DNA of 64,000 bases, taken from an uncultured Methanolobus sp. Lineage in GTDB: Archaea > Halobacteriota > Methanosarcinia > Methanosarcinales > Methanosarcinaceae. Under the pieces are notes generated by a model. It ran no database searches, was not told the origin of the DNA, and saw nothing but the letters and a program-made list of their open reading frames with translations. Position 1 is the stretch's first letter, and every line of letters starts with the position of its first letter. The stretch is taken from the NCBI GenBank assembly GCA_963675495.1, contig OY776215.1:672001-736000 (forward strand), in the 5' to 3' direction. This document shows, piece by piece, positions 1-64,000 of this stretch. A program made the translations under genes and the position numbers.

Positions 1-1
1 A

Positions 2-628
2 GACGATGTTCTGGCAAATAAAATATCTGAAGAGCTAAATACATTCCCTGATGAAAGCATTGCAGGTGAAATAAAACATGCTTTTAAAACATATCTGCGA
101 TCAGCTCTCTATCACAGACCATGGTTTGGTCTTTTTTCCCTGCCTGTTGGTTCATTGGTTGAAAAAAAAGTAGACATCATGAATAAATATTCCTTCAAGA
201 TACAAAAAATCAGGAAAACTGATCTTGCTGTTATTTGTAGGAAAATTAAGGTTTTTCCATCCAATGTTGAAAAACAACGCGGTAATTCTTCTTTGTACTT
301 AGAATCCATCAATTCCTTTGAGTCAAATGTTGTCACCGAAACAGATGATACTTATTGTAATTGCTTCTTGTTTCCTATTATAACACAAAATAAAAGATCA
401 AGGGACGAAATGGCTATTGCTCTTACAAAAAAAGGGATAGATACAACACAACTTTTCAGTAATGTTCCTTCTATAGCCAAAGAGAGCTATGGTTACCTAG
501 GTGACTGTCCAAATACCGAATATTTGTGTGACAGGATTCTGACCATACCTAATCATTATGTACTTAAACAAAAAGATTTGAAACATATAATTGCTTGCGT
601 CAATCATTCTTGTGATAGGAGTTTATAG
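2..628 (+). CDS. DegT/DnrJ/EryC1/StrS-family sugar aminotransferase, C-terminal part (gene begins before the window)
   Basis: Frame is open from base 2. C-terminal pattern RDEMAIALTKKGID...CPNTEYLCDRILTIPNH is typical of the DegT family. Confidence 0.7.
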   Translation, partial: DDVLANKISEELNTFPDESIAGEIKHAFKTYLRSALYHRPWFGLFSLPVGSLVEKKVDIMNKYSFKIQKIRKTDLAVICRKIKVFPSNVEKQRGNSSLYLESINSFESNVVTETDDTYCNCFLFPIITQNKRSRDEMAIALTKKGIDTTQLFSNVPSIAKESYGYLGDCPNTEYLCDRILTIPNHYVLKQKDLKHIIACVNHSCDRSL

Positions 629-629
629 C

Positions 630-1649
630 TTGCCTGAAATTGTCATTACTAACAATGTAAAAAATAAAGAATTTGATGAGTTTTTATACAATAATCCATA
701 TGCCAGCATATTCCAGACAAGAGAAATGGCTGAGGTCTACAGTAAAAATCCAGCTGCGCAACCATTTATGTTGACAGCTGTAAATAAAGATACGGACGAG
801 ATTGTTGCTTCCCTTTTAGCAAAGATACTGGATGAGAAAAAAGGGTTTATGAGCAGCTTTTCTCGTCACTCGACTATAAGAGGCGGGCCTATTTTTGATA
901 GTGAACAGGGAATAACTGCCATACCATTACTTTTTAAACAATACAATGAAATTGCCAATAAAAAAAATGTCATGTACAGCAGGATCTATCCTTTGGAAAA
1001 TACTATCGATGCTTTTTCCGTGTACGAAAAATGTGATTACGAATGTGAAACATGGAATAATTTCATTATCGATTTAGATAAAACAAAAAAAGAATTATGG
1101 AGTTCAATTAGCAAAAGTAAAAGAAGATGTGTAAATAAAGCAAAGAGTAATGGTTTAATTTTTAGAGAACTGGAAAGCAGAGAGGAAGTCAAAATTTTTT
1201 ATGAACTGGTAAAGCAGCGATATTCAATCAGAAACAATCCTCTTGAGGACATAAGTAATTTTGAGGCAGTTTACGATATACTTGTTCCTAAAAAGATGGC
1301 TAAATTCTTTTTTGTAGAATACGACGGTAAATGTATCGGTACACGCCTTGTTCTCTTGTACAAAAATAACATCTATGCCTGGTATAATGGCTCTGATTCT
1401 GAGTATTTCAATTATTACCCAAATGATTTCGCAGTATGGTCAGTTCTTGAATGGGGCCTGGAAAATGGTTTCACGTCATTCGATTTTGGTGGTGGCGGAA
1501 AAGATGAAGATACATCAGCTGGGTGGGTTCAATTTAAAAGACTCTTTGGAGGAAATATGGTTAATTACGGAAGATACACCTATATTCACAAGCCATTGAA
1601 GCTTCAATTTGCAAAAAGTGTGTTCAGTGTTTACAAGAAATTTTTATAA
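630..1649 (+). CDS. FemAB/FemX-like GNAT (putative tRNA-dependent aminoacyl transferase)
   Basis: Motifs SIFQT, IRGGPI, IDL..LW..ISKSKRRCVNKA, YAWYNGS, FDFGGGG, FKRLFGG. TTG at 630 follows GGAG; the ORF track starts at 591. Confidence 0.8.
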   Translation: MPEIVITNNVKNKEFDEFLYNNPYASIFQTREMAEVYSKNPAAQPFMLTAVNKDTDEIVASLLAKILDEKKGFMSSFSRHSTIRGGPIFDSEQGITAIPLLFKQYNEIANKKNVMYSRIYPLENTIDAFSVYEKCDYECETWNNFIIDLDKTKKELWSSISKSKRRCVNKAKSNGLIFRELESREEVKIFYELVKQRYSIRNNPLEDISNFEAVYDILVPKKMAKFFFVEYDGKCIGTRLVLLYKNNIYAWYNGSDSEYFNYYPNDFAVWSVLEWGLENGFTSFDFGGGGKDEDTSAGWVQFKRLFGGNMVNYGRYTYIHKPLKLQFAKSVFSVYKKFL

Positions 1650-1682
1650 TATACGCTTATATAGATATCAGGAGTTGCCTTC

Positions 1683-2759
1683 ATGAGAATTATGATAGGA
1701 GTTGCCCATCCAAAGCACGTTCATTTTAGAAAAAATCTCATCAAGAATTTGCTCTTGAATGGACATGAAGTAAAAGTAGTTGCAAGAGAAAAGGACATTA
1801 CATTCCAGTTATTAAACTCTTATGGAATTAAATATGAATCTATAGGGCCCCACTATAAAAACTTCTATAAGAAAATATATGGCGTATATGAAGCAGACAG
1901 TTTAACTTATAAAATTGCTCGAAGGTTTAATCCGGACCTGATAATAGGAGGAAGCCCATATTTAGCACATGTAGGTAAACTATTGAAAATACCTCATATT
2001 GGTTTTTCAGATACTGAAAACACTCCTTTTAATAATTATATATTGCATTCCTGCTCAAAACTTGTTTGCACACCATTTTCATTTAAAAATTCATTGGGGT
2101 CAAAAAGACACATTTATTATAATGGGTTTGAGGAATTAGCATATTTACATCCTACTGACTTTAAGCCGGATGAATCGGTATTTGAGTCTCTTGACATCAA
2201 CTCTGATGAAAAATATATTGTTGTACGATTTGTGGAATGGGATGCAACTCATGACAAAGGCTCAAAAGGTTTCACTGATAAATTGAGTATCGTCAGGGAG
2301 CTGGAGAAATATGGGCGGGTTTTCATAACATCAGAAAAAGAACTCCCCCCAAGTCTTGAAAAAAATCGGATAAGTGTCCCACCTGAAAAAATCCATGATT
2401 TCATGTATTATGCAAATCTCTTCATTGGTGAAAGTTCTTCCATGGCATGTGAAAGTGCTGTCCTTGGTACTCCCTCCATCTACTTATCTACAAGCAGAAG
2501 GGGTTACATTGATGAAATGGAATCATCGTACGGCCTTGTTTATAATTATTCTGATCCGGAGACAGGCCAATCAGATGCTTTCAAAAAAGCCATAGAGATC
2601 CTGGAAGACAGTAATAGCAAACTGAAATGGCAACAAAAGCGTGAAAGAATGCTCAATGATAAGATAGATGTCACAAAATTCATTACTGAACTTGTAGATG
2701 GCTATCCAGATAGCATAAAAACCTTGAAGAACAAAGAGGGTATCATCTATAAAGGTTAA
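1683..2759 (+). CDS. DUF354 family GT-B-fold protein
   Basis: HPKHVHF N-terminus, YNGFEELAYLHP, ATHD, GESSSMACESAVLGTP. Confidence 0.8.
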   Translation: MRIMIGVAHPKHVHFRKNLIKNLLLNGHEVKVVAREKDITFQLLNSYGIKYESIGPHYKNFYKKIYGVYEADSLTYKIARRFNPDLIIGGSPYLAHVGKLLKIPHIGFSDTENTPFNNYILHSCSKLVCTPFSFKNSLGSKRHIYYNGFEELAYLHPTDFKPDESVFESLDINSDEKYIVVRFVEWDATHDKGSKGFTDKLSIVRELEKYGRVFITSEKELPPSLEKNRISVPPEKIHDFMYYANLFIGESSSMACESAVLGTPSIYLSTSRRGYIDEMESSYGLVYNYSDPETGQSDAFKKAIEILEDSNSKLKWQQKRERMLNDKIDVTKFITELVDGYPDSIKTLKNKEGIIYKG

Positions 2760-2789
2760 GGTTAAAGATCCTTACTACTGGAAGATACT

Positions 2790-3482
2790 ATGAAAATTGC
2801 TATTCATCAACCTAATTATCTGCCTTATCTTGGTTTTTTTGACAAAATGAACAAAGCAGATGTATTTGTAATATATGATGATGCCCAATTCAATAAAGAG
2901 GATTTCCAGCATCGAAATAAGATACGCATTTTCAATGGTTGGAAATGGTTGACTGTACCTGTAGAGAAGAAAAGGATACCTATCAGGGAAATCAAGATAC
3001 GTAATAGTCTCCTCACAAAAGGTCAGATGTGGAATGATGTGCATCTGTCAATGCTGAAAGAAAACTACATAAACTCCCGGGAATTTCAGAATTACGAATC
3101 TGGAATCGAAGCTATATACATGTCTGATTACGAATATCTATTTGATCTAAATATGTCTTTGATCGACTTTTTAATGAAATCATTTGGTCTAAAAACCAAA
3201 ATTGTTTTTTCCAGTGAATTTGATTTCAAGACAAAGTCAACTGAAAGATTAGTAGACATTGTTGATTGTTTGGATGGTGATGTTTACATATCAGGCCCAT
3301 GCGGCAAGAATTACTTAGACACTTCTTTGTTTGAAACTAAGGATATATCTGTAGAATATCAAGACTTTAGACATCCGGTCTATGAGCAATGTTATGAAAG
3401 CTTTGAACCAAATATGGCTTCCATTGACGCTCTATTTAGTATTGGGAGAAAGACATTTAATATGAGGGATTGGAATGGTTAA
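2790..3482 (+). CDS. WbqC-family protein
   Basis: AIHQPNYLPYLGFFDKM..AD.FV.YDD.QF...QHRN..., WLTVPV, YISGPCG.NYL, SIDALF. Confidence 0.88.
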   Translation: MKIAIHQPNYLPYLGFFDKMNKADVFVIYDDAQFNKEDFQHRNKIRIFNGWKWLTVPVEKKRIPIREIKIRNSLLTKGQMWNDVHLSMLKENYINSREFQNYESGIEAIYMSDYEYLFDLNMSLIDFLMKSFGLKTKIVFSSEFDFKTKSTERLVDIVDCLDGDVYISGPCGKNYLDTSLFETKDISVEYQDFRHPVYEQCYESFEPNMASIDALFSIGRKTFNMRDWNG

Positions 3483-4089
3483 AAGAACAATTTTGGCAGT
3501 CGGTGCTCATCCAGATGATATTGAGATAGGATGTGGCGGGACAATAAAAAAGCATATCCTGAAGGGTGATGATGTATACTATTTGATTGCTACAAAGGGA
3601 GAAAAAGGCGGGGATCCTAAGGAGAGGGTGGAAGAAGCCAGAAAAGCTGCACACATGATGGGTGTGAAAATGGTTGATTTTTTAGACCTGAAAGATACAT
3701 TTGTGTCCCACAACGGGATTACTGTGTCAATGATCGATGAAGTAGTCAAAAAATATGTTCCTTCTATAATCTATGTTCATTCGCTTAAGGATTATCATCA
3801 GGATCACCGCAACATTGCTCTGGCAGTCCTTTCAGCATCCCGCAAGATGGAAAACAGCATTATGTGCTATGAAGCTCCATCCACAACTCTTAAATTCGTC
3901 CCAAATGCATTCAGCGATATAAGTGAAACCTTTGAGACAAAGGTTTCCTGTGTGAAAGAGTTCTTTTCTCAGGAAGAACGAAATTATGTAGAACGTGAGG
4001 CAATTATCGATCTTTGCAAGTTTAGGGGCAAAACGATTAATGTGGAATATGCTGAAGCATTTGAAGTGGTAAGATTACTGGAATGGTAG
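3475..4089 (+). CDS. PIG-L/LmbE-family N-acetyl-sugar deacetylase
   Basis: AHPDDIEIGCGG, ER..EA, HQDH, YAEAF motifs. Confidence 0.9.
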   Translation: MVKRTILAVGAHPDDIEIGCGGTIKKHILKGDDVYYLIATKGEKGGDPKERVEEARKAAHMMGVKMVDFLDLKDTFVSHNGITVSMIDEVVKKYVPSIIYVHSLKDYHQDHRNIALAVLSASRKMENSIMCYEAPSTTLKFVPNAFSDISETFETKVSCVKEFFSQEERNYVEREAIIDLCKFRGKTINVEYAEAFEVVRLLEW

Positions 4090-4235
4090 TTTTCTGTGTA
4101 TAGCCCTTCCTTAAAAAACATTAATATATACCTTGTTTGCTTATAAGGAGTTGAAAATTGAAATATACAATTTTAAACGATGAATTATATTCCTTTTTTA
4201 GAGCAAACAATGAAACTTGACTGGGGAACTTTAAA

Positions 4236-5780
4236 ATGAAGATATCAATTAGGACAATGGTGGAATTGTTTATTCCTTTGTTTTTATTGAACATTATTTT
4301 GCGTAATCAAGTTGTTTCCAATGAGATAGGAGTAGATTCATTTTTAATGCATGCAATGGCTAACTCCATTACAGAATATGGTTCAGCCAAATGGACATTG
4401 GACCCTCTATCTTATTTTGGGCTTTATCCAGCTTCATACACAAGCGCTATGCAGTTTCTGGTATCAGGTTTTTCCCAGTTGTCGGGTCTGGAAATGAGAT
4501 GGACTATCTTTTTATATTGTTTAATAATTGGTTTAATCAGTATGTTTGCTTCTTATCTTATGGCCAGTGAGATTTTTGATGATGATCTTTATAAGATATT
4601 AACAGCATTCGCACTTCCACTTTCACCAGGAGTTCTGGGCTACAGTACCTGGACCATTCCAACAAGAGGACTCTTTGTCATGCTGGCACCTTTATTTATC
4701 TTTTTGCTTTTAAGATGTAGAAAATCTTTGAAATTTGTTCCTTTAACTTTGATTTTTGGGTTCTTGCTTTTTACTGTTCATCACCTATTTTATTTCTTGC
4801 TCCCTGTCATTGGTGCTTTTTTTATCCTCTATTGTACATTTCTACTCAAGGACAAACTGAGGATTAGTGACCAACCTATCATACAAAAATATTTGCCGTT
4901 TTTTATTATTATGGGTTTTGGATTTATGTTCTCTATTCCATTTTTTACTGGAAAGTTCATAGAACAAACCCGGTATGCACCCGTCTATATAAATTATATC
5001 AGGTATGTTGGGCTTCTCTTCATTCCAGCTATAGGTGGATTCTTGTACCTCGTGTTTAAAAGAAATAAAGAGTTTGGAGAATGGTTCTTAATATTGTCCC
5101 TGATGTTTTTAACGGTGTTTGTATATGAACAAACATATATGAAATGGTTCATACCAATCTTTGCAATTCCTTTTGCAAGTATGGGTTTGTTTAATATTAT
5201 AAAAGATTCAAAAAATAAAATAGTAGCAACTAAAGTGTTTATGCTGTTTATAATAGGTTCTATTATATTTTCGGGTTACTACCAGTACATAAATATTTAT
5301 GAAGAAGATGCTTATAGTGAAAGATATCTGGAAAAATCGGTTTTTGAAACTGGCCTGTGGGTTCAAAATCATATAACTGAGACTGCTACAACAAATGATA
5401 TTCAGTTCGGAAGGCGTATAGCTTCAGTGGCTGATACATCCCACATACTAACAGATTCAACCATTCTCAATGAAGTTTACGGATTTTATAATGTAAACAT
5501 TTCTAACTTTGAGCGTCATCCGATCACATCAGAAGACTTTTGGTTTAGTGGTTACAAAGGTAAGGACTATGGACTTATTAAATGGGAACGCGTTCAAAAA
5601 GGAACGGATGATGATACCAGCGTAAAATTTTTCGTTGAAAATACCAGAGCAAATGGTAACATTATTTGGAACCATAAAATAGTTCCCTCCCCACTATTGA
5701 AAGATGCTCGTTCTCAGAACAAAATATATGATAATGAGATATCAAACATATGGACTTTGAATTGGGATGATGAAACCTAA
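4236..5780 (+). CDS. Polytopic membrane protein, GT-C-like glycosyltransferase or polymerase candidate
   Basis: About 10-11 hydrophobic segments, N-terminal loop G.DSF.MH...YP, soluble C-terminal domain, located in a glycan locus. Confidence 0.55.
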   Translation: MKISIRTMVELFIPLFLLNIILRNQVVSNEIGVDSFLMHAMANSITEYGSAKWTLDPLSYFGLYPASYTSAMQFLVSGFSQLSGLEMRWTIFLYCLIIGLISMFASYLMASEIFDDDLYKILTAFALPLSPGVLGYSTWTIPTRGLFVMLAPLFIFLLLRCRKSLKFVPLTLIFGFLLFTVHHLFYFLLPVIGAFFILYCTFLLKDKLRISDQPIIQKYLPFFIIMGFGFMFSIPFFTGKFIEQTRYAPVYINYIRYVGLLFIPAIGGFLYLVFKRNKEFGEWFLILSLMFLTVFVYEQTYMKWFIPIFAIPFASMGLFNIIKDSKNKIVATKVFMLFIIGSIIFSGYYQYINIYEEDAYSERYLEKSVFETGLWVQNHITETATTNDIQFGRRIASVADTSHILTDSTILNEVYGFYNVNISNFERHPITSEDFWFSGYKGKDYGLIKWERVQKGTDDDTSVKFFVENTRANGNIIWNHKIVPSPLLKDARSQNKIYDNEISNIWTLNWDDET

Positions 5781-5989
5781 GTTCGAAAACTCCAAGATAT
5801 GACAATCGATACCTATATACATATACCTTCGTAACTGATTCCTCTAAAATGTCGTGCTATTTTTCAATCAACTTTGTGTTAGCCAAAGTAAAAAAAGGAC
5901 AGAAATAATTAGTTTTCAATAATAAAAATTTCCCGGAAAACATGCATTCCATTAAGAAAAAAATAGGAATATTCTGTTAATCGATTAAT

Positions 5990-6871
5990 TCAATTTCGAC
6001 CTATTTTCTTATGGAAAAGTTTTTTCCATTTATTCCAATTGTAATCCTTAATTTCATTATCATCTATTTTTTGTCTCAAAACAAACGTATTATAACAATA
6101 TCCAGACAAATATGCAATTCCTATATAGTGAGGATATTTTTTTGATCTCACTACTGACTTCAAAATCACATGAATTGGATGTAAATTCAAAAAGCTCTGC
6201 CCCATTCCTGTTTTAAAATATCCTGCCCAGTATCCTGCAATAGCATTCACCTCTCTGGAATCAACTGATCGTATGTTATCAAATTTTTTAGTCTCCCATC
6301 CACGGATTCTTGCTTTTGTCTTAATTGCACTGTCCCATGAATACGTTAATGGCAGGGATGAACCACAATCCACAAGACACTCTTTTCTCACAAGCATATT
6401 TCCACCAGATGGTTCACTTTCTTTTGTTTTGTAATGATGAATTGCTCCGTCTTTATGGTACCATGTACCACCACTTGAAATCCCAAGGGTATCTTGTTTA
6501 TGAAATTCTTTAATTAATGATTCATAGTAGTCTTCAACTACAGAAACATCACCATCTACATTTCCCCAAAAAGAGAAATCCAGATCATTTTTATCACAGA
6601 GGTCCAATAAAGTTGACATGCCCATATTTACCACATCTGACAGATGAAAGCCCAGATCATACTCTCCTTCTTCCAGCCTGAGCGTTTCTATAAAACTGTA
6701 ATCCTCCATAGCTTTACTTATTATGTCAGGGGTGGAATCTGTACTTCCGTCATCGATTATAAGCCATATCATAGGAAGAATTGTTTGATTTCCAATTGAC
6801 TCGATTAGAAGAGGGAGGTTTTCTTCTTCGTTTTTTACTGGTGTTTGTATTATATAGCCTCTTTTTTTCAC
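5990..6871 (-). CDS. Glycosyltransferase family 2
   Basis: IQTPVKNEEENLP, IIDDGSTDST, DGD motif, WD. GTG at 6871 chosen because the ORF-track start (6919) overlaps the divergent gene. Confidence 0.88.
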   Translation of the reverse strand: MKKRGYIIQTPVKNEEENLPLLIESIGNQTILPMIWLIIDDGSTDSTPDIISKAMEDYSFIETLRLEEGEYDLGFHLSDVVNMGMSTLLDLCDKNDLDFSFWGNVDGDVSVVEDYYESLIKEFHKQDTLGISSGGTWYHKDGAIHHYKTKESEPSGGNMLVRKECLVDCGSSLPLTYSWDSAIKTKARIRGWETKKFDNIRSVDSREVNAIAGYWAGYFKTGMGQSFLNLHPIHVILKSVVRSKKYPHYIGIAYLSGYCYNTFVLRQKIDDNEIKDYNWNKWKKLFHKKIGRN

Positions 6872-6907
6872 AAAAACTAATATACGATTATACTTATAAT
6901 ATTTTCG

Positions 6908-8014
6908 ATGATACCGCACAACAGACCTAACATAGGAGAGGAGGAAAAAAATGCTGTTATGGACTGTTTACAAAAAAATATTTTAACTAGCGGGGAAATT
7001 GTTGCTAAATTCGAGGATGAATTCTCCAGATATATTGGCATGAATTCAACTGCTACCAGTTCAGGAACACATTCATTGCATCTTGCTCTTCTTGCCCTTG
7101 GCATAAACAATGGCGATGAAGTGATACTTCCGACATTCACATGCCCTACGGTTGCTCTACCAATTCTTTATCAAAATGCTAAACCTAATTTTTGCGATAT
7201 AGACAAAGATTTTAATCTCTCAGTTGACTACTTAAAAAAAACATGCACGGATAATACAAAAGCCATTATCGTACCACATATGTTTGGTTATCCGGCAAAA
7301 ATAAAAGAAATAAAAGAATTCTGCGAAGAACGCAGTATTTTTCTGATAGAAGACTGTGCTCAATCAATTGGTTCCGAATATGACCATAAAAAAGTAGGTA
7401 CTTTCGGAGATGTGTCCTGTTTTAGTTTTTATGCCACTAAAGTGATATCATCGATAAAAGGTGGTATGGTATGTACAAAGAACAATGAAATATTGGACAA
7501 TTTGAATCAGGTAATATTTTCAGACGACCCTTCAGCAGACAAATTAAGCACGCTCAAGGAAGATGATTTGAATATTGATTGTAAATCTAAACCAATGTAT
7601 AATTATCATATGTCTGATGTGGAAGCTGCTGTTGGGAGAGTACAACTGAATAAGATAGATTCAATTATATCAGATCGACGAAAGATAGCAAAAAACTACA
7701 TAAATGGACTTGAAAATTGTGACTTACCTCTCGAAGATGATATAAGACGGCATATTTACATGCGTTTTGTTATTGAAACAAAAAAAAATAATCAGGATCT
7801 AGTTAAAGATTTAAATAGAAGACAGATATCGTCTACAATTATTCATGCACCTCTTTTACACCAAAGAAATTTATTTAGACCTTATGCACAAGATCAGATT
7901 TTTCCCATGGCAGAATCAAAAATAAAAAGAATGCTATCTATTCCTATTTTCCCTTCTATGAGTAATGAACAATTAGAGTACGTCATAAATAATATAAATT
8001 ATTGCCTGAAGTAA
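6908..8014 (+). CDS. DegT/DnrJ/EryC1/StrS aminotransferase
   Basis: SSGTHSLHLAL, HMFGYPA, IEDCAQSIG, FSFYATK (PLP lysine), GGMV, LSIPIFP. Confidence 0.92.
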   Translation: MIPHNRPNIGEEEKNAVMDCLQKNILTSGEIVAKFEDEFSRYIGMNSTATSSGTHSLHLALLALGINNGDEVILPTFTCPTVALPILYQNAKPNFCDIDKDFNLSVDYLKKTCTDNTKAIIVPHMFGYPAKIKEIKEFCEERSIFLIEDCAQSIGSEYDHKKVGTFGDVSCFSFYATKVISSIKGGMVCTKNNEILDNLNQVIFSDDPSADKLSTLKEDDLNIDCKSKPMYNYHMSDVEAAVGRVQLNKIDSIISDRRKIAKNYINGLENCDLPLEDDIRRHIYMRFVIETKKNNQDLVKDLNRRQISSTIIHAPLLHQRNLFRPYAQDQIFPMAESKIKRMLSIPIFPSMSNEQLEYVINNINYCLK

Positions 8015-8364
8015 TAAGCTGTTTATCTTTGAAAGGATTTAATACATTCAAAATATAAAATAAAAAAATATATTTATCAGTATCCATTAGCTTATTCCAC
8101 AAACTGTTAAAAAATACTTACATTTAAATATTTATTATAGAATATTTATTAATTGATATATATTTAGATACATTTATGTATTTTGAAGAATTTAAGACAT
8201 TAGAGATTACAACATTGTAAAATAAAAAACAAAAACGACTCTGAACAATTTCTGAACTGGACATCATATTCACCAACAAATGCTCAGGTGTAACCATACC
8301 CCACCACCTGATGTCCATGTGTTATTCAGACATGTACACATAAGAACTGCTTATATTTCAATTT

Positions 8365-11103
8365 GTGATTAATATGAAACTTCCACCCATAACAATTACC
8401 TCAATATTATTAATGTCGATCATAATGATTGCTTCAGGCACTGCCTCAGCGACAGGTTACTACGTTTCGACATCTGGCGATGACTCAAATACCGGCCTCT
8501 CTCCAAACGATGCATGGCAAAGTCCTTCTTATGCAGTTTCAAGAGTTACTGCAGGAGATACCATTTACCTGATGGCAGGAACATGGTATGGAGAACATCT
8601 TATTTTTGAGACTTCAGGAACAAAAGACGCCCCTATAACTCTTACCACTTATAACGGAGAAGTTATTCTTGACGGTGTAGACAGATTTGACAGAGAAGGC
8701 GATCACTACACTGCAATTGAAATACATGATTATTATAATGGATTGGAATATATAAATATAAACAATCTAATAATTCATGACTATTACAGAGGAATTTACG
8801 TTAGAAACGCAAATAATGTGAATATCGACAATATAGAAGTATATGACACTTCTTACATAGGTGTCGATTTTGTGGACTCACACCAATCATCACTGACGAA
8901 TTCAGATATTCATGACAATGGCTGGAATTCTGTTTCTGTTGTCGCGTACCAACAGAGCACCAGCGACATACAAATATTAAATAACAAGATACATGACAAT
9001 CCAGGAACATCAGGTGGTCCCGGCCACAATTTAATAGATCTTTTCAACCTTGGCGAAGACGCTTCTTTGAAGTCAATCGATATTAAAAATAATTACATAT
9101 ATAATAGTGGTCTTACTGGTTCAGCTATTTTTGAGCATGGTTCATACAACCCGATGTACAATATGAATGTGATCAACAACGTTGTTTATAATACAAAACA
9201 AATTACACTAGATCGTTTTGCTAATTCTGTTGTTGCTGATAATAAACTGTACGACCAGGCAGGATATGGTTTTACCTGTTTTTACGAACCTATGAGTGAC
9301 GTTACATTGTCTGGAAATATTCTAAGCAACATAGCCTGGAGTGAGCTGCGTTTAACGGGTGCTCCTGATGGAAAAGAGTTACTTATTACAGATAACGACA
9401 TTTCTTACTATCGCATAGATGAAGGAACGGCTACAATTCGGGACCCTCAAAAATCAACATTTAAAATCCAGTCTCGTTCAGGAAGTCATATCAATGTTGA
9501 ATTTTCGAACAATCAGGTTTTCAAAACAAATGGCATCAATAATCCCACATTTGGTCCAAGCTCCAGCTCCTATGATGCTCTTGGAGATGACTACGTAACC
9601 TTCACCACATATCCAATGACAGCAAAGCCCTCTTCTTCAAATATAAATATACAGGTCAATAAATTCGACACCAGCTTATCTCCAGGTGAAAATCTTGTAG
9701 AGTTTGTTTCAAGCTCAAAATATGGAAATCGTGTGGACTTCACAATAGCAGAGTTAAAGCCAGATTTGAAGTACACTGTAAAAATGGATGGTCTGGATTT
9801 TGCAGAAGTTATGGCGAATGAAGATGGAGTAATCAGTTTCAGCAATAATATTTGGTCAGAACATACATTTACATTGACAGAGACGTCTGCGAGTTCAAGT
9901 TCTTCCAGCGGTTCAACTCCAATTATTTCCAGCGCAGGCCCATCTTATTCACCAGCTTCCAACTACTTTACGGCAGATATAGGTGATTCCACAAAACTTG
10001 CTGTAGACGCTGGTCAGAAATTTACCAAAACACTTTGGTATCTAGATGGGGAACTAATGGAAAGTGATTCAGTGACATATAGCCCGGAATGGAAAAAAAC
10101 TGGCGTACATGTTGTTGTTTTCAAAGGTACTGCTGGAGATAATCTCTATATGAAATGGACAATAACAGTTGAACAAACGGAGGTTGAGGATAATCCAACA
10201 ACTGAAACACCTTCCACACCAGGTTCATCCAGCGACTCAACTCCAATAGTATCCACAAAAGGTCCATCTTATTCACCTGCTTCCGGCTACCTCACAGCAA
10301 ATGTAGGTGATTCCACAAAACTTACTGCAAACTCAGATCTGAAATTTACAAAAGCACTTTGGTATGTTAATGGAAAACTAATGGAAAAAGATTCAGTAAC
10401 CTATACAAAGGAATGGGAAAAGTCAGGCAAATATGTGATCGAATTTAAGGGAACTGCCGGAGATAATCTCTATATGAAATGGACAATAACAGTTTCTGAA
10501 CCAGAGAAAGAAGAAGAGTCAACAATTGACATTCCTTCCAACCCAGGCTCATCCGTTACAGGACCATCTTATTCACCTGCTTCCAGCTACCTCACAGCAA
10601 ATGTAGGTGATTCCACAAAACTTACTGCAAACTCAGATCTGAAATTTACAAAAGCACTTTGGTATGTTAATGGAAAACTAATGGAAAAAGATTCAGTAAC
10701 CTATACAAAGGAATGGGAAAAGTCAGGCAAATATGTGATCGAATTTAAGGGAACTGCCGGAGATAATCTCTATATGAAATGGACAATAACAGTTTCTGAA
10801 CCAGAGAAAGAAGAAGAGTCAACAATTGACACTCCTTCCAACCCAGGCTCATCCATTACAGGACCATCTTATTCACCTGCTTCCAGCTACCTCACAGCAA
10901 ATGTAGGTGATTCCACAAAACTTACTGCAAACTCAGATCTGAAATTTACAAAAGCCCTTTGGTATGTTAATGGAAAATTAATGGAAAAAGATTCAGTAAC
11001 CTATACAAAGGAATGGGAAAAGTCAGGCAAATATGTGATCGAATTTAAGGGAACTGCCTTAGATAATCTCTATATGAAATGGACAATAACAGTTTCCGCC
11101 TAA
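8365..11103 (+). CDS. Secreted right-handed beta-helix (pectate-lyase-like) surface protein with four C-terminal Ig/PKD-like repeats
   Basis: Signal peptide ending ASA; YYVSTSGDDSN.G.S...AW..., GDTIYL..GT..; Asn-rich beta-helix repeats; S/T/P linkers; repeated ~80-aa domains. Start may be ATG 8374. Confidence 0.8.
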   Translation: MINMKLPPITITSILLMSIIMIASGTASATGYYVSTSGDDSNTGLSPNDAWQSPSYAVSRVTAGDTIYLMAGTWYGEHLIFETSGTKDAPITLTTYNGEVILDGVDRFDREGDHYTAIEIHDYYNGLEYININNLIIHDYYRGIYVRNANNVNIDNIEVYDTSYIGVDFVDSHQSSLTNSDIHDNGWNSVSVVAYQQSTSDIQILNNKIHDNPGTSGGPGHNLIDLFNLGEDASLKSIDIKNNYIYNSGLTGSAIFEHGSYNPMYNMNVINNVVYNTKQITLDRFANSVVADNKLYDQAGYGFTCFYEPMSDVTLSGNILSNIAWSELRLTGAPDGKELLITDNDISYYRIDEGTATIRDPQKSTFKIQSRSGSHINVEFSNNQVFKTNGINNPTFGPSSSSYDALGDDYVTFTTYPMTAKPSSSNINIQVNKFDTSLSPGENLVEFVSSSKYGNRVDFTIAELKPDLKYTVKMDGLDFAEVMANEDGVISFSNNIWSEHTFTLTETSASSSSSSGSTPIISSAGPSYSPASNYFTADIGDSTKLAVDAGQKFTKTLWYLDGELMESDSVTYSPEWKKTGVHVVVFKGTAGDNLYMKWTITVEQTEVEDNPTTETPSTPGSSSDSTPIVSTKGPSYSPASGYLTANVGDSTKLTANSDLKFTKALWYVNGKLMEKDSVTYTKEWEKSGKYVIEFKGTAGDNLYMKWTITVSEPEKEEESTIDIPSNPGSSVTGPSYSPASSYLTANVGDSTKLTANSDLKFTKALWYVNGKLMEKDSVTYTKEWEKSGKYVIEFKGTAGDNLYMKWTITVSEPEKEEESTIDTPSNPGSSITGPSYSPASSYLTANVGDSTKLTANSDLKFTKALWYVNGKLMEKDSVTYTKEWEKSGKYVIEFKGTALDNLYMKWTITVSA
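10261..11100 (+). repeat. Intragenic tandem repeat, 300-bp period, near-identical copies (2 full + 240 bp); a diverged copy lies at ~9937-10170
   Basis: Rows 10261/10561/10861, 10321/10621/10921 etc. match except for a few substitutions. Confidence 0.97.
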
Positions 11104-11153
11104 ACTCCAGCACCAACACCTGAGATTCTTGCATAGAAATATGAACCAATGGT

Positions 11154-11190
11154 ATGGAACAGTCATCTGTTCCATCCTGCTATTTTTCTC
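11154..11190 (+). terminator. Hairpin plus T-tract terminator
   Basis: ATGGAACAG-tcat-CTGTTCCAT followed by TATTTTTCTC. Confidence 0.55.
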
Positions 11191-11678
11191 TTTAAGACAA
11201 AATCTGTGATTATAGAGTTAATCTTATCATAAGAAATACTGAATCAGTGATTAAAACCATGCCCAGGAATTTCGTCGATCTTATGGGTTTACTCAATCAT
11301 GAAATAATCCACTGTCCATTCAATGCTAATGACTCCTTTTACCTTGCATATTAATCGGTGTACAAGTTATGTTCGGACTCTTTTTTAATAGTAGCTAATG
11401 TCTTCATTGGGTTTGATTATGTAAATTTGGATCAAAACATGCTTTTTTAAGTTGTTTTATCCTTTTTTACTAACAGATAAAATCAGATCATTTAATAAAA
11501 AAATCTGTTGAACTCGCACCTTCGATCTAATGAAAAAAGAAATTTCTAAATAACCCTAATGATAACGGTATCTAACTCTCACAGAAGCAATATAAAGTAT
11601 ATTTACTAAAATTTATGCACATAGAAAATGTAATTATGAACATAGCCTATAATAGTTACGCCATATTTTTAAGAATAT

Positions 11679-14618
11679 GTGGTTAACATGAAAATCCCCT
11701 CAAAAAACAGATTTTTAATCTTATTCGTGTTTATCTTAATGATTCTTTCAGGTACAGCATCCGCTACTGATTACTATGTATCAACATTAGGAGCAGATAC
11801 AAGTGACGGCTTATCTCCAGAAAAAGCATGGCAAAGTCCTTCATATGCAGTTTCAAAAGCCCAGTCCGGAGACACAATTTACCTTATGTCAGGTACGTGG
11901 TATGGAGAACATATGATCTTTACATCATCTGGAACAAAAGATGCACCTATTACTCTCACTTCTTACAATGGAGAAGTTATTTTTGATGGTATAGACCGCT
12001 TTGATAAAGATGGTGACTGCTACACTGCGATAGAAATATTTGATTCAACAAATGGTTTAGAATATATAAATATAAACAACATTATAATCCATAATTACTA
12101 CAGAGGAATATATTCAAGAAACGCAAGGAACATACATATAGACAATGTGGAAATATTCAATACTTCTTTCATGGCTGTTGATTTTGTAGATTCTCATCAG
12201 TCATCATTAACTAATTCAGATATTCATGACAATGGTTGGAATTCTGTTTCTGTGGTAGCCAATTCTCAGAGTACCAGCGACATACAAATATTAAACAACA
12301 AAATTCATGATAACCCTGGTACATCAGGTGGCTCAGGTCATAATTTGATTGATTTGTTTAACGTTGGCGATACTGCTTCACTAAAATCAATCGATATAAA
12401 GGATAATTACCTTTACAATAGTGGTCTTTCTAATTCAGCTATTTTTGAGCATGGTTCATTCACTCCAATGTATAATATGAATGTGAGCAATAATGTCATC
12501 TATAATACAAAACAGATAACATTAGATCGTTTTACTGATTCTGTTGTTTCCAACAATACATTACGAGATCAACCAGGCTATGGTTTTACTTGTCTATATG
12601 ACCCCATGAAAAATGTTACATTCTATGGAAACACTTTAACAAATGTATCATGGAGTGAGCTACGTGTAAAAGGTGCTCCTGATGAGAAATATTTACTTAT
12701 AGAAAATAATGACATCTATTATTACCGTATAGACGACGGAACAGCTTCAATCCTTAATCCCCAAAAATCAAAATTTGAAGTTCAGCCCAATGGTAATGAA
12801 ATTAACGTTGAGTTCACTGATAACACGGTCTTCACAACAAATACTGACACCAAGCCCACATTCAGTCCAACTTCCAGTTCATATGACATATCAGGAGATA
12901 GCAAAATCACTTTCAATACGTACCCAATGACTGCAAAACCAACATCTTCCAATGTCAATGTAAAGGTTAATGACTTTGACACCAGTAAATCTCTCGGAGA
13001 TGTTCTTGTGGAATTTACTGCCAGCTCAACAGAAGATAATAATGTTGATTTCACGATCGGTGAACTACAATCTGGTGCTACTTATACTGTCAAAATGGAT
13101 GGCTTCGACTTTAGAGAAGTTACAGCTGATCAGGAAGGATATATAAGTTTCAATAATGATATCTGGTCAGAGCATACATTTACATTGGTACAGACATCTG
13201 AGAGTTCAACATCTGAGTCTGCAAGCACAGGCATCTCATTCACTCCATCTGTAAGCTCTCTTGTAGCAACGGTAAGTGAATCCACAAGTTTCACCGTAGA
13301 TTCAGGTCAGGACTTCACAAGTGCCCTTTGGTATCTTAATGGCAATCAGGTGGAAAGTGATTCAGTGAACTATGTGCAGAACTGGGATATAGCCGGTGTA
13401 CACACAGTCGTGTTCGATGGCACTGCTGTAGCAGGAACTATATCAAGGACATGGACCGTAGTGGTTTCCGAATCTGAAATCTCTGAAGCATCAACTATCA
13501 GCATATCACCTTCCTCAACTGTTGTTGAACCTGGTGACTCATTTACCATCGATGTCTATATAGATCCTACACAGTCCCTCACGGGTTCACAGTTTGACCT
13601 TTACTACAGTCAGCTTGCAAGTGTGTCATCGGCACACGAAGGTGACCTGTTCACACTATCTAATCTTTCTACAACCTTTGGGTATGAAAGCATTGACAAC
13701 ACAATTGGTATTTTAAACAATGTGTACTCCGCAATACTCGGCTGCGGAACCATCTCTACACCTGGAACAATGACTACCATAAATATGGTCGCAGGTAGTA
13801 ACACGGGTATCCTCGACATTGGACTATCAGGAGTAATACTAAGCGATGTTGATTCAAATCCTGCACCATGTGCAGAATCTAATGCTACTATTCTGATAGA
13901 CACAGCTCCGGAGTTAGTATCGATTTCGGAACAGTCTGTAGATGAAGAACAGAACTTGAGTTTCATCATATGTGCAACTGATCGGGACGGAGATGACCTT
14001 ACATACTCAGCTACTTCTCTCCCAAATGATGCATCTTTCAATACAGGAACTGCAACATTCAGCTGGAGTCCTTCAGAAGATGAAGCAGGAGCTTATACAG
14101 CAATGTTCGAAGTTACAGATGGCTATCTCATAGATTCCATGAGTGTTCCGATCACAGTCAATCCATTAAATCATGCTCCTGTGATAAGCTTCTTTGAACC
14201 TTCAGATGCTGCTAGCTCCGAAGAAGGCACCATTGTCAATGTGAATGTGGCTGCAACTGACGAAGACGAACAGAGCCTTAGTTATGTCATTAAAATCGAT
14301 GACTTGCAGGTTGCCACTGGTCCAAATTATGCATGGAATGTTAACTATGAATCTGCCGGAACCCATACTATCGAGGTGATAGTAAGTGATGGTATCGATG
14401 ATGTTAGAGCTACAAGCACTATAACCATTATAGATTTGCAGCCAAGATGGGACGTTAATGAGGACGGCATTGTGAATGTTCTTGATGTCACCTTAGTAGC
14501 CCAGAACTATGGTATGACCTACACAGGCGACCTGCCTCGATATGATGTGAACCAGGATGGTACTATTGACCTTCAGGATCTTTCAGTAGTAGCAGGTCAC
14601 TTTGGAGAAATTGTATAA
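11679..14618 (+). CDS. Secreted beta-helix protein (paralog of 8365) with Ig-like, cohesin, cadherin/He_PIG-like and C-terminal dockerin domains
   Basis: First ~505 aa align with 8365. Cohesin-like STISISPSSTVVEPGDSFTIDVYID..GSQFDL.Y. DRDGDDLTYSATSLP..ASF...F.W.P. Duplicated Ca-loop DVNEDGIVNVLD / DVNQDGTIDLQD. Start may be ATG 11688. Confidence 0.85.
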   Translation: MVNMKIPSKNRFLILFVFILMILSGTASATDYYVSTLGADTSDGLSPEKAWQSPSYAVSKAQSGDTIYLMSGTWYGEHMIFTSSGTKDAPITLTSYNGEVIFDGIDRFDKDGDCYTAIEIFDSTNGLEYININNIIIHNYYRGIYSRNARNIHIDNVEIFNTSFMAVDFVDSHQSSLTNSDIHDNGWNSVSVVANSQSTSDIQILNNKIHDNPGTSGGSGHNLIDLFNVGDTASLKSIDIKDNYLYNSGLSNSAIFEHGSFTPMYNMNVSNNVIYNTKQITLDRFTDSVVSNNTLRDQPGYGFTCLYDPMKNVTFYGNTLTNVSWSELRVKGAPDEKYLLIENNDIYYYRIDDGTASILNPQKSKFEVQPNGNEINVEFTDNTVFTTNTDTKPTFSPTSSSYDISGDSKITFNTYPMTAKPTSSNVNVKVNDFDTSKSLGDVLVEFTASSTEDNNVDFTIGELQSGATYTVKMDGFDFREVTADQEGYISFNNDIWSEHTFTLVQTSESSTSESASTGISFTPSVSSLVATVSESTSFTVDSGQDFTSALWYLNGNQVESDSVNYVQNWDIAGVHTVVFDGTAVAGTISRTWTVVVSESEISEASTISISPSSTVVEPGDSFTIDVYIDPTQSLTGSQFDLYYSQLASVSSAHEGDLFTLSNLSTTFGYESIDNTIGILNNVYSAILGCGTISTPGTMTTINMVAGSNTGILDIGLSGVILSDVDSNPAPCAESNATILIDTAPELVSISEQSVDEEQNLSFIICATDRDGDDLTYSATSLPNDASFNTGTATFSWSPSEDEAGAYTAMFEVTDGYLIDSMSVPITVNPLNHAPVISFFEPSDAASSEEGTIVNVNVAATDEDEQSLSYVIKIDDLQVATGPNYAWNVNYESAGTHTIEVIVSDGIDDVRATSTITIIDLQPRWDVNEDGIVNVLDVTLVAQNYGMTYTGDLPRYDVNQDGTIDLQDLSVVAGHFGEIV

Positions 14619-14634
14619 TAGACAGCACAAAATA

Positions 14635-14662
14635 ACCCCTTTTGAGGGGGTTCATTTTTTTT
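14635..14662 (+). terminator. Hairpin plus T-tract terminator
   Basis: AACCCCT..AGGGGGTT followed by ATTTTTTTT after the stop at 14618. Confidence 0.6.
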
Positions 14663-15002
14663 ATTGCATTACTTTTTTCTCAGACTCAATTTCCATTTTT
14701 CATCATATTCCAGACGTTATGATGATAAATTCAACAATGAGCTGTATTCCCCATCAAGCTAGCCTTGACCAAAAATAAATCAACAATTATTGTCATCAAT
14801 AATGATATTGAAACTGCTTGCAAGTATATATATGAAGGCATTAATTCCCTAATACAGATAATGCCTTAATATCAGGGTGTACTTATTTACCAGAAAAGGA
14901 GGTTATCCATTTTCAACATAGAATATTATAAGAAAAGTATATATTGAATGAAATATGAAAAAAGTATACTTTACTATATTGTTCATCTGAGGTAACGTAA
15001 TA

Positions 15003-15569
15003 ATGCACTCAAAAAAACATACTAAAAAAATGGCTTTAATATGTTACTATAGTTTTGCAAGATATTTGCCAAGATATTTTAAGATCTCAAATGGAATACG
15101 TGCGTTTCTTGTCAAACAAATATTTGATAAATGTGGGAAGGGTGTTTTAGTTGATGACAGAGTATATTTTGGCAATGGGGAACATAGAGAAATAGGAGAT
15201 TATTCTGGATTTGGACCTAATGCTGCCATTGGAAAACACACCCACATTGGCAGGCATGTGATGATGGGGCCAAATGTTACAATACTAACAAGAAATCACA
15301 AATTTGATGATCTGGACATTCCCATGAGATTACAAGACTATCAGGATTACGAACCAGTGGTCATTGAAGATGACGTTTGGATAGGTCGGCAGGCAATTAT
15401 TTTGCCAGGTTGTAGAATTGGTAAGGGGTCAATAATAGGCAGTGGTGCTGTAGTTACCCAGAACGTACCACCATATGCAATAGTCGGAGGGGTACCGGCA
15501 AAGGTAATCAAATCCAGATTGGATGCTCGGGAACGAACTGAAGCTGATTTAAAATCCTTTTTAGATTAA
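15003..15569 (+). CDS. Hexapeptide (LbH) sugar O-acetyltransferase, LacA/Maa-like
   Basis: PVVIEDDVWIG...ILPG..IG.GSIIGSGAVVT..VPPYAIVGGVPAKVI. Confidence 0.9.
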   Translation: MHSKKHTKKMALICYYSFARYLPRYFKISNGIRAFLVKQIFDKCGKGVLVDDRVYFGNGEHREIGDYSGFGPNAAIGKHTHIGRHVMMGPNVTILTRNHKFDDLDIPMRLQDYQDYEPVVIEDDVWIGRQAIILPGCRIGKGSIIGSGAVVTQNVPPYAIVGGVPAKVIKSRLDARERTEADLKSFLD

Positions 15570-15573
15570 AAGA

Positions 15574-16038
15574 CTATATACGATTCAATTTACGTATCTC
15601 CCTTGCGGGAACACCAGCTACCATGGTATAAGGAGGAACATCTTTTGTTACAACCGAACCAGCAGCTACAACAGCACATTCACCTATGGTTACATTTGGA
15701 AGAATTATAGCACCTGTTCCTATCCATGCACCTTTTTTTATCCAGATCTTGCCTGCATAGGACCCCATAACTCGCCCATACTCCTCTATCTGAGTTACCT
15801 CATGACTCCTCATTATCAGAGACACTTTGGGACCAATAGAAGCTCCTTCTTCAAGAATAAGATTGTCAGTGTCAATATGATGCCAGCCCCACACAAGCGC
15901 GTAAGGTCCAATTGAAGCATTTTTATCTATTTTGTACCCGCATCTGCGCCAGCAAAAACTTGGCCATTTATGAGATAAGGGAAAAAGAGCAAGCAAACTC
16001 CATAATTTTCCCCATGATTTTTTAAATAACGTTATCAT
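15574..16038 (-). CDS. Hexapeptide (LbH) acyltransferase
   Basis: IWIKKGAWIGTGAIILPNVTIGECAVVAAGSVVTKDVPPYTMVAGVPA. Confidence 0.9.
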   Translation of the reverse strand: MITLFKKSWGKLWSLLALFPLSHKWPSFCWRRCGYKIDKNASIGPYALVWGWHHIDTDNLILEEGASIGPKVSLIMRSHEVTQIEEYGRVMGSYAGKIWIKKGAWIGTGAIILPNVTIGECAVVAAGSVVTKDVPPYTMVAGVPAREIRKLNRI

Positions 16039-16091
16039 AGAACTCTCCTGATATACAATGAATTAGTTTTAGCCCTTTTATTTTTATAATA

Positions 16092-17552
16092 TTAATTGAA
16101 ATAGCACCTTATATTTCTTTTTAGCATGCCTATATCTTTTAAATTGTTTCTATAAATAACAATAAAATAAAGAGCATAAACCAAAAATCCTGCAATAACT
16201 GTTACAAAAAGCATTACTTCAGTAGACGAATTAACTAACCATTTTTGTATAAGCAAGATAACAATTAACATTATAAATGACCCCTTCAGGGGTGCAAGTG
16301 TACTACTCAATAAACCATACATTGAGGTATTGAGTATCTTATTTGACTGCATGAAAGAAAACAAAGTAGATAGAATAACTGAAACTGTTACGGCAATGCT
16401 CGCTCCATAAATCCCATAATTGATTGTGAGAGGGTATATCAGCAAAAGTAGAACAAATAATTGGAGATAATTGGTCTTTGTCACTATCTCAGGTTTGCCT
16501 GTTGCAAGAAACACATTAGAATTCATTTTGTTATAAGAGGTTACCATACCATAGATACATAGGATCTGCAGAACCTGCACAGCAGGTAGCCATTTTGCAC
16601 CGTAGATCGTTTCAATGAATTCTCTTGAAATAATTATTATACCAAATGTAGCAGGCAATACAAACATCGAATATAATTTTATTGTAAGTAAATGTGATTT
16701 TCCCAATTGACCTATATCATTTTGCATCTTAGAGTACATTGGGAACACAACCTGAGAAAGTATCAATGAAGCCTGAATTGTGAACATACCGGCAATAGAT
16801 AATGAAATAGAATAGTAACCGAGAGCTTCTGCATCTAAAATCTTTCCAATTAAAGCAATAGCAATATTGGAGAGAAAAAACATAGTAATAGCTGCAATAG
16901 CAACATACTTTCCAAAAGATATTAAAACCAGTGCCTTTTGCTTGCTGAATAAGAAAGAAGGACGCCATTCGATGGATTTCCAATAAGCAAGTACGCCTGT
17001 AAGCTCTAAAACAATCCTCCCTATAACAAGACTCCATACACCATAACCACTATATGCCATTATTACAGCTACTACCCCATAAGATAATTTAGGCAAAATT
17101 TGAGGGAAGAACATTTTTTTAAATCTTAGGTCTTTGACTAGCAATGTTTTAGGCAATGTGCCAAAAGACCAAATAACAACCGTCAACAAAAGCACCCTTA
17201 TAATGGGTTCTATTTCTTCATTGCCAAAAAATGTTGCAGCAAATGGTGCAGTAGAGTACGAAATAAAGTACAATAATATGGCAACTACAGGATAAATTAT
17301 GAAAGCGGTATTATATGCAATGTTTTTATCCTTGTCATCCCCCTCATAATGAATTAAAGCAGATTCCATACCCAGATCCCGGGTTATTTCGAAAAAATTG
17401 ACAAAAACCAGAGCCAGAGCAACCAATCCAAAATCAGTAGGACTAAGCAGCCTTGCAAGTATGATCGTTATGCCAAAAGTAATGAATTTCAGCATCAATT
17501 TGCTCAGCGAAACCCACATTACACCACTAATAGCTTTAGATTTTAGAGTCAT
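16092..17552 (-). CDS. Wzx/WzxC-type polysaccharide flippase
   Basis: LARLLSP.DFG, D.G...AL, GYGVWSLV.G, LGYYS, YG.KW; 12+ TM segments. Confidence 0.9.
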   Translation of the reverse strand: MTLKSKAISGVMWVSLSKLMLKFITFGITIILARLLSPTDFGLVALALVFVNFFEITRDLGMESALIHYEGDDKDKNIAYNTAFIIYPVVAILLYFISYSTAPFAATFFGNEEIEPIIRVLLLTVVIWSFGTLPKTLLVKDLRFKKMFFPQILPKLSYGVVAVIMAYSGYGVWSLVIGRIVLELTGVLAYWKSIEWRPSFLFSKQKALVLISFGKYVAIAAITMFFLSNIAIALIGKILDAEALGYYSISLSIAGMFTIQASLILSQVVFPMYSKMQNDIGQLGKSHLLTIKLYSMFVLPATFGIIIISREFIETIYGAKWLPAVQVLQILCIYGMVTSYNKMNSNVFLATGKPEIVTKTNYLQLFVLLLLIYPLTINYGIYGASIAVTVSVILSTLFSFMQSNKILNTSMYGLLSSTLAPLKGSFIMLIVILLIQKWLVNSSTEVMLFVTVIAGFLVYALYFIVIYRNNLKDIGMLKRNIRCYFN

Positions 17553-17840
17553 ATATCATATTTTGATGTTGCAAATTGTGTTTTTAGATCATTAGATGAA
17601 TATGATATTTTAGCACATTCAAAAGTACTTTTTCGTACAATAGGTTTACCTTCTTAATCGCATACTGGACAATAATACTATATAAGTTCTGCAGATTTAG
17701 GAAATTGATAGAAATCTACACACAAATATCAATTATCTAGCAGATCTCATTTTTACTATCAACCCTTTAATGAATGAATTGATAGAGCGGTATGCGTTTG
17801 AATATCCTGACCACATATAAGAGTGATTATGGATTTCTGA

Positions 17841-18845
17841 TCATTTTTTTATTTTTTTAAATACCATATAACCATATTTGGCTATTGACTGCTTAGTTTT
17901 TGAATGCACTTTTGTATATCTACCAAAGTTTACCATTTCCCCACCAAATCTTCTCTTGAACTCCCTGACACCATATGGTTTATCCGGATGGCCTGCACCC
18001 CCAAAGTCAAATACTTTGTATGATCCTGCATTCTCTTTCAGAATTTGCCAAACCAGTGCTTCATCAACATAATCAACCTCTTGCTTTGACCCCGCATACC
18101 AGTCATAGACCATGTCCCTATAGTTCAGTGTTATTCTGGTGCCAACTGCCTCCTCACCCTTAAAGGCAATAAAAAAATCTGCACATCCAGTTGATGCAAG
18201 CTCTTCGTAAGCTGCCTGGAACAAAGATATATCAGCAACAGGAACCTTAAATCGCTTATAAGTCTCAAGTACCAGATTGTAGCATGAAAGCAACTCGTCT
18301 TCATTGCTCACTCTTTTGACAAGAATACCACTTTTTTCGGCACGGTTTATACCCTTTCTACGGGATTTATTGATACTTTGCCATATATCAGTTTCATTCC
18401 GACTAAGATCAATAAGGAAATCAAGATGTTGATCATATTTGTATTCATTTGATCCAAAAACCTGTTGATACGCTTCTGTATCCCACATGTTTCTTATCTG
18501 AGTGTAGACGATCCTACTACCTACCACTTTATCATAGTGTTCCATCAATCTTTGAGCAGCTTCTCTTCCTTTGTCACAATCTACAAAAAGAGGACCCCCG
18601 TGCAAAACAGCACGTGAAGAAAAAGATGAAAGTAAGTTTTGCATTTCACTTATAATGACACTTTGCATCACAGCTAATAACTCACCGGAAGTAGAATCCC
18701 TTGCAACAAAACAAATAGGTTCATAGTTTCTGGTTTTACTATACACACTATTTATCATTGAAGTCTGGAATATATTTCCATTAGAATGATTAAAAACAAA
18801 TTCATCCCATTCATCAGCACCAAAAGTATCAGTTATAATTACCAT
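17841..18845 (-). CDS. FemAB-like GNAT (second copy)
   Basis: GNIFQT, GGPL, IDL...IW..I.KSRRKGINRA, YDWYAGS, FDFGGAG, REFKRRFGG. Confidence 0.82.
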   Translation of the reverse strand: MVIITDTFGADEWDEFVFNHSNGNIFQTSMINSVYSKTRNYEPICFVARDSTSGELLAVMQSVIISEMQNLLSSFSSRAVLHGGPLFVDCDKGREAAQRLMEHYDKVVGSRIVYTQIRNMWDTEAYQQVFGSNEYKYDQHLDFLIDLSRNETDIWQSINKSRRKGINRAEKSGILVKRVSNEDELLSCYNLVLETYKRFKVPVADISLFQAAYEELASTGCADFFIAFKGEEAVGTRITLNYRDMVYDWYAGSKQEVDYVDEALVWQILKENAGSYKVFDFGGAGHPDKPYGVREFKRRFGGEMVNFGRYTKVHSKTKQSIAKYGYMVFKKIKK

Positions 18846-18852
18846 AAAATGA

Positions 18853-19650
18853 TCACTGCCTCTTAACTGTCATTTTCCTATACTGGATAATTCCGGCTTT
18901 GCCAACATTCTTTAAATTCTGCATGACCAGTTCCTTTGTCCACCCAACTATACCATCACACCATCTATTCGGATGAGCAAGGATACATATCTGGTTAAAA
19001 TTTTCAGTTTTGATAAGATCAATAACATCATTTGTATTGTTTATGTTTTTGCAATGTAGTGGTTTTACGCCATTGTCAGAGGATTCCAGAACATCTTTCA
19101 CACGTATATTACGATCAGCCCATGTCCTGCCAGTATCAGTTAGATAAAGAACTTTCGAATAATCTATGGAAAAATATGGTTCACCCATAATACCAAAATC
19201 AGTAAACTCAAAGTCGTTCCACAAATCCCTATTGGACCATGATGCAAGTGGATTGCCATGCATACAGGCGGTTGTCACTTCAGCATACTGACGCAAGTCA
19301 TCCAGTTCTTCTTCAAAAATACGAAGAGCCGTTTGTCTATCGCCTTTTGCTTTATCCATAACTTCATAATGGAAACCCACCTCGTGCCCCAGACAAGATA
19401 TCTCCTCAATGGCAGAAGGAATGAAAACATCCTTGACATGCCTGAAATAGTATGTTGACCTGATACCATATTCAGACTCAAGACGAGCCATTGAAAGATT
19501 TCGCTCCACCTTACGATCTACATCATGGCGCAGAATAATGCATTTGTCCCTGGGAGATATTAGATGATCATGTACCGTCGTTGTCCCGTAAGTGGTTGAA
19601 TTTATGGTTTCAAGCAGCTCCCTGTATTTGGACAATGTAAAATCTCTCAA
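18853..19650 (-). CDS. NodB-like polysaccharide deacetylase-fold protein
   Basis: LRHDVD, STYYFR, GHEVGFHYE, MHG, YLTDTGR, AHP.RW. TTG at 19650 follows GGAGGG; the ORF track starts at 19695. Confidence 0.65.
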   Translation of the reverse strand: MRDFTLSKYRELLETINSTTYGTTTVHDHLISPRDKCIILRHDVDRKVERNLSMARLESEYGIRSTYYFRHVKDVFIPSAIEEISCLGHEVGFHYEVMDKAKGDRQTALRIFEEELDDLRQYAEVTTACMHGNPLASWSNRDLWNDFEFTDFGIMGEPYFSIDYSKVLYLTDTGRTWADRNIRVKDVLESSDNGVKPLHCKNINNTNDVIDLIKTENFNQICILAHPNRWCDGIVGWTKELVMQNLKNVGKAGIIQYRKMTVKRQ

Positions 19651-19868
19651 AATAAACCCTCCATTGATGATTGACCGATAATAAAAGACAGTCATTGAAT
19701 ATAGTGACCTTCAGGACTCCATTCCTATAATCCTAGAACGATTAGAAATAAGAATTATAAATAATTCTATATAAAACTAGTACCTAATTGCATTAACTAC
19801 GATGATAAGTAGCACTCATCCTCAGTCAATTATTTATAGCAGATAAAGAGTCAGATATTAGGTAAAAA

Positions 19869-20696
19869 ATGCTGGATGAAAATAAAAATATAGTTATTAT
19901 TCTTTTAGTGCTCGCACTTTTCACAGGGGCAACTATAGAGCTAAGTGAAGGTTCTAAACTAATAGGTATAGTACTCTTCATTTTCGCAGGGTTGCTAATG
20001 TCTAGGATAAAATTGAAAGATAATCAAGGAATAAAGAGCTCAAGAAACTTCATAGCAATAGGTGTCTTTATCGTAGCTGCTGACCTCATATATAACTATG
20101 CCAACAAAAGCGATATTGGAACACTTGATTCAATGGCTTTTTTCCTTGGAGTATCGCTTATAGCTATGGGAACTGACAAAAAAGATATTAAACAAATGGG
20201 AGAACTCGGATTTTACATATCCTTTATATTCACCATCCTATACTTTATATTCTATAGTTTATTTGGATTTTTCAACATCGATTTTTTGCATTTGTTTGAC
20301 CATTACTTTGTTCTTATGCCCACTGTTGCCCTAATAAAGATCATTGGCATCCCAGTAGAGATAATAGCCACGGAAACAGTCATTCTCTACGGAGCAAAAC
20401 CCATGACGATAGTTATAGGTGGCCCATGTTCCGGGCTTTATTCCATGTTCCTTCTTATAGGCATCGTAACAGGATATTCAAGAATAGAAAAAATGGACAT
20501 CAATAGGTCATTTAGACTTCTTGGATTTGCAATATTGGTGGCATATGTAGCAAATCTCATCAGAGTATTAATCCTTTATATTGCAGCATATCTTTATGGC
20601 CTAGAAGTTATGATGACAGTTCACACCCATATTGGATGGATGATCTTTGCTTTAACAGCAGGAATTATAATGTACATCATAAACAAGAAGAGTTAA
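19869..20696 (+). CDS. artC: Archaeosortase C (PEF-CTERM system)
   Basis: 8 TM segments with the exosortase catalytic pattern CSG, N..R, H (GPCSGLYSM, ANLIRV, VHTHIGW); PEF-CTERM substrate 4 kb downstream. Confidence 0.85.
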   Translation: MLDENKNIVIILLVLALFTGATIELSEGSKLIGIVLFIFAGLLMSRIKLKDNQGIKSSRNFIAIGVFIVAADLIYNYANKSDIGTLDSMAFFLGVSLIAMGTDKKDIKQMGELGFYISFIFTILYFIFYSLFGFFNIDFLHLFDHYFVLMPTVALIKIIGIPVEIIATETVILYGAKPMTIVIGGPCSGLYSMFLLIGIVTGYSRIEKMDINRSFRLLGFAILVAYVANLIRVLILYIAAYLYGLEVMMTVHTHIGWMIFALTAGIIMYIINKKS

Positions 20697-20717
20697 AAAG
20701 AAGTCAAGGGCGTATGA

Positions 20718-20954
20718 CTAGCGCCCTATCAACCTTTTTTTGAAAATAATAGCTGCTATAAGCAACATTACAATTACAATCCCCATATAAACGAAGCTAG
20801 TGACAGCTATGATAGAGAACCTGAAATCCTGTAGTGCGAATGTGATAACTACAAGAATAGCAACAAGCACAATCGAATAGGAAAGAAAGCTTAATGCAAG
20901 AGCCTGTTTCCAGCTTTTAATGTTTGTTAAGAAATAATTGATCGTTGAGAACAT
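20718..20954 (-). CDS. Small two-TM membrane protein
   Basis: GAGG SD then ATG; two hydrophobic segments; basic C-terminus; directly downstream of the HtpX-like gene. Confidence 0.65.
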   Translation of the reverse strand: MFSTINYFLTNIKSWKQALALSFLSYSIVLVAILVVITFALQDFRFSIIAVTSFVYMGIVIVMLLIAAIIFKKRLIGR

Positions 20955-20967
20955 GGTAGAACCTCAT

Positions 20968-21888
20968 TCAATTCACATCTGCTCCTTCAAGCGCTTTTAA
21001 ACGTTGGGAAAAGTCGGGTTTCATATCAAATAGGGAAAGATGGACATCATAAAAAGAATTCACTTTTACGGGATTTACTGCAAAAAGGTGAACGTGCCCA
21101 GGATTGAAATATTCGAAAGAATTAATTCGTATAGAATAGTAAATCCTTTTCAAAGCCGAGATCAGTGTTTCCTTGTCCTTTAAGGTTTTAGCAGCCAGCA
21201 CATCTGAATTTATCGTAGAATCTATAGATGCAAGATACACCACTATTGCAGCAGGTATCATTACCAGGCCCATGGCAAAAAGTCTCATGAACTTTGGTGC
21301 AGAGTCTCCCTTTCCTCCAGAGCCAATGAGCATGGAAATCCATTGGAAGATTGTCGAAAAGGAAGCAATAATACCTCCAATTAAAGCCACAAAAGTGTTT
21401 TGAATCACGCTTCCTTCTGATATCCGTGCAATCTCACGAGCAAATATAGCCTCTAACTCATTGTCAGGTAGTAGTTCCAGAAGCCCATATGACATCACGA
21501 TCTCACTTCTTTTTTTACTACCCACAGTAAAGACAATTGGAACTTGCGAATCAAAAAGATAGGGCTTGGGACAACTAACTGAAAAAATACCAGAAAGCTT
21601 CTCCAGTATCAGATACATATCTGCATGCTCATCGCGAGGTATATACTTACACCTGTACCATCTCAGTATAATTTTGTCAGATGAATAGTATATATACCTG
21701 TATAATAGAAAAATAACAAACAAACTTGCACATGCAGCTAAGATACCCCCATAATAAAATGTGAGTAACACTACTGGCAGGGAAATTACAATAAACAGAA
21801 GATATATCCAAAATTTGTTTCTAATAACGACCCCTCTTTTATTCCATGTGAAATGTACCTGATTTTGATAGATGTAATACAATAACAA
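20968..21888 (-). CDS. HtpX/M48 peptidase homolog lacking zinc ligands
   Basis: HtpX-like YYSSDKIILRWY, PKPYL...P..F..G, GLLELL...ELEA, but HEXXH reads REIAR. True start uncertain (possibly ATT at 21825). Confidence 0.75.
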   Translation of the reverse strand: MLLYYIYQNQVHFTWNKRGVVIRNKFWIYLLFIVISLPVVLLTFYYGGILAACASLFVIFLLYRYIYYSSDKIILRWYRCKYIPRDEHADMYLILEKLSGIFSVSCPKPYLFDSQVPIVFTVGSKKRSEIVMSYGLLELLPDNELEAIFAREIARISEGSVIQNTFVALIGGIIASFSTIFQWISMLIGSGGKGDSAPKFMRLFAMGLVMIPAAIVVYLASIDSTINSDVLAAKTLKDKETLISALKRIYYSIRINSFEYFNPGHVHLFAVNPVKVNSFYDVHLSLFDMKPDFSQRLKALEGADVN

Positions 21889-21969
21889 CCTATACTTATA
21901 TATTTTAGCAAAGAGTTACAATCTATCCATAAATAATTCATTATATATTAATCACTCTACAGGGATATA

Positions 21970-24693
21970 GTGACACGGATGTTCAAGTTAAATAAATGTA
22001 AGTACACCCAGGATTTAATGCTGCTGTTGATAGCGTTGTTACTATCAGTTGTATTCATTCTGATACCACCTTTCAATGAAGTACCACTAAGAATACTCTT
22101 TACTATATTGATAATATTTTTCATACCAGGGTATGCTTTTGTCTCGGCATTATTCCCTTGTAGAGATATAACGAATATAGAAAGACTTACTATGAGCGTG
22201 GGTTTTAGTGTAGTGATCATGGTCTTTACCAGTTTTGCAATAAACAATTCTGAATTGGACTTCAGACCTGAAGCTATTACTAGGTCACTGGCAATCTTTA
22301 CATTTGCGTTTATGGTCCTAACATTTTTTTCCAGAAAGCTTCATCCTGTAGAGAAACAATTTGTTTTTTCATTCAGTGCTTTCATCAACTCATTAAAATC
22401 CGTGGAAGAGAGTAATGATAAGGATGAAGAAATAAAGCATCAAAAACTGGAAGAACATAAGAAATTTACAATGAAAAGCCGAAAAAAAGTATCTCCCGTA
22501 AGCAAAAATAAAGATAGACCTATAAAGCAACCAGAAGCAAATCAGGTCCCCCCTGAAATTACAAAAGCCCTAATGTCTGCATTGGTTATTTCCATTATTA
22601 TTGCAGGCGCCATGTTTGCCTACGCAAAAGTTACCGAGGAAAAAGAAACATTTACTGCGCTCTATATACTGGGGCCGGATGGAAAAGCTGAAAATTACCC
22701 CGAGACTTTTTCCGCATCAAACACCATTGGTATAAACGTAGGCATAGAAAATTTTGAGCATGAATACGTAGTATATGTCATCCAGGCAAAATTGGATGGT
22801 GACGTCCTTGAAGAGAAAAAGATAGCTCTGGACCATGAAGAGAAATGGGAACAAAACTGGACACTCACTCCTGTGAAAAATAAAGTCGGAAAACAAAAAC
22901 TAGAATTTGCCCTTTATAAAGAAAATGTCAGTGAGTCTGCATATAGGACAGTTCATCTTTGGGTTACGCAGGATTCAGGTTCACAACCTATATCAAGTGA
23001 AGAAGGAAAAGATGAAACAACTGAGTTTGCTGATTTCATCACTCTGGTAAACCCATCCATGGAATCTGATGATGGATGGAAATTTGATAGCACTAATAGG
23101 GCTGATACAAGTGGCAACTATATCGATGGAGCAGGAATCTACTCATCACGCGCATACTTGATAAACAGTACTTCTGAAAGTGCGAGTGAACAATTTACTT
23201 CTCACTCTATTCAGCAGGAAGTACTCAGCAAAAAGACCGAGGATATGGTTCTGTCCGTTTTCCTGAAGGACACCTACACAGATACCCGCACTGAAGGTGA
23301 GACGCAATATAAGCAGATCTTCTTTAATGGAGAGGTATTGTGGGGCGATGGAATAGGCGGGAACGAAGGATGGCAGCATATACAAGTGCCTGTGACTGTA
23401 AAGAAAGGAAGCAATATACTCTCATTCAACATCATAGCAAACAGGAATCAGCTTGCATATCCTGCCGGCCTTATAGTGGACGAGATCAGCTTCCTTCCAT
23501 TATCAGAACTTTCACCTTACAGGCAAGATGATTTCACTGTAGAATTCGATCTGCCAGTTTCAAAGGTCCTTCCCCTAACACCTGCTGCACAGGACAACAA
23601 ATTTACAGTACAATGGAACGGAACTGATGCTGGATCAGGCATTCTATATTATGACATCGAATATAGTACTGACACTATTAACTGGAAAAAACTATTAAGC
23701 AAGACCACAGCCACCTCTACAGAGTTCACAGCTGAGAAAGATGTTACATATTACTTCAGGTCAAGAGCTACAGATAAAGCCCTTAACATGGAAAAAGAAC
23801 ATCTCGTACCCGACACAAGCACTATGGTCGATAGCACGCCACCTGAGATAACTCTGGATATAACGCCCAATCCAACAAGTGAATCAACATATTTTACCGT
23901 TGAGTCGAATGAGCCACTTTCAGAAGTTATTTGTTCAATATCCCCTCATACCTTTGGAGGCACAGAGAATATTGTAATGAAAACAACTGATAATATGGTA
24001 TGGACTGCGAAGTACACTATTACAGTGAACGACTATTTTGACGTCGAAATGTATGCAAAAGACTATGCAGGCAATACAGGATATGCTTTAGATGTCTTAT
24101 CTACCGATACATCACTTGAAGAACTGACAATAATAACCGATCCTGAAGAAACATCAGGAGATGTCACATTTACGGTGTCTTCGTCAATAGCCCTTGAAGA
24201 TGTACCTGAATTAGTAGTGAAAGACCGATCAAATGACGTTCTGGATGTAGAGTTTAAGAGTTCAGAGGACAATGAGTATAAATTCACACTGAAAATAGAA
24301 GACGATGATGACGATATAAGCGATGGGGTTGCACGTGTGACAGTCACAGCAAAAACAGTGAACTCAGAAACTCTTTATGAAGAAGAGACCTTCGTGATCG
24401 ACAGAATAAGCCCTACAATCAAAAGTTATACCCCTGACGATGGAGAAACAATTAATTCCAATAATCCTACGATAAGAGCTTCATTCTCTGATGACCGATC
24501 AGGAATTGAAAGAGATGAAACAATACTCAAAGTGAATGGAGTGGATGTAACAGCTAACACTGAAAGAAACTATGAATCCATACTTTACAATGCAGAAGGA
24601 CTTCCATACGGAGAAAACACAATGTATCTTTTCATCAGAGACCAGGCAGGCAACACAAATGAAGAAGAGTGGAGCTTCTACATATCCTCATAA
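21970..24693 (+). CDS. DUF1616 membrane protein with large extracellular Ig/Fn3-like extension
   Basis: FIPGYAFVSALFP, IER...SVG.S, E.FT.LYILG..GKAENYP, KLEF.LY...YR.VHLW; then Fn3-like WNGTDAGSGI..YDI..Y.FRSRA.D and DxAGN motifs. Confidence 0.8.
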   Translation: MTRMFKLNKCKYTQDLMLLLIALLLSVVFILIPPFNEVPLRILFTILIIFFIPGYAFVSALFPCRDITNIERLTMSVGFSVVIMVFTSFAINNSELDFRPEAITRSLAIFTFAFMVLTFFSRKLHPVEKQFVFSFSAFINSLKSVEESNDKDEEIKHQKLEEHKKFTMKSRKKVSPVSKNKDRPIKQPEANQVPPEITKALMSALVISIIIAGAMFAYAKVTEEKETFTALYILGPDGKAENYPETFSASNTIGINVGIENFEHEYVVYVIQAKLDGDVLEEKKIALDHEEKWEQNWTLTPVKNKVGKQKLEFALYKENVSESAYRTVHLWVTQDSGSQPISSEEGKDETTEFADFITLVNPSMESDDGWKFDSTNRADTSGNYIDGAGIYSSRAYLINSTSESASEQFTSHSIQQEVLSKKTEDMVLSVFLKDTYTDTRTEGETQYKQIFFNGEVLWGDGIGGNEGWQHIQVPVTVKKGSNILSFNIIANRNQLAYPAGLIVDEISFLPLSELSPYRQDDFTVEFDLPVSKVLPLTPAAQDNKFTVQWNGTDAGSGILYYDIEYSTDTINWKKLLSKTTATSTEFTAEKDVTYYFRSRATDKALNMEKEHLVPDTSTMVDSTPPEITLDITPNPTSESTYFTVESNEPLSEVICSISPHTFGGTENIVMKTTDNMVWTAKYTITVNDYFDVEMYAKDYAGNTGYALDVLSTDTSLEELTIITDPEETSGDVTFTVSSSIALEDVPELVVKDRSNDVLDVEFKSSEDNEYKFTLKIEDDDDDISDGVARVTVTAKTVNSETLYEEETFVIDRISPTIKSYTPDDGETINSNNPTIRASFSDDRSGIERDETILKVNGVDVTANTERNYESILYNAEGLPYGENTMYLFIRDQAGNTNEEEWSFYISS

Positions 24694-24823
24694 ACTCCCT
24701 AAAGACCAAGAACTCATTATAATGATGCGCATGATTTTAGTCTGTTTGCAAAAGTATATATAGATAAAAAGCAAACAAGAACATGACAATAAATTTATTT
24801 AACAATAAAAGGTGGTACGAACA

Positions 24824-25333
24824 ATGAAGAAAATGATTTTGGCAACACTTGTTGCACTAATTATGCTTTCTGGCGTCGCATCTGCATATAATGCAGCTAT
24901 ATGGAACGAAGAAGGAACAGACACAGCACCAAACCCACTATATTTGAAACCCGGAGACTCACTAACATTGAGCTACCACGTTCAGAAACTTGCACCAGCA
25001 GCTGTTGGTGTAGAGATCCCATACGACTACACAGTCGTTGCACTTAGCCCAGGAGCACAAGTATCAGACATAACTGTAACACTCCCTGCAACATTCACAC
25101 CAGCAGCTGTTGAAGATACAGATGTAGGAGTGATCGATATTGCACTTGACGGAGCAGCACCAGTCGGAGAAGAATACCGTGTGACAATCAAAGCAGGTGA
25201 CGAACAAGTTGATATCGACTTTGGATCAGCTTCAAGGAATGTTACAAGCATCCCTGAGTTCCCAACCGTTGCACTCCCAGTAGCTGCAATTCTCGGTCTT
25301 GCATTCTTCATGCAGCGCCGCAAGGAAGAGTAA
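24824..25333 (+). CDS. PEF-CTERM sorting-signal surface protein
   Basis: Signal peptide (..GVASA); C-terminus IPEFPTVALPVAAILGLAFFMQRRKEE. ATG 24824 follows AGGTGG; the ORF track starts at 24812. Confidence 0.92.
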   Translation: MKKMILATLVALIMLSGVASAYNAAIWNEEGTDTAPNPLYLKPGDSLTLSYHVQKLAPAAVGVEIPYDYTVVALSPGAQVSDITVTLPATFTPAAVEDTDVGVIDIALDGAAPVGEEYRVTIKAGDEQVDIDFGSASRNVTSIPEFPTVALPVAAILGLAFFMQRRKEE

Positions 25334-25372
25334 GTTAACAAACTTACTTCTACTTTTTTTTATTCTTTTTTT
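25326..25372 (+). terminator. Hairpin plus long T-tracts
   Basis: GAAGAGTAAGTT-aaca-AACTTACTTC followed by T8 runs. Confidence 0.6.
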
Positions 25373-25451
25373 CCGTTGTTTTGCTTTCGTTTTCTTTAAC
25401 TCTAACATTTATATTCTTTTAACCCCATACTTCCCTGAATAAAATCAGAAG

Positions 25452-26507
25452 ATGGCTATTATGGAAGAATTAATCACAAAATTATCAAATGCCCATGGCA
25501 TATCCGGTAGCGAAGGGAATATCAGGACCATCCTTGAAGAAGAACTAAAACCATATGTGGATGAGATGAGGGTTGACAAGATGGGCAATCTCATAGCTGT
25601 CAAAAAGGGAGAAGGACCTTCCATTATGCTTGCAGCTCACATGGATGAGATCGGCCTGATGACCAAATACATAGATGACAATGGATTCCTCAAGTTTGTG
25701 AAAATTGGTGGCTGGTACGATCCTACACTGCACAGCCAAAGAGTTGTCGTTCATACTACAAAGGGTCCCATCCCCGGAGTAATTGGTTCAAAACCACCAC
25801 ACGTTATGAAAGAGGATGACAGGAAAAAGCTCCCAAAGGCAGAGGATATGTTCATTGATGTTGGTGCAAAAGATAAAGATGATGCCACAAAAATGGGAAT
25901 CATCATAGGAACTCCCGTTTCTATGGACCGTGAAGTCAAGAAACTGGCAAACGGCAAGATAACCGGTAAAGCGTTTGACAACAGAGCAGGTTGTGCCATT
26001 GTAATCGATGCCATGAAACAGATAGCAGAGATGGACATTAAAGCAACTGTGTATGTTGTTGGTACGGTACAGGAAGAAGTTGGCCTTAAAGGTGCACGCA
26101 CATCTGCATTCGCACTCAACCCCGATATTGCCATAGCAATAGACACAACGATTCCGGGAGACCACCCTGGTATGAGTAAGAATGAGTCCGCACTGGACAT
26201 TGGCAAAGGTGGAGCGATCACCATAGCTGACGCATCAGGTAGAGGGCTAATAGCAGCCCCACAGGTCGTTAAATGGCTTGTAGAGACTGCAGATAAGAAC
26301 AGCATCCCTTACCAGACAGATGTAGGAGATGGTGGTACAACCGATGCAACAGCCATCCACCTCACAAGGGAAGGAATACCATCTACCGTCCTCAGTGTCG
26401 CAACAAGATACATACACTCGCCAGTGGAAGTCCTCGACCTTGCAGACCTGCAACACTGCTCAGACCTATTGGCAAAGGCAGTTCTAAGTGTCAACGACTA
26501 TTTCTAA
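25452..26507 (+). CDS. M42 family aminopeptidase (TET/FrvX-like)
   Basis: AAHMDEIG, GKAFDNRAG, QEEVGLKGA, GGTTDA, RYIHSPVE. Confidence 0.93.
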   Translation: MAIMEELITKLSNAHGISGSEGNIRTILEEELKPYVDEMRVDKMGNLIAVKKGEGPSIMLAAHMDEIGLMTKYIDDNGFLKFVKIGGWYDPTLHSQRVVVHTTKGPIPGVIGSKPPHVMKEDDRKKLPKAEDMFIDVGAKDKDDATKMGIIIGTPVSMDREVKKLANGKITGKAFDNRAGCAIVIDAMKQIAEMDIKATVYVVGTVQEEVGLKGARTSAFALNPDIAIAIDTTIPGDHPGMSKNESALDIGKGGAITIADASGRGLIAAPQVVKWLVETADKNSIPYQTDVGDGGTTDATAIHLTREGIPSTVLSVATRYIHSPVEVLDLADLQHCSDLLAKAVLSVNDYF

Positions 26508-26609
26508 GCGTTACAAAATTATCCGGGGCTCCAGTGCCCTGCTTTTTTATGACGAATCGTGATAGATTAATCGTTATACATATATATCACTTCAGTGTAT
26601 CCAACTAGG

Positions 26610-26626
26610 CTGCTACTGAGTAGCAG
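26610..26626. promoter_or_regulatory. Perfect palindrome in the cimA-ilv leader
   Basis: CTGCTACT-G-AGTAGCAG, ~25-30 nt downstream of a TATATATA box at ~26581. Confidence 0.5.
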
Positions 26627-26642
26627 ACAAATATTGTGAGGG

Positions 26643-28121
26643 ATTGTATTATTCGAAAATGTCCGGTTTTTAGACACAACTCTTAGAGATGGTGAACAGA
26701 CACCAGGTGTAGCACTTAGCAGCGAAGATAAAGTAGCCATTGCTACAAAGCTGGATGAACTTGGTGTAGACGTTATAGAGGCTGGCTCGGCCATCACCTC
26801 AGAAGGTGAACGCGAGTCCATAAGAGCCGTTGTTGCTGAAGGATTAAATGCGGAGATATGCAGCTACTGCAGGATCATGAAACCAGATGTAGACTATGCA
26901 CTGGCATGTGATGTAGATTCTATTCACCTTGTAGCTCCGGTTTCTGACCTTCATATCAATGTAAAGCTTAAGAAAGACAGGGAAACAGTAAGGCAGATGG
27001 CTGTGGACGTAACAGAATACGCAAAGGAACACGGCCTTATTGTTGAGCTTAGCGGAGAAGACGCTTCAAGAGCTGATGTTGGATTCCTTAAGTCATTATA
27101 CAATGATGGAGTGGAAGCAGGGGCTGACAGATTATGTTTCTGCGACACCATAGGATTACTTGTTCCTGAAAAGACAGAATTCATATTCAGCGACATATGC
27201 TCTGCAGTAAAAGCACCTGTGAGCATCCACTGCCATAATGACTTTGGCCTGGGAACAGCCAACACCATAGCAGCCTTGAGAGCAGGAGCACAGCAGGCCC
27301 ATGTGACCATCAACGGTATTGGTGAAAGGTCCGGCAACACTGCTCTGGAAGAAGTTGTCATGAGCATTGAATGGCTCTACAAATGTAAGACACGGATTAA
27401 TACGAAAGAGCTCTTCAAGACCTCAAGGCTTGTAAGCAGACTCACAGGATTACCTGTGGCACCAAACAAATCACTTATAGGCGGAAATGCATTCACCCAT
27501 GAAGCTGGTATCCACGTACATGGCTTGCTGGCAGACACAAGTACCTATGAGCCGATAAAACCAGAAGTTCTTGGCAGAGAAAGAAAGATCGTACTTGGCA
27601 AGCATGCTGGAAAAAGTTCAGTTACACTGGCAGTCAAGGAAATGGGATTTGAAGTCGATGATTCCCAACTGCACGAAATACTTAACCGTGTCAAGGAGTT
27701 AGGAGACCACGGTAAGAAAGTTACCGATGCAGACCTGCAGGCAATTACCGACACGGTACTCAATATCCAGAGAGAAGCAAGGGTCGTCCTTGAAGAATTC
27801 ACAGTAGTGTCAGGTAACAAAGTAACCCCAACCGCCTCTGTTAAAATGAAAGTGGACGGGAAGGAAGTAGTAGAAGCAGGTATCGGAGACGGACCTGTTG
27901 ATGCAACACTTGAAAGTATCAAGAAAGGAATATCAGGTATTGCCGATGTAGAACTTGAAGAATATCATGTAGACGCCATCAGCGGAGGAACCGATGCTCT
28001 TGTAGAGGTTTTGGTTAAACTCTCCAAAGATGGAAAGATGGTTACTTCCAGAGGATCACGCACAGACATAGTAATGGCATCTGTTGAAGCAGTCCTTAAT
28101 GGAATAAACCGCCTCATCTGA
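26643..28121 (+). CDS. cimA: (R)-citramalate synthase (LeuA/CimA family); no canonical start codon
   Basis: In-frame IVLFENVRFLDTTLRDGEQTPG lies upstream of the ORF-track start (26877); HCHNDFG, NGIGER.GN, HEAGIH, C-terminal regulatory domain GDGPVDA; precedes ilvB-N-C. Confidence 0.8.
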   Translation: MVLFENVRFLDTTLRDGEQTPGVALSSEDKVAIATKLDELGVDVIEAGSAITSEGERESIRAVVAEGLNAEICSYCRIMKPDVDYALACDVDSIHLVAPVSDLHINVKLKKDRETVRQMAVDVTEYAKEHGLIVELSGEDASRADVGFLKSLYNDGVEAGADRLCFCDTIGLLVPEKTEFIFSDICSAVKAPVSIHCHNDFGLGTANTIAALRAGAQQAHVTINGIGERSGNTALEEVVMSIEWLYKCKTRINTKELFKTSRLVSRLTGLPVAPNKSLIGGNAFTHEAGIHVHGLLADTSTYEPIKPEVLGRERKIVLGKHAGKSSVTLAVKEMGFEVDDSQLHEILNRVKELGDHGKKVTDADLQAITDTVLNIQREARVVLEEFTVVSGNKVTPTASVKMKVDGKEVVEAGIGDGPVDATLESIKKGISGIADVELEEYHVDAISGGTDALVEVLVKLSKDGKMVTSRGSRTDIVMASVEAVLNGINRLI

Positions 28122-28212
28122 AATGTCAGAAATTATAACATAGATACTAGCATTTTAGATGTATATTAGATTTAACGACTTGATTTATTGATTTGAAAAT
28201 TAGAGGTTTTAT

Positions 28213-29910
28213 ATGACTGAATCGACGGAAAAAATGACAGGTGCAAGAGCCTTCATCGAGTGCCTGTACAGAGAAGGTGTTGATACCATCTTCGGGTATC
28301 CGGGAGGCGTACTGCTCCCCATATACGATGAACTCTACGATGCGGATATCCGTCATATACTAGTCCGCCACGAACAGGCTGCCGCCCACGCAGCAGAAGG
28401 ATACGCAAGAGCAACTGGAAAGACAGGTGTCTGCCTTGCGACTTCAGGACCAGGTGCAACAAACCTTGTAACAGGCATTGCAAATGCCTACATGGACTCC
28501 ATACCAATGGTAATCTTCACCGGACAGGTACCAAGCTCCCTGCTTGGAAATGATGCTTTCCAGGAAGCAAACATTACCGGCATCACAATGCCAATTACCA
28601 AGCACAATTACCTTGTACAGGATGCAAATGAGCTTCCAAGAATTATCAAAGAAGCGTTTCATATCGCATCCACAGGCAGACAGGGACCGGTACTCATTGA
28701 TCTTCCGAAGGATGTTACTGTTCAGGAAATTGATTTCTACTACCCCGATAAAGTAGAACTGCGAGGATACAAGCCCACATATCAGGGTAACCTCCAGCAG
28801 ATAAAAAAGGCAGCTTCTAAGATAGAAATGTCAAAGAATCCTGTTATTTATGCAGGTGGCGGGGTCATTAGTTCAGATGCAAGCAAAGAGCTTCTCGAAT
28901 TTGCAGAGAAGATCAACGCCCCCGTAACAACAACCCTTACAGGAATGGGCGGCTTCCCTGTAGAACACCCTTTGTTTTTGGGAATGCCAGGCATGCATGG
29001 AACCAAATATGCTAACTATGCCATCCAGGAATCAGACCTTTTGATCGCAGTTGGAGCAAGGTTCGATGACCGGGTCACAGGCAAGCTCAAAGCATTTGCA
29101 TCCAATGCAAAGATAATCCACATAGACATCGATCCTGCAGAGATCTCGAAGAATGTAAAGGTTGACGTACCAATTGTAGGAGATGCAAAGTGGATACTCC
29201 AAAAACTATTGAAGTACTCATCCCCATCACAATCCGAAGCATGGATAAAGAGGATAGACCACTGGAAGAAGGACAATCCTCTCTACTACGTGGAGCCTGC
29301 AACTGGTGATGGAATTAAACCCCAGTACATAATGGAGCAGATAAGTGAGGCATGTAAGGATGCCATTATCGTTACCGAAGTAGGACAGCATCAGATGTGG
29401 GCTGCCCAGTACTTCAGATTCAGCGAAGCAAGGACCTTTATCACATCCGGAGGACTTGGAACCATGGGTTACGGATTCCCTGCATCCATCGGTGCCAAGA
29501 TAGCAAGACCTGACAAAGTAGTCTTTGATATTGCAGGTGACGGCTCATTCCAGATGAACTCACAAGAACTTGCAACAGCAGTTCAGGAAAATGTACCTGT
29601 AATAGTAGCGATCTTCAACAATGGCTACCTTGGAATGGTCAGACAATGGCAGGAACTGTTCCACGATAAGAGATACTCTTCAACCTGCATACAAGATAGT
29701 GTCGACTTCGTGAAACTTGCAGAAGCATACGGTGCACTTGGACTTCGAGCCACCAAACGTGATGAAGTACGTCCGGCCATTGAACAGGCTATCGCTTCAG
29801 GAAGACCCACAGTAATTGATTTTGTTGTGGAATGCGAAGAGAATGTATCACCAATGGTACCGGCAGGTGCTGCAATTAACGAAATAATGGACCTGGAGAA
29901 GAAAGAATGA
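28213..29910 (+). CDS. ilvB: Acetolactate synthase large subunit
   Basis: [42 protein letters not shown]. Confidence 0.96.
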
Positions 29911-30392
29911 GACATACACTTGCAGTTCTGGTTGAGAACAAATATGGAGTACTCTCAAGAGTCGCAGGCATGTTCTCAAGAAGAGGTTACAATATTGACA
30001 GCCTGACAGTAGGAGTCACTGATGACCCCACCATGTCCCGCATGACAATTGTGGTAATGGGAGATGATGATGTCCTGGAACAGGTCACTAAGCAACTTAA
30101 TAAGCTCATTGATGTCATCAGGGTTACAGATCTCCAATCAGAAGAGTCCGTTGAAAGAGAACTAGCACTCATAAAAGTTAACTCAGATGTCACCAACCGC
30201 TCCGAGATTATGCAGATAGCAGACGTATTCCGTGCCCACATCATTGATGTTGGTTCTAAATCCATGACCGTTGAGGTCACAGGTGACGAAGGCAAGATAA
30301 CTGCCATCGAGCAATTACTCAAACCCTTTGGAATAAAGGAAATGGTAAGGACCGGAAAAGTTGCCCTCAGTAGAGGACAGAAGAATTCTTAA
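29907..30392 (+). CDS. ilvN: Acetolactate synthase small regulatory subunit
   Basis: [42 protein letters not shown]; ATGA overlap with ilvB. Confidence 0.95.
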
Positions 30393-30436
30393 TTATTCAG
30401 AGACTTATAGATATTTCAATTAAAGAGGCACATACA

Positions 30437-31444
30437 ATGGCAGAAATGTATTATGATAACGATGCAGACCTTAACTTACTGAAAGGTAAGAAGATCGCAG
30501 TGATGGGTTACGGAAGTCAGGGACATGCACAGGCACAGAACCTGCATGACTCAGGACTTGATGTGACCGTGGGCTTAAGAGAAGGCAGCAGACGCTGGAA
30601 ACAGGCAGAAGAAGATGGACTAAAGGTCATGACAGTTGCAGATGCAGCAAAGATGGCTGATGTAATTCAGATACTCCTCCCAGACGAAGTGCAGTCGCAG
30701 GTATATTACAGCGAGATCGAACCAGGACTTGAGGCAGGTAACGCAATCGTATTCTCACACGGATTCAACATCCACTATAACCAGATAATCCCACAGAAGG
30801 ATATCGATGTCTACATGGTAGCTCCAAAAAGCCCGGGCCACCTTGTCAGGAGAACATACAGGGACGGAGCAGGTGTACCAGGACTTATCGCAGTCTATCA
30901 GGATGCGAGCGGCAACGCAAAGAACCTGGCTCTGGCACACGCAATGGGAGTAGGATGTACACGTGCAGGAGTATACGAGACATCATTCCGCGAGGAAACT
31001 GAGACCGATCTTTTCGGAGAACAGGTAGACCTCTGTGGCGGAGTTGCTTCACTTATCAAAACATCTTTTGAAGTTCTTGTTGAAGCAGGGTACCAGCCGG
31101 AAATGGCATACTTTGAGACATGTCACGAGTTGAAACTCATCGTTGACCTTATCCATGAAGGTGGCCTTGACAAAATGTGGTACTCAGTATCCAACACCGC
31201 AGAGTATGGCGGAATGACAGTTGGCCCTAAGGTCATAAACGAGCTTTCCAGGGAAGCTATGTACGAGGCCCTTGACAGAATCCAGAACGGAGAGTTCGCT
31301 CGCGAGTTTGTACTTGAAGGCAAGGCAAACAGACCGGTCCTTACTGCAATGGAAAGACAGGACAGGGAACACCCATTGGAAGTCATAGGTAAGCAGATCA
31401 GAGCCAAGATGCCCTGGTTGAACAACGAATTAAATGAAGAGTAG
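30437..31444 (+). CDS. ilvC: Ketol-acid reductoisomerase
   Basis: [38 protein letters not shown]. Confidence 0.97.
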
Positions 31445-31470
31445 ACCCTTTGGTCTACACAATATTTTTT
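31441..31470 (+). terminator. Hairpin plus T-tract after ilvC
   Basis: GTAGACC-cttt-GGTCTAC followed by ATATTTTTTT. Confidence 0.55.
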
Positions 31471-31518
31471 TGTTATTTATGTCAATTTGGGTTTAACTAA
31501 TACCCATATATTTTGCCC

Positions 31519-31743
31519 TTAGAATGAATTGATCAATCTCTCATTGAGTTTGTGCCTTTCATCTTTAATATCTGCGATCTCGCGCTCTATTTGACCCTTT
31601 TGAACCATCAATTCTGCTTTTTTATCTTCATTGATAGTTTTGTAAAGATCCCTGATGATAATATCCAACTCATCTTCAAGATCCATGAGTTCATAGCCTA
31701 GTCTGGTTGCCTTTTTATCGAGCCCAATAATGTCTTCATTCAT
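31519..31743 (-). CDS. Small coiled-coil hypothetical protein
   Basis: GGGGT SD then ATG; heptad-like charged helix; 17 bp downstream of the 418-aa gene. Confidence 0.7.
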   Translation of the reverse strand: MNEDIIGLDKKATRLGYELMDLEDELDIIIRDLYKTINEDKKAELMVQKGQIEREIADIKDERHKLNERLINSF

Positions 31744-31760
31744 CTTACCCCACGCCCAAC

Positions 31761-33017
31761 TTACAATTTAAATGATAGCAATTTAATAAAATCGATTCTT
31801 GGTGAATATATAGCACCTGCACTTCTCAATGAAGCAAGAGCATTTGATAGCTCAAACGGTGTAAGCAGAGACATATTTTCAACATCCACCATTGAAATGA
31901 TTACATCAATACCAAAAGTATCCTCTAGTTGCAAATACAATTGAGCCGCTTCTTTGGGTAAACGAAATATTTCACCAGGAGACAAATTGGATTTCCGGAA
32001 CTTAGATGCATGTGCGAACATGTCCATCCATATATCAAATCCGTCACGTACATTGGAAACAGAAACATTATTGCTAAAATTCATTCGGGCGATGCTTGAA
32101 CCCAGTTTAGGAGCAGCAGCACCAAGGTCTTGCTTGTAAACGAAATTACCTGAGTTTGTGAATGTTTCTGTCATGTCATATATTCGATCAGTCAGACATT
32201 TTTCTGCTTTTTGTGAGATTTCCGGTTGAAACATTAAAGCATCCAGAAGATGAGCCCTTACAAAGGGTATCTCAAAAGACACATCAGCAGAATAAGCAGA
32301 TTTGGGACGCATCTCAGCATCAAAAACAATAGGCACATGTACAAACGTCTCTTTCGGCATGAGTATTGAGAGATTTACTTCCCTGCTGCCTAATGGATTC
32401 ACATTCTTTTCAAGCTCAGAAGAACTGTAAAAATAAGGAGACTTTGTACTTTTAAATTCTCTGGGAATTAATTTCTGTAGAGAAATAAAGGAATCCCAGC
32501 CGCTTTTCTTTGCAATTATACCAGAATCAATTCCACCTTTTTCATTGATACCAATTGCATTTGATGAAACCGAACACATTGCAAGACACTTGGAAATGTT
32601 ATCCAGATTTTCATCTGCACTATGAAATGGATGCTTAAAAAAATTAACATACTCTTCCTGATCCATTACTTTTCTGTGAAGGAGTTTTTTAGGGTCGACT
32701 TTTTTCCACGCTTTCACATGCCTGATATCAATGTTAACGAGATTATCAAATGTGCCCCTGACAACTCTTTCTGTTTCAAAGGATGTGACTTTGATCAGCT
32801 CATTGTTGTTTGGTGTCGGGACAGATTCATCGGAGATTATATAGAACTCTCTTTTTGGTGTAGGGAGAAAAGGGGAAGGATCCAGATAAAAAAGATGCCT
32901 GCTTCGGCCATCAAATCGGACAAAGCCCATCTCATCACTATCAAATATGAGTTTGTGCTCCACACCAGAGAGCTCATAACCAAACTCGCGGTTTTTCAGG
33001 GTTTGTCTTCTGACCAT
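31761..33017 (-). CDS. Degenerate MCM-like protein (AAA+ lid and winged helix kept, Walker motifs absent)
   Basis: QPEISQKAEKCL, KLGSSIARMNFSNNVSVSNV and LRSAGAIYSPR..IKLL resemble the MCM C-terminal region; no GxxGxGKS or DE motif. Confidence 0.6.
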   Translation of the reverse strand: MVRRQTLKNREFGYELSGVEHKLIFDSDEMGFVRFDGRSRHLFYLDPSPFLPTPKREFYIISDESVPTPNNNELIKVTSFETERVVRGTFDNLVNIDIRHVKAWKKVDPKKLLHRKVMDQEEYVNFFKHPFHSADENLDNISKCLAMCSVSSNAIGINEKGGIDSGIIAKKSGWDSFISLQKLIPREFKSTKSPYFYSSSELEKNVNPLGSREVNLSILMPKETFVHVPIVFDAEMRPKSAYSADVSFEIPFVRAHLLDALMFQPEISQKAEKCLTDRIYDMTETFTNSGNFVYKQDLGAAAPKLGSSIARMNFSNNVSVSNVRDGFDIWMDMFAHASKFRKSNLSPGEIFRLPKEAAQLYLQLEDTFGIDVIISMVDVENMSLLTPFELSNALASLRSAGAIYSPRIDFIKLLSFKL

Positions 33018-33185
33018 ACCATGACCTTAATGTTATTGGTTGATAAGTTTTATTCAACTTCAGGTCAAAAGACGTGTAATCCAACTTGTAAACTGCAATC
33101 TTATGATGCACCTAACCTATAAGTATCCGGAAATCAGTATTTTGGGTATTCACATCACAATTAATGCAGCAGAGGTAGCTAGAAC

Positions 33186-33707
33186 ATGAAAGGAACAATC
33201 GATACCATATTATCAAGACGCAGCATCCGTAACTTCACATCAGAAGAAATCAAAGAGGAAGATATCAAAACAATACTTGAAGCAGGCAGATGGGCACCAT
33301 CCGGACTCAATAACCAGCCATGGAAATTTATTGTGATCAAAAACAAAGGAATCATGAAGGAACTGGCAACCTGCACGCACTACACCAATATTATTTTGAA
33401 TGCACCGTTGTTGATAGCTGTTTATCTGGACCTTGATACGATGTATAATAAGACTAAGGACATCCAGGCCATAGGAGCATCCATACAGAATATGCTTCTG
33501 GCATGCTGTGATCTTGAACTTGGAGCTGTCTGGCTGGGAGAGATATTAAACAACTCAAATAAAGTAAACTTGATTCTGAATTGTCCTGATGATGTAGAGC
33601 TTATGGCAGTACTTGCAATCGGCAAACCTGCAGATAGTGGGAAAAAGGGTATCAGAAAAGATCTGAGTGAGATAGCATACACTGAAAAGTATGGGGAGTC
33701 ATTTTAA
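33186..33707 (+). CDS. Nitroreductase-family protein
   Basis: RRSIRNF, AGRWAPSGLNNQPWKF, QNMLLA...LGAVW. Confidence 0.93.
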   Translation: MKGTIDTILSRRSIRNFTSEEIKEEDIKTILEAGRWAPSGLNNQPWKFIVIKNKGIMKELATCTHYTNIILNAPLLIAVYLDLDTMYNKTKDIQAIGASIQNMLLACCDLELGAVWLGEILNNSNKVNLILNCPDDVELMAVLAIGKPADSGKKGIRKDLSEIAYTEKYGESF

Positions 33708-33723
33708 CTAGAATATGGAGGCT

Positions 33724-33834
33724 GAGACGAATTGAAAGTAACCTTTTGTGTTGTGTAGATTGGTTGGAGGTGGTAGATTTGTATGACCCATTTATAGTGG
33801 AATATAATCAGGAAACAGGCCTGCAATTCGTCTC
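33724..33834 (-). ncRNA. Candidate anti-SD small RNA (element A)
   Basis: 11-bp terminal inverted repeat GAGACGAATTG/CAATTCGTCTC; internal CCACCUCC; minus-strand TTATATAC 31 nt upstream; motifs shared with the 43.0 kb element. Confidence 0.5.
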
Positions 33835-33930
33835 TAATTCATAAAATAGATTTCATCGTATATAAGTGTTTGTCAATTTTAAAGATAAATCAAGGAAAAC
33901 TGATTTACCATTTAATCCATTTTGCTTGAT

Positions 33931-36258
33931 TCAAGTAGATTTTCTCTTCTTCCCGGCACACTGTCGATTGGCACAGAACTCCACAGCATCCTTTTTTTGC
34001 TCTTTGACACGCAACATGTGCCACCCACAATGCTCACATAAAGTACTGAGAACTGTAAGTCTACCTGATTTAGGAACTGATTGTGTGTGTCCACACCTGT
34101 TGGTGCAGCCGAGGAAACGGGAATCTTTCACAGATATGACAAACATCGATCCATCACAAACAGGACACGGGCCTACAACTTCAGGAGGGAAACATTTCTT
34201 TTCCATATCACACGTAAAACAGGGGCCAATTCCCACAGCCCAGTTGTATTTATTGCCGACCTTAAGAACCGTAACTCCACCTTTAATGCACTCCTGGGAA
34301 CGCAGGACTGTAAGCGCGCCCGCCTTTGGCAGAGGATATGTATTTTTACACTGAGGATAACCAGTGCAACCCACAAACCTTCCTTTATCGGTCTTGATCA
34401 TATGCAATATTCGTCCACATTCAGGACAGGTCCCTACAAAATTCTTTTTATCAGTGGTTACCTGCTCATCGGTGATGGTACCTGCCATTCTTGTAGCGAT
34501 CGCATCCTTGCTTGAGTTTAGCTGGGAATACATTTCCTTGATAAGCAGAGTCCCTTCATCAAGAGCAGCAGCAAGCGTCTTTTTCCCGTCTTCTACATCC
34601 TGTATCAAAGATTCTATACGAGCCCTTATCTCAGGTTTTACAAGTATTGCCACAGTTGTATCGAGTGTATCCATCAAGGTAAAACCAGTATCTAAAATGG
34701 AAATTGTCTTACCTTTTGTTTCAAAATAGCCTCGTTTCTTATTAGTCTCAATATGACTGGGGGCTGTTGCCTTGGTACCAATGCCATGCTTGTCCATCAA
34801 AGTAAGAAGTTCTGCCTCGGTAAGTCTTTTAGGAGGATTGGTCGCAGACTTGATGTTCTTTATTTTCTTAACATCAACCTCCTCCTTTTCATCGATAGCA
34901 GGCAGTAGTTTATCGTTCTTGGTCTCAAACGGATATACATCAAGCCATCCAGAATCCCTTAGCACTGAACCCGTGACGTCAAATATTTCCCCACCAACGA
35001 TTATTTCGAACCTTGTTTTCTCAAATACGGCAGGGTTCATGAGGTTTGCAAGGAAATGTCTCACGATAAGATCATAGACCTTCCATGCATCCGGCATCCT
35101 GACACTCCGCTCCACGTCATCCCTTGAAGCTGCTTTGATGGGGTGTATAGGAGGGTGATCGTGTCCATCTTTTGTACCATTCCTGCACTTAATATCCCCG
35201 GCAGAGAGTATTGAAAGCGCATGTTTTTGGAAAATACCTGATGAGAAAGACACCAGCTTTGAGCGGAAATCAAAATCATCAGCATATTTGTTGGTCTCCG
35301 TCCTTGGATAACTGGTAAAACCTGAAAGATATAGTTGCTCTGCTATCTCAAGGGCATTTTCAGGACTTATGCCCAGAAATTTGGAAGCACGCTTCAGGAA
35401 CTCAGTTGTATTTAGCGGATACGGAGGATTTGTAAGAACGTTTTTCACGGTTTTTTTGTCCACAAGACCTTTCTTACAATTCTTTATCCGGGCAAATATT
35501 TCATCAGCCTTTGCTTTTTCAGAAATATGCCCGCCCCTGTAAGCACCTGTAAAATCCGTACCATTTTTATTGAAAACAGCTTCTATTTTCCAGAAATCCT
35601 TTGATTGGAAGTTTTTTATAAGCTTCTCCCTCTCGTAGACAAAACCACAGGTTGGAGTCTGGCAAGGACCGATTGATATCACACCCTTGGTACGAGCCCT
35701 TTCCCTGACTGCAAGGGTCATGAAACGGGTGAACGCAGCACCCATTTTAAGGTCAAGTATCTGGCGGGCCTCTGCTGACATTGCCATATTATAATCCGGT
35801 TCAACAAGATTTGCAAAAGCTTTTTTAATCTCACTTGCAGAAAGTGAAGAAAAACGTGCTCTTTTAACCGGAAAGGAAGCTACTTTCTCAGCAATCGCCT
35901 TTGCCTCAAATCCTATGTTTTCCCCTTCCCTGTCAAAATCACATGCAAGAACAACTTCCTCAGCACCTGCAGCGAGAAGTGAAATTGCAGCTGCAAAAGG
36001 TTTCTTGGTGACGTTCTTTACAGGATCAGTATCAAGCAGGATCGCAGGATCACATTCACGCCAGTTATTGTATTTTTCAGGAAAATCATAGCCCATGATG
36101 TGCCCGGCAAGACCCATTATACGCCATTCTTTCCCATTCATTTTAAAGTCGTACACTGAAACACCCTCCACAGAAGCGCGATTGAAATGCCCTTCGCTAA
36201 GTATACCTGCTATCTGGGAAGCTGCCTTGTTCTTTTCCGTGAATACGACTATAGACAT
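33931..36258 (-). CDS. topA: Type IA DNA topoisomerase with C-terminal zinc ribbons
   Basis: TEK TOPRIM, ACDFDREGENIG, SYPRTET active site, GIGTKAT, several CxxC ribbons. Confidence 0.93.
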   Translation of the reverse strand: MSIVVFTEKNKAASQIAGILSEGHFNRASVEGVSVYDFKMNGKEWRIMGLAGHIMGYDFPEKYNNWRECDPAILLDTDPVKNVTKKPFAAAISLLAAGAEEVVLACDFDREGENIGFEAKAIAEKVASFPVKRARFSSLSASEIKKAFANLVEPDYNMAMSAEARQILDLKMGAAFTRFMTLAVRERARTKGVISIGPCQTPTCGFVYEREKLIKNFQSKDFWKIEAVFNKNGTDFTGAYRGGHISEKAKADEIFARIKNCKKGLVDKKTVKNVLTNPPYPLNTTEFLKRASKFLGISPENALEIAEQLYLSGFTSYPRTETNKYADDFDFRSKLVSFSSGIFQKHALSILSAGDIKCRNGTKDGHDHPPIHPIKAASRDDVERSVRMPDAWKVYDLIVRHFLANLMNPAVFEKTRFEIIVGGEIFDVTGSVLRDSGWLDVYPFETKNDKLLPAIDEKEEVDVKKIKNIKSATNPPKRLTEAELLTLMDKHGIGTKATAPSHIETNKKRGYFETKGKTISILDTGFTLMDTLDTTVAILVKPEIRARIESLIQDVEDGKKTLAAALDEGTLLIKEMYSQLNSSKDAIATRMAGTITDEQVTTDKKNFVGTCPECGRILHMIKTDKGRFVGCTGYPQCKNTYPLPKAGALTVLRSQECIKGGVTVLKVGNKYNWAVGIGPCFTCDMEKKCFPPEVVGPCPVCDGSMFVISVKDSRFLGCTNRCGHTQSVPKSGRLTVLSTLCEHCGWHMLRVKEQKKDAVEFCANRQCAGKKRKST

Positions 36259-36419
36259 GCTGCTCCCCTATGTTCTGATATTAGATAAGAATTGAGCTTG
36301 CGGGGTGAAAGTAATACGTAGCTCAAGTATTGATAAATATTCAATAAGTACTGTGAAAGATATATATGTGGCAAGAATGTATCTGCACCTAAACAAGAAT
36401 ACTGCATACCGGAGCTACA

Positions 36420-37703
36420 ATGACACTAATGGAAGATGCAAAAAAAGGCATAATAACACCCCAGATGGAAGCTGTTGCCAGAGATGAAGGCATTGATGCT
36501 AAAACTATCTGTTCCTGTGTTGCCAAGGGAACAATCAGTATCCCCAATAACCCTGTAAGGGACTGCAGGGTCATAGGTATAGGTAAATATCTCAGTACAA
36601 AGGTAAACGCTAATATCGGAACCTCTCGCGATTACATTAATATTGATGAAGAAGTTGAGAAGGCAAAAACAGCAGAAACCTTTGGTGCAGACGCACTCAT
36701 GGACCTGTCAACAGGCGGCGATCTGGACCTTATCAGGAAAAAGATAATGGATGCTGTGAACATCCCTATAGGCTCTGTTCCAATATATCAGGCTGCAGCT
36801 TCAAAAAAGACTGTTGTGGACATGACCTCTGATGACATGTTCAATGCCGTACGCAAACATGCAAAAGATGGTATTGACTTTGTCACCATACATGCCGGTG
36901 TGAATCAGGATTCCATGGAGAGGATCAAACAAGGTGACAGAATAACAGATATCGTCAGTCGTGGTGGCTCATTCACCCTTGCGTGGATGCTGCACAATGG
37001 AGAAGACAACCCTTTTTATTCAGAGTACGATTACCTGCTGGAGATTGCCCATGAGTATGATATGGCCGTGAGTCTTGGAGACGGCATGAGACCCGGATGC
37101 ATCCATGATGCTTCTGACGGCCCTTCCTTTATGGAATTCATAACACTTGGAGAACTTGTAAGACGTACACGGGAAGCAAACATACAGTGTTTTGTTGAAG
37201 GACCCGGACACGTCCCTATTGACGAAGTAGAACTCAGTGTGAAAGGAATGAAAAGCCTGTGCAATAATGCCCCCCTCTATCTTTTGGGTCCGCTTGTGAC
37301 AGATATTGCACCCGGATACGACCACATAACCGGAGCCATAGGAGGCACTTTAGCCGGAATGTACGGGACTGATTTCCTGTGCATGACCACACCAGCCGAG
37401 CATCTGGCACTACCAACTAATGATGATATCCGTGAAGGAACCATCGTTACTAAAATTGCAGCTCATGCAGCAGACCTTACAAAAGAAGGGCAGAAAGAAC
37501 GTGCAAGAGCGGTTGATGATAAAATGGCACATGCACGTAAAAACCTGGATTGGGACACACAGTTCGACCTTGCAATAGATGGAGAAAAAGCAAAGAGCAT
37601 AAGGGATAGCAGGAACACAGGAAGCGGAGCATGTTCCATGTGCGGTGATCTGTGTGCTATGAAAATAGTAAGCAAGGCACTTGAAGAAGAGAAAAAAAGG
37701 TGA
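36420..37703 (+). CDS. thiC: ThiC-family radical SAM enzyme (phosphomethylpyrimidine synthase or BzaF-like paralog)
   Basis: [49 protein letters not shown]. Confidence 0.85.
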
Positions 37704-37769
37704 CAACATAGTCACCTATTATTTCCCTGCAATGTAACTCTTTTAAACATTGAATGATAATTTTAATTT

Positions 37770-38606
37770 ATGAAGCTCACCGTCCTTCTGGATAACAATA
37801 CGATCATTGACCGGTATTTTTTAGGTGAACCAGGCGTTTCCTACTTTATAGAAGATAACGGAACAAGAATACTTTTCGATGTAGGATACTCTGATGCATT
37901 TCTTCAGAATGCACACAAAATGAAAATAGACCTTCTTAACCTGGACCATATCGTTTTGTCCCACGGTCATCTGGATCACACATGGGGACTTGATTCCATG
38001 GTAAGGATATTTACTGAAGCAAAAATAGAAGGGCTTTTGCATTCAGAACCCACTGTTGTTGCCCATCCATTAGTATTCAATAGCAAAACCTATGCAGGTC
38101 TAAAAGAGATCGGAAGTATTATTGGTGCAGAAAAACTCTCAAGGATATTCAAGCTAAAACTAAGCCGTGTGCCTTTGTGGCTGACTGAAAATATCGTATT
38201 TCTTGGAGAGATCCCCCGAATCTTTGATTTTGAACTAAATACACTGGAAAGCAAGGTCATAATAGATGGAAAAGAATACGAAGATGATCTTTCTGACGAT
38301 ACTGCCATTGCCATTAAGACTGAAAATGGTCTTGTCATCATCACAGGTTGTTCACATTCAGGAATTTGCAATATAATCGAATATGCTAAAAGTGTTTGCA
38401 ATGAAGATAGAATTGTAGATGTTGTAGGAGGTTTTCATTTGCTCCAACCACCAGAAGAAAAGATCAACAGAACAGTTGATTATTTCAGCAAACTCAATGC
38501 CCGGGAAGTTCACGCATGTCATTGCACAGACCTTATGTCAAAAATAGTTTTATCTAAAGTCTGTAAACTAAAAGAAGTAGGTTCTGGTCTGCGGCTTGAA
38601 TATTAG
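37770..38606 (+). CDS. Metallo-beta-lactamase-fold hydrolase
   Basis: ILFDVG, LSHGHLDHTWG, GCSHSG, GGFHL, CHCT. Confidence 0.88.
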   Translation: MKLTVLLDNNTIIDRYFLGEPGVSYFIEDNGTRILFDVGYSDAFLQNAHKMKIDLLNLDHIVLSHGHLDHTWGLDSMVRIFTEAKIEGLLHSEPTVVAHPLVFNSKTYAGLKEIGSIIGAEKLSRIFKLKLSRVPLWLTENIVFLGEIPRIFDFELNTLESKVIIDGKEYEDDLSDDTAIAIKTENGLVIITGCSHSGICNIIEYAKSVCNEDRIVDVVGGFHLLQPPEEKINRTVDYFSKLNAREVHACHCTDLMSKIVLSKVCKLKEVGSGLRLEY

Positions 38607-38641
38607 GAAGAAAAAAGAAAGGACCCAATAGTCCTCTCACA

Positions 38642-39493
38642 TCATTGTTTCTTGAAGCACATGAACCAGTCGAGGCAATATGTATCTTCATTTTTTGATT
38701 CCACTCTTTCCTTAGCAGTCCCGCATGAACCCGGTGGCGGAATAATCACATCATCCCCCGGTTGCCAGTTAGCAGGGGTTGCAACATTTTCAGCATCCGA
38801 TCTTTGCATTGCAAGCAATAGTCTCTTGACCTCATCCATATTGCGTCCGTTAGATAGCGGATAATACAAAATGGCCCTTATTTTTGCCTTGGGATCTATC
38901 ATAAACACTGCCCTGACAGCCTGTGTATCTGAGGCATTTGGCTGCACCATGCCAAACTTCTTTGCAATATCCATCTTAAGATCAGCAATGACCGGGAAAG
39001 TAATTTCCACTTCTTTCATGCCCTTATATTCTATTTTTTCCTTGATGGTCCGAAGCCATGCAATATGGGCATAGATACTGTCAATGGAAAGGCCCAAAAG
39101 CTCAGCATTGAGTTCCCTGAACTCTTCCTGCATACTTGCAAAGGTCATGAACTCCGTGGTACATACTGGCGTGAAATCTGCAGGATGACTAAAAAAGATT
39201 ACCCACTTACCCTTATAGTCCCTTGGGAAATTTATCGCACCAGCTGTTGTCTCAGCAGTAAATGATGGTGCACTATCACCTATCAAAGGCATATACACAG
39301 GCTGGGATGAGGTTTTATCACTCATTCCGGACTTTATCTTCTTCATACTGCTGTCAAGATATTCATTGATATCCTTCACCTGCTTATCAAATTCCTTTTC
39401 CAGTTCCAGGTCCTTTATGTTCCTGGAAATGTACGCTTTCATATCCATAAACTGGTCTTCAAGATACTTTTTAGTGTCCTTTTTCTCATCCAC
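38642..39493 (-). CDS. Peroxiredoxin (archaeal Prx6/AhpC type) with ~65-aa N-terminal extension
   Basis: FSHPADFTPVCTTE, GRNMDEV, TPANWQPG, C-terminal C.DWFMC. GGTGA SD before GTG 39493. Confidence 0.9.
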   Translation of the reverse strand: MDEKKDTKKYLEDQFMDMKAYISRNIKDLELEKEFDKQVKDINEYLDSSMKKIKSGMSDKTSSQPVYMPLIGDSAPSFTAETTAGAINFPRDYKGKWVIFFSHPADFTPVCTTEFMTFASMQEEFRELNAELLGLSIDSIYAHIAWLRTIKEKIEYKGMKEVEITFPVIADLKMDIAKKFGMVQPNASDTQAVRAVFMIDPKAKIRAILYYPLSNGRNMDEVKRLLLAMQRSDAENVATPANWQPGDDVIIPPPGSCGTAKERVESKNEDTYCLDWFMCFKKQ

Positions 39494-39734
39494 TTTAAAT
39501 CACCATTCTAATGAAGTATAAACTACAGGAACGGACTAAAAAATAATGAACATCCCATACTCCACTAATAATTAAGGCATTTTAAGATAAGAACTTGACT
39601 CTTGTGTAGCTAATTGTTATACAGTTAGTGAGTGAAGTGCAACACTTGACAATAAATTATAAATACACTAATATACAAGGATATACTGAATCTTTTATAA
39701 AAATACCAAACTACGAACAGGTCATCTCAGAAAA

Positions 39735-42700
39735 ATGACAAAAAGAGATTACATTTCCGAGGATGAACCGTCTAATATACCAAAAGAAAACAACGATGGT
39801 TTTGAGAAGCTCGTCGATGAATTACCCCTTGGAATGCTTGCATGCGACAGGGAAGGAAACATCACCACAGTAAACGATTTTCTACTGGATCTATTGAATT
39901 CACCCTCAGCTGATGCCACAAAAAAAATCAATTTGCTGACTTTCCCGCCTCTTGTAGAAGCCGGAATTTCTAAAATTGTTGAAGAAACCCTTAACAATGG
40001 TAAGAATACTTCCTTGGAAGGACCTTACAGATCTAAGTGGAAAAAAGAGCTTTTCCTTAGTTTTAAGGCATTCCCAAAAAAGAATGAGTATGGACATATT
40101 TGCGGATGTTATGCTATTGTTGAAGACATCACAAGTAGAAGAAAAGCAAACATTGAGTTTGAGCAAAATAAACACAAAGACGAACTTATATCAAAAATAT
40201 CAAGTCGTTTTATTAACAGCAACTTCAAGGGAATAGATAGTGATATCAACAAGACCCTTAAGGATCTGACAGATTTTGTTGGTGCGGACATTGTAGCTCT
40301 GTTCAGTGTTCATGAAAATACAGGTTACATTGTTAAAACACATGAATGGCACATTGAAGGAGTAATATCCAAAATACCACTCAATGAGAAATGGGATACT
40401 GAAAAGATTGTGTTTAAGCAATTAAGTAATTCACAGATAATAAGTATCCCTGACACCGATAAAATATCTGAAAAAAATACACATATACAGGAAATTCTGC
40501 AAGATCTTGAAATAAAGTCTATTGCAATGATTCCTCTTTCACACCATGGTGCTTTTAAAGGTTTTATTGGAGCAATTTCAAAAAACAAGAAAACGGATTG
40601 GAATGACAATAATCTATATGTCCTGAAAATTGTCGGAGATATGATAGTGAATATCATCGACCGTCAAAATACAGAAAGACTGCTTCTTAAAAAAGAAGAA
40701 GAATATGAGAAAATTATCCATTCTATAGATTCAATAGTATGGAAAGTTGTCTTTGATAAAGAAGGAAACACCCTGAAAACCTATATTGCAGAATCGGTGG
40801 ACAGAATACTGGGACTACCGGATGGCACTATAGCTACTGATTGGGATAAGTATTTAGATTATATACACCCGGAAGACCTCCAAAGAGTGATAGATAAAAT
40901 TGCATTGTCATTTAAAAACCCCGGCACTTCTTTGAATGCGGATTATAGGATGTTAGTTGATGATGGAAGGATAATCTGGATGAATTCCACAGGCAACTCT
41001 TATCTGCAGGATGATGGCACTTTTCTGACCCATGGGACCTCGGTTAATATTACAGAACGCAAAATAGCTGAAAATAAACTGCGTGAAAGTGAAGCTCTTC
41101 TGAATGAAGTTGGTAGAATTGCAAAAATCGGAGGATGGGAGTTAAATGTAGCATCAGGTACGATTACATTGACACCTGAAGTTGCAAGTATCCATGAAAC
41201 AGATAAAGTGGATAATCTTCAGGGAGGATTGGGTCATTTTCCCCAGGGCTCAAGAGAGATCCTTGAAAAAGCAATAAATGATGCTGTTGAAAAATGCGAA
41301 CCATATGATCATGAACTGGAGTTTATCTCAGCAAAAGATAACCATAAATGGGTCAGGGCAATTGGCCGTCCGGTAATAGAAGATGGTAAAGTTGAGAAAT
41401 TGATTGGTACATTGCAGGACATAACAGAACGTAAAGAAGCCGAAATAAAACTGGAACGCAATGAGATAAAATACCATGCTCTTTTCGAACAGTCAAATGA
41501 TGCTATATTCCTGAACGAACTTGATGGACAAATAGTAGACATAAATAAAAAAGCCTGCGAAATGTTTGGATACACACGAGAAAAGCTTCAGAACATGAAT
41601 GTTGTAGAGCTTTTGGCTCCAGAACAGATTGACTCCGCAAGTTTAGGAATGCAGCAATTCAGAGATAATGGCTTTGTGCATATGTACCCATTGTACATAA
41701 AAGCAAACGGTGAAACCTTTGATGCGGAGGTCAATGCTAAGGTTCTTGAAGGATACCCTGATTTGGGTCTGGCTATCGTAAAGGATATCAGTGAGCAGAA
41801 AAAAATAGAAGAGAAAATAATTAGAAGTGAGACAAAATACAGGAGCCTTTTTGAAAAATCTAACGATGCCATAATGATTCACGACCTTAACGGAAAAATA
41901 CTGGAAGCTAATGACAGAGCCTGCGAAATGTTCGGTTATAGTGAGGAAGAATTAAAACAAAGATCGATGATGGACCTGACATTACCAGAAGACAGGGAAG
42001 ACATTAAATCAAGATTTCAGAAAATCAAAACAGAAGGTTACTGCCGTAGGGAAAACAAAATGCTTCGCTCAGATGGAAGTTTGATATATGTAGATGTTAG
42101 TGCTTCATTGCTCAAAACACAACAAGATACAGTCCAGACAGTAGGAAGGGACATAACAGACAGAGTACTAACAGAAGCCGCTGCCATCAATGCAAAAATA
42201 GAGGCAGAGACAGCAAGTCGTGCAAAGAGCGAATTTCTTGCCAACATGAGTCATGAGATACGCACACCATTGAACTCCATTATTGGCTTCTCAGATGTTA
42301 TGATCAATGGTATTGCAGGAGAGCTGATTCCAAAGCAGGAACAGTATATGCAACATATTTCCGACAGTGGACATCATTTACTAAATCTTATCAATGACAT
42401 CCTTGACATTTCAAAAGTAGAAGCAGGAAAGATGGAGCTACATTTTGAGATGATCGATGTACCAACCTCAATGAATGAAATTATTACTATGATGCAGTCG
42501 CTTACATTCATAAAAAACATTAAAGTTAATGCGAATATAGGCGAAAATGTCCCGAATATACGAGCAGACAGGTCAAAGTTTAAACAGATAATGTATAACC
42601 TAATAGGAAATGCAATTAAGTTCACCAATGATGAAGGTGAGATTAACATCCTTGCAAATGTTGAAGGTTCTAAACTGCTTGTTTCTGTTATCGACAACGG

Positions 42701-42917
42701 AATCGGAATTTGCCGGGAAGATATGAGTAAACTGTTCAAACCTTTCAGCCAGATAGATTCATTTGCTTCAACTGATTATCAAGGGACCGGACTTGGACTT
42801 GCATTAGTCAAAGAACTGGTTGAACTGCATGGTGGAAAAGTATGGGCTCAGAGTGAACTCGGGAAAGGAAGTAACTTTACATTTGAATTACCAATAGACA
42901 ATAAAGAGCAGGAATAA
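39735..42917 (+). CDS. Cytoplasmic multi-PAS/GAF sensor histidine kinase
   Basis: Repeated PAS/PAC (DITERK); HisKA EFLANMSHEIRTPL; HATPase NLIGNAIKF, DNGIGI, GTGLGL; no receiver domain. Confidence 0.93.
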   Translation: MTKRDYISEDEPSNIPKENNDGFEKLVDELPLGMLACDREGNITTVNDFLLDLLNSPSADATKKINLLTFPPLVEAGISKIVEETLNNGKNTSLEGPYRSKWKKELFLSFKAFPKKNEYGHICGCYAIVEDITSRRKANIEFEQNKHKDELISKISSRFINSNFKGIDSDINKTLKDLTDFVGADIVALFSVHENTGYIVKTHEWHIEGVISKIPLNEKWDTEKIVFKQLSNSQIISIPDTDKISEKNTHIQEILQDLEIKSIAMIPLSHHGAFKGFIGAISKNKKTDWNDNNLYVLKIVGDMIVNIIDRQNTERLLLKKEEEYEKIIHSIDSIVWKVVFDKEGNTLKTYIAESVDRILGLPDGTIATDWDKYLDYIHPEDLQRVIDKIALSFKNPGTSLNADYRMLVDDGRIIWMNSTGNSYLQDDGTFLTHGTSVNITERKIAENKLRESEALLNEVGRIAKIGGWELNVASGTITLTPEVASIHETDKVDNLQGGLGHFPQGSREILEKAINDAVEKCEPYDHELEFISAKDNHKWVRAIGRPVIEDGKVEKLIGTLQDITERKEAEIKLERNEIKYHALFEQSNDAIFLNELDGQIVDINKKACEMFGYTREKLQNMNVVELLAPEQIDSASLGMQQFRDNGFVHMYPLYIKANGETFDAEVNAKVLEGYPDLGLAIVKDISEQKKIEEKIIRSETKYRSLFEKSNDAIMIHDLNGKILEANDRACEMFGYSEEELKQRSMMDLTLPEDREDIKSRFQKIKTEGYCRRENKMLRSDGSLIYVDVSASLLKTQQDTVQTVGRDITDRVLTEAAAINAKIEAETASRAKSEFLANMSHEIRTPLNSIIGFSDVMINGIAGELIPKQEQYMQHISDSGHHLLNLINDILDISKVEAGKMELHFEMIDVPTSMNEIITMMQSLTFIKNIKVNANIGENVPNIRADRSKFKQIMYNLIGNAIKFTNDEGEINILANVEGSKLLVSVIDNGIGICREDMSKLFKPFSQIDSFASTDYQGTGLGLALVKELVELHGGKVWAQSELGKGSNFTFELPIDNKEQE

Positions 42918-43029
42918 GTATCAATTGCTCCTGTCAGAATAAATAGTGACTTTATTAAGCTTAACTATATGTTTCCACCAGCATAAATGCTGTAAAATAA
43001 ATGAAAACTAATTTTTCTTAAGGAAAGTG

Positions 43030-43133
43030 ACCCTGGCAAAGCCAGGGTAACTCTGGAAGTGGGACGTTGTGGAGTTTGAAGGAGGTAGTTGATGGATATT
43101 CGAATTGACCCACATCCGCAAATGCTCCAGAGT
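43030..43133 (-). ncRNA. Candidate anti-SD small RNA (element B)
   Basis: GC-rich island. Closing stem ACTCTGGA/TCCAGAGT, internal CUACCUCCUU, 3' hairpin ACCCTGGC-aaa-GCCAGGGT; minus-strand TTATAGAA 31 nt upstream. Confidence 0.55.
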
Positions 43134-43416
43134 AATAATACTCTGACAATTTGTCGTTCTATAATTACTAGTATATACATGTATCGTGAAAATATAAATA
43201 CAGTAGACATTATTTATAATTGTGCAACAAAATAGACAACTGTATTGTAAACCAGTATATAAACAAGAGTAAACATATTAGAATTTCTGTAAATAATTCA
43301 TAAAACAAACAAACTCACGCACACCCTTCAAACTTATTATATGATAACAATAACCACAACTCTTATGTATCTACAGAAAATAGTTTAGACAAATTTGGGA
43401 AGAGGAAGAAGCAAAT

Positions 43417-44049
43417 ATGGACAATACTGCTTTTTTGATATATGCGTTAAGTTCTCTTTTCGTTATAGTCAGCCCGATTGGCGGAGTTATCACATTTGTT
43501 TCACTGACAAGTGATATGAAGGTGGATGAAAAAAACGCAGTCGGCACAAAATCCGTAATCCTTGCCTGTATCATTGCTTTATTTTTCGCCGTGACAGGAG
43601 AAATGATACTGAACTTTTTCGGAGTGAGCATTGACGCATTAAGAGTCGCTGGTGGAGTACTCCTTTTTACTGTGGCTTTTGATATGATACTGGCAAAGGT
43701 TTCCCGTGAAAGTATCACAGACACAGAAATAAACAAATCAATGGACCGTAGCGATATATGGATATTCCCCATTAGTCTACCGCTTTTAACAGGTCCGGGC
43801 ACCATTACCACTGTAATAGTTCTTATGGGAAGTGCATCCTCAATATTACAAAACATGTCAGTCCTGTTTGCAATTATTGTCACTTTTGCTATAACCGGGA
43901 TATTGTTCCATTTTTCCAGAAGAGTATACAAATTCCTTGGACATACCGGGATGCTGGTATTTACAAGGATTATGGGATTGTTGCTTGCAGCAATGGCTGT
44001 AAATTTCATTTCCCTTGGACTCTGGAATATTTATACATCATTTCAGTGA
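43417..44049 (+). CDS. MarC-family membrane protein
   Basis: LFVIVSPIG, FG.SI.ALR.AGG, FPISLPLLTGPG.I, RIMGLLLAA.AV. Confidence 0.93.
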   Translation: MDNTAFLIYALSSLFVIVSPIGGVITFVSLTSDMKVDEKNAVGTKSVILACIIALFFAVTGEMILNFFGVSIDALRVAGGVLLFTVAFDMILAKVSRESITDTEINKSMDRSDIWIFPISLPLLTGPGTITTVIVLMGSASSILQNMSVLFAIIVTFAITGILFHFSRRVYKFLGHTGMLVFTRIMGLLLAAMAVNFISLGLWNIYTSFQ

Positions 44050-44123
44050 TACCTATTTGTAGCTGTAGGGAAGCATAACAATCACAATGATTTTATCTGA
44101 TAATATCATAAACCTGATAGAGT

Positions 44124-46850
44124 GTGAGTGACGAAGTGCCGGAAGAAAGGGGCTTTCAATGCAAATCAAAAGGTGATGAACATAGTGTTCCACTAGAAGA
44201 TATTTTAAAAAGAATCAATACAACAGCTGAAGGCTTATCTTCTGAAGAGGCAGTTCGAAGAATTGATCTGTGTGGAAGGAACGTTTTTGAAGAAACTGGA
44301 AAGGAAAGTGTCCTTGCCAAGTACTTCAAACAGTATAAGAACTTTTTTTCTCTTCTACTTTTATTTGGTTCTACACTCTCATTTATTGCTGAGTGGCTTG
44401 ACCCGGGACAGGGTAATATTTTCATAGCCATAGCCTTGCTTGGGGTTGTGATACTCAACGGCAGTTTCACATTCGTCCAGGAATACCAGGCCGAAAGGAT
44501 AATGGCAAGTTTCAAGAACCTCATACCGCCAAAAGCCCGGGTAATTCGAAACGGGAAGATCACAGAGATACTTGCCACCGAAATTGTAGTGGGTGATGTA
44601 GTCTATCTTGAAGAAGGTGACAAAATACCTGCAGACGGCAGGGTCATCGAAGAGAACTCACTTAAAGTTGACAACTCACCAATAACGGGAGAAGCTGAGC
44701 CGCAACTACGTTCCCTGGACTGCACACATCCCAGTATACTGGAGTGCAGGAACATGGTATTCTCAGGAACACTTGTCCAGACAGGGAATGGCAAGGCCAT
44801 TGTTGTTGGCACTGGTTCGGATACACAGATAGGTAAACTGGCGGCTCTGACAGAACAAACATCTTCCGTAGATACACCCATTCGAAAAGAACTCAATCAT
44901 TTTATCAAGATCATTTCTGCAATCGCAATCTTTCTTGGGGTTTCCTTTTTCCTGGTAGGTTTTCTCATTCAGGATACATTTCTGTCAAATCTCATCTTTG
45001 CCATTGGAATTATCGTTGCGAATGTACCTGAAGGACTTCTGCCAACGGTAACACTTGCCCTAAGCCTTTCATCAAAGAGAATGGCAAAAAGAAATGCCCT
45101 TATAAAACAACTGGAATCCGTTGAAACTCTTGGATCCACAACTGTTATCTGTACTGATAAAACAGGAACCCTCACACAGAACAAGATGGCCATACATTCT
45201 GTTTATACCGGCACCAAGCATCTTGATGTGGAAAAAAAGACACCTCCGGCGGAGATTTTTTTGCGTGTGGCCACTATATGTAACAATTCAAGGCTCACTG
45301 AAGAAAAACCCGGATACAAAGGAGACCCCACAGAAGGTTCTTTGCTCGTATATGCCAGCAGGTTCACAGATATCGAGCAAATGAAGGGGGACTATCCTCG
45401 GCTAGAAGAATATCCTTTTGATTCCAAAAAACAGAGAATGCAGGTAGTCTGTAAAACACCAACCGGGGAAATAGAATCATACCTAAAAGGAGCACCTGAA
45501 GTAATCATTGACATGTGTGACCATATACTTATCGAAGGAAATGAGGAAATACTCGACGAAAAACGAAAACATGTCCTTGAAGAAGAACACATTGTCATGG
45601 CAAAGAAAGGAGAAAGAGTACTTGCCTTTGCTTACAGGAAAGCGGACAACGCAAACGAATGTGAGGATTGTTTCACCTTCATTGCATTTGCAGGTGCTGT
45701 GGATCCACCTCGTCCGGAAGCAAAAGAAGCCATCAAAAAATGCCATCTTGCCGGCATCAAGGTTGTTATGATAACAGGTGACCATCCGGTCACTGCACGT
45801 TCCATAGCTTCAACCGTGGGTCTCACCAATGACCACGAAGAGCCAGAATTGATCACTGGTACGGAACTCGAGGAACTCTCAACAGAAGAGCTTACACAAA
45901 GAATGAAAGCTCCAAGCATTGTATTTGCACGTACGTCCCCTGTGCAGAAACTCAAGATAGTGCGCGCTTTCCAGACAGCAGGCGAAATAGTAACAATGAC
46001 CGGAGATGGTGTAAATGATGCACCTGCCATGAAGAATGCAGACATGGGAGTTGCCATGGGAAGCGGTACGGACGTTGCAAGGGAAGCAGCGGACATGGTA
46101 TTGCTCGATGATAACTTTGCAACCATTGTCAATGCGATAGAAGAGGGCAGGACTGTATTTGATAACATAAAGAAGTTCATAGCTTACATCCTCACTAGCA
46201 ATGTTCCTGAAATATTGCCATTTATCGCCTTTGTGCTTTTGGCACTTCCATTGCCAATGAACGTACAGCTCATCCTTGCCATAGACCTTGGAACTGACAT
46301 AATTCCGGCATTGTCCCTTGCAGTTGAAAAAGGAGAGGGAGATATAATGAAACGCCCTCCACGTCCCAGAGAAGAAAAACTGTTGACACCTCAGGTACTG
46401 CTTACGTCCTACGGGATCAAAGGACCTATTGAAGCTGCTGCCGGATTTGCATGTTATTTTGCAGTACTGTTCGATGGCGGATGGACATGGGGACAGCAAC
46501 TCCCATTCACAGACACTCTTTACATGCAGGCCATAACAGCCTTCTTTGCAGCTGTCATTGTCTGTCAGATAGCAAACGTATTCACATCAAGGACCAGACG
46601 ACAATCAATATTTACAAAAGGACTTTTCAGCAACCGTATGGTGCTTCTTGGCATAGCCAGTGAGCTTCTGATACTTGCCTTCATCGTCTACAACCCACTG
46701 GTAAACCTTGTATTCAACACAGCAGCAATATCAATGAAATATGTACTCATCGCAGTACCATTTGCACTGCTTCTGCTGGGAGTGGACGAATTCAGAAAGT
46801 ATGCCATCAGGAAAGACTCACCATTTGTTACCCGCTTCTTCAAATGGTAA
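44124..46850 (+). CDS. P-type cation ATPase, Na+/K+-ATPase-like (P2C-type)
   Basis: DKTGTLT, KGAPE, TGDH, MTGDGVND; TM motifs ANVPEGLL, YILTSNVPE, ILAIDLGTD. Confidence 0.92.
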   Translation: MSDEVPEERGFQCKSKGDEHSVPLEDILKRINTTAEGLSSEEAVRRIDLCGRNVFEETGKESVLAKYFKQYKNFFSLLLLFGSTLSFIAEWLDPGQGNIFIAIALLGVVILNGSFTFVQEYQAERIMASFKNLIPPKARVIRNGKITEILATEIVVGDVVYLEEGDKIPADGRVIEENSLKVDNSPITGEAEPQLRSLDCTHPSILECRNMVFSGTLVQTGNGKAIVVGTGSDTQIGKLAALTEQTSSVDTPIRKELNHFIKIISAIAIFLGVSFFLVGFLIQDTFLSNLIFAIGIIVANVPEGLLPTVTLALSLSSKRMAKRNALIKQLESVETLGSTTVICTDKTGTLTQNKMAIHSVYTGTKHLDVEKKTPPAEIFLRVATICNNSRLTEEKPGYKGDPTEGSLLVYASRFTDIEQMKGDYPRLEEYPFDSKKQRMQVVCKTPTGEIESYLKGAPEVIIDMCDHILIEGNEEILDEKRKHVLEEEHIVMAKKGERVLAFAYRKADNANECEDCFTFIAFAGAVDPPRPEAKEAIKKCHLAGIKVVMITGDHPVTARSIASTVGLTNDHEEPELITGTELEELSTEELTQRMKAPSIVFARTSPVQKLKIVRAFQTAGEIVTMTGDGVNDAPAMKNADMGVAMGSGTDVAREAADMVLLDDNFATIVNAIEEGRTVFDNIKKFIAYILTSNVPEILPFIAFVLLALPLPMNVQLILAIDLGTDIIPALSLAVEKGEGDIMKRPPRPREEKLLTPQVLLTSYGIKGPIEAAAGFACYFAVLFDGGWTWGQQLPFTDTLYMQAITAFFAAVIVCQIANVFTSRTRRQSIFTKGLFSNRMVLLGIASELLILAFIVYNPLVNLVFNTAAISMKYVLIAVPFALLLLGVDEFRKYAIRKDSPFVTRFFKW

Positions 46851-46867
46851 TCATATAATGATCTTTA

Positions 46868-47719
46868 TCATTTCTTTTTATGGAAAACCACTTCAGTATG
46901 AGGATACGCTATTTCCACATCATCGGATACTCTTATCCGGTCAAATATCTCCTTTGTGATCTTCGTGGAATACACATTGAGCTGTCGTGCCGGAGAAAAG
47001 TACTTAATGTGAACATCTATCCCACTTGCCTGAAATTCAAGCTTTATATGAGGACTTCCAGGACTTGTGCTGATAATACCTGCAAGGAACTTACGAGCTG
47101 CAAGATCAACTATTTCAATTGCGTGGTCAAGGTTGCTCTCGTAGGTCACATTAACTATCACACTGTCCAGAACAAAATCATTGTTTGAAGTATAATTGAT
47201 GATATTCTTCTCAAAAAGCATCCAGTTTGGAACCATGACCATTCGCCCTGAGTTCTCCTCATCCCCGATCAGACCTCCTATTTCCATCACATGCACATGC
47301 GTCAGATTGATATCGATAACATCACCTTTCACATCACCTACGATTATCCTGTCACCTATATCAAAAGGCCTTTTAGTGACAACCATAGCCCAGGCAGCTA
47401 TACCCGAGATAGGCTTCTGAAGAGCAAAACCCATGGCTGCTGAAAGTAGACCGAGGAACACGCCAAATCCGGACCATGCACCGGAGGATGAAAGAACTGC
47501 AAAGAATACGATCAAAAGAGATAAAAAATATCTGAATATCTGACTGAATATCTTAATGTTGGAACTTTGTTTCTTCGTCTTTGCCTTAAGAAGAAGCTTT
47601 TTCTTTAGTAGCTCAATAGAAATACTAAGCAGGACCAAGAGTAAAATTACTACAATAGCTGTTGCGCTAATGTATAGTAATTTGTCTATATCTATGATGT
47701 CCTGCAAATTTAATTCCAT
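46868..47719 (-). CDS. Small-conductance mechanosensitive channel (MscS family)
   Basis: GFALQKPIS, RPFDIGDRI.VG..GDV..I, V.VPN, IAYPH. Confidence 0.9.
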   Translation of the reverse strand: MELNLQDIIDIDKLLYISATAIVVILLLVLLSISIELLKKKLLLKAKTKKQSSNIKIFSQIFRYFLSLLIVFFAVLSSSGAWSGFGVFLGLLSAAMGFALQKPISGIAAWAMVVTKRPFDIGDRIIVGDVKGDVIDINLTHVHVMEIGGLIGDEENSGRMVMVPNWMLFEKNIINYTSNNDFVLDSVIVNVTYESNLDHAIEIVDLAARKFLAGIISTSPGSPHIKLEFQASGIDVHIKYFSPARQLNVYSTKITKEIFDRIRVSDDVEIAYPHTEVVFHKKK

Positions 47720-47763
47720 TAAACCATTCCATCAATAAATGATTCAAAAATGAAAGAACAGGG

Positions 47764-48285
47764 TTATTCTTTCTTTCCAAGCTTCTTGATCATTCCCTTT
47801 ATGTCAGAAGCTAGATCCTCTGCTTCCTTACCAGTTGCTTGAGCCAGTTCTTTGACTTTATCTACTATTTCCCCTGCGTCTTCCTTAAAATCGACAGACT
47901 TTATCGAAGCAGTGATCTTCTTGATTAGGTCCACTATTTCTTCTGTGATATTTGCAGCTTCATCACCTGTCACTTCGATAAGTGAATCCAGTCCGGCATT
48001 TACTTTATCGTAGTTCCTTCCAAGATTTACCTTCTCTGCAAGGACATCAAGCTCCTCACCAAGATCAGAAGCCAAATGCTTGGCTCCATCCCCGGTCTTT
48101 CTGGCAAGATCATCAATACCTTCAAACATTTTTTCCATGTCGTCACGAAGGTCTATGCTTTTAACGTCACCTACTATTTTTTTTATAGATGATTTTGCAC
48201 TGTTGCCAATCTTTTCTGCCTCATTACCAGTCTTATCAACGAGTTGATTCATTTCACCTGTTATTTTTCGAATAGTTTCTTTCAC
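47764..48285 (-). CDS. Amphipathic helical repeat protein (apolipoprotein/LEA-like)
   Basis: GGAGGGG SD; four ~44-aa repeats carrying L...TG.EA..(I/L); no hydrophobic segment. Confidence 0.7.
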   Translation of the reverse strand: MKETIRKITGEMNQLVDKTGNEAEKIGNSAKSSIKKIVGDVKSIDLRDDMEKMFEGIDDLARKTGDGAKHLASDLGEELDVLAEKVNLGRNYDKVNAGLDSLIEVTGDEAANITEEIVDLIKKITASIKSVDFKEDAGEIVDKVKELAQATGKEAEDLASDIKGMIKKLGKKE

Positions 48286-48373
48286 GATGACCCCCTCCCG
48301 AGTCTAAACATATTAGATTTTTTAAGTTATTAAATATATCGTAATCAGTGATTGAAACTGTAACAGACAATTA

Positions 48374-49399
48374 TTATTCCACCCTCACAACTATTCCCCT
48401 GAGGAGGCGGCCTAATATGTCTGAACCCGTTATGATAATTTTTTCAGGGTCTTCCCTGTTCCAGTAAAGTATGAGGTCATTGTCTATAACGTCATCCTCT
48501 GAATGTTCAGGATAAACTTTCAACTTATGGAGCACGTCACCGATCTGTTCTTTTGGGTCACTCACAATTATAGGATGGTGGCAGTAGCGGTATGAATTGA
48601 ACTCCGGTTTTCTGTATATAGCATCTCTCAGGAAGGAACCGGAGTCAATTGCCAGCACAGGTCCATCATTTTCATCCAGCACTATGACCCATTTCTTTGA
48701 ACTCGAAGCTATTCTTTTCAGCAATTCCTCGAACTCAGGACTATCTGATGAAGGAAATATGACAAGACCATTAAAAGTGGGAAGGGAAATTACGCTAGAA
48801 GGATCGACCACAGAGCCTTCCTGTTTGATGTTAAGATCATCTATGGACAAAAAATTCAGAGCACCAAGCCCTTCAAGATGATCAATGTCGCTACTCTCTG
48901 AAATGATATGCTTCCTGAGCATTATCCTGAGTGAGCGCTCTTTGAAGAACTCCATTTTCTCCTTTCCAAGCCACATATCCAAAATCACAGAGGATGGCTT
49001 TGCCACCGGATACAGTAGCACTATGTAGAATTTGATAAGCGGAGAAAGTATAGCTCCAAGTCTTAAGGAATTTCTCGTAAAATATGCCTGTGGAGCTATC
49101 TCACCGAAAACTGTTATGAGAACTGTAGATGAAATAAAGGCTGAAGTGCCAGCCATCACCGAATCTGTCAGCAATGTGAGAAGAACATTGATGCCTACAT
49201 TACCCCATAGTAAAGTAGAGAGTAACAGGTGAGAATTATGTCTGAGTTTCAGTACTTTCTTTGCATTCTCATTTTTAGCCTCAGCCTCGATCTCAAGACG
49301 AAGACGGCTCAGGCCAAACAGGCCGATTGTCAGGCCGGAAAATATACCAGATTGAAGCAGGCAAAGAACTATCAAAAACCATGTTATTGTGATATTCAT
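48374..49399 (-). CDS. CNNM/DUF21 (CorC/HlyC-like) membrane protein
   Basis: SGIFSGLTIGLFGL, LLSTLLWGNV..N, LITVFGEI.PQA, YP.AKP...LD..LG. Confidence 0.85.
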   Translation of the reverse strand: MNITITWFLIVLCLLQSGIFSGLTIGLFGLSRLRLEIEAEAKNENAKKVLKLRHNSHLLLSTLLWGNVGINVLLTLLTDSVMAGTSAFISSTVLITVFGEIAPQAYFTRNSLRLGAILSPLIKFYIVLLYPVAKPSSVILDMWLGKEKMEFFKERSLRIMLRKHIISESSDIDHLEGLGALNFLSIDDLNIKQEGSVVDPSSVISLPTFNGLVIFPSSDSPEFEELLKRIASSSKKWVIVLDENDGPVLAIDSGSFLRDAIYRKPEFNSYRYCHHPIIVSDPKEQIGDVLHKLKVYPEHSEDDVIDNDLILYWNREDPEKIIITGSDILGRLLRGIVVRVE

Positions 49400-49634
49400 G
49401 TATTATTCCGCTAAGGTGTTATTCTAACCCTCAGGTCTTGATATGAATATAAGAGTAGTAAAACCTTTCTGAAAAAAATACTGTTTTGCCTTTATTGTTA
49501 AGTGCAATTTTCTATGACCTGTGAAATTCACTTTCAAATGGCATATATTATTATACTCGATAACTCTTCTCAGATATTTTCATATAGAATCGAGGCTCTA
49601 TTAAAGATGGAGATATTTAAGGGAGAAGGGAATA

Positions 49635-51434
49635 ATGCTGGAAAGCAAATGCATAATAATAGCTGGTGAAGAAGCCGGACCGAAGTCCAATAAGATGGGA
49701 GGCATATGGAATGTTATTGATGCCGAAGCAAAGAATCTTGCCAATCTGATAGGTAAAGGTATCATTGATGAAAAAACAGCACCCAGTATAATTGTAGCAG
49801 GCCCCTATTATGGCCACAGCGGTTCAGACTGGAACAAAGGGCTGAATCGAATCACCGATATGAGCGATCTTGAAGAGATGGAAGATGAAGGTGAGATATT
49901 TGAAACCATCGAAGAGGTTAAAAAGAAAGGTATAGATGTTTTTGCCGGAACTGAACAGGTAAATGGCGTAAAAATAGTTCATCTTATGTTCAGAACAAAT
50001 GATTTTTGCAGGGTCAGCACGGAATATAAAGGACAGGAGATGTGCCTTGCCAATATGATAAAGGCCGAAGCGTATGATCATATTGGACTGAATTCCATGG
50101 CATATGAGAACCTGGACAATGGCATGGAGTATACCCATTACCTAAACCTTTCATACGCAATTTCTGAATTTGTAAAAACACTTGTAACACTCCGGGAAAA
50201 AAGCGCAGAAGAGTATGAGGACAAAGCAATATCTGAATTTGCAGCATCACTCATGCCAGCTATCCATGTTTCACTTCATTGTCACGAGTTTGGCGTATTC
50301 TACGCCCTTGCACGCCTTAAGAAATTAGGAATAAGTGTCAATACTGTTGCAACTTACCATGCAACACTGCCAGGCAGGTCGGCGGGACATCGCTCAATTC
50401 AGAAGATAAGGGAGAATGACAGCTCATGGGATAACGGAGTTCCGGTCCATTTCACAAAGCTTGAATCACTATCCGCATACTCCGACGTTGTAACTGCAGT
50501 AGGAGATTCAACACGTAAGGAAATAAAGCTCTTCTATGGCATAGATTCAATAATCGTCCGCAATGGAATAGATAGTGACAGAGATGAGATAGACTGGGAA
50601 AAAAAGATGGCCTGCAGGAAAAAAATACAGGAATTCCTTTCTGAAAAGATATACAATGTATATGACAGTAAAGCGATACCATCTGACAGGATAATACCTA
50701 TTTTTTCAATATCCCGTATCGAGATAGAGAATAAAGGATACCCTGATCTGCTTGATTCCCTTGTAATACTTGACAGGATGGTTAAAGTTGAGATAGATGC
50801 CGGTCACCTTGACGAGAATTACCGCGTGGTCTGTTTCATTATTGCCGCCCATGGACCTAAGACAACTCTTCCTGAGAACTTCCCCATAAACCTCCCTGAA
50901 GAGCTACTGGTGGGAGAAGAAATTCGCCTCCAGCAGATGATCGAGGCCAGAGGCATGGAATGTTCAAAAATACCAGATGGTAGCAGGCATGTTGCAGCAG
51001 TATTGTACCCGCAGTGGATATCTGAAAATGATGGCGGGCTGAATTTGAGGCCTGATGAGTTCATGGCAGGATGTATCGCCGGTGTTTTCCCTTCAAAATA
51101 TGAGCCTTTCCTGCTTACAGGACTTGAAGCGGGAAAAGAAGCAACCCCAAGCATTGTTAGTAAAATATGCGGATTCAGTGATGCACTCACGACCTTAAAA
51201 AGACTGGTAATGGGAATGGGAGGAGTGATCGTTGTGGACAATATCAATCTTCCGTATCTCGAATCAATTGCGGATTACGCCCTTGTCATGGACTATTTCA
51301 TTGACACATATACAGATGATAAGGTAAAATATAATCTCCTTTGTCAGGAAGCAAATCTACTTGCTAAAGACATGAACTGGGAAGAACCCATCAAAACATA
51401 CTATGAGCTTCTCACAGGAACGAGGATGGAATAA
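49635..51434 (+). CDS. Glycogen synthase, GT3 (eukaryote/Bacteroidota-type)
   Basis: NKMGGIWNVI, HCHEF, ATYHATLPGR, ENKGY, GC.AGVFPSKYEPF correspond to GT3 motifs NKVGGIYTV, HFHEW, TTHATLLGR, NKG, GVFPSYYEPW. Confidence 0.75.
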   Translation: MLESKCIIIAGEEAGPKSNKMGGIWNVIDAEAKNLANLIGKGIIDEKTAPSIIVAGPYYGHSGSDWNKGLNRITDMSDLEEMEDEGEIFETIEEVKKKGIDVFAGTEQVNGVKIVHLMFRTNDFCRVSTEYKGQEMCLANMIKAEAYDHIGLNSMAYENLDNGMEYTHYLNLSYAISEFVKTLVTLREKSAEEYEDKAISEFAASLMPAIHVSLHCHEFGVFYALARLKKLGISVNTVATYHATLPGRSAGHRSIQKIRENDSSWDNGVPVHFTKLESLSAYSDVVTAVGDSTRKEIKLFYGIDSIIVRNGIDSDRDEIDWEKKMACRKKIQEFLSEKIYNVYDSKAIPSDRIIPIFSISRIEIENKGYPDLLDSLVILDRMVKVEIDAGHLDENYRVVCFIIAAHGPKTTLPENFPINLPEELLVGEEIRLQQMIEARGMECSKIPDGSRHVAAVLYPQWISENDGGLNLRPDEFMAGCIAGVFPSKYEPFLLTGLEAGKEATPSIVSKICGFSDALTTLKRLVMGMGGVIVVDNINLPYLESIADYALVMDYFIDTYTDDKVKYNLLCQEANLLAKDMNWEEPIKTYYELLTGTRME

Positions 51435-51436
51435 AA

Positions 51437-52414
51437 ATGTCGGAAATTCGTAAACACTATTTCCTTAACGAATATTGCATAATAGCGACCGGTAGAAGCA
51501 AAAGACCATCTGCACCAAAGGCCTGTGCTGAGGATATCAAATCTGATAGCTGTGTTTTTTGTAACGGCCATGAAGATAAGACCCCACCTGCAACTGCTGT
51601 TTACAAGAATGGCGAAGTACTCAAAGATACGGATGAACAACGCATAACAGACTGGGATGTAAGATGTATTCCTAACCTCTACCCTGCACTATCCCCTGAT
51701 GCTCCTGAAATTGACAATGTTTCATTTGAAGTCAAAAAAGGATATGGATTCCACGAAGTAATTATCGAGAACCCCCTTCATGAAAGCAGAATGCATCTTT
51801 TTTCAGACAAAGAGATGCTTCTTCTGATGAAGGTGTACAGGGATAGGGTGATGCACTATCAATCACAGGAAGGAATCAAGTACGTTTCATTATTCAAGAA
51901 CTGGGGGAAAAAAGCAGGTGCTTCTCTGGAACATACCCACACACAACTCATAGCTATTCCAATAATGCCTCCTACCATCACAAAAGAAAGAAAGGCAATG
52001 GAAGAGCTGGAAAACTGCCCTTACTGTAAGATCGTGGAGAAGGAAACCGGAAAAGAAAGAAAGGTATATGAAAATGCTGATTTCATCCTCATAGCACCAT
52101 ATTTTTCCAGGGTGCCTTATGAGACGTGGATACTTCCAAAAAAGCATGTGAACCATATATCGGCCTTTACTGATGAAATGCTCCTGGGTCTTGGCGACTG
52201 CATCAGGACAGCAGTTTCATTTCTGGACAGGACAATACCTGAATTGGCATACAACTACATGTTCTTCCAGATAGAACATGACCTGAGTTACCATTTCAAC
52301 ATTCGTATAACACCAGTGACTTCTATTGCAGCTGGTTTTGAGAAAAACACGGAAATATACATCAATTCAATGCCTCCGGAAATCGCTGTTGAATACCTGC
52401 TGGAGAAAGCATAG
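51437..52414 (+). CDS. galT: Galactose-1-phosphate uridylyltransferase family (GalT)
   Basis: R.KRP, CVFC.G.E, NLYPAL, HEVIIE, KN.G..AGASLEHTHTQ, AGFE. Confidence 0.88.
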   Translation: MSEIRKHYFLNEYCIIATGRSKRPSAPKACAEDIKSDSCVFCNGHEDKTPPATAVYKNGEVLKDTDEQRITDWDVRCIPNLYPALSPDAPEIDNVSFEVKKGYGFHEVIIENPLHESRMHLFSDKEMLLLMKVYRDRVMHYQSQEGIKYVSLFKNWGKKAGASLEHTHTQLIAIPIMPPTITKERKAMEELENCPYCKIVEKETGKERKVYENADFILIAPYFSRVPYETWILPKKHVNHISAFTDEMLLGLGDCIRTAVSFLDRTIPELAYNYMFFQIEHDLSYHFNIRITPVTSIAAGFEKNTEIYINSMPPEIAVEYLLEKA

Positions 52415-52440
52415 GAACACATATCATAAGAAGTGATCCA

Positions 52441-53607
52441 ATGAAAGAAAAAATGCGAATTGCCATGTTCTCATGGGAAAGCCTTAATGCCGTGAAAGTT
52501 GGAGGACTGGCACCTCATGTGACCGAGTTATCTGAAGCCCTGGCATTGATGGGACATGACATCCATATATTCACCCGAAACAAAGACATGCTCCCCTATG
52601 AGGTAATAAATGATGTGCATTATCACCGTGTGTACCACGCTCTTGAAGGTGGCATAATACAACAGATGGACAGTATGTGCGATGCCATGTATACAGCTTT
52701 TGTTGATGCCTCTGAAATTTTTGGCGATTTTGACCTGACACACGTGCATGACTGGCACCCCGTGAACCTTGTGTGCAGATTGAAAGAGGAATATAGTATT
52801 CCTTTTGTGATCACCTATCACAGCACAGAGTGGGGAAGGAACGGGAATCAGCATGGCAACTGGTGGGAAGCTATGGAGATCAGCCACCGTGAATGGAGAG
52901 GAGGATATGAATCATCCCGTGTAATAGCCACAGCCACAATTTTTAAAAATGAGATACAGCACCTTTATCAAATACCTGATGACAAAATATCCATCGTACC
53001 TAATGGAATACATGAGAACAAGATGCAAATGGATGTGGACCCTGGCAAGGTCAAATCGGAATACGGAATTCATCCATACGCCCCTGTTGTCCTTTTCGTG
53101 GGAAGGATGAATTATCAGAAAGGACCTGACCTTTTAGTACAGGCTATCCCTGAGGTACTTGCAAGCAGATGGGATGCAAAGTTTGTCATTATAGGTGAAG
53201 GTGAGATGAGACCTGAATGTGAACGGATAGCAAATGACCTTAATATAAAGGATAGCTGTCACTTTTTAGGTTATGTAGATGAATCCGTTAAGCTAAAATG
53301 GATGAATGCCTGCAACCTCATCTGTGTTCCAAGCCGCAATGAACCATTTGGAATAGTCCTGCTTGAAGCATGGGATGTTAGTAAGAATATCGTTGCGACA
53401 AATGCAATATCGCTTATAGACAACTTCAAGGATGGAGTCATAGTCTACCAGAAACCTGAATCCATTGCATGGGGAATCAAACATGTATTTGATAATTATA
53501 CTGATGATCAGCTTGGAAAAGAAGGTAAGAAGCTGATCGGAACCAGATATAATTGGAACAATATAGCTGAAATGACCATGAAAGTATACACCGACATGAT
53601 GCCGTAG
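52441..53607 (+). CDS. GT4 glycosyltransferase (glycogen-synthase-like)
   Basis: SWES...KVGGLA.HV, HVHDWH, FVGRM..QKG, PSRNEPFGIVLLEAW. Confidence 0.9.
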   Translation: MKEKMRIAMFSWESLNAVKVGGLAPHVTELSEALALMGHDIHIFTRNKDMLPYEVINDVHYHRVYHALEGGIIQQMDSMCDAMYTAFVDASEIFGDFDLTHVHDWHPVNLVCRLKEEYSIPFVITYHSTEWGRNGNQHGNWWEAMEISHREWRGGYESSRVIATATIFKNEIQHLYQIPDDKISIVPNGIHENKMQMDVDPGKVKSEYGIHPYAPVVLFVGRMNYQKGPDLLVQAIPEVLASRWDAKFVIIGEGEMRPECERIANDLNIKDSCHFLGYVDESVKLKWMNACNLICVPSRNEPFGIVLLEAWDVSKNIVATNAISLIDNFKDGVIVYQKPESIAWGIKHVFDNYTDDQLGKEGKKLIGTRYNWNNIAEMTMKVYTDMMP

Positions 53608-53659
53608 GTATGCTTTTATTAATCAGTGGCTATCTTTTTCTAAAATATCAAAGAACAAA

Positions 53660-54736
53660 TTGGATACTATCATGAGAAAATTCGGAAATAATGTCTCAAG
53701 GAAAATTGGATTGGCACCAGGTTCCTTAGTTCATATTGGTGAAGAAAGGACCGAGAAACCAAAGATAACCATAATAGATTACGATAGGGACAACTATCAG
53801 GAAAAAGTAGTTGAAAGTGTAGAGGAATGTTTCCCATTTAAGGATAATCCTACCGTTTCGTGGATAAATGTTGATGGAATCCATCAGGTGGACATCATTG
53901 AAAAGCTGGGAACTCATTTTGGACTGCATCCACTTGTTATGGAGGATATAGTCCATACAAGCCAGAGACCGAAAATGGAGGATTATGATTCCTACATATA
54001 CGTCGTCCTTAAAATGCTCTGGTTTGAAGATGGCGATACGGATGTGAAGACTGAGCAGGTAAGCATTATACTTGGCCAGAATTATGTCATATCCTTCCAG
54101 GAGGTTGAAGGCGATACATTCAAATTCATAAGAGAACGCCTCCGGAATGCTAAAGGTAGAATACGCACCATGGGTGCTGATTACCTGGCCTATACAATTC
54201 TTGATTCTATAGTTGACAACTACTTTATAATTATTGAAAGATTTGGAGAAGTAATTGAGGAACTGGAAGAGGAACTGATAGAGAACCCATCCCCTGAAAT
54301 CCTCCAAAGTATTCATGAGCTCAAGAAGGAAATGATATACCTTCGCAAGTCCGTGTGGCCACTTCGTGAAGTGATAAACGGTCTTGAAAGAACGGAATCA
54401 TCCCTGTTTCAGGATTCGACCTTCGCATTCCTTAGAGATGTTTACGACCACACTATACAGGTGGCAGATGCAATTGAAACATATCGAGACGTACTCTCAG
54501 GGATATTAGATGTGTATCTTTCAAGTGTAAGCAATAAGATGAATGAAGTAATGAAAACACTCACGATCATAGCAACTATCTTCATACCGCTTACCTTCGT
54601 TGCCGGAATGTATGGTATGAATTTCTCTTATATACCAGAGCTTGGGTGGAAATGGGGATATCCTGCCGTCTGGGTTATCAATATATTGATATTCTTATCC
54701 ATGTACATGTACTTCCGTAAAAAGAACTGGTTATAA
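53660..54736 (+). CDS. corA: Magnesium/cobalt transporter CorA
   Basis: GLHPL..EDI....QRPK, D..VDNY, MNEVMK.LT, YGMNF..IPEL.W..GY. Start may be ATG 53672. Confidence 0.95.
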   Translation: MDTIMRKFGNNVSRKIGLAPGSLVHIGEERTEKPKITIIDYDRDNYQEKVVESVEECFPFKDNPTVSWINVDGIHQVDIIEKLGTHFGLHPLVMEDIVHTSQRPKMEDYDSYIYVVLKMLWFEDGDTDVKTEQVSIILGQNYVISFQEVEGDTFKFIRERLRNAKGRIRTMGADYLAYTILDSIVDNYFIIIERFGEVIEELEEELIENPSPEILQSIHELKKEMIYLRKSVWPLREVINGLERTESSLFQDSTFAFLRDVYDHTIQVADAIETYRDVLSGILDVYLSSVSNKMNEVMKTLTIIATIFIPLTFVAGMYGMNFSYIPELGWKWGYPAVWVINILIFLSMYMYFRKKNWL

Positions 54737-54760
54737 TCATAAAAAGGATGCAGATAAAAA

Positions 54761-55474
54761 ATGTTCGATACATATCATCCACCATTCACTGCAGAAGTTG
54801 AAGATACTGCAATTACAGTTGAAAAACAAGAAAACAACCTGATATATAGACGTATGTCCAAGGGAGAAGAGGAAACAGAACTCGTATTACTCAATAATGA
54901 CGGTGATATTCTTATAAATCCTATTGAACCTGTAAATTTGCCCAAAAAACTCACATCATTCCTACTTATAGATTTTAAACGTCCCGCCCTGATACGTCCA
55001 GGTGACAGAAAAAAAATATACCTGACCTTCCCCGTGGAGATCGGAATATTCGTTTTAGATAAGGCGGGAAACTATGAAATTATTGATGTTTTCACATTTT
55101 CCAGGGTCAAATTCACACTTTACGGAAGCCACAATCATGGACTCATCTGCAGGCACTGGGAAAGTGATGTATTCACCAAGATCCCGGAAACAAATGTACT
55201 CCATGAAGGCTACATAGAACTTGAGATAATCAATGATTCAAACCATCTGATGGAGGTAACAAAAGCCGTATTCAATGCCTATGGAATGAAAATCTACTAT
55301 GGCAAAAAGAGAATTGTTATGAATGCTTCCATGAGAATCATAAATAAACTCCTGGCTGAAACGGATTTCAATACAATTCCAACCACTTCAAGATTCAAAA
55401 GGTCAATGGAGATCTATACTTCACGCAAGCTCATAATCAATGGAACTAAAGGAATTATGGAGTTTGGCTTATGA
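54761..55474 (+). CDS. DUF432 family protein
   Basis: INPIEPVNLP, FPVEIG.F, KFTLYG....G.ICR.W; typical neighbour of archaeal MscS. Confidence 0.75.
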   Translation: MFDTYHPPFTAEVEDTAITVEKQENNLIYRRMSKGEEETELVLLNNDGDILINPIEPVNLPKKLTSFLLIDFKRPALIRPGDRKKIYLTFPVEIGIFVLDKAGNYEIIDVFTFSRVKFTLYGSHNHGLICRHWESDVFTKIPETNVLHEGYIELEIINDSNHLMEVTKAVFNAYGMKIYYGKKRIVMNASMRIINKLLAETDFNTIPTTSRFKRSMEIYTSRKLIINGTKGIMEFGL

Positions 55475-56358
55475 GCAACAGCACTATTTCGCAGTATCTC
55501 CCACCAGTGTCTGATCCTTTCCTTCAGGTTATCACGGTCATTATCACACTTTTTTTGGCCATTGTAATTGGCAAAGGTATAACGATATACCTGGAAAGAA
55601 CGCTTAAAGACAAGATGGACAAAGAGTACCTCAATATTATGCTCAAGATCATCTACTACGGAATAATAATCTTTGCAATAATAGGATTCATTTTCCCTTT
55701 ACTTCAAATTGACACTTCTGGCTTGCTTGTTGCTGGTGGTGTTGTGGGTATAGTCGTTGGTTTTGCCAGTCAGAGCATAATGGGTAATTTTATATCCGGC
55801 GTTTTTTTGATGATCGAACGTCCTATTAAGATAGGAGACCAGGTAAATATCGATAACAAAATGGGATATGTTGAAGATATCAAAATAATATCAACTATAA
55901 TCCGCACATTTGACGGACTCTATGTAAGACTGCCTAATGAGACAGTTTTTACCACCAGCATCACAAACTATGTAGCAAATCTTGCTAGAAGATTTGAATA
56001 CATTGTAGGTATCCGCTATAATGACGATGCCGATGAAGCTATAAAGATAATCGAGGACCTCATAGAACAGGAACCTTATGCACTGGTTAATCCTTCCCCG
56101 AGAGTATTTGTAGATACCCTTGGAGATAACGCAGTCAATATATCAGTGAAAATATGGGCTCCTGCAACTGAATGGTATGATCTGAGAACAAAACTGCTCT
56201 GGATAATCAAAAAGACACTTGAGGAGAATGGAATAGAGATAGCCTTCCCACAAAGAACTGTCTGGTTTGCCAGCGATCTTAATACAAGGAATATCCACAC
56301 TAACTACGTGGAAAATGGAATGGATAACGATATCAACCCGGGAATGAATGAAACATGA
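55471..56358 (+). CDS. MscS-family mechanosensitive channel
   Basis: GFASQS..GNFISG.FL..ERPIKIGD, IRTFDG..V.LPN, GIEIAFPQR. Confidence 0.93.
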   Translation: MSNSTISQYLPPVSDPFLQVITVIITLFLAIVIGKGITIYLERTLKDKMDKEYLNIMLKIIYYGIIIFAIIGFIFPLLQIDTSGLLVAGGVVGIVVGFASQSIMGNFISGVFLMIERPIKIGDQVNIDNKMGYVEDIKIISTIIRTFDGLYVRLPNETVFTTSITNYVANLARRFEYIVGIRYNDDADEAIKIIEDLIEQEPYALVNPSPRVFVDTLGDNAVNISVKIWAPATEWYDLRTKLLWIIKKTLEENGIEIAFPQRTVWFASDLNTRNIHTNYVENGMDNDINPGMNET

Positions 56359-57481
56359 AAGCCCTATGTATTTGTTTTGAGGTACATCTGCCCTTGCCCC
56401 TTCGCTGGTACTGGCCACGGGAGGGGTATGCTAAAGCCCATATTGAAAAATACTTTGACATGGAAAAGGCATTCCACAATTTCACAAAGCTTGCAGATAA
56501 TGTGGAAACACTTAACGATACTCTGTCAGAATCAATAAAAAACGGAGGGAAATACACCCTTGACGTGTCCGGTGTGTTCCTTGAGCAATGCAAATGGGCT
56601 CCTGAAGTGATTGATGGGTTCAGGAAGCTGGACCCGGAAAAAGTATCTTTTGCAGCTTCACCGTATTATCATTCAATAAGCTCAATGTTCCCTGATATGA
56701 AAGAATTCAGGGAACAGGTTGAGATGGACATAAAAATGATCAAGGAACTTTTTGGCAGGGAAACAACGACATTCGTGAACACCGAACTTCTTTTTGAACG
56801 AAGAGCAACAAAAGTCCTCAAAGAAATGGGATTCAACTGCTTCATATCGGAAGGTTCCCACAACATCATGAACGGCTACGATCCCACGCATGTTTATAGC
56901 AATCATGTACCCACACTCCTTCGACACATAAACCTGAGTGAAGATCTGGAGATCAAATTCTCTGATATGTCATGGTCAGGGTATCCACTGATAGCAGACA
57001 AGTTCGCATCATGGATAGCAAGTATGGATGGGGATGTGATAACCCTCTACATAAAATATGATGCTATCAACACTCACCTAAAGAAAAATAATGAAATACT
57101 TCAGTTCTTGAAAGATATCCCTGTGAGCCTTAAAAAACATGGGATTAAGATGCTTTTGCCTGAGGAGGCTGTGGGTATGTTCAAAAAGAAAGAATTGCCA
57201 TCCCTCGAGTCAAAGACGACAGCACGCTATGGCATGCATAACCTTCTGGGAAACCATGCGCAACACCTCTTCATGCATGAGCTTGTGGATATAGGAGAAC
57301 AGCTCAAAACCGTGAAAGATCCGGAAAAGAAAAAGGAACTGCTAAGGATATACCGCTATCTTCAGCAGAGCGAGATATTCCTGGAGATGAACTCTGAGGA
57401 AAGACGCCTTGGATATGAGAGAGCAGTGAACGATCTCTCGATACTTTCAGACATCGAACGTGCAGTACTGGAGGCAGGAAA

Positions 57482-57485
<4 letters not shown>
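56355..57485 (+). CDS. GH57 alpha-amylase-like protein, probably non-catalytic
   Basis: FEVHLP, PYYHS, NTEL present; the acid/base region reads IKYDAI instead of FMDYET. Confidence 0.8.
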
Positions 57486-58716
<1,231 letters not shown>

Positions 58717-58746
58717 TATTGCCTAAAGCCATATTATTTATCGGGA

Positions 58747-59565
58747 GTGTTGTGCATGGTAAGAGATCTTTACATGTTCTCTAAGATTGATAAAGAAGCA
58801 GAAGTGGTCTGGTTCAAAGTCACATACGAGAACACAGTGCATTCTGAAGCGGACATAACATCTTTTTTTGCAGATAATGGACTTGACATCAGATTTGCAT
58901 ATCTTGATAGCTCGGAAGACCCTAGCAAAGGCAAGTATGTCATGTTCACTGAAGTTGAAAAGGGCAGGGACATCAAAAGTATTGCAGATGAACTTGGAAA
59001 AATGGACGTTGTACTTGACCTGAACTGGGGCTTTTCAAAGAACAGGGTAGTTCAGTCTGTGGAATTTCCCCTACATATACTGGGAGAAAGAGCCATTATA
59101 ATCAGGGCAAAGACCTTTGTGAATATTCTCAACATTATCAAGGAAAATGTGCCACAGTCGGAAGGACTACTAACCATAATAGGATTGAAGAGTGGAGCAG
59201 GTGTTGTAAAATACCTGAGGGATATGATCGATGTGAACGACAGCAACTTCCTCGACCTGTTAAAGGAACTTCTTATGGCCGCTGGATGGGGCATTCTCGA
59301 TTATGAAATGAATACTGTGGATAAGAAAGGAACTTTAAGGATCAGTGACTCGTTCATTGCTGATGACTACGAAGAAAGTGACGTCCCTACATGCGGATAT
59401 ATCAGTGGTTTTCTTGCCGGGTACATTTCCGAATCATTAAATACAACAGTCCAGGTCCACGAAACAATATGCAAAAGCATGGGCAATGGTTTCTGTGAAC
59501 ATCAGGTATCACCTGCTCCAAAAGACGTTCAGATAGAACATTTACTCCGGGGGGAATCGCATTGA
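58747..59565 (+). CDS. ACT-like plus V4R (4-vinyl reductase) domain protein
   Basis: N-terminal ACT-like region (ITSFFADNGLDI); AAGWG; V4R Zn motif C..SGFLAG...ET.C...G...C. Start may be ATG 58756. Confidence 0.8.
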   Translation: MLCMVRDLYMFSKIDKEAEVVWFKVTYENTVHSEADITSFFADNGLDIRFAYLDSSEDPSKGKYVMFTEVEKGRDIKSIADELGKMDVVLDLNWGFSKNRVVQSVEFPLHILGERAIIIRAKTFVNILNIIKENVPQSEGLLTIIGLKSGAGVVKYLRDMIDVNDSNFLDLLKELLMAAGWGILDYEMNTVDKKGTLRISDSFIADDYEESDVPTCGYISGFLAGYISESLNTTVQVHETICKSMGNGFCEHQVSPAPKDVQIEHLLRGESH

Positions 59566-61526
59566 TACGACAACCCAACGCAATTCTTGGCAATGAAAGA
59601 TTACTTGTGACTGTCGGGAAAAAAGGCGAGATATTCGGATATTATTTTCCAGGGAGGGATTTCGCCCAACACGTAGAAGAGTCACAGGCCTGCCTGCACG
59701 ACGGAAAAAATCTCATTTGGTCAAACGCCCGGGAATGGGTAGCTGATCAGAAATACATAGAAAATACAAATATAGTAACTACTGAGCTTATACACCCATC
59801 AGGCCTTGTCATGAATATCACAGATTTTGTTCATCCTACCCTGCCTGTACTTGTGCGCAAATACAAGATAAGTTCTAAGAAAAAATTCAGCGGGAAGTTC
59901 TTCTATTACTCAAACCTCAAGGTTGGGGAGATGAACAAAAAGAACTCAGCTTTCTGCGACTATGACTCCGGTCTGCTGGGGCAGTACTGGAAGAATTACT
60001 ATGTGGGCATAAGTTCCAGTCCCATGTTCGAAGAGTGGCAGGTTGGAAAAGCCATGGACACTATCTGGTGGACAAATGCCAAATACGACATGGAAGACGG
60101 AGAGCTCCAGAGAAATCATGAAGATATAGGTAATCTGAACTGTTCTATCGGATGGAAACTGGATATTGATGCTTCAAAACCTGCTGAGATCACAGTATTC
60201 ATTGGTGCAGCTTCAAGAAGACCGGCACTTTACAGGCGAATGCGAGAGGTGCAGAGTGAAGCTGTTGAGAACATGTACAATGAGACACAGGAGAAATGGG
60301 TCAAATGGCTATCAAAGAAAAAACTTCTTGAAATACCTGAATATCCTGGTTTTGAAACATTCAGGCAGGACCTGTTCAAAGCTTTTAACCGCTCATTGCT
60401 TGCGTTAAGTATACTCAATGACTCCAGCAAAGGTTCATTTGTGGCTGCCCCTGAATTCGATCATGAATTCGAAAAGAGTGGAGGCTATGGGTACTGCTGG
60501 AACAGGGACAGTGCAGAGATCGTCACTTCACTGCTGGAAGCAGGATATCCCGAATATTGTGCCCGTTTCTTCAAGTGGTGCAAAACTACCCAGCTCCAGG
60601 ACGGTTCATGGTTCCAGCGTTACTGGCTCGATGGGAACACCGCACCTTCATGGGGAAATTTCAGTTTCTCAACCCAGATCGATGAGACTGGTTCCACTAT
60701 CTTTGCAATGGATACTTATTACCGTACGCTAGAACAACCCATTAAAGCGGAGTTTTTGGACAGTGTGTGGGCAACCGTGCTGTCCGCTGCAGAATATCTT
60801 ATGAGAAGAACTGCCGAAGGCCTTCATGAACCCTGCATCTGCCTATGGGAGACTTATTCCGGAATATTCACTTACACTAATGCCGCCATATATGCCGGGC
60901 TAATGGGAGCAGCAAACATGGCGATGGATTACAATGAGAAAGGACTTGCAGACAGGTGGATAGAGAGAGCTGAGTTTATCAAGAGTACCACCATCGACAA
61001 ATTGTGGCTTGATGAAGGTTATTTTGCCCGTGGAATACTCCACGGAAAAGTCGACACTGCCATTGATGCAAGTATAATCGGTACCGTCGTTCCTTTCAAT
61101 ATGCTATCACCTAGTGATGAAAAAGAAAAAGAGATGATAGAGTCCATAATAAAGAATATTGAGAAGCAGCTCAGGGTGCCTGTAAATGATCATTTTGGGA
61201 TAAAGAGATATGTGGACGATAAATATATCGATGGCAATCCCTGGATAGTCACAACCCTGTGGCTGTCAAAAGCATTGCTTGAGATGGCAATAACCATTGA
61301 TAACACAGAAAAAGAAGAAATGAAAACATTGACCAATGATGCCTTAAAATATATCAAATGGTCATTGAAAGGTACGACCGGAGCAGGAATGCTGCCTGAA
61401 CAGGTCAACAAATACACAGGCAGACCTGCATGGGCCATACCACTTAGCTGGAGTTGTGCATTGATGCTTGACAACATCCTCCTGCTTGACAAACTCCAGA
61501 AGAAACTGTCTGGTAAAAAGATATGA
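59562..61526 (+). CDS. GH15 glucoamylase-family glycosidase
   Basis: NAILGN, GGYGYCWNRD, QIDETG, LWE, GIKRY.DD.Y..GNPW, LPEQV, PLSWS. Confidence 0.9.
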   Translation: MIRQPNAILGNERLLVTVGKKGEIFGYYFPGRDFAQHVEESQACLHDGKNLIWSNAREWVADQKYIENTNIVTTELIHPSGLVMNITDFVHPTLPVLVRKYKISSKKKFSGKFFYYSNLKVGEMNKKNSAFCDYDSGLLGQYWKNYYVGISSSPMFEEWQVGKAMDTIWWTNAKYDMEDGELQRNHEDIGNLNCSIGWKLDIDASKPAEITVFIGAASRRPALYRRMREVQSEAVENMYNETQEKWVKWLSKKKLLEIPEYPGFETFRQDLFKAFNRSLLALSILNDSSKGSFVAAPEFDHEFEKSGGYGYCWNRDSAEIVTSLLEAGYPEYCARFFKWCKTTQLQDGSWFQRYWLDGNTAPSWGNFSFSTQIDETGSTIFAMDTYYRTLEQPIKAEFLDSVWATVLSAAEYLMRRTAEGLHEPCICLWETYSGIFTYTNAAIYAGLMGAANMAMDYNEKGLADRWIERAEFIKSTTIDKLWLDEGYFARGILHGKVDTAIDASIIGTVVPFNMLSPSDEKEKEMIESIIKNIEKQLRVPVNDHFGIKRYVDDKYIDGNPWIVTTLWLSKALLEMAITIDNTEKEEMKTLTNDALKYIKWSLKGTTGAGMLPEQVNKYTGRPAWAIPLSWSCALMLDNILLLDKLQKKLSGKKI

Positions 61527-63505
61527 AACTACCTGTTGTAACGGGACAATTCATGAACTACGCTGACTACATAGCGGGAACAAGAAAGGAATGGATAATT
61601 ACCAATGGCCTCGGAGGATATGCTTCCTCCACAGTTATAGGGGCGAACACACGTAAGTACCACGGCCTGTTGATAGCTTCGGTGAACCCTCCCGTTGATA
61701 GAAAACTTCTGCTTTCATCCCTTGATGAGGAACTGATCATTGGAGAGAATATCCATAAACTTTCAGTACATAACTATCATGGTGCAGTTTATCCCCACGG
61801 CAACGAATATCTTGAAACTTTCAGGTCGGACCCCCATCCTGCTTTTCTGTATAGTGTAGCCGGAATGAAGGTCAAAAAACAAATTATGATGATATATGGT
61901 GAAAACACCACTATCGTAAAGTATGAAATTAACAATCCTTCAGGCGAGCATGGAATCTTCAGGATACTACCTCTTGTTAATAGCAGGTCTATCCACCACA
62001 TGACAAATGCAAAAGGACTTTCCTTCAGACAAGAAAAATCCTCATGCGGAACTATACTTACCTGCGGAGATTCTTCATTCCAGATATGCTCTGACCTGCC
62101 TTACGAAGCTGATGAACATTGGTACTACAATTTTGAATACGAAGTGGAACTTTTAAGAGGATATCCTCACATTGAAGATAACTTTAATCCGGGATACTTC
62201 GATCTGGAAATAAATGACACTGATATTTCCTGTTTCATCGTGGCAGCGACTGAGCTGGATAAAGACTTGGATATGAAAAAAGTGCTGGAACTTTTCAAGA
62301 ATGAAGAAAAACGAAACGAAGAGCCTGTAAAGAGAAACATAAAAGAAGATGTTTTCTTACGAAAACTCACTATTGCAGGTGACTCTTTCGTAGTTGAACG
62401 AAGGTCAACAGGATCAAGATCAATTATTGCCGGTTATCACTGGTTCGCAGACTGGGGAAGGGATACAATGATATCACTTCCGGGCCTGACGCTTGCAACT
62501 GGAAGATTTAATGACGCAAGATCCATACTTTCTACTTTTGCGGCTCACTGTAAAGATGGGCTTATACCCAATCTATTCCCGGAAAATGCATCTGAATCAC
62601 CGGTATATAACACCGTTGACGCATCCCTGTGGTTTGTCCATGCCGTTGGAAGATACCTGGATTATACGGGTGACATTGACTTTGCTGAAAGTATGTGGCC
62701 AACTATTGAAAGCATACTGGACCATTATCGCACTGGAACTATCTATGATATCAAAATGGATGATGACGGTCTGATAGAACATGCAGGACAGCTTACCTGG
62801 ATGGATGCAAAGATAGGAAACTGGGAAGTTACACCACGAAGAGGAAAAGCATGTGAAATAAATGCTCTCTGGTACAATGCACTGGTGTATGCAACAAAAA
62901 TAGGAAAACATCTTGAAATGGATGTTTCCGGTTACCATGAAATTGCAGCATTAGCAAAAAGAAGTTTTACAGAAAAATTCTGGAATGATGAAAAAAGTTG
63001 CCTTTATGACTGCATTTCAGGTTTTGGAGATAGCAGCGAAAAGGATGCTGCTATCAGACCAAACCAGATATTTGCAGTTTCTCTTCCTCATACTGTGCTT
63101 TCTCATGAAATGGAAAAAGGTATTGTGGATGTAATAACTGAAGAATTACTGACACCTTATGGACTAAGGACACTGTCACCAGATGATAGCAGGTATGCTG
63201 GCTTGTACAAAGGAAATCCAGAAACCAGAGATGCTGTCTATCATAATGGTACCGTATGGACATGGTTACTTGGCTCTTATGTAACTGCTTATGCTAAAGT
63301 GTACAAGAACCTGCCTGATCTGGAAAATAGACTCAGAGCTTTCCTGCATATGATAGAAAAACACTTGGATGAAGCATGTATCGGCACGATATCAGAGGTA
63401 TTCGATGGCGACATGCCATACAATCCGGGTGGATGCGTATCACAGGCATGGAGTGTGGCTGAAATAACACGCTGCTATGTTGAAGATATTTTATCGGAGC
63501 ACTAA
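61523..63505 (+). CDS. Amylo-alpha-1,6-glucosidase (glycogen debranching enzyme, GH133)
   Basis: EWIITNGLGGYAS, RKYHGLL, AGYHWF.DWGRD.MISLPG, TWMDA, IRPNQ, YHNGTVW, QAWSVAE. Confidence 0.93.
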   Translation: MKLPVVTGQFMNYADYIAGTRKEWIITNGLGGYASSTVIGANTRKYHGLLIASVNPPVDRKLLLSSLDEELIIGENIHKLSVHNYHGAVYPHGNEYLETFRSDPHPAFLYSVAGMKVKKQIMMIYGENTTIVKYEINNPSGEHGIFRILPLVNSRSIHHMTNAKGLSFRQEKSSCGTILTCGDSSFQICSDLPYEADEHWYYNFEYEVELLRGYPHIEDNFNPGYFDLEINDTDISCFIVAATELDKDLDMKKVLELFKNEEKRNEEPVKRNIKEDVFLRKLTIAGDSFVVERRSTGSRSIIAGYHWFADWGRDTMISLPGLTLATGRFNDARSILSTFAAHCKDGLIPNLFPENASESPVYNTVDASLWFVHAVGRYLDYTGDIDFAESMWPTIESILDHYRTGTIYDIKMDDDGLIEHAGQLTWMDAKIGNWEVTPRRGKACEINALWYNALVYATKIGKHLEMDVSGYHEIAALAKRSFTEKFWNDEKSCLYDCISGFGDSSEKDAAIRPNQIFAVSLPHTVLSHEMEKGIVDVITEELLTPYGLRTLSPDDSRYAGLYKGNPETRDAVYHNGTVWTWLLGSYVTAYAKVYKNLPDLENRLRAFLHMIEKHLDEACIGTISEVFDGDMPYNPGGCVSQAWSVAEITRCYVEDILSEH

Positions 63506-63592
63506 GATATCCATTCGCAATCTTTATGAGAGGGTAAAATCATTTTTGTTATAAGGTTTTCGGGTTAATTTATGATATAAGTGAGTGGGATC

Positions 63593-63768
63593 ATGGAATC
63601 ACTTAGAATTGCAATGTTCTTATGGGAGAGCCTTCGTTCTGCAAAGGTCTGTGGGATGGAGCCTCATATAACCGAGCTATCAGATAAGCTAGTTGAAAAA
63701 AGTTCAACTGGGAAAACATTGCCAGAAACACGGTTCATGTTTATAGCAGAATTACACGGAGTGATAAA
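63593..63768 (+). pseudogene. GT4 glycosyltransferase remnant with ~1-kb internal deletion
   Basis: LRIAMFLWESL...KVCG..PHITELS matches the N-terminus of 52441; after GAAAAA another frame reads KFNWENIARNTVHVY, like the GT4 C-terminus YNWNNIAEMTMKVY. Confidence 0.75.
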
Positions 63769-63981
63769 ATGGAAGAAATGTGTTTGAACATTGGTGAAGC
63801 AGCAGGTTGTGTCTACAGGCTGCTCGATAGTGGAGAATCGAATATGGCAAACCTGAAGAATCATCTCAAAGAAAACGGTTTTGATTCACAGGTAGCTTTT
63901 ATGGCTATAGGATGGCTTGCAAGAGAAGATAAGATATGCATGGCTAAGAACGGAAATTCCTGGTCTTTAAGTTTAAAGTGA
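63769..63981 (+). CDS. DUF2582 winged-helix protein
   Basis: IGEAAG.VY.LL ... AIGWLAREDKI signature; GGAGTGA SD. Confidence 0.88.
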   Translation: MEEMCLNIGEAAGCVYRLLDSGESNMANLKNHLKENGFDSQVAFMAIGWLAREDKICMAKNGNSWSLSLK

Positions 63982-64000
63982 AACAAGAAATCCATTTCTT

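What the first reader, a model, noticed from the sequence alone, without database searches (positions are those of the whole stretch)
31519..33017. ATPase-dead MCM-like paralog paired with a small coiled-coil protein
The 418-aa ORF follows MCM order: a beta-rich OB-like N-terminus; ISKCLAMCSVSS..GGIDSGII where MCM has LLQLFGG..RGDIHILL; then VRAHLLDALMFQPEISQKAEKCL (cf. LRKYIAYAR..P.LS.EA); KLGSSIARMNFSNNVSVSNV (cf. RLAEA.AR.RLS..V...D); and the winged-helix end ALASLRSAGAIYSPRIDFIKLL (cf. KLK..GEIYEPR.G.YK). Walker A/B and the Arg finger are missing and the AAA core is shortened. No integrase or mobile genes are nearby. Inference: a non-catalytic MCM partner or regulator, conceptually like eukaryotic MCM-BP/MCMDC2, with the 74-aa protein as cofactor. 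I do not know of a characterised archaeal example.
Basis: partly seen in the sequence, partly recalled or inferred. Interest (0 to 1): 0.7.

Follow-up and report, generated by a model that had tools for sequence, protein, structure and literature searches.

The report
ATPase-less MCM relic gene cassette
A two-gene insert in a methanogen genome encodes a well-conserved protein that descends from the MCM replicative helicase but has lost the motifs needed to use ATP, followed by a tiny acidic helical protein; it is an accessory, patchily distributed gene of unknown role, not a core replication factor.

Summary
The 418-aa ORF (31761-33017, minus) and the 74-aa ORF (31519-31743, minus) exist. Both are under purifying selection (dN/dS 0.08-0.18 and 0.11-0.29).

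The large protein is a real but degenerate MCM homologue.
- A profile-profile comparison aligns residues 264-414 with the lid and winged helix of the genome's own MCM (98%, E 2.4e-13).
- All 13 profile hits in the PDB are MCMs.
- The AlphaFold model finds only MCMs at the top of two structure searches (Foldseek E 2e-7; Z 11.9-12.8).
- Walker A, Walker B, the arginine finger, sensor 2, the zinc finger and subdomain A are absent.

New findings:
- The two genes form a discrete 1.7-kb indel. It is missing from the same ilvC-nitroreductase site in 5 of 5 congeners examined that lack the gene.
- The family is patchy: 15 of 31 other genomes of the genus have it. It also occurs on a plasmid.
- In single loci it sits next to a Cdc6/Orc1-like gene, a mini-MCM gene, integrases or defence-type genes.

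Function is inferred only. An inactive archaeal MCM homologue (M. kandleri, 3F8T) is already known, so I class this as a new variant of a known kind.

The parts
31761..33017 (-). Gene for the 418-aa ATPase-less MCM-derived protein (stop codon 31761-31763).
   Evidence: ORF. The family holds 29 clusters at 90% identity and 146 representatives at 50% identity. dN/dS is 0.075-0.178. MCM homology.
32697..32945 (-). Residues 25-107: OB-fold domain, equivalent to MCM N-terminal subdomain C. The zinc-finger subdomain B is not inserted in it. The invariant residues lie in and just before it (R10, G13, E20, G31, V33, R34, L45, P49).
   Evidence: In the whole model, residues 25-110 align to the MCM OB region. 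With the domain folded alone, the top 3 of 48,161 chains are archaeal MCM N-domains (Z 6.3, 6.0, 6.0; 76-81 residues aligned). These are tied within 1 Z with generic SSB/RPA OB folds. Foldseek on the domain alone gives no match at E<=1e-3. Invariant columns.
32232..32678 (-). Residues 114-262: relic of the AAA+ alpha/beta core. It has no P-loop, Walker B or arginine finger, and only two confidently predicted strands.
   Evidence: VIA gives Z 12.8, 194 residues aligned at 4.0 A for model residues 114-342 against MCM chain residues 320-655. DSSP and pLDDT show strands at 165-168 and 228-231 and pLDDT below 50 at 153-166 and 187-224. Motif counts. Forced hhalign.
31992..32231 (-). Residues 263-342: MCM-type AAA lid. 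The conserved A310-R311 pair aligns with the invariant A581-R582 of MCM. The position of the MCM sensor-2 arginine is aspartate (D297).
   Evidence: hhalign at 98% probability. Pfam MCM_lid E 0.043, which is below the gathering score. PDB profile hits.
31764..31991 (-). Residues 343-418: C-terminal winged-helix domain of MCM type.
   Evidence: hhalign to host MCM 614-696. The profile hits the archaeal MCM winged helix 2ma3_A and the C-terminus of 8x7t_D. VIA winged-helix matches reach Z 8-9 over residues 346-418.
31519..31743 (-). Gene for the 74-aa acidic (pI 4.7), probably helical protein, 17 nt downstream of the large gene.
   Evidence: ORF. Orthologues at 69-76% identity occupy the same position in close kin. 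dN/dS is 0.11-0.29. An HMM of A3 finds the 79-aa ORF in the same position of a sister lineage at E 3.6e-4 among 2,959 small ORFs. pI.
31480..33190 (.). Approximate extent of the two-gene indel relative to congeners that lack the genes. It lies between the ilvC terminator hairpin and the nitroreductase gene start.
   Evidence: In G027, G037, G041, G103 and G240 the flanking blocks are 57-125 bp apart. Junction sequences. No terminal repeats and no tRNA.

Best explanation
SHOWN.
- The 418-aa protein is a diverged descendant of the archaeal MCM helicase. It keeps the OB domain, a collapsed AAA+ core, the MCM lid and the C-terminal winged helix, in MCM order.
- It lacks subdomain A, the zinc finger, Walker A, Walker B, the arginine finger and the sensor-2 arginine. 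It therefore cannot be an ATP-driven helicase.
- It is a functional gene, not a decaying pseudogene. It is under strong purifying selection and keeps a constant length of about 410-450 aa across several families of methanogens.
- It belongs to the accessory genome. Here it sits with the 74-aa gene in a 1.7-kb two-gene indel between ilvC and a nitroreductase gene.

INFERRED.
- The protein acts without catalysis, through the parts that remain conserved: the basic OB domain with its invariant N-terminal motifs, and the winged helix.
- I think it most likely binds DNA and/or replication-initiation proteins (Orc1/Cdc6, MCM). It would then act as an adaptor, decoy or cap that modulates helicase loading, rather than unwinding DNA.
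- Its origin is most likely a replication module of an integrated or extrachromosomal element. This fits the 'shell' MCM copies known in archaea, the plasmid copy, and the loci with an adjacent Cdc6/Orc1-like or mini-MCM gene.
- In the lineages closest to the window's genome, the small acidic protein is a co-inherited partner. Its role is unknown; a modulator or mimic binding the basic OB surface is my guess.
For: Homology:
- hhalign of A1 against the MCM alignment gives 98% probability, E 2.4e-13, for residues 264-414 against host MCM 534-696.
- hmmsearch of A1 against the PDB returns 13 hits at E<=10, all MCM, best 0.0018.
- The same profile against 1.84 billion representatives picks up 5 long proteins (584-672 aa) at their C-termini. 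All 5 are bona fide MCMs by Pfam.
- Foldseek gives 220 matches at E<=1e-3; the listed top rows are all MCM, best 2.1e-7.
- In an unbiased VIA search of 48,161 chains the top 10 are all MCM-family chains, Z 9.1-11.9. They include the inactive M. kandleri homologue (248 residues aligned).

Losses: and the DSSP output.

Real gene: dN/dS 0.075-0.178 in the 32 pairs with a defined dS of 36 pairs; 0.11-0.29 for the small gene in 10 pairs.

Accessory nature:
- 15 of 31 other genomes of the genus have a match; one of these has only fragments.
- Other genera of the family: 14 of 40, 3 of 12, 2 of 10 and 1 of 9.
- 25 of 401 genomes in the phylum sample match at E<=1e-10. The matches fall in 7 families (15 of 52 in the window's own, 1-2 genomes in each of six others); none was found in several large ones, for example 0 of 64 and 0 of 54.
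- Some genomes hold two copies (G101, G015) and some hold fragments or stop-containing copies.
- The empty site was found in 5 of 5 congeners examined.
- There is a copy on plasmid NC_019972.1.

Replication or mobile-element links:
- In L044 a 401-aa Cdc6/Orc1-like gene (Cdc6_C 1.1e-13, Cdc6_lid 2.9e-11) overlaps the start of the homologue, which is followed by a 71-aa acidic ORF.
- In L055 a 268-aa MCM_OB plus zinc-ribbon protein (E 3.6e-24) lies 35 nt upstream, with an integrase 2 kb away.
- That 268-aa protein matches the host MCM N-domain and winged helix but has no AAA+.

Known concept: divergent extra MCM copies arising from integrative elements (passages of PMC3914693).
Against: - Sequence-level homology is significant only for residues 264-414.
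- The similarity of the AAA+ core rests on an AlphaFold model of moderate confidence (mean pLDDT 71.5; below 50 at 153-166 and 187-224).
- The OB domain alone scores only Z 6.3 and is tied with generic OB folds. Foldseek finds nothing at E<=1e-3 for it.
- Pfam MCM_lid is below its cut-off (14.8 against 27.4 bits).
- No result here shows binding to DNA, MCM or Orc1/Cdc6.
- Replication-gene neighbours are rare: one locus with a Cdc6-like gene and one with a mini-MCM among the 21 loci whose neighbours were read.
- Among 138 neighbour proteins no family recurs in more than 5, and most are housekeeping. Phage_integrase occurs in 3 of 138.
- The family was not found in viral contigs or phage records.
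- The cassette has no terminal repeats, no integrase and no tRNA nearby, so how it moves is unexplained.
- Whether the indel is an insertion or a deletion is unresolved.
- The small partner is absent from most lineages.
Confidence: 0.55

Rival explanations
1. Anti-element (defence or incompatibility) decoy. The dead MCM co-assembles with, caps or competes with the MCM or initiator of invading plasmids or viruses, many of which bring their own MCM or Cdc6. This blocks their replication. The fast-evolving small acidic protein tunes or restrains it, as in a two-gene defence or toxin-antitoxin-like pair.
For: - The distribution is patchy and multi-copy, with pseudogenised copies.
- The two genes form a compact indel.
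- The small partner diverges much faster than the large protein. BLAST does not connect the small ORFs of different lineages, and the A3 profile links only one of them (E 3.6e-4).
- Some loci lie beside Hypoth_Ymh, a TIR-domain protein and an HNH endonuclease. Three of the 138 neighbour proteins match a DNA-methylase family.
Against: - There is no match in PADLOC.
- Most neighbourhoods are housekeeping genes.
- No nuclease or other effector is consistently linked.
- Purifying selection is strong (omega about 0.1), without the diversifying signature often seen in arms-race genes.
- The mechanism is pure inference.
Confidence: 0.2
2. Host replication or repair accessory in the manner of eukaryotic MCM-BP or MCMDC2. 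The protein would be a non-catalytic paralogue that chaperones, unloads or redirects the cell's own MCM hexamer.
For: - It has the same overall logic as those proteins: MCM-like folds without ATPase motifs.
- The MCM-type lid and winged helix are retained.
- The ESM Atlas lists an MCM_bind cluster among its leads. The score of 0.81 is below the 0.9 line, so it is a lead only.
- The gene lies 0.9 kb from a type IA topoisomerase gene.
Against: - The gene is missing from half of the congeners and most of the family, all of which have MCM. It therefore cannot be a general MCM factor.
- Pfam reports no MCM_bind match.
- The topoisomerase adjacency is also present in the empty-site genomes, so it is not linked to the cassette.
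Confidence: 0.15
3. Functionless remnant of an element-borne MCM gene that is slowly decaying.
For: - All catalytic motifs are lost and the core has collapsed.
- Some relatives are fragmented or carry stops.
Against: - dN/dS is 0.08-0.18 at dS up to more than 2.
- There are 112 full-length representatives of 380-500 aa.
- 34 columns are invariant across 27 sequences that go down to 30% identity.
- The family is conserved in a second lineage of methanogens, the named Methanoregula, Methanolinea and Methanoregulaceae records.
Confidence: 0.05
4. Not MCM-derived at all: a different AAA+-lid or winged-helix protein with a chance resemblance.
For: - There is no Pfam or NCBIfam assignment above threshold.
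- Single-sequence phmmer against the PDB finds nothing.
Against: Three independent approaches converge on MCM only: the profile against the PDB, the profile-profile comparison, and two structure searches, one of which does not depend on Foldseek. The domain order is co-linear over the whole length.
Confidence: 0.05

Closest known systems
Archaeal MCM replicative helicase (the genome's own copy: 696-aa ORF in L001, G000:C1 about 917.8-919.9 kb)
   Same: - Same domain order: OB, AAA+, lid, winged helix.
- The lid and winged helix are alignable at profile level (98%).
- Best structural matches.
- Retained landmarks include the K/R-G-G/D strand before the P-loop position and the A-R pair of the lid.
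   Different: - 418 aa against 696 aa.
- No helical subdomain A, no Cys4 zinc finger, no Walker A or B, no arginine finger, and no sensor-2 arginine (D297 instead).
- The AAA+ plus lid segment is about 100 residues shorter. A low-confidence alignment places the gap over the helix-2 insert, Walker B and pre-sensor-1 hairpin region.
- It is an accessory gene, not universal.
Methanopyrus kandleri MCM2, PDB 3F8T. It is called a catalytically inactive MCM homologue in PMC3972481 (passage). The structure is named in a figure legend of PMC4619765. The original paper, Bae et al. 2009, was not read.
   Same: - An archaeal MCM paralogue without catalytic activity.
- One of the best structural matches to the model (Z 11.9, 248 residues aligned, model 27-339 against chain 107-492).
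   Different: - No specific sequence relationship: 3F8T is not among the 13 PDB chains found by the family profile.
- According to the PMC4619765 legend, the M. kandleri protein still has subdomains A, B and C and a five-stranded AAA+ domain. Here A and B are missing and the core has collapsed.
- Different lineage, and an accessory cassette context here.
'Shell' MCM copies of archaea derived from integrative elements and plasmids (passages of PMC3914693; Krupovic et al. 2010 is cited there and was not read)
   Same: - A divergent extra MCM-family gene with patchy distribution and non-conserved context.
- Occasional neighbours are an integrase, IS elements and a Cdc6-like gene.
- A plasmid copy exists.
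   Different: [quoted passage not shown] This family has none.
- It is not recognised by the Pfam MCM model.
- It is not inside a recognisable integrated element in this window.
Eukaryotic non-catalytic MCM relatives: MCM-BP, MCMDC2, and Drosophila MEI-217/MEI-218 of the mei-MCM complex. These are recalled from memory. Only search listings of 10.1101/467134 and PMC11949460 were seen.
   Same: - The concept is the same: MCM-derived folds that have lost ATPase motifs and act through protein contacts.
- The L055 locus has an MCM N-domain-only gene next to the dead MCM-like gene. This recalls the split MEI-217/MEI-218 arrangement.
   Different: - No detectable sequence relationship: there is no Pfam MCM_bind hit, and the Atlas score of 0.81 is only a lead.
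- Independent origin in archaea.
- No functional data here.

Membership tests
MCM family (replicative helicase, Pfam PF00493/PF17207/PF17855) | Sequence match to the curated family models above threshold | tested here: not met
   Pfam reports only MCM_lid, at E 0.043 and 14.8 bits against a cut-off of 27.4. There is no PF00493 or PF17207 hit. NCBIfam reports nothing.
MCM family (replicative helicase, Pfam PF00493/PF17207/PF17855) | Homology of the AAA lid and C-terminal winged helix | tested here: met
   hhalign 98%, E 2.4e-13, residues 264-414 against host MCM 534-696. All 13 PDB profile hits are MCM. 5 true MCMs are hit at their C-termini.
MCM family (replicative helicase, Pfam PF00493/PF17207/PF17855) | Walker A P-loop (GDPGVAKS in the host MCM) | tested here: not met
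   None of 112 full-length members has an MCM-type P-loop. 2 of 112 have a general [AG]x4GK[ST] string, and only one of these (P0017) is at the equivalent position. The window protein reads GIIAKKSGW at that position.
MCM family (replicative helicase, Pfam PF00493/PF17207/PF17855) | Walker B (VDEMDK in the host MCM) and arginine finger (SRFD) | tested here: not met
   Walker-B-type strings occur in 2 of 112 members and SRFD in 1 of 112, all at non-equivalent positions. The forced alignment puts a gap over Walker B and shows no arginine at the finger position (low confidence).
MCM family (replicative helicase, Pfam PF00493/PF17207/PF17855) | Sensor-2 arginine in the lid | tested here: not met
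   In the confident hhalign block the host's T-A-R-Q aligns with Y-K-Q-D, so R568 aligns with D297. The family consensus at that position is YKQDLG.
MCM family (replicative helicase, Pfam PF00493/PF17207/PF17855) | AAA+ alpha/beta core fold with the helix-2 insert and pre-sensor-1 hairpin | tested here: inconclusive
   The region superposes on MCM AAA+ domains (Z 12.8, 194 residues aligned at 4.0 A). It is about 100 residues shorter, only 2 strands are confidently predicted, and residues 187-224 have pLDDT below 50.
MCM family (replicative helicase, Pfam PF00493/PF17207/PF17855) | N-terminal OB fold (subdomain C) | tested here: met
   Residues 25-107 form an OB fold. MCM N-domains are the top 3 of 48,161 chains (Z 6.0-6.3), but they are tied within 1 Z with SSB/RPA folds. 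The domain is co-linear with the MCM OB in whole-model alignments.
MCM family (replicative helicase, Pfam PF00493/PF17207/PF17855) | Zinc-binding subdomain B (Cys4) and helical subdomain A | tested here: not met
   None of 112 members has a Cys4 pattern, against 4 of 6 MCM controls. The window protein has 3 cysteines in all. Structural and profile alignments start at MCM residues about 94-124.
MCM-BP (Pfam PF09739 MCM_bind) | Match to the MCM_bind model | tested here: not met
   It is not listed in the Pfam scan at E<=10. The Atlas cluster with MCM_bind scores 0.81, a lead only.
Known anti-phage defence systems (PADLOC-DB 2.0) | Match of either protein to a defence-system model | tested here: not met
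   No family for either protein at E<=1.
Integrated mobile element or provirus | Integrase, terminal repeats, tRNA target or viral genes at the locus | tested here: not met
   In the window the flanks are ilvC, a nitroreductase gene and a topoisomerase gene. There are no boundary repeats and no tRNA in 20000-45000. The family has no relatives in viral contigs or phage records. Some homologous loci elsewhere do have integrases or IS elements.

The most novel reading that the evidence does not exclude
The family is a new kind of replication-targeting accessory factor of methanogens. It would be a 'pseudo-helicase' that uses its surviving MCM interfaces (OB, relic AAA+ face, winged helix) to poison or cap MCM rings, or to sequester Orc1/Cdc6. 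In this way it would decide which replicons, whether chromosome, plasmid or virus, may load a helicase. The rapidly diverging small acidic protein would be its lineage-specific switch.
Probability: 0.12. Interest if true: 0.8.

Novelty: new variant of a known kind. Interest (0 to 1): 0.5.

Why it matters
MCM loading is the commitment step of archaeal and eukaryotic replication. Natural non-catalytic MCM derivatives such as MCM-BP and the mei-MCM proteins are how eukaryotes modulate it.

This family is conserved and selectively maintained, yet annotated only as 'hypothetical protein', and it has lost its ATPase motifs. It occurs in genetically tractable groups of methanogens. It would therefore give a simple prokaryotic system in which to ask what an MCM scaffold can do without its motor.

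It also shows how element-derived replication genes are exapted. Practically, it identifies a protein family (at least 146 representatives at 50% identity) that current Pfam and NCBIfam models miss.

Tried and rejected
Complex prediction: the 418-aa protein (alignment A1) with the 74-aa protein (A3) scored 0.03 and 0.00, under the mark of 0.32. The verdict was 'no answer'. I draw nothing from it.

Expression: no RNA holder was listed for window:31450-33190. The four listed holders, all from one study, are kept as contigs and their kind is not recorded.

Searches that found nothing:
- Single-sequence phmmer against the PDB: 0 hits.
- NCBIfam: nothing for the large protein.
- PADLOC: nothing. 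PHROGs: nothing for the large protein and only weak hits (E>=0.006) for the small one.
- Viral contigs: 45 pattern matches, none confirmed.
- Phage records: no match.
- Foldseek with the N-domain alone: no match at E<=1e-3. The weak rows are mostly MCM N-domains and other OB folds.
- Terminal direct or inverted repeats at the cassette ends: only short matches of 10-24 nt, none flanking both ends.
- tRNA genes in window 20000-45000: none.

Insertion or deletion: a tree of ilvC plus nitroreductase from 8 occupied and 5 empty sites needs at least 2 changes but is mostly unresolved (6 of 9 inner branches are open). The direction is undecided. ZRKC3 (L067) was dropped before the tree because its ilvC and nitroreductase identities to the window equal those of G039. 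G019 and G157 were dropped because ilvC was not in their loci.

Neighbour census: 138 proteins of at least 110 aa within 5 genes of the homologue in 20 loci. ORFs were called by a crude longest-ORF rule and shorter ORFs were left out. No family occurs in more than 5 members. I rejected the idea of a conserved operon partner.

Homology of the small ORFs of L044 and L046 to the window's 74-aa protein is not shown (E 3.9-4.4).

The 373-aa gene upstream of the plasmid-borne homologue has no clear family (DUF5806, E 0.0055).

Literature: four searches returned no paper describing this family. PMC3307487 (passages) concerns inactivated RecJ, not MCM. The tables of extra MCM copies in PMC3914693 could list members of this family, and I could not see them.

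Two hits on 2.5-2.7-kb contigs binned as bacteria I take to be mis-binned archaeal fragments. This is an inference and was not tested.
Full report
WHAT IS THERE. The window holds a 418-aa ORF at 31761-33017 and a 74-aa ORF at 31519-31743. Both are on the minus strand and they are 17 nt apart. They lie between ilvC (KARI domains, E 5e-77) on one side and a nitroreductase gene followed by a type IA topoisomerase gene on the other. The window is G000:C1:672001-736000 of a 2.87-Mb single-contig genome. The closest named homologues of the large protein come from Methanolobus (93% identity).

IS IT MCM-LIKE? Yes. Single-sequence methods see almost nothing: Pfam gives only MCM_lid at E 0.043, below its cut-off, NCBIfam gives nothing, and phmmer against the PDB gives nothing. 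Profiles and structure agree with each other.
- An alignment of 27 family members (A1) searched against all PDB sequences returns 13 chains at E<=10. Every one is an MCM, matched at the lid and/or winged helix, best 0.0018.
- The same profile read against 1.84 billion representative proteins finds 146 proteins at E<=1e-3. Five long ones (584-672 aa) are matched only at their C-termini, and Pfam shows all five to be complete MCMs.
- hhalign of A1 against an alignment of the genome's own MCM plus those five (A2) gives 98% probability, E 2.4e-13, over 151 columns. Residues 264-414 align with host MCM 534-696.
- An AlphaFold model built on A1 (mean pLDDT 71.5) gives 220 Foldseek matches at E<=1e-3 in the PDB. 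The listed top rows are all MCM chains, best 2.1e-7.
- VIA-align places residues 114-342 on the MCM AAA+ and lid (Z 12.8, 194 residues at 4.0 A). It places residues 25-110 on the MCM OB domain and 343-416 on the winged helix.
- A search that does not lean on Foldseek (48,161 representative chains) again has MCM-family chains as its top ten, Z 9.1-11.9. These are followed by winged-helix domains for residues 346-418.
- The N-domain folded alone (A4) is an OB fold. Three archaeal MCM N-domains rank first (Z 6.0-6.3), but they are tied with SSB/RPA-type OB folds. Foldseek finds nothing significant for this domain.

WHAT IS LOST. The protein starts where MCM subdomain C starts, so there is no helical subdomain A and no Cys4 zinc finger. 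None of 112 full-length members has a Cys4 pattern, and the window protein has 3 cysteines in total.
- At the P-loop position the host's GDPGVAKS is replaced by a glycine-poor stretch. None of the 112 has an MCM-type Walker A. One member keeps a vestigial GKS at the equivalent position.
- Walker-B-type and SRFD strings appear in 2 and 1 of the 112, at unrelated positions.
- In the confident part of the hhalign alignment the sensor-2 arginine of MCM faces D297. The invariant A-R of the lid is kept as A310-R311.
- Between the helix after the P-loop position (174-181) and the first lid helix (239-261), the model has one confident strand (228-231) and a stretch with pLDDT below 50 (187-224).
- The AAA+ plus lid segment is about 100 residues shorter than in MCM. 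A forced, low-confidence global alignment puts the main gap over the helix-2 insert, Walker B and pre-sensor-1 hairpin region.
- The protein therefore cannot be an ATP-driven helicase.

IS IT A LIVE GENE? Yes. Among nine orthologues dN/dS is 0.075-0.178. This covers 32 of 36 pairs; in the other 4 dS was saturated. For the small gene dN/dS is 0.11-0.29 in 10 pairs. Thirty-four columns are invariant across sequences down to 30% identity. They concentrate in the first 60 residues, a K-G-G triplet at 160-162, and the lid.

DISTRIBUTION.
- In a class-level sample of 301 genomes, full-length matches are confined to the window's own family: 15 of 31 other genomes of the genus (one with fragments only), then 14 of 40, 3 of 12, 2 of 10 and 1 of 9 in four other genera.
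- A neighbouring family holds distant 445-457-aa forms. The weak hits in about 700-aa frames (and one of 870 aa) are the genomes' true MCMs.
- In a phylum-level sample, 25 of 401 genomes match at E<=1e-10. The matches lie in seven families. None was found in several large families searched, for example 0 of 64 and 0 of 54.
- Named records place relatives in Methanolobus and in Methanoregula, Methanolinea and Methanoregulaceae (32-37% identity).
- One copy lies on plasmid pMETHO01 of Methanomethylovorans hollandica, annotated as hypothetical.
- Two genomes hold two diverged copies, and several hold fragments or copies with stops.

THE CASSETTE. Five congeners without the gene were examined (G027, G037, G041, G103, G240). 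In all five the ilvN-ilvC block and the nitroreductase-topoisomerase block are adjacent, 57-125 bp apart in the BLAST blocks. In the window they are 1.7 kb apart.
- The ilvC terminator hairpin is kept in both states.
- The two genes are therefore gained or lost together as one unit.
- The same site is occupied in six other genomes of the genus and in four named Methanolobus records. In one of them a TnpB gene sits between the two genes, and in another a DDE transposase follows the large gene.
- I found no terminal repeats, tRNA or integrase at the site. A flank tree cannot decide between insertion and deletion.

THE SMALL PROTEIN. It is acidic (pI 4.7) and conserved at 69-76% identity in close kin.
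- An ORF of 69-79 aa, acidic (pI 4.2-4.6) and starting 7-20 nt after the large gene on the same strand, is present in three more lineages, including paralogues only 37% identical.
- A profile links the window's form to one of these (E 3.6e-4 among 2,959 small ORFs) but not to the other two.
- In total, 10 of the 30 loci, plus L046, have such an ORF. The loci of genus g4 (genomes of about 3-5 Mb) have none.
- Five of seven Methanoregulaceae loci instead have a conserved 139-140-aa gene just upstream. The one copy scanned gave a weak HTH_36 match (E 5.9e-4, below the cut-off).

OTHER NEIGHBOURS. Contexts differ from lineage to lineage and are mostly housekeeping. No family recurs in more than 5 of 138 neighbour proteins. 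A few loci are informative:
- In L044 a 401-aa Cdc6/Orc1-like gene with a P-loop overlaps the start of the homologue, which is followed by a 71-aa acidic ORF.
- In L055 a 268-aa 'mini-MCM' (MCM OB, zinc ribbon and an MCM-like winged helix, with no AAA+) lies 35 nt upstream, and an integrase lies 2 kb away.
- Elsewhere the neighbours include Hypoth_Ymh, a TIR protein, an HNH endonuclease with a short integrase, and IS elements.

HOW IT MOST LIKELY WORKS. The following are shown: MCM descent, loss of the motor, purifying selection and accessory status. The rest is inferred.
- The conserved parts are a basic OB domain (pI 9.3 for residues 1-115) with invariant N-terminal motifs, and the MCM-type lid and winged helix.
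- In archaeal MCM the OB tier binds ssDNA and forms the ring. The winged helix is reported to mediate recruitment by Orc1/Cdc6. This is recalled from the literature and was not checked here.
- I therefore think the protein is a non-catalytic DNA- and/or initiator-binding adaptor or decoy that descends from an element-borne replication module. I put about 0.55 on this reading.
- Rivals: a specifically anti-element decoy or defence pair (0.2), a host MCM chaperone of the MCM-BP kind (0.15), a decaying remnant (0.05), and no relation to MCM (0.05).

COMPARISON AND NOVELTY. Inactive MCM relatives are known. The M. kandleri homologue (3F8T) is called catalytically inactive in PMC3972481 (passage). 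Divergent extra MCM copies from integrative elements are described in PMC3914693 (passages). MCM-BP, MCMDC2 and MEI-218 I cite from memory.
- This family differs by the extent of reduction: no subdomains A or B, a collapsed core, and no catalytic motif.
- It also differs by its small-cassette context and by being invisible to current family models.
- Four literature searches returned no description of it. Supplements could not be read.
- I class it as a new variant of a known kind, of moderate interest.

LIMITS. The AAA+ assignment rests on a model of moderate confidence. No interaction or expression data exist. ORF calling in the neighbour loci was crude. The genome samples are samples, so 'not found' does not mean absent.

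Noticed in passing
L010:2770-3003(+) and L011:2771-3004(+): In two related genomes (G015, G029) the small ORF downstream of the homologue has an in-frame TAG at the same codon; the G077 orthologue has Q there. The frame is otherwise intact and conserved on both sides. This could be TAG read-through or pyrrolysine decoding, if these genomes use it, or a young pseudogene.
   Followed up: partly
L055:7163-7969(+) (G063): A 268-aa 'mini-MCM'. It has an MCM OB domain with a zinc ribbon (Pfam E 3.6e-24) joined directly to an MCM-type winged helix (43% identical to the host MCM C-terminus), with the whole AAA+ module missing. It lies 35 nt upstream of the dead MCM-like gene and 2 kb from a tyrosine recombinase gene.
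   Followed up: partly
L044:7776-10459(-) (G101): Three tightly packed genes: a Cdc6/Orc1-like gene (401 aa, P-loop present), an MCM-like homologue (418 aa, 37% identical to the window's), and a 71-aa acidic ORF. It looks like a replication-initiation module in which the helicase is dead.
   Followed up: partly
L070, L072, L073, L074, L076: about 2465-2890(+), or 1662-2084 in L074: In Methanoregulaceae records the homologue is preceded, about 110 nt upstream on the same strand, by a conserved 139-140-aa gene. The one copy scanned (L072) gave only a weak Pfam HTH_36 match (E 5.9e-4, below the cut-off). This is a different small partner from the one in the window.
   Followed up: partly
L006:2873-3994(+) (G019) and L057:9265-10722(+) (G157): At the same ilvC-nitroreductase site, one genome has a TnpB/IS605 OrfB gene inserted between the large and small genes. 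Another has a DDE transposase directly after the large gene, with no small ORF seen.
   Followed up: no
L069 and L077: Two homologous fragments lie on 2.7-kb and 2.5-kb contigs of MAGs labelled as bacteria (Vulcanimicrobiota, Ignavibacteria). They are probably mis-binned archaeal contigs.
   Followed up: no
G000:C1:2820535-2820903(-) and 2214637-2214858(-) (L002, L003): The Pfam MCM P-loop model also gives two weak hits elsewhere in the genome (323-aa and 385-aa frames, E about 1e-4). The same model rings in all 14 control genomes, bacteria included, so these are probably other AAA+ ATPases.
   Followed up: no
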